From: a virus
Taxonomy: Duplodnaviria > Heunggongvirae > Uroviricota > Caudoviricetes
Length of the DNA stretch: 11,438 nucleotides
IMG/VR virus record: IMGVR_UViG_2778261246_000003
Strand: one strand, 5' to 3'
A program made the translations under genes and the position numbers. This document shows, in pieces, positions 1 through 11,438 of this stretch (positions within the stretch are counted from its first letter, which is position 1; each line of letters begins with the position of its first letter). The notes below the pieces were generated by a model. The model searched no databases. It worked only from the letters and a program-made list of their open reading frames with translations, and was not told the DNA's origin.

Positions 1-140
1 TCTGAGGCAGCACCTGGCACGGCTGGGACGGAAGTCGCTGTCGTTCTCAAAATCGGTGGAGCTGCATGACAAAGTCATCGGGCATTATCTGAACATAAAA
101 CACTATCAATAAGTTGGAGTCATTACCACAAAAGTAATCC

Positions 141-170
141 TTGCTATGGGTGGTTAATCATGCGTTAATG
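141..170 (+). promoter_or_regulatory. Candidate sigma70 promoter of the cold-shock gene (cspA-like: -35 TTGCTA, 18-nt spacer, -10 TTAATG), followed by a long (~145 nt) 5' UTR
   Basis: TTGCTA at 141-146 and TTAATG at 165-170 resemble the cspA promoter layout (TTGCAT ... ATGCGTGGCTTAATG) as I recall it. An AT-rich stretch lies upstream. The long leader before the ATG at 322 is typical of csp mRNAs. Not verified experimentally. Confidence 0.35.
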
Positions 171-321
171 GTGTTCTGGTTTGTTACAAATTTATCTGAA
201 GCAGTCATTGTTATAATTTTATTATTTGTACCTCTTGAGATTTCCTTGTTGGTTTTTCTCTCTGATATTTTTTTTTCGGACCATTCTGCCCAAGGGCTAA
301 TTTCTTCAAAAGGTAATAATT

Positions 322-534
322 ATGTCTAACAAAATGACTGGTTTAGTGAAATGGTTTAACCCTGAAAAAGGTTTTGGTTTCATCACGCCGAAAGATGGCA
401 GCAAAGATGTGTTTGTCCATTTCTCAGCAATTCAGAGCAACGATTTCAAAACATTAACTGAGAATCAGGAAGTTGAATTTGGTATTGAGAACGGACCTAA
501 AGGTCCTGCCGCTGTTCATGTAGTGGCGCTTTGA
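322..534 (+). CDS. cspI: CspA-family cold-shock protein (70 aa), prophage-borne paralog
   Basis: The translation [34 protein letters not shown]... carries the RNP1-like KGFGFI and RNP2-like VFVHF motifs of the cold-shock domain. The RBS AAAGGTAATAATT-ATG is near-identical to the cspA RBS. Paralog assignment (CspI versus CspG/CspB) is from memory and uncertain; the family call is confident. Confidence 0.9.
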
Positions 535-622
535 GGTAGACAATATTACAAACCATATTCACTTTAGATGCCCGTGTTGTCATGGTTCCCAGTATAGAAC
601 ATCATCTTTTGATGTTTCTGAC

Positions 623-733
623 ATGAATCCTTTCGGGGCAAAATGTATCTTTTGTAAATCAATGATGATTACATTTGATAATATTTCACAATACTTAAAT
701 GCCAGCCGTCTGTCGTTGGATTTAATAAAGTGA
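623..733 (+). CDS. Small Cys-rich protein (possible zinc ribbon; resembles the small ORFs that follow prophage csp genes, YmcF/YnfQ-like)
   Basis: The frame is open from 524 to the TGA at 731-733 and encodes ...RCPCCHGSQYRTSSFDVSDMNPFGAKCIFCKSMMITFDNISQYLNASRLSLDLIK. The first ATG is at 623, so the CPCC half-site would need a non-canonical start upstream. The ORF ends 6 nt before a strong intrinsic terminator. Too small to appear in the supplied ORF track. Confidence 0.3.
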   Translation: MNPFGAKCIFCKSMMITFDNISQYLNASRLSLDLIK

Positions 734-738
734 AAATG

Positions 739-761
739 AAGGCTCCTTCGGGAGCTTTTTT
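739..761 (+). terminator. Rho-independent terminator of the csp transcription unit
   Basis: GC stem GCTCC/GGAGC closed by a UUCG tetraloop (742-755), extendable with flanking A/T pairs, followed by TTTTTT (756-761). Confidence 0.6.
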
Positions 762-805
762 GCTTGGTGTCTATTCGATGGATACTCACATACTACGGTA
801 ACATC

Positions 806-1036
806 ATGAAAAAAATCATAGTTTTTTTTAACTCTGAACCAGCAGTGGTAGTGCCAGCGATGACTGGAGTTAACACCATCATGCGTGAATATCCAAATGG
901 CGAAAAAACACACCTTACTGTAATGGCCGCAGGGTTTCCATCTCTGACCGGAGATCATAAAGTCATTTATGTAGCCGCGGATCGACATGTTACTTCAGAA
1001 GAAATTCTGGAAGCAGCAATAAGGCTCTTGAGTTGA
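806..1036 (+). CDS. Hypothetical 76-aa protein (position and size as for the small ORF between csp and gns in E. coli; YmcE-like?)
   Basis: ATG at 806 (MKKIIVFFNSEPAVVVP...) lies after the upstream terminator; the longer track ORF from 764 would start inside that terminator. The RBS is weak. No recognisable motif. Confidence 0.4.
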   Translation: MKKIIVFFNSEPAVVVPAMTGVNTIMREYPNGEKTHLTVMAAGFPSLTGDHKVIYVAADRHVTSEEILEAAIRLLS

Positions 1037-1207
1037 TTTGATGCTATTGCATTGATAATTCAGGAAAATTCTCTTTGTCTGTTTGTGTAAAATTTAGACT
1101 ATCGTATGTTGATTATTGCGATGTTTCATCTTATCTTTTACACGTTTGCACCATATAATCGACTTACTGTGTAACTGGAAAGTCATAACAGACTAAAAGA
1201 GGAAATG

Positions 1208-1381
1208 ATGAATATTGAAAACTTAAAAACAAAAGCAGAAGCAGATATTTCTGAATATATAACAAAAAAAATTATTGAACTTAAGAAAAAGACCGGGAAA
1301 GAAGTTACCAGTATTCAGTTTACCGCACGGGAAAAAATGACGGGTCTTGAAAGCTATGATGTCAAGATTAATTTAATCTGA
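1208..1381 (+). CDS. gnsB: GnsA/GnsB-family protein (57 aa; overexpression suppressor of secG/fabA phenotypes in E. coli)
   Basis: The translation MNIENLKTKAEADISEYITKKIIELKKKTGKEVTSIQFTAREKMTGLESYDVKINLI matches the Gns family from memory (conserved FTAREKMTGLESYDVKI). A strong SD (AAGAGGA) lies 4 nt upstream of the ATG at 1208. Below the 60-aa cutoff of the ORF track. The A/B paralog call is uncertain. Confidence 0.8.
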   Translation: MNIENLKTKAEADISEYITKKIIELKKKTGKEVTSIQFTAREKMTGLESYDVKINLI

Positions 1382-1407
1382 TGTATTCAATAATAAAATT
1401 TATCCAT

Positions 1408-1433
1408 AAACCTCGTTTTTACGGGGTTTTGTT
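1408..1433 (+). terminator. Probable intrinsic terminator downstream of gns
   Basis: Hairpin CCTCG-TTTTTA-CGGGG (one G:U pair) followed by TTTTGTT. It may act bidirectionally for the convergent minus-strand gene. Confidence 0.35.
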
Positions 1434-1532
1434 ATATTTGAATGGTTCCGAATATCTAAATCACAATTGTTGATGGTTTTTATTAAACCAATGCAGTCCG
1501 GCTCAGGAGTGAGAGAAGCCGGACGTTATGGT

Positions 1533-1943
1533 TTAGCGTGGTAAGATCTGTGTAGTTTTCTGGATGCTTTCAGTAAATAGTAATGAATTATCAAAGGTAT
1601 AGTAATATCTTTTTTGTTCGTGGATATTTGTAACCCACCGAAAAACTCCTGCTTTAGCAAGGTTTCTTCTGTATTCCTGAAATGTGATCTCTCTGGATTT
1701 CAGCTTATTAGAGGTCGTTTCTATAAGATGCCTATCCTTTGAAAATTTGACAGACACAATGTTTTTTAGGCCCTTTAATAACACTGTATTATCATTTTTT
1801 AATACAATATGAACATTCTCTGTGGCTAAATAGTAAATGTAATGTGAGACATTGTGACGTTTTAGCTCAGAATAAAACCATTGATAGTTTAAATCGTTTC
1901 GAACTTTATCAAATATTTGTTTAAAAATGACTACCTGATCCAT
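1533..1943 (-). CDS. Hypothetical low-GC protein (136 aa); position and size consistent with the YdfO/YbcV (DUF1398) family of lambdoid prophages
   Basis: Minus-strand ORF. I prefer the internal start MDQVVIF... because GGAAGG lies 7 nt upstream of it; the track start at 1958 has no SD. Strongly AT-rich. Family assignment is by context and size and is tentative. Confidence 0.6.
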
Positions 1944-2000
1944 AGATAAACCTTCCATGTGATATGAGGGGGCGTAGTCTGCACGATTATCTAAATTGCT

Positions 2001-2234
2001 TCAATCTGGTCTGACCTGTTTTCTGAGCAATTCAGTAATGTCACTCTTTTCTTTGTTTGCTTCAGGAGAAACTCTTTTTTCTGAGCACAGTCTCCGGCGG
2101 CAGGCTTCAATGACCCAGGCTGAGAAATTCCCGGACCCTTTTTGATCAAGAGCGATGTTAATTTGTTCAATCATTTGTTTAGGAAAGCGGATGTTGCGGG
2201 TTGTTGTTCTGCGGGTTCTGTTCTTCGTTGACAT
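2001..2234 (-). CDS. Small basic protein (77 aa), YdfK/YnaE-like, encoded at the extreme right end of the lambda-like phage genome
   Basis: Translation MSTKNRTRRTTTRNIRFPKQMIEQINIALDQKGSGNFSAWVIEACRRRL... The DNA from its start codon to cos matches the lambda right end from memory. Family name recalled, not verified. Confidence 0.5.
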   Translation of the reverse strand: MSTKNRTRRTTTRNIRFPKQMIEQINIALDQKGSGNFSAWVIEACRRRLCSEKRVSPEANKEKSDITELLRKQVRPD

Positions 2235-2394
2235 GAGGTTGTCCCGTATTCAGTGTCGCTGATTTGTATTGTCTGAAGTTGTTTTTACGTTAAGTTGATG
2301 CAGATCAATTAATACGATACCTGCGTCATAATTGATTATTTGACGTGGTTTGATGGCGTAGATGCACGTTGTGACATGTAGATGATAATTATTA

Positions 2395-2620
2395 TCATTT
2401 TTCGGGTCCTTTCCGGCGATCCGACAGGTTACGGGGCGGCGACCTCGCGGGTTTTCGCTATTTATGAAAATTTTCCGGTTTAAGGCGTTTCCGTTCTTCT
2501 TCGTCGTAACTTAATGTTTTTATTTAAAATACCCCCTGAAAAGAAAGGAAACGACAGGTGCTGAAAGCGAGCTTTTTGGCCTCTGTCGTTTCCTTTCTCT
2601 GTTTTTGTCCGTGGAATGAA
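2395..2620 (+). other. Phage cos region (cosQ - cosN - cosB), the terminase recognition and cleavage site
   Basis: ...GATCCGACAGGTTACG (lambda right end, cosQ side) is followed by GGGCGGCGACCTCGCGGGTTTTCGCTATTTATGAAAATTTTCCGGTTTAAGGCG..., which is the lambda left end as I recall it. The Nu1-binding R elements and IHF site are expected in 2446-2620; I did not map them individually. Confidence 0.85.
2434..2445 (+). other. cosN: the 12-nt cohesive-end sequence GGGCGGCGACCT (staggered terminase nicking site)
   Basis: Exact match to the lambda 12-nt 5' overhang, located between right-end and left-end homology. Confidence 0.85.
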
Positions 2621-2622
2621 CA

Positions 2623-3142
2623 ATGGAAGTCAACAAAAAGCAGCTGGCTGACATTTTCGGTGCGAGTATCCGTACCATTCAGAACTGGCAGGAACAGGGA
2701 ATGCCCGTTCTGCGAGGCGGTGGCAAGGGTAATGAGGTGCTTTATGACTCTGCCGCCGTTATAAAATGGTATGCCGAAAGGGATGCTGAAATTGAGAACG
2801 AAAAGCTGCGCCGGGAGGTTGAAGAACTGCGCCAGGCCAGCGAGGCAGATCTCCAGCCAGGGACTATTGCGTACGAACGCCATCGACTTACGCGTGCGCA
2901 GGCCGACGCACAGGAACTGAAGAATGCCAGAGACTCAGCTGAAGTGGTGGAAACCGCATTCTGTACTTTCGTGCTGTCGCGGATCGCAGGTGAAATTGCC
3001 AGTATTCTCGACGGGATCCCCCTGTCGGTGCAGCGGCGTTTTCCGGAACTGGAAAACCGACATGTTGATTTCCTGAAACGGGATATCATCAAAGCCATGA
3101 ACAAAGCAGCCGCGCTGGATGAACTGATACCGGGGTTGCTGA

Positions 3143-3168
<26 letters not shown>
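2623..3168 (+). CDS. nu1: Terminase small subunit Nu1 (181 aa)
   Basis: The translation (MEVNKKQLADIFGASIRTIQNWQEQGMPVLRGGGKGNEVLY...) is essentially lambda gpNu1 with an N-terminal winged-HTH. It sits immediately right of cosB. Confidence 0.97.
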
Positions 3169-6849
<3,681 letters not shown>

Positions 6850-6869
<20 letters not shown>

Positions 6870-8169
6870 TCTCCCGCATATTGCCAGCATGGCTTTTAAT
6901 GAGCCGCTGATGCTTGAACCCGCCTATGCGCGGGTTTTCTTTTGTGCGCTTGCAGGCCAGCTTGGGATCAGTCGCCTGACGGATGCGGTGTCCGGCGACA
7001 GCCTGACTGCCGGAGAGGCACCCGCGGCGCTGGCGTTATCCGGTGATGATGACGGACCACGACAGGCCCGCAGTTATCAGGTCATGAACGGCATCGCCGT
7101 GCTGCCGGTGTCCGGTACGCTGGTCAGCCGGACGCGGGCGCTGCAGCCGTATTCGGGAATGACCGGTTACAACGGCATTATCGCCCGTCTGCAACAGGCT
7201 GCCAGCGATCCGATGGTGGACGGCATTCTGCTCGATATGGACACACCGGGCGGGATGGTGGCGGGAGCATTTGACTGTGCTGACATCATCGCCCGTGTGC
7301 GAGACATAAAACCGGTATGGGCGCTGGCCAACGACATGAACTGCAGTGCAGGTCAGCTGCTTGCCAGCGCCGCCTCCCGGCGTCTGGTCACGCAGACCGC
7401 CCGGACAGGCTCCATCGGCGTCATGATGGCTCACAGTAATTACGGTGCTGCGCTGGAGAAACAGGGCGTGGAAATCACGCTGATTTACAGCGGCAGCCAT
7501 AAGGTGGATGGCAACCCCTACAGCCATCTTCCGGATGACGTCCGGGAGACACTGCAGTCCCGGATGGATGCAACCCGCCGGATGTTTGCGCAGAAGGTGT
7601 CGGCATATACCGGCCTGTCCGTGCAGGCTGTGCTGGATACCGAGGCTGCAGTGTACAGCGGTCAGGAGGCCATTGATGCCGGACTGGCTGATGAACTTGT
7701 CAACAGCACCGATGCGATCACCGTTATGCGTGATGCACTGGATGCACGTAAATCCCGTCTCTCAGGAGGGCGAATGACCAAAGAGACTCAATCAACAACT
7801 GTTTCAGCCACTGCTTCGCAGGCTGACGTTACTGACGTGGTGCCAGCGACGGAGGGCGAAAACGCCAGCGCGGCGCAGCCGGACGTGAACGCGCAGATCA
7901 CCGCTGCGGTTGCGGCAGAAAACAGCCGCATTATGGGGATCCTCAACTGTGAGGAGGCTCACGGACGCGAAGAACAGGCCCGCGTGCTGGCAGAAACCCC
8001 CGGTATGACCGTGGAAACGGCCCGCCGCATTCTGGCCGCAGCACCACAGAGTGCACAGGCGCGCAGTGACACTGCGCTGGATCGTCTGATGCAGGGGGCA
8101 CCGGCACCGCTGGTTGCAGGTAACCCGGCATCTGATGCCGTTAACGATTTGCTGAACACACCAGTGTAA
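6850..8169 (+). CDS. C: Head maturation protease / minor capsid protein C (439 aa, GTG start)
   Basis: Matches lambda gpC (VTAELRNLPHIASMAFNEPLMLEPAYARVFF...). GTG at 6850 is preceded by AGGAGAAGAG and overlaps the end of B by 20 nt. The track ORF from 6715 is an upstream in-frame extension without support. Confidence 0.9.
7564..8169 (+). CDS. nu3: Scaffolding protein Nu3 (201 aa), translated in-frame from an internal start within C
   Basis: Lambda Nu3 shares the reading frame and stop of C. Applying the lambda C-to-Nu3 offset to this window lands exactly on an in-frame ATG (MDATRRMFAQKV...). Coordinates recalled from the lambda map, not recomputed by alignment. Confidence 0.7.
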   Translation: MDATRRMFAQKVSAYTGLSVQAVLDTEAAVYSGQEAIDAGLADELVNSTDAITVMRDALDARKSRLSGGRMTKETQSTTVSATASQADVTDVVPATEGENASAAQPDVNAQITAAVAAENSRIMGILNCEEAHGREEQARVLAETPGMTVETARRILAAAPQSAQARSDTALDRLMQGAPAPLVAGNPASDAVNDLLNTPV

Positions 8170-8178
8170 GGGATGTTT

Positions 8179-8511
8179 ATGACGAGCAAAGAAACCTTTA
8201 CCCATTACCAGCCGCAGGGCAACAGTGACCCGGCTCATACCGCAACCGCGCCCGGCGGATTGAGTGCGAAAGCGCCTGCAATGACCCCGCTGATGCTGGA
8301 CACCTCCACCCGTAAGCTGGTTGCGTGGGATGGCACCACCGACGGTGCTGCCGTTGGCATTCTTGCAGTTGCTGCTGACCAGACCAGCACCACACTGACG
8401 TTCTACAAGTCCGGCACGTTCCGTTATGAGGATGTGCTCTGGCCGGAGGCTGCCAGCGACGAGACGAAAAAACGGACCGCGTTTGCCGGAACGGCAATCA
8501 GCATCGTTTAA
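8179..8511 (+). CDS. D: Head decoration protein D (110 aa)
   Basis: [41 protein letters not shown]... matches lambda gpD. SD AAGGGA lies 5 nt upstream of the ATG at 8179. The track start at 8173 adds two codons that I reject. Confidence 0.95.
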
Positions 8512-8530
8512 CTTTACCCTTCATCACTAA

Positions 8531-8553
8531 AGGCCGCCTGTGCGGCTTTTTTT
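8531..8553 (+). terminator. Hairpin plus T-run between D and E (terminator-like; probably read through in the antiterminated late transcript)
   Basis: GCCGC-CTGT-GCGGC stem-loop followed by TTTTTTT. It sits in the D-E intergenic region of the late operon. Confidence 0.35.
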
Positions 8554-8566
8554 ACGGGATTTTTTT

Positions 8567-8842
8567 ATGTCGATGTACACAACCGCCCAGCTGCTGGCGG
8601 CAAATGAGCAGAAATTTAAGTTTGATCCGCTGTTTCTGCGTCTCTTTTTCCGTGAGAGCTATCCCTTCACCACGGAGAAAGTCTATCTCTCACAAATTCC
8701 GGGACTGGTAAACATGGCGCTGTACGTTTCGCCGATTGTTTCCGGTGAGGTTATCCGCTCCCGTGGCGGCTCCACCTCTGAATTTACACCGGGATATGTC
8801 AAGCCGAAGCACTTAGCATGGCTTTCTGAGGCTTTCGTGTAG
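8567..8842 (+). pseudogene. E: Major capsid protein E, 5' fragment only (codons 1-82 of ~341), fused to 9 unrelated codons and a stop
   Basis: MSMYTTAQLLAANEQKFKFDPLFLRLFFRESYPFTTEKVYLSQIPGLVNMALYVSPIVSGEVIRSRGGSTSEFTPGYVKPKH matches the lambda gpE N-terminus. After codon 82 (CAC at 8810-8812) the sequence becomes LAWLSEAFV-stop instead of EVNPQMTLRR.... Confidence 0.85.
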
Positions 8843-8974
8843 TTGCTGGTTTTTACACTTAATCTTTTGATAATAAAGAATAAGTTTATCTGGCGCTTTC
8901 ACTGAATTTTCCTCGTTATCTGTGTGTTGCAATCATCTCTGTATTGCAGCTTGTATTGCTTTTTGGGGCTAAAA

Positions 8975-10210
8975 ATGGCTGGCGAGAACAAACTGAGCGA
9001 CAAAGCGCTTAAAGGATATCTGGGGAAACCCAGAGAAAAGCAGATCACCATTGCTGATGGAAAGGGGCTTTCTATTCGTGTGAGTACTAAAGGGGCTGTG
9101 AGCTTTGTTTTCTTCTACAGGTTAGCAGGTGGCCGGGCTGCTCCGGTCTGGCTAACGTTGGGTAAATATCCTGATATGTCACTCAAACAGGCAAGGGAAA
9201 AGCGCGACGAGTGCCGTGGTTGGTTGGCTGACAAACGTGATCCGCGTATCCAGATTAAGATTCAGGCTGAAGAACGCTTAAAGCCGGTCACAGTGGAGGA
9301 TGCACTAAATTACTGGTATGAAAATTACTGTAAGGTGCGTCGTAAAACTCATGCTGTAACGCTTGGCAGATTTCGAAAGCATATCTTTCCCTATATCGGT
9401 CATTTGCCCGTAAATGACACTCACCTATATGAATGGCTGGACTGTTTTGACCGAATTAAACGTAATGCACCAGTTATGGCGGCGTATGTTTTTTCTGACA
9501 CTAAATTAGCTCTTCGTTTTTGTCGGGTACGCCAGTACGCGACGTGTGATGCTTTAAAGGATTTGCGCATGAGTGATGTGGGGCAGATTGCAGGTAAGCG
9601 GGATCGGGTTCTGGATGAAGCCGAACTCGGCCAGCTCTGGAAGGCAATTTTTGTCGAGCCTGATTTAAAACTAATGTCTGAATACACGCGAAAAATGTTT
9701 GTGCTTTGTACAGTATTTGGATGTCGAATGAGTGAAGCCCGATTATCAGAATGGAGCGAATGGGATCTCGAAAGTTGGGTTTGGACTGTACCAAAAGATC
9801 ACTCAAAAACTGGTGTTGAAATCGTCAGACCAGTACCTGAAATTCTACGACAGTGGGTAACGGATGTTCACGAAGAGACAAAACATACTGGTTATGTGCT
9901 GGGAAGTCTGCGAATTAGAGAAAGCGTAAGCAAGATTGGGGGGAAAATCGGTAAACGTTTGGGCCATGAAAAACAATGGTCACTACACGACCTTAGAAGA
10001 ACGCTATCTACTCATCTAAGTGATCTCGGTGTTGAATTTTATGTAGTAGAACAACTGTTAGGCCATGCGCTACCTGGCGTGGCAGGTGTTTACAATCGGA
10101 GTAAGTTTATGGCTAAAAAACTGGATGCTCTGGAACTCTGGACTACATATCTCAATAGCATCGCAGGTGCTGATTCAAAAGTGACAATCCTCAAACAAAA
10201 GGCTGGTTAA
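8975..10210 (+). CDS. int: Tyrosine recombinase / phage integrase, P4 (CP4-57 IntA)-like with N-terminal arm-binding domain (411 aa)
   Basis: The N-terminus LSDKALKGYLGKPREKQITIADGKGLSIRVSTKGAVSFVFFYR fits the DUF4102-type arm-binding domain. The C-terminus has catalytic-box-like HDLRRT and GHALPGVAGVYNRS (candidate Tyr). I prefer the ATG at 8975 (GGGG 6 nt upstream) to the GTG at 8924 used by the track. Confidence 0.9.
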   Translation: MAGENKLSDKALKGYLGKPREKQITIADGKGLSIRVSTKGAVSFVFFYRLAGGRAAPVWLTLGKYPDMSLKQAREKRDECRGWLADKRDPRIQIKIQAEERLKPVTVEDALNYWYENYCKVRRKTHAVTLGRFRKHIFPYIGHLPVNDTHLYEWLDCFDRIKRNAPVMAAYVFSDTKLALRFCRVRQYATCDALKDLRMSDVGQIAGKRDRVLDEAELGQLWKAIFVEPDLKLMSEYTRKMFVLCTVFGCRMSEARLSEWSEWDLESWVWTVPKDHSKTGVEIVRPVPEILRQWVTDVHEETKHTGYVLGSLRIRESVSKIGGKIGKRLGHEKQWSLHDLRRTLSTHLSDLGVEFYVVEQLLGHALPGVAGVYNRSKFMAKKLDALELWTTYLNSIAGADSKVTILKQKAG

Positions 10211-10211
10211 C

Positions 10212-10439
10212 ATGAAAAAAATGGCAATTGTTGATAAAAAGGGTCTGGAGTACATTCCTAACATTGATCGTATGATCCGTGAGAAAGAATGTCGGGAGCT
10301 AACCACTCTTGCGAACAGCACACGCTGGAAGCTGGAGAAGGAAGGAAAATTTCCTAAGCGGATCAAGATTGGCGCTACTGCGGTAGCTTACCGTCTCTCC
10401 GAAGTTCAGGCATGGATTAAGGGAGAATGGAGTAATTAA
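10212..10439 (+). CDS. alpA: AlpA-family (Xis/Vis-like) small DNA-binding regulator (75 aa)
   Basis: ...ECRELTTLANSTRWKLEKEGKFPKRIKIGATAVAYRLSEVQAWIKGE matches the AlpA/MerR-like HTH signature (GKFPKxIKxG...VAxRxSEVxAWI). It starts 1 nt after the integrase stop. The start could instead be the ATG at 10221. Confidence 0.75.
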   Translation: MKKMAIVDKKGLEYIPNIDRMIREKECRELTTLANSTRWKLEKEGKFPKRIKIGATAVAYRLSEVQAWIKGEWSN

Positions 10440-10457
10440 ATAATAAGGTATTTCGAT

Positions 10458-11279
10458 ATGACAATGTGTGTTATTTGGAAGTCAGTTGATGGAACTATTT
10501 ATGCCGCCACAGATTCTCGACTGAGCTTTGAAGAAAAAAAGTTAGATCGTTGCGTTAAAATATCCCGAATCACATGTCTTTTACATGAGCCTAGTGATGC
10601 AGTAGATACAAGTAAGATACTTGTTGATAAGCGTGAGATTGCTACATTATTCTGTGGAGGCTTTACAAATGCCTATATCATCAAGGAGAGCCTTACTGAG
10701 ATTTTAAATAAAATAGTTCTCATGAGGGAATACTCCGGCGTGCCCTTTTCGGAAATTATAGATATAGCGTTTTCCATTTATGAAGATACATCAAGAGATA
10801 TGTTTGCATCATTAATGGACCAACGATTTGGATGTGTTTTTTACATGATAAGTTACTGCCCTGTATATAAGGAAATGCAAGCATTTAAATTTGAATTCAA
10901 AATAAATGAAAACGGTATTAACTATTATAAATCTAAACTTTTTGAAGATCGTAACTATGAGGTTAATGGAAGTGGGGTGAGGTACTTGGAACAAAATCAT
11001 CGTATTGAAGATCTAGTTAAAGAAGCTTATCAGAAGAATAAATACACACCACTTCTAGATATACTTGAGTCCGTAATTAATGATGACGACTGTGACTCTG
11101 TTGGAGGTGCAATGCAATACATTTCATGTAATAAAGATAGACTAAAATTGTGTTGTCATATGTTATTTGAAGAAAATAATCATAAGTATATGAAAGCTGG
11201 GGTGGACTTAAATGAACTCAATGAGAAGTTTATACCTTCTGGTTTGTTTTTTGAGACAGATGCAATCATCAAAAGATAA
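10458..11279 (+). CDS. Uncharacterised AT-rich protein (273 aa); no confident family assignment; possible N-terminal-nucleophile hydrolase-like N-terminus
   Basis: Long ORF in very AT-rich DNA with a start 18 nt after alpA. The N-terminus MTMCVIWKSVDGTIYAATDSR resembles the N-terminal strand of proteasome-beta/HslV-type Ntn hydrolases (T/C nucleophile - hydrophobic - DG - hydrophobic - A(A/G)xDSR). This is pattern-level only. Confidence 0.7.
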   Translation: MTMCVIWKSVDGTIYAATDSRLSFEEKKLDRCVKISRITCLLHEPSDAVDTSKILVDKREIATLFCGGFTNAYIIKESLTEILNKIVLMREYSGVPFSEIIDIAFSIYEDTSRDMFASLMDQRFGCVFYMISYCPVYKEMQAFKFEFKINENGINYYKSKLFEDRNYEVNGSGVRYLEQNHRIEDLVKEAYQKNKYTPLLDILESVINDDDCDSVGGAMQYISCNKDRLKLCCHMLFEENNHKYMKAGVDLNELNEKFIPSGLFFETDAIIKR

Positions 11280-11375
11280 ACGATAACCGACTTTGATTGT
11301 GATAATTTTATTGAGCTGGCCCCCTGAAATACCAGACAGTAGATGTATCTTAAAATAAGAGATAGGCTTGGATAT

Positions 11376-11438
11376 ATGTCTAACACTAGTTCTAATTTTG
11401 AGATGGCTGGCGTTTTGTTAGGAAAAGAGGTGCGTAAA
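11376..11438 (+). CDS. 5' end of a further ORF (MSNTSSNFEMAGVLLGKEVRK...), running off the window
   Basis: ATG at 11376 with an open frame to the window edge, about 95 nt downstream of the 273-aa gene on the same strand. Too short to classify. Confidence 0.3.
   Translation, partial: MSNTSSNFEMAGVLLGKEVRK

Follow-up and report, generated by a model that had tools for sequence, protein, structure and literature searches.

Attachment site of a probable helper-embedded PICI inside gene E, for the major capsid protein, in a lambda-like prophage

Eco567.11capE (Eco567.11.E_Phage_cap_E_80), the prototype of the helper-embedded PICIs (HE-PICIs), is known from E. coli NRG857c, where an icd-integrated prophage carries this 11-kb island in its lambda-type capsid gene E (Tommasini, Mageeney & Williams 2023, PMC10111431). 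Its features are a 10-bp identity block, a capsid gene of its own that belongs to the same family as the interrupted one, a PICI organisation and the same orientation as the late genes of the prophage; 201 instances were reported at the E site (PMC10111431). Upon addition of mitomycin C to the prototype strain the composite of prophage and satellite excises and replicates first, and the satellite is precisely excised ~1 h later, at about 2 h, which restores E; qPCR data and deep-sequencing reads were published that cover attL, attR, attP and attB (PMC10111431). Satellite and helper share a 258-bp cos match, and late read-through into the satellite was proposed by the authors; no satellite or helper virions were recovered from the prototype strain, and many of the helpers look truncated (PMC10111431).

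A search of the literature on "HE-PICI" found nothing beyond this one report (PMC10111431). The arrangement considered here was already described and experimentally tested in 2023, its site, integrase, core sequence and arm motif are all published, and the present DNA is one more instance of it, with low residual novelty. A preliminary description of this DNA called the capsid gene an unusual target for an integrating element; this is no longer true, E being the commonest of the 14 published late-gene sites of the integrase clade (PMC10111431).

The prophage late region and the break in gene E

The window, i.e. the whole stretch of 11,438 nucleotides that was analysed, presents the late region of a lambda-like prophage, as identified from the list of open reading frames, Pfam and the RefSeq annotation of near-identical genomes. 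A block of accessory ("moron") genes at 1-2300 is followed by cos and Nu1 (2403-3168), within which the helper cos region together with the 5' part of Nu1 occupies 2403-2960 of the + strand and Nu1 itself, assigned by Pfam Phage_Nu1 and the open reading frame list, occupies 2623-3168. The head genes that follow are all on the + strand: A (3143-5068), W (5065-5271), B (5268-6869), C/Nu3 (6715-8169) and D (8173-8511). The head genes are assigned by the open reading frame list, by Pfam (Phage_Nu1 and HDPD) and by the annotation of matching genes in two related genomes, those of strain Iso00270 and of an O9:H10 pig isolate introduced below. The late (head) operon upstream of the break thus runs from Nu1 to D at 2623-8511, and all of its genes are open reading frames in the window.

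The major capsid gene E is represented by a 5' fragment of codons 1-82 at 8567-8811 (+ strand; Pfam Phage_cap_E and translation), with an ATG start codon at 8567-8569 and 245 nt of E before the break; residues 5-82 of the fragment match positions 1-78 of the Phage_cap_E profile in Pfam. When 8500-9300 was compared by megablast with 50,697 phage records, 80 lambdoid matches of 99.4-99.7% identity were obtained, all of which end at query position 312, equivalent to window position 8811. The whole helper part of the window, 128-8811, aligns in one piece and at 98.8% identity with the isolated phage PhiR42_1, and this alignment also ends at 8811. Codon 82 of E (8810-8812) straddles the break and reads CAc in the window and CAT in lambda, His in both cases; the fused frame continues in translation for nine foreign codons past the break to a stop at 8840-8842. 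The preliminary description had lambda identity extending through D and the start of E and then stopping abruptly, and this was borne out within one base, with 245 nt of E and 8811 as the last lambda base. It had likewise seen no tRNA or tmRNA 3' end at the junction, and ARAGORN and Rfam agree, neither giving a tRNA or a tmRNA over the whole window; a tRNA-targeting island, which was considered as a candidate, was rejected on the same ARAGORN and Rfam result.

The complete element in relatives and its attachment site

Only the first 2.6 kb of the element fall within the window, and attR and the remainder of E were accordingly read in relatives and not in this copy. Three E. coli genomes were examined: strain Iso00270 (L001), the O9:H10 pig isolate (L003), which is 98.0% identical to window positions 1495-11311, and NRG857c (L004). 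In all three, the missing 3' 789 nt of E are located 11.05-11.12 kb downstream, past a second copy of a 10-bp repeat, so that the element measures 11,054-11,124 bp, and the 3' part of E is followed in the relatives by FI, FII, Z, U, V, G, T, H and other tail genes. Removal in silico of the element together with one copy of the repeat yields an in-frame E of 341 aa in each of the three genomes, and 325-326 of the 341 residues of the restored protein are identical to lambda-type E. The junction, counted where at least 80% of an 801-nt junction-spanning query was covered, is present in 171 of 5426 complete E. coli genomes, with 99.5-99.9% identity among the matches listed, and the site is uninterrupted in 3103 complete E. 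coli genomes as well as in isolated phages. The integrase with its adjacent arm was found in 175 genomes; a spread sample gave 39 full-length rows, each with an adjoining annotation of a truncated "major capsid protein".

Because the 3' part of E lies behind the repeat in the relatives, E is restored upon removal of the element, the site is uninterrupted in 3103 genomes and the junction recurs in 171, the sequence comparison identifies the break as a site-specific insertion at a dedicated attB inside E, neither a deletion nor an artefact. The preliminary description had left insertion into the capsid gene and fusion by deletion as alternatives, and it is the former that the 3' part of E, the repeat and the restored gene in the relatives support. 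It had also suggested a search for the remainder of E and for a direct repeat near 8805-8830, both of which were found in the relatives, the repeat matching 8802-8811, and a comparison with empty sites, for which the uninterrupted genomes and isolated phages now serve.

The identity block of attL, AGCCGAAGCA, at 8802-8811 of the + strand, is a 10-bp direct repeat held in common with attR, and the crossover takes place inside it. Both ends of the element carry the block in Iso00270 and in the pig isolate, and in NRG857c both carry a synonymous variant, AACCCAAGCA. It lies at codons 79-82 of E, and the element supplies no replacement 3' end for the gene. In the supplement of the prototype paper 'agccgaagca' is tabulated as the identity block of several E_Phage_cap_E_80 HE-PICIs (PMC10111431). 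The satellite left arm of attL, which corresponds to the P' arm of attP, extends from the crossover to int at 8812-8974 (+ strand), and its first part, 8812-8907, is identical to the published satellite-side attL of 11capE-type elements (supplement, PMC10111431). That an attachment site would lie just upstream of int and coincide with the truncation of E had been expected in the preliminary description, and the repeat at 8802-8811 bears this out.

Within this arm there is a doubled arm-type motif, tcTGTATTGCagctTGTATTGCt, at 8938-8960 (+ strand), presumed to be the site bound by the arm domain of the integrase. It contains exact tandem copies of TGTATTGC at 8940 and 8952, and a third, degenerate copy of the TGTATTGC type, TGTGTTGC, is found at 8923-8930. 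TGTATTGC is not over-represented across the window (9 matches with at most one mismatch, as compared to 10.6 expected), and its significance therefore comes only from the tandem exact copies and their conserved distance from the core. The doubled motif starts 131.5 nt downstream of the core centre, a distance that the window shares with all three relatives, and a second doubled motif is found ~90-100 nt inside attR in Iso00270 and in the pig isolate, with one exact copy at the corresponding end in NRG857c. The HE-PICI-specific doubled motif has been given as tgTGTATTGCantgTGTATTGCa; measured from the attP centre, one copy is 132 +/- 2 bp downstream and another 81 +/- 2 bp upstream (PMC10111431). 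The motif in the window agrees with the published tgTGTATTGCantgTGTATTGCa spacing, the upstream copy being the one seen in the attR of Iso00270 and the pig isolate. The right end of an intact copy would be expected to read ...catgtAGCCGAAGCAtgaagtgaatccgcag, followed by the rest of E, and excision would give an attP of gactcatgtAGCCGAAGCActtagcatgg and a restored E of gtcaAGCCGAAGCAtgaagtg.

The first gene of the element encodes a tyrosine integrase of 411 aa, of the P4 type with an arm-binding domain (8975-10210, + strand; Pfam Arm-DNA-bind_3, Phage_int_SAM_3 and Phage_integrase). The preliminary description placed an integrase gene about 160 nt past the break and reading away from it; precisely, its ATG at 8975 is 164 nt past the last lambda base, on the + strand. 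The protein is identical to the Eco567.11capE integrase of NRG857c at 410 of 411 residues (99.8%), and the int DNA is 100.0% identical to copies in at least 8 genomes. By this identity to the prototype the integrase is assigned to the HE-PICI clade and its cap_E subclade. Next is alpA (10212-10439, + strand), whose 75-aa product is the presumed excisionase and transcription regulator (Pfam Phage_AlpA, 6e-15; phrog_2790, "excisionase and transcriptional regulator"). The region between the E fragment and int contains a weak promoter-like site at 8852-8881 and, in a consensus scan only, no terminator-like site on the + strand.

The first gene of the variable ("Bro" or accessory) zone (10458-11279, + strand) encodes 273 aa and is matched over its full length by phrog_16034, of unknown function. 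A role in anti-phage defence was considered for it but found no support: neither Pfam nor PADLOC gives any match, and phrog_16034 is the only assignment. The slot is occupied in Iso00270 by a diverged 273-aa DUF2971 protein and in the pig isolate by a gene nearly identical to that of the window and annotated as hypothetical. C4 and isrK, immunity RNAs described from the Bro zones of some PICIs, have no Rfam match at the gathering threshold in the window or in the pig isolate.

The window therefore covers the integration zone and the first gene of the variable zone, and the four PICI zones (integration, Bro/variable, replication and late) are seen in the relatives. Their gene order is int, alpA, variable gene(s), an Icd-like gene, small ORFs, DNA primase, SSB, major capsid, decoration, HTH, terS and, at the right end, a variable gene. 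Like Nu1 to E, int and alpA are read from the + strand, as is the primase in all three relatives. The satellite capsid protein and lambda-type E are 41% identical, and the decoration protein shares 40% identity with helper D. By blastn, the helper stretch 2403-2960 of the window is repeated in the satellite late zone at 29509-30066 of L001 (92.5%) and at 30443-31000 of L003 (95.9%); in NRG857c only 2403-2660 is repeated, at 19059-19316 of L004 (258 bp, 91.1%). This copy of cos and Nu1 sequence in the late zone is presumed to be the packaging signal of the satellite. terS of the Iso00270 copy is a pseudogene with an internal stop. The left 2.6 kb of the satellite (8812-11438) are absent from all records of the GenBank phage collection.

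The position of the site at about Phage_cap_E position 80, within a late gene of a prophage, fits the HE-PICI site group E:Phage_cap_E:80. It is thus very probable that the element is a HE-PICI of the 11capE or E:Phage_cap_E:80 type, that the window contains its attL, and that the interrupted prophage is its helper. That the element may be a phage satellite (PICI) exploiting the prophage which it interrupts was not recognised in the preliminary description.

Alternative explanations and a proposed course of excision

A true insertion of the 11capE type could have decayed to an immobile remnant, with a nonfunctional satellite copy or helper and a permanently inactivated prophage. The internal stop in terS of Iso00270 would fit such decay, as would the truncated appearance of many helpers and the lack of recovered virions in the published work (PMC10111431), and 91% of the window is the most that any complete E. 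coli genome matches, which points to a mosaic local context. Against this, int and alpA are intact open reading frames and the int DNA is unchanged among at least 8 genomes, the attL core and the arm motif are intact, and the genes from Nu1 to D are open and 98.8% identical to those of a viable isolated phage; a dead remnant is accordingly considered unlikely. In this connection the earlier statement that the insertion "inactivates the prophage" is too strong, as the interruption can be undone, precise excision upon induction having been observed in the prototype (PMC10111431).

That the element is instead a P4-like satellite or a generic island of the CP4-57 type, and not a PICI, is suggested by the P4-type domains of the integrase and by the adjacent alpA, as in CP4-57 and P4. 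This is very improbable, however, since no sid, psu or delta is annotated in the three relatives, which have in their place a primase, SSB, lambda-type capsid and decoration genes and cos/terS, and neither a tRNA nor a tmRNA gene serves as the integration site.

A fusion by deletion, in which an island and a lambdoid prophage were adjacent and the 3' part of E was lost together with the true att site of the island, would account for the single junction in the window and for the absence of a tRNA-type att site. It is difficult to reconcile with the 3' part of E and the head and tail genes found 11 kb further on behind the repeat, and with the exact restoration of E, in Iso00270, the pig isolate and NRG857c; moreover, the break is base-identical in 171 genomes with differing prophage backbones and chromosomal positions, the distance between the arm motif and the junction is constant, and excision of the prototype is precise (PMC10111431). 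For the 11capE family a deletion fusion has already been refuted, and for the present copy it is highly improbable. An assembly or chimera artefact in which contigs of a prophage and of an island were joined, and for which the abruptness of the break alone would speak, is scarcely credible given the same junction in 171 complete genomes from many laboratories (99.5-99.9% identity among the matches listed) and the published qPCR and reads that span attL, attR, attP and attB (PMC10111431).

The attP of the ~11-kb satellite, which encodes the P4-type integrase, has recombined with the 10-bp match at codons 79-82 of E and split the gene. With the element taken to be an 11capE-type HE-PICI and the prophage its helper, the following course may be proposed. 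In the lysogen the satellite would be silenced and replicated passively with the prophage. Upon induction, Q-antiterminated transcription from pR' would proceed through Nu1-A-W-B-C-D-E' into int-alpA, 164 nt on, and this late read-through would supply integrase and excisionase late and so time the excision of the satellite. Late read-through into int-alpA is at this point hypothetical, and the promoter-like site at 8852-8881 could drive int independently. As helper E would be made only after excision, helper yield would be delayed or lowered. The excised satellite would then replicate from its own primase/SSB module and would be packaged by the helper terminase via the cos copy, in the variant closest to the window with a Nu1-like TerS, into heads possibly formed from the satellite homologues of E and D, to which the helper would add portal, protease/scaffold and tails. 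Packaging, transfer and the remodelling of capsids are unproven, because no virions were obtained from the prototype strain and no phage record contains the left 2.6 kb of the satellite.

Helper-embedded satellites show that a clade of integrases can be specialised for the late genes of phages. A satellite placed inside a phage structural operon would be replicated, transcribed and induced in cis, and would gate capsid production. The arrangement is of interest for the conflict between phages and their satellites, and for the annotation of prophages it follows that a "broken" capsid gene need not equal a dead prophage. As the helper head genes in the window are 98.8% identical to those of the viable phage PhiR42_1, such a helper and its satellite could be easier to work with in experiments than the prototype strain and might help to obtain particles.

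Comparison with the prototype and with other integrating elements

The window and Eco567.11capE share the target, codon 80-82 of E in a lambda-like prophage, the orientation, and an integrase alike at 410 of 411 residues. The satellite-side attL is identical, with the doubled TGTATTGC at equal spacing, and both elements start with int-alpA; the ~11-kb size of the prototype is also that of the window's relatives, and a cos copy is held in common with the helper. They differ in the core, AACCCAAGCA in the prototype and AGCCGAAGCA in the window, a synonymous difference, AGCCGAAGCA being present in the published supplement as well (PMC10111431). After alpA there is a 178-aa reverse-strand ORF in NRG857c and the 273-aa phrog_16034 protein in the window; the prototype lacks terS and has DUF262 and HEPN, whereas in the closest relatives of the window there is a terS of the Nu1 type, and the gene at the right end is like DUF2971/PDC-S31. 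The helpers also differ in backbone and in chromosomal site. It may tentatively be suggested from these sequences that the attP core tracks synonymous variants of helper E, which would imply lineage-specific matching of satellite to helper or conversion in the course of recombination, and that the Nu1-like TerS and the 273-aa gene could mark a sub-lineage with a packaging or interference strategy other than that of the prototype; this is a doubtful proposal.

Gram-negative PICIs such as EcCICFT073 (Fillol-Salom et al. 2018/2019, as cited in PMC10111431) resemble the element in having int-alpA, a primase module and a late zone with capsid-related genes and cos, in their size of ~11 kb and in their lambdoid helper. 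Classical PICIs reside in chromosomal genes apart from the helper and act only in trans, unlike the element in the window, which is located inside the late operon of its helper. P4 and CP4-57 share with it a broad integrase family that combines an arm-binding and a catalytic domain, an adjacent AlpA and an att site immediately upstream of int. These elements, however, target tRNA or tmRNA genes whose 3' end is rebuilt, whereas here the target is a protein-coding phage gene for which no replacement sequence is provided. Of the features of P4 satellites, neither Psu, Delta or Sid (by annotation of the three relatives), nor a P2-like helper, nor a tRNA att site was found, and the helper is lambdoid.

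The skin element in sigK is a known case of regulated gene integrity, or "active lysogeny", in which an element splits a gene and the timed excision of the element restores it. The active-lysogeny concept is cited in the description of the HE-PICIs (PMC10111431). The element in the window would be like skin-type elements in that a gene is split and then restored by timed excision; it is unlike them in that the split gene is that of the helper phage, and the timing is presumed to serve the satellite and not the host cell.

Attachment site and distribution in E. coli genomes

The satellite, a helper-embedded PICI of the 11capE type, lies within the helper capsid gene E, and a 10-bp att identity block (window 8802-8811; 10331-10340 and 21408-21417 in E. 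coli NRG857c, which carries the published prototype satellite Eco567.11capE, PMC10111431) occurs either as AGCCGAAGCA or as its synonymous variant AACCCAAGCA. The attL version is identical to the attR version in every composite examined; this suggests that the attP of the satellite either fits the codon variant of its helper or is converted to it. The left end of the satellite (8812-10210) shows 100.0% identity to at least eight genomes. Coverage of the window above 91% was sought in a collection of complete E. coli genomes and was found in none; the best-matching genomes depart from it at 1-127 and 10419-11438, and several of them contain an IS1 inside the matched stretch.

Accessory genes and mosaicism of the helper

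The Rfam cspA thermoregulator is matched full-length at 175-561 (+) with 111.9 bits (gathering score 78), and downstream of the start of this match an ORF at 322-534 (+) encodes a 70-residue cold-shock-domain protein. The cold-shock gene with its own 5' UTR is an accessory (moron) gene of the lysis/cos-proximal region of the prophage. An accessory block follows at 1205-2234, consisting of a GnsA/GnsB-family toxin gene (1205-1381, +), a DUF1398 gene (1533-1958, -) and a DUF3950/YnfO-like gene (2001-2234, -), and this block is similar to the K-12 Qin prophage region that precedes nohA. The helper is mosaic in window 1-1494, since comparison with two satellite-carrying relatives, E. coli Iso00270 and the O9:H10 pig isolate, found no counterpart of this region in either.

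Direct reading of the D-E intergenic sequence at 8530-8556 (+), within the helper late operon and upstream of the satellite junction, gives a GC-rich hairpin, GCCGC-CTGT-GCGGC, then seven T, that looks like a terminator; it is not among the sites reported by a consensus terminator scan.

Satellite cargo and the cos/Nu1 duplication

Directly 3' of alpA is an ORF of 273 codons (10458-11279, +) that matches phrog_16034, of unknown function, end to end, and searches of Pfam and PADLOC with it gave zero matches. The same slot in Iso00270 holds a DUF2971 protein of equal length and strongly diverged sequence, and the position seems to be one at which the satellite's accessory gene varies. Right-end cargo in related satellites looks defence-like: a DUF2971 protein of the pig isolate (31321-32079, -) matches the PADLOC candidate system PDC-S31 (7e-26), and the prototype in NRG857c carries a DUF262 + HEPN gene pair at its right end (19537-21253, -).

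The late zone of the satellite carries a duplicate of the helper cos and 5' Nu1 segment (window 2403-2960). In the relatives nearest the window, Iso00270 (29509-30066) and the pig isolate (30443-31000), the copy is 558 bp long, is 92-96% identical and includes a Nu1-like small terminase subunit gene (terS), whereas in the published prototype just 258 bp (NRG857c 19059-19316) are duplicated, without terS.

Follow-up and report, generated by a model that had tools for sequence, protein, structure and literature searches.

The closest described system is Eco567.11capE (Tommasini, Mageeney & Williams 2023, NAR Genom Bioinform, PMC10111431), the prototype helper-embedded PICI (HE-PICI) of the group E:Phage_cap_E:80. 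A 2023 study introduced the configuration and reported 201 instances at the same site (PMC10111431). Excision of the prototype after mitomycin C, restoring attB, was detected by qPCR and deep sequencing (PMC10111431). Virions were never recovered even for this prototype (PMC10111431), so the mobilisation of the HE-PICI family is putative. A second point of reference is EcCICFT073 (Fillol-Salom et al. 2018, PMC6092414), a classical Gram-negative cos-type PICI, and a third is the satellite P4.

We analysed a window of 11,438 nucleotides and conclude with high confidence that positions 8812-11311 are the left (integration-zone) end of an HE-PICI of the E:Phage_cap_E:80 group and the Eco567.11capE family, located inside gene E of a lambda-like helper. 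The finding is real and the kind of satellite is not new; given the instances known since 2023, the window is one further instance, here with an IS insertion. The arrangement, with a parasite lodged in the gene for its helper's capsid, is nevertheless among the more striking satellite-helper arrangements. Because the satellite sits in the capsid gene, helper heads are possible only after it has left.

The left end of the element and its integration site

The coordinates of the helper and satellite features are collected in Table 1, with the helper late genes assigned from the ORF list, Pfam matches, and gene calls in relatives. A lambda-like helper prophage fills positions 1-8811, and its cos-Nu1-A-W-B-C-D late genes are intact. 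The sole Rfam match at the gathering threshold in the window and in relative L009 was the prophage cspA thermoregulator. Codons 1-82 of the truncated capsid gene (E') are lambda-like, after which the frame enters satellite DNA and ends with a short non-E tail; the same piece is labelled 'major capsid protein, missing C-terminus' by PGAP in relatives. When E' was joined to the attR-side piece of L001, a 341-aa ORF was obtained that was identical to lambda gpE at 250 of 255 positions over the compared part. The integrase gene follows E' on the same strand, and gene E is thereby split at codon ~80, the HE-PICI site. The embedding of the element in a helper gene was not stated in the original prediction. 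For annotation, the lesson is that a truncated capsid gene with an integrase gene after it, when found in a lambdoid prophage, should be taken as a sign of an HE-PICI, not of prophage decay.

Table 1. Features of the window, with their coordinates, strand, and the basis of each assignment.
Feature	Position	Strand	Basis or remark
Helper cosN (GGGCGGCGACCT)	2434..2445	+	exact lambda cosN string; inside cos region about 2403-2657
Nu1	2623-3168	+	Pfam Phage_Nu1
Terminase A	3143-5068	+	Pfam GpA_ATPase/GpA_nuclease
W	5065-5271	+	ORF; gene calls in relatives
Portal B	5268-6869	+	Pfam Phage_portal_2
Protease C	6850-8169	+	Pfam Peptidase_S49
Decoration D	8173-8511	+	Pfam HDPD
Truncated major capsid gene E' (helper)	8567..8842	+	Pfam Phage_cap_E match limited to positions 1-78 of 329
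attL core / identity block AGCCGAAGCA (crossover region)	8802-8811	+	10-mer common to attR and lambda gene E
Doubled arm-type motif TGTATTGCAGCTTGTATTGC	8940..8959	+	16 bp upstream of int ATG
Tyrosine integrase, HE-PICI clade	8975-10210	+	411 aa from ATG; Pfam; prototype identity
AlpA-family excisionase/regulator	10212-10439	+	PF05930 at 6e-15
Cargo ORF273, first variable slot of satellite	10458-11279	+	without Pfam match
IS3-family IS, left end	11312..11438	+	inverted repeat TGAGCTGGCCCCCTGAAATACC...; orfA ATG near 11412; not satellite DNA

The core AGCCGAAGCA is present at codon 79 of lambda gene E and at attR of L001, L004, L006, L007, and L009, and the attL side of the window, the lambda attB, and the attR side of L001 align perfectly across it. 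The supplement of the prototype paper gives this 10-bp block, common to attL, attB, and attR (the last seen in relatives), as the identity block of E_Phage_cap_E_80 HE-PICIs (PMC10111431). The core of Eco567.11capE differs, being AACCCAAGCA, and both versions are found in the table of that paper (PMC10111431). The start originally claimed for the element, 8813, proved to be nearly exact because the attL core lies at 8802-8811. Of 5426 complete E. coli genomes, 173 contain the junction.

HE-PICIs carry a specific doubled motif, tgTGTATTGCantgTGTATTGCa, at +132 ± 2 and -81 ± 2 bp relative to the centre of attP (PMC10111431). The HE-PICI-specific doubled TGTATTGC motif was found in the window, starting 133 bp inside attL as counted from the centre of the core; a second copy, seen in relatives only, lies 82 bp before attR. 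The pattern with its 4-N spacer had one exact match in the window and none in 200 shuffles. The window thus has the same target codon (~80 of a lambda-like gene E), element-side attL, and TGTATTGC motif and spacing as Eco567.11capE, and the published attL alignment (PMC10111431) agrees with its element-side sequence. Excision would be expected to create the attP ...TGACTCATGTAGCCGAAGCACTTAGCATGGC... and to restore attB as ...TATGTCAAGCCGAAGCATGAAGTGAATCC....

The order of int, alpA, and cargo that had been proposed for this DNA was confirmed, with three ORFs all on the + strand according to the ORF calls and with Pfam matches for the first two. The integrase, whose ORF starts at GTG 8924 in the mechanical call, matched Arm-DNA-bind_3 (4e-19) and Phage_integrase (1e-16), and the catalytic residues R..HxxR..H..Y are legible in its sequence. 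It is identical to the Eco567.11capE integrase at 410 of 411 residues (99.8%), which on sequence grounds would place it in the HE-PICI clade or subclade. The start codon of alpA lies 1 nt past the int stop codon, and its product (PHROG 2790, 'excisionase and transcriptional regulator') shares 71 of 73 residues (97%) with the prototype AlpA. A megablast search of 50,697 phage records with the int-alpA DNA gave no match, and a promoter and terminator scan performed no better than shuffles. In the four-zone scheme used for HE-PICIs and Gram-negative PICIs, which has integration, dynamic, replication (primase and SSB), and late (captured late genes) zones and lacks genes for tails or lysis, the window contains the integration zone (int and alpA) and the start of the dynamic zone; the other zones are known from relatives.

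The island body in relatives and the end of the window

Relatives that are 98-99.98% identical up to 11311 carry the island body further on, in agreement with its original placement outside the window. Past this position their order is an icd-like gene, DUF4222, a D5/DUF5906 primase, SSB, capsid, decoration, and an AlpA-like HTH gene; next come a copy of cos, accompanied in some relatives by a Nu1-like terS, and a second slot, of variable defence content, after which attR and the remainder of gene E follow. All 10 public-assembly contexts of the identical ORF273 protein contained the full body, as did L001, a complete annotated genome; L001, L002, and L016 likewise had the replication and late zones. 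Intact copies are carried, for example, by CP062853 and GCA_949766905. In L006 and L009, which are 99.98% identical to window positions 458-11311, the island measures 11,486 bp and ends at attR in gene E. The relatives agree with Eco567.11capE in their replication and late zones, and the accession numbers of the L001 capsid and decoration proteins are identical to those of the prototype. The downstream features that the original prediction had proposed looking for were recovered in relatives as far as the primase, cos copy, and attR are concerned, whereas Psu, Delta, and Sid were absent from every full-length relative.

These data also bear on three other readings of the int-alpA pair. An integrase adjoining phage structural genes could belong to a second, abutting prophage, in which case the junction would be a tandem prophage boundary with no satellite. 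In the relatives, however, the second part of gene E picks up exactly at the 10-bp core, 11.5 kb further on, and leads into FI, FII, Z, U, V ... J of that prophage, and int points inward with alpA next to it, which is the signature of a satellite and not of a prophage. On the basis of this continuity and orientation the tandem boundary was rejected as extremely improbable.

The original prediction had left the choice between a P4-like island and a PICI-type satellite; the gene content of the relatives bears out the PICI branch and speaks against the P4 one. A P4-type satellite or CP4-57-like island would exploit a P2-like helper and redirect capsid size with Psu, Delta, and Sid. With P4 the element does share the int-alpA (vis-like) module followed by a D5-type primase, and HE-PICI integrases sit in a larger clade that includes P4 (PMC10111431). 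Yet neither Pfam nor the PGAP annotations revealed Psu, Delta, or Sid in any full-length relative, the late zone consists of lambda-type Phage_cap_E, HDPD, and Nu1 homologues together with a lambda-type cos copy, and the surrounding helper is lambdoid and not P2-like. The C4 and isrK immunity RNA had no match at the Rfam gathering threshold in the window and L009. We therefore rejected a P4-like satellite, given the gene content of the relatives and the lambdoid helper, and regard this reading as having almost no likelihood.

In the relatives, the island has a major capsid gene of its own, whose product is 42% identical to helper gpE, along with a gene for a decoration protein and, in some cases, one for a small terminase like Nu1. 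This would be expected of a capsid-forming PICI (cfPICI), which builds complete capsids itself and takes only tails from its helper. The 11.5-kb island contains no genes for a portal, prohead protease, large terminase, or head-tail connectors, however, and these must consequently be supplied by the helper. Since the islands of the relatives lack their own full set of head and packaging genes (terS, terL, portal, protease, capsid, connectors), the element was rejected as a cfPICI, a reading that we consider very improbable. The helper cos region (2403-2657/2930) gave a second blastn match inside the satellite body of the relatives; these satellite copies are 91-97% identical to the helper region and bear a variant cosN (GGGCGTCAGGCG). 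The HE-PICI shares with EcCICFT073 the order int, alpA, variable zone, primase, and late zone, a length of ~11 kb, a helper of the lambdoid kind, and packaging presumably by cos. Unlike EcCICFT073, whose site is chromosomal and whose interaction with its helper is in trans only, it lies within a helper late gene, which it interrupts, and so can be replicated and transcribed in cis.

Identity with the relatives ends at 11311. The sequence from 11312 onward matches the termini of elements that carry the annotation IS3 family transposase, begins 32 bp past the ORF273 stop codon, and continues to the window end. The span originally assigned to the island, 8813-11438, accordingly holds up to 11311, and the last 127 bases are the left end of the IS. 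That the window stops within an IS had been missed in the earlier reading. An IS3-family insertion past the cargo distinguishes the window genome from Eco567.11capE. Because the window ends here, a complete island in the source genome is a prediction from the relatives.

The IS could have arrived with a deletion or rearrangement that left only int, alpA, and ORF273, with gene E permanently broken, so that the element would be a decayed remnant. Consistent with this reading, the window ends inside the IS, the ORF273/IS junction had no match in the relatives or other assemblies searched (exact scans of genome and metagenome contigs included), and many helpers have a truncated appearance where they sit in the chromosome (PMC10111431). 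Against it, assembly of a simple insertion usually yields just such an artefact, a contig that stops in a repeated IS; in the window, int, alpA, ORF273, and every helper head gene are intact ORFs; and the identity to complete islands is 99.98% up to the last base before the IS. We consider a remnant unlikely.

Proposed life cycle

As an HE-PICI, the satellite would have entered by a tyrosine-recombinase crossover at the 10-bp core, within codons 79-82 of gene E. It lies co-oriented with the late operon of its lambda-like helper and leaves the helper without a major capsid protein while it is integrated. SOS induction would excise and replicate the whole composite, and helper late transcription would probably continue past D and E' into int, alpA, and the cargo. 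The satellite would then be excised late by Int and AlpA, which would rebuild an intact gene E, and its packaging may rely on the copy of the helper cos region that it carries. The anatomy, att site, arm motif, and prototype identity are seen in the window itself; the order of events, including late excision, is that of the prototype model and its experiments.

The cargo gene ORF273

The first variable slot holds ORF273 and a SWIM-like gene, the latter known from the relatives, whereas in Eco567.11capE it holds a 178-aa hypothetical protein and YlcI/YnfO. In sibling elements the slot carries defence genes, including TIR-domain candidates. Searches of Pfam (for all 14 close homologues also at E<=10), PADLOC, and NCBIfam gave nothing usable for ORF273, with no sequence-level match to Pfam Proteasome; a profile search of PDB sequences matched no chain, and a Foldseek comparison with viral structures gave only marginal matches, to uncharacterised phage proteins. 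The structural model of ORF273 displays the alpha-beta-beta-alpha Ntn fold and equivalents of the N-terminal Thr/Ser, Asp17, Lys33, and Gly47 of the T1-type Ntn hydrolase superfamily, and it retains helices H1 and H2. By this model, ORF273 is a proteasome-beta/HslV-like Ntn-hydrolase-fold protein that has escaped annotation, and it is most likely an accessory N-terminal-threonine hydrolase co-expressed with int and alpA. The likeness to HslV, BPH, Anbu, and PPH/RPC/DPH (Fuchs, Alva & Lupas 2021, PMC8665760) concerns ORF273 alone. In a comparison by description only, the model keeps H2, whereas PPH and RPC are described as being without it (PMC8665760).

ORF273 is possibly the sole new part of the finding and is the part that could repay further work, being a predicted proteasome-like hydrolase annotated in no library and occupying a slot with TIR-domain candidates in siblings. 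Its family comprises ~300 representative clusters, with carriers that include HE-PICIs in capsid and terminase genes, an ICE, and an IncFII plasmid. Literature searches on proteasome-like proteins in phage defence returned nothing relevant. A more speculative reading, which we regard as rather unlikely, is that ORF273 and these ~300 clusters form an uncharacterised branch of self-contained proteasome-beta/HslV-like threonine hydrolases that serve as single-gene anti-phage or anti-helper effectors on mobile elements. Such an effector might, for example, cleave a virion-assembly or host protein on infection. In that case, the family would represent defence proteins of a new class, located in the first hotspot of helper-embedded satellites. 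The GC content over ORF273 falls to 31-35%.

The helper prophage and the element in its capsid gene

The window consists of late-region DNA from a lambda-like prophage. Its genes from Nu1 to D are intact (table), and the Pfam match of gene E (major capsid protein) covers only positions 1-78 of 329 before foreign DNA follows. GC content falls from ∼0.60 to ∼0.45 at this break and to 0.31-0.35 further along. The left piece of the gene, E', is an open 91-codon frame with 82 lambda-like residues and a short satellite-encoded tail, so the late transcript could yield a truncated gpE N-terminal fragment during satellite integration. Beyond it, the integrase, AlpA, and cargo genes named in the original prediction were found as three co-oriented ORFs, the first two with domain matches, separated by 1 nt (int stop to alpA start) and 18 nt. 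The predicted start at 8813 is the true boundary to within 1 base, and the predicted extent to 11438 holds up to 11311, but the last 127 bases are IS3-family DNA rather than island. In the prophage accessory region, a cspA thermoregulator lies upstream of and overlaps a cold-shock gene, with GnsAB-family and DUF1398 genes nearby.

Features of the window and of related loci in other assemblies (L numbers)
Feature	Position	Strand	Remarks
Cold-shock gene and cspA thermoregulator	175-561		70 aa; Rfam, 112 bits
GnsAB-family gene	1205-1381
DUF1398 gene		-
YlcI/YnfO gene		-
Helper cosN	2434-2445		GGGCGGCGACCT
Nu1	2623-3168		intact
Terminase A	3143-5068		intact
W	5065-5271		intact
Portal B	5268-6869		intact
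Protease C	6850-8169		intact
Decoration D	8173-8511		intact
Major capsid gene E (E')	8567-8842		left piece
attL core	8802-8811		AGCCGAAGCA
Doubled motif	8940-8959		TGTATTGC-N4-TGTATTGC
Tyrosine integrase	8975-10210	+	411 aa; Arm-DNA-bind_3 and Phage_integrase
AlpA	10212-10439	+	75 aa; PF05930
ORF273	10458-11279	+	273 aa; without family assignment
IS3-family insertion sequence, left end	11312-11438		IR TGAGCTGGCCCCCTGAAATACC; orfA ATG near 11412
attR core	L001 31457-31466		AGCCGAAGCA
attB core	codon 79 of lambda E		AGCCGAAGCA
Satellite cos-region copy	L009 17481-17735; L001 29539-30066; L016 9759-10013		compare window 2403-2657
Second variable slot	L001 30417-31175; L002 30527-31288; L016 10237-11953; L008 17940-19256	-

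Complete E. coli genomes with this E'-int-alpA junction carry the missing 789 bases of E ∼11.5 kb further on; FI, FII, Z, U, V, G, T, H ... J from that prophage come next. The 10-mer AGCCGAAGCA is common to both junctions, and the flanks of attL, attR, and attB align perfectly, each on the appropriate side. When the left piece from the window was joined to the right piece from L001, a 1026-nt ORF was obtained whose product matches lambda gpE at 250/255 residues over the part compared. The shared core, the aligned flanks, and the rejoined frame show that the element is an integrative island inside the major capsid gene of its helper prophage. It splits E without providing a replacement sequence; the gene would be restored by precise excision.

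The defining features of the published helper-embedded phage-inducible chromosomal islands (HE-PICIs), whose prototype is Eco567.11capE of E. coli NRG857c with 201 instances at the site E:Phage_cap_E:80 (Tommasini, Mageeney & Williams 2023, PMC10111431), were each tested singly against the window. The 10-bp identity block and the element-side attL sequence are those of the published set and of its supplementary alignment, respectively, and the integrase and AlpA are identical to the prototype proteins (NC_017634) at 410/411 and 71/73 residues. The window contains the HE-PICI-specific doubled motif TGTATTGC-N4-TGTATTGC a single time (0/200 shuffles), 133 bp from the core centre, and relatives have a second copy 82 bp before the centre of the attR core; the spacings given in the paper are 132 ± 2 and 81 ± 2 (PMC10111431). 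Among 5426 complete E. coli genomes, 173 carry the junction. A satellite embedded in the gene for its helper's capsid is thus a known kind, published in 2023 and common in E. coli. This location is the real point and is of more interest than the original prediction recognised; what interest the element has lies mostly in its cargo ORF273, which is unannotated and proteasome-like. Just 16 bp separate the end of the doubled motif from the int start codon downstream, and putative binding of Int or AlpA there could also autoregulate int expression.

Island body and proposed working

Because the island body lies beyond the window, it was inferred from relatives, which carry it in full downstream of ORF273, as had been predicted. 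The exact ORF273 protein is recorded in 81 blocks of public assemblies, and 10/10 contexts shown share one layout: a minus-strand SWIM-like gene, icd-like, DUF4222, a D5_N/DUF5906/Pox_D5 primase, a small ORF, SSB, a Phage_cap_E capsid gene (product 42% identical to helper gpE), a decoration gene, a 127-aa AlpA-like HTH protein, a copied helper cos region, accompanied in some cases by a Nu1-like gene, a variable slot on the minus strand, attR, and the remainder of E. L006 and L009 match window positions 458-11311 at 99.98% identity, and their island measures 11,486 bp.

The original prediction left a choice between a P4-like and a PICI-type element and proposed looking downstream for a primase, cos, attR, and Psu/Delta/Sid. 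The first three are all present in relatives; Psu/Delta/Sid and, likewise, a portal/protease/terL module are absent from all relatives compared, which rules out a P4-like satellite and a capsid-forming PICI. The PICI-type reading, in its helper-embedded form, is the one that stands.

The satellite cos copy is 91-97% identical overall to the helper cos region, with helper cosN GGGCGGCGACCT replaced by GGGCGTCAGGCG in 3/3 satellites examined. The change is conserved and is no random decay, and the cohesive ends or nicking site of the satellite may therefore differ from those of the helper. After mitomycin C, the whole helper-satellite composite of the prototype excises from the chromosome and replicates, and satellite excision comes later (42-98% at 2-3 h), producing the predicted attB and attP (PMC10111431). 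The same order would apply here. Q-antiterminated late transcription would run through D and E' into int, alpA, and ORF273, closely spaced on one strand; Int would then excise the satellite with AlpA as directionality factor, and helper terminase, portal, and protease would package it via its cos copy, using either capsid protein. Transfer of the satellite is a proposal only, as no particles of the prototype were recovered (PMC10111431).

The insertion sequence at the window end

All relatives cease to match the window after 11311. There, 32 bp past the ORF273 stop codon, an IS3-family element begins with its terminal inverted repeat and 5' part. The window ends inside this element, and a sequence ending within an IS is typical of a contig break at a repeat. 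An insertion at this site was absent from all relatives examined, exact scans of two large collections (genome_contigs and metagenome_contigs) did not find the ORF273/IS junction, and copies of the IS in complete E. coli genomes were only partial, ≤97% identical, and mostly on plasmids. Most likely the IS has simply inserted and the island continues intact on its far side; that the IS is associated with a deletion in this genome is improbable.

Cargo family and defence slots

The ORF273 family travels on mobile elements. A 73%-identical homologue is found in a Pectobacterium conjugative element, an IncFII plasmid carries a 41%-identical one beside a STAND ATPase, and a 40%-identical one follows alpA in a different HE-PICI, which interrupts an HK97-like Klebsiella prophage in its large-terminase gene. 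In sibling elements at site E:80, the ORF273 slot holds a TIR-domain protein matching PADLOC PDC-S35. A second variable slot, just before attR, carries differing minus-strand defence candidates in otherwise near-identical satellites: PDC-S31 (DUF2971), AbiJ, a PD-T4-2/NsnA-like HEPN and DUF262 pair, and an AF_1680-domain protein. Defence content is not discussed in the HE-PICI paper (PMC10111431). Carriage on mobile elements and the defence candidates in sibling slots make a putative role of ORF273 in defence or inter-element competition plausible.

In the terminase HE-PICIs (L017-L020; Klebsiella variicola CP020847 and metagenome contigs), TerL_ATPase is cut at 215 aa, and two or three tandem alpA paralogues precede the 40%-identical homologue, after which comes an overlapping 179-aa ORF that may be a partner gene.
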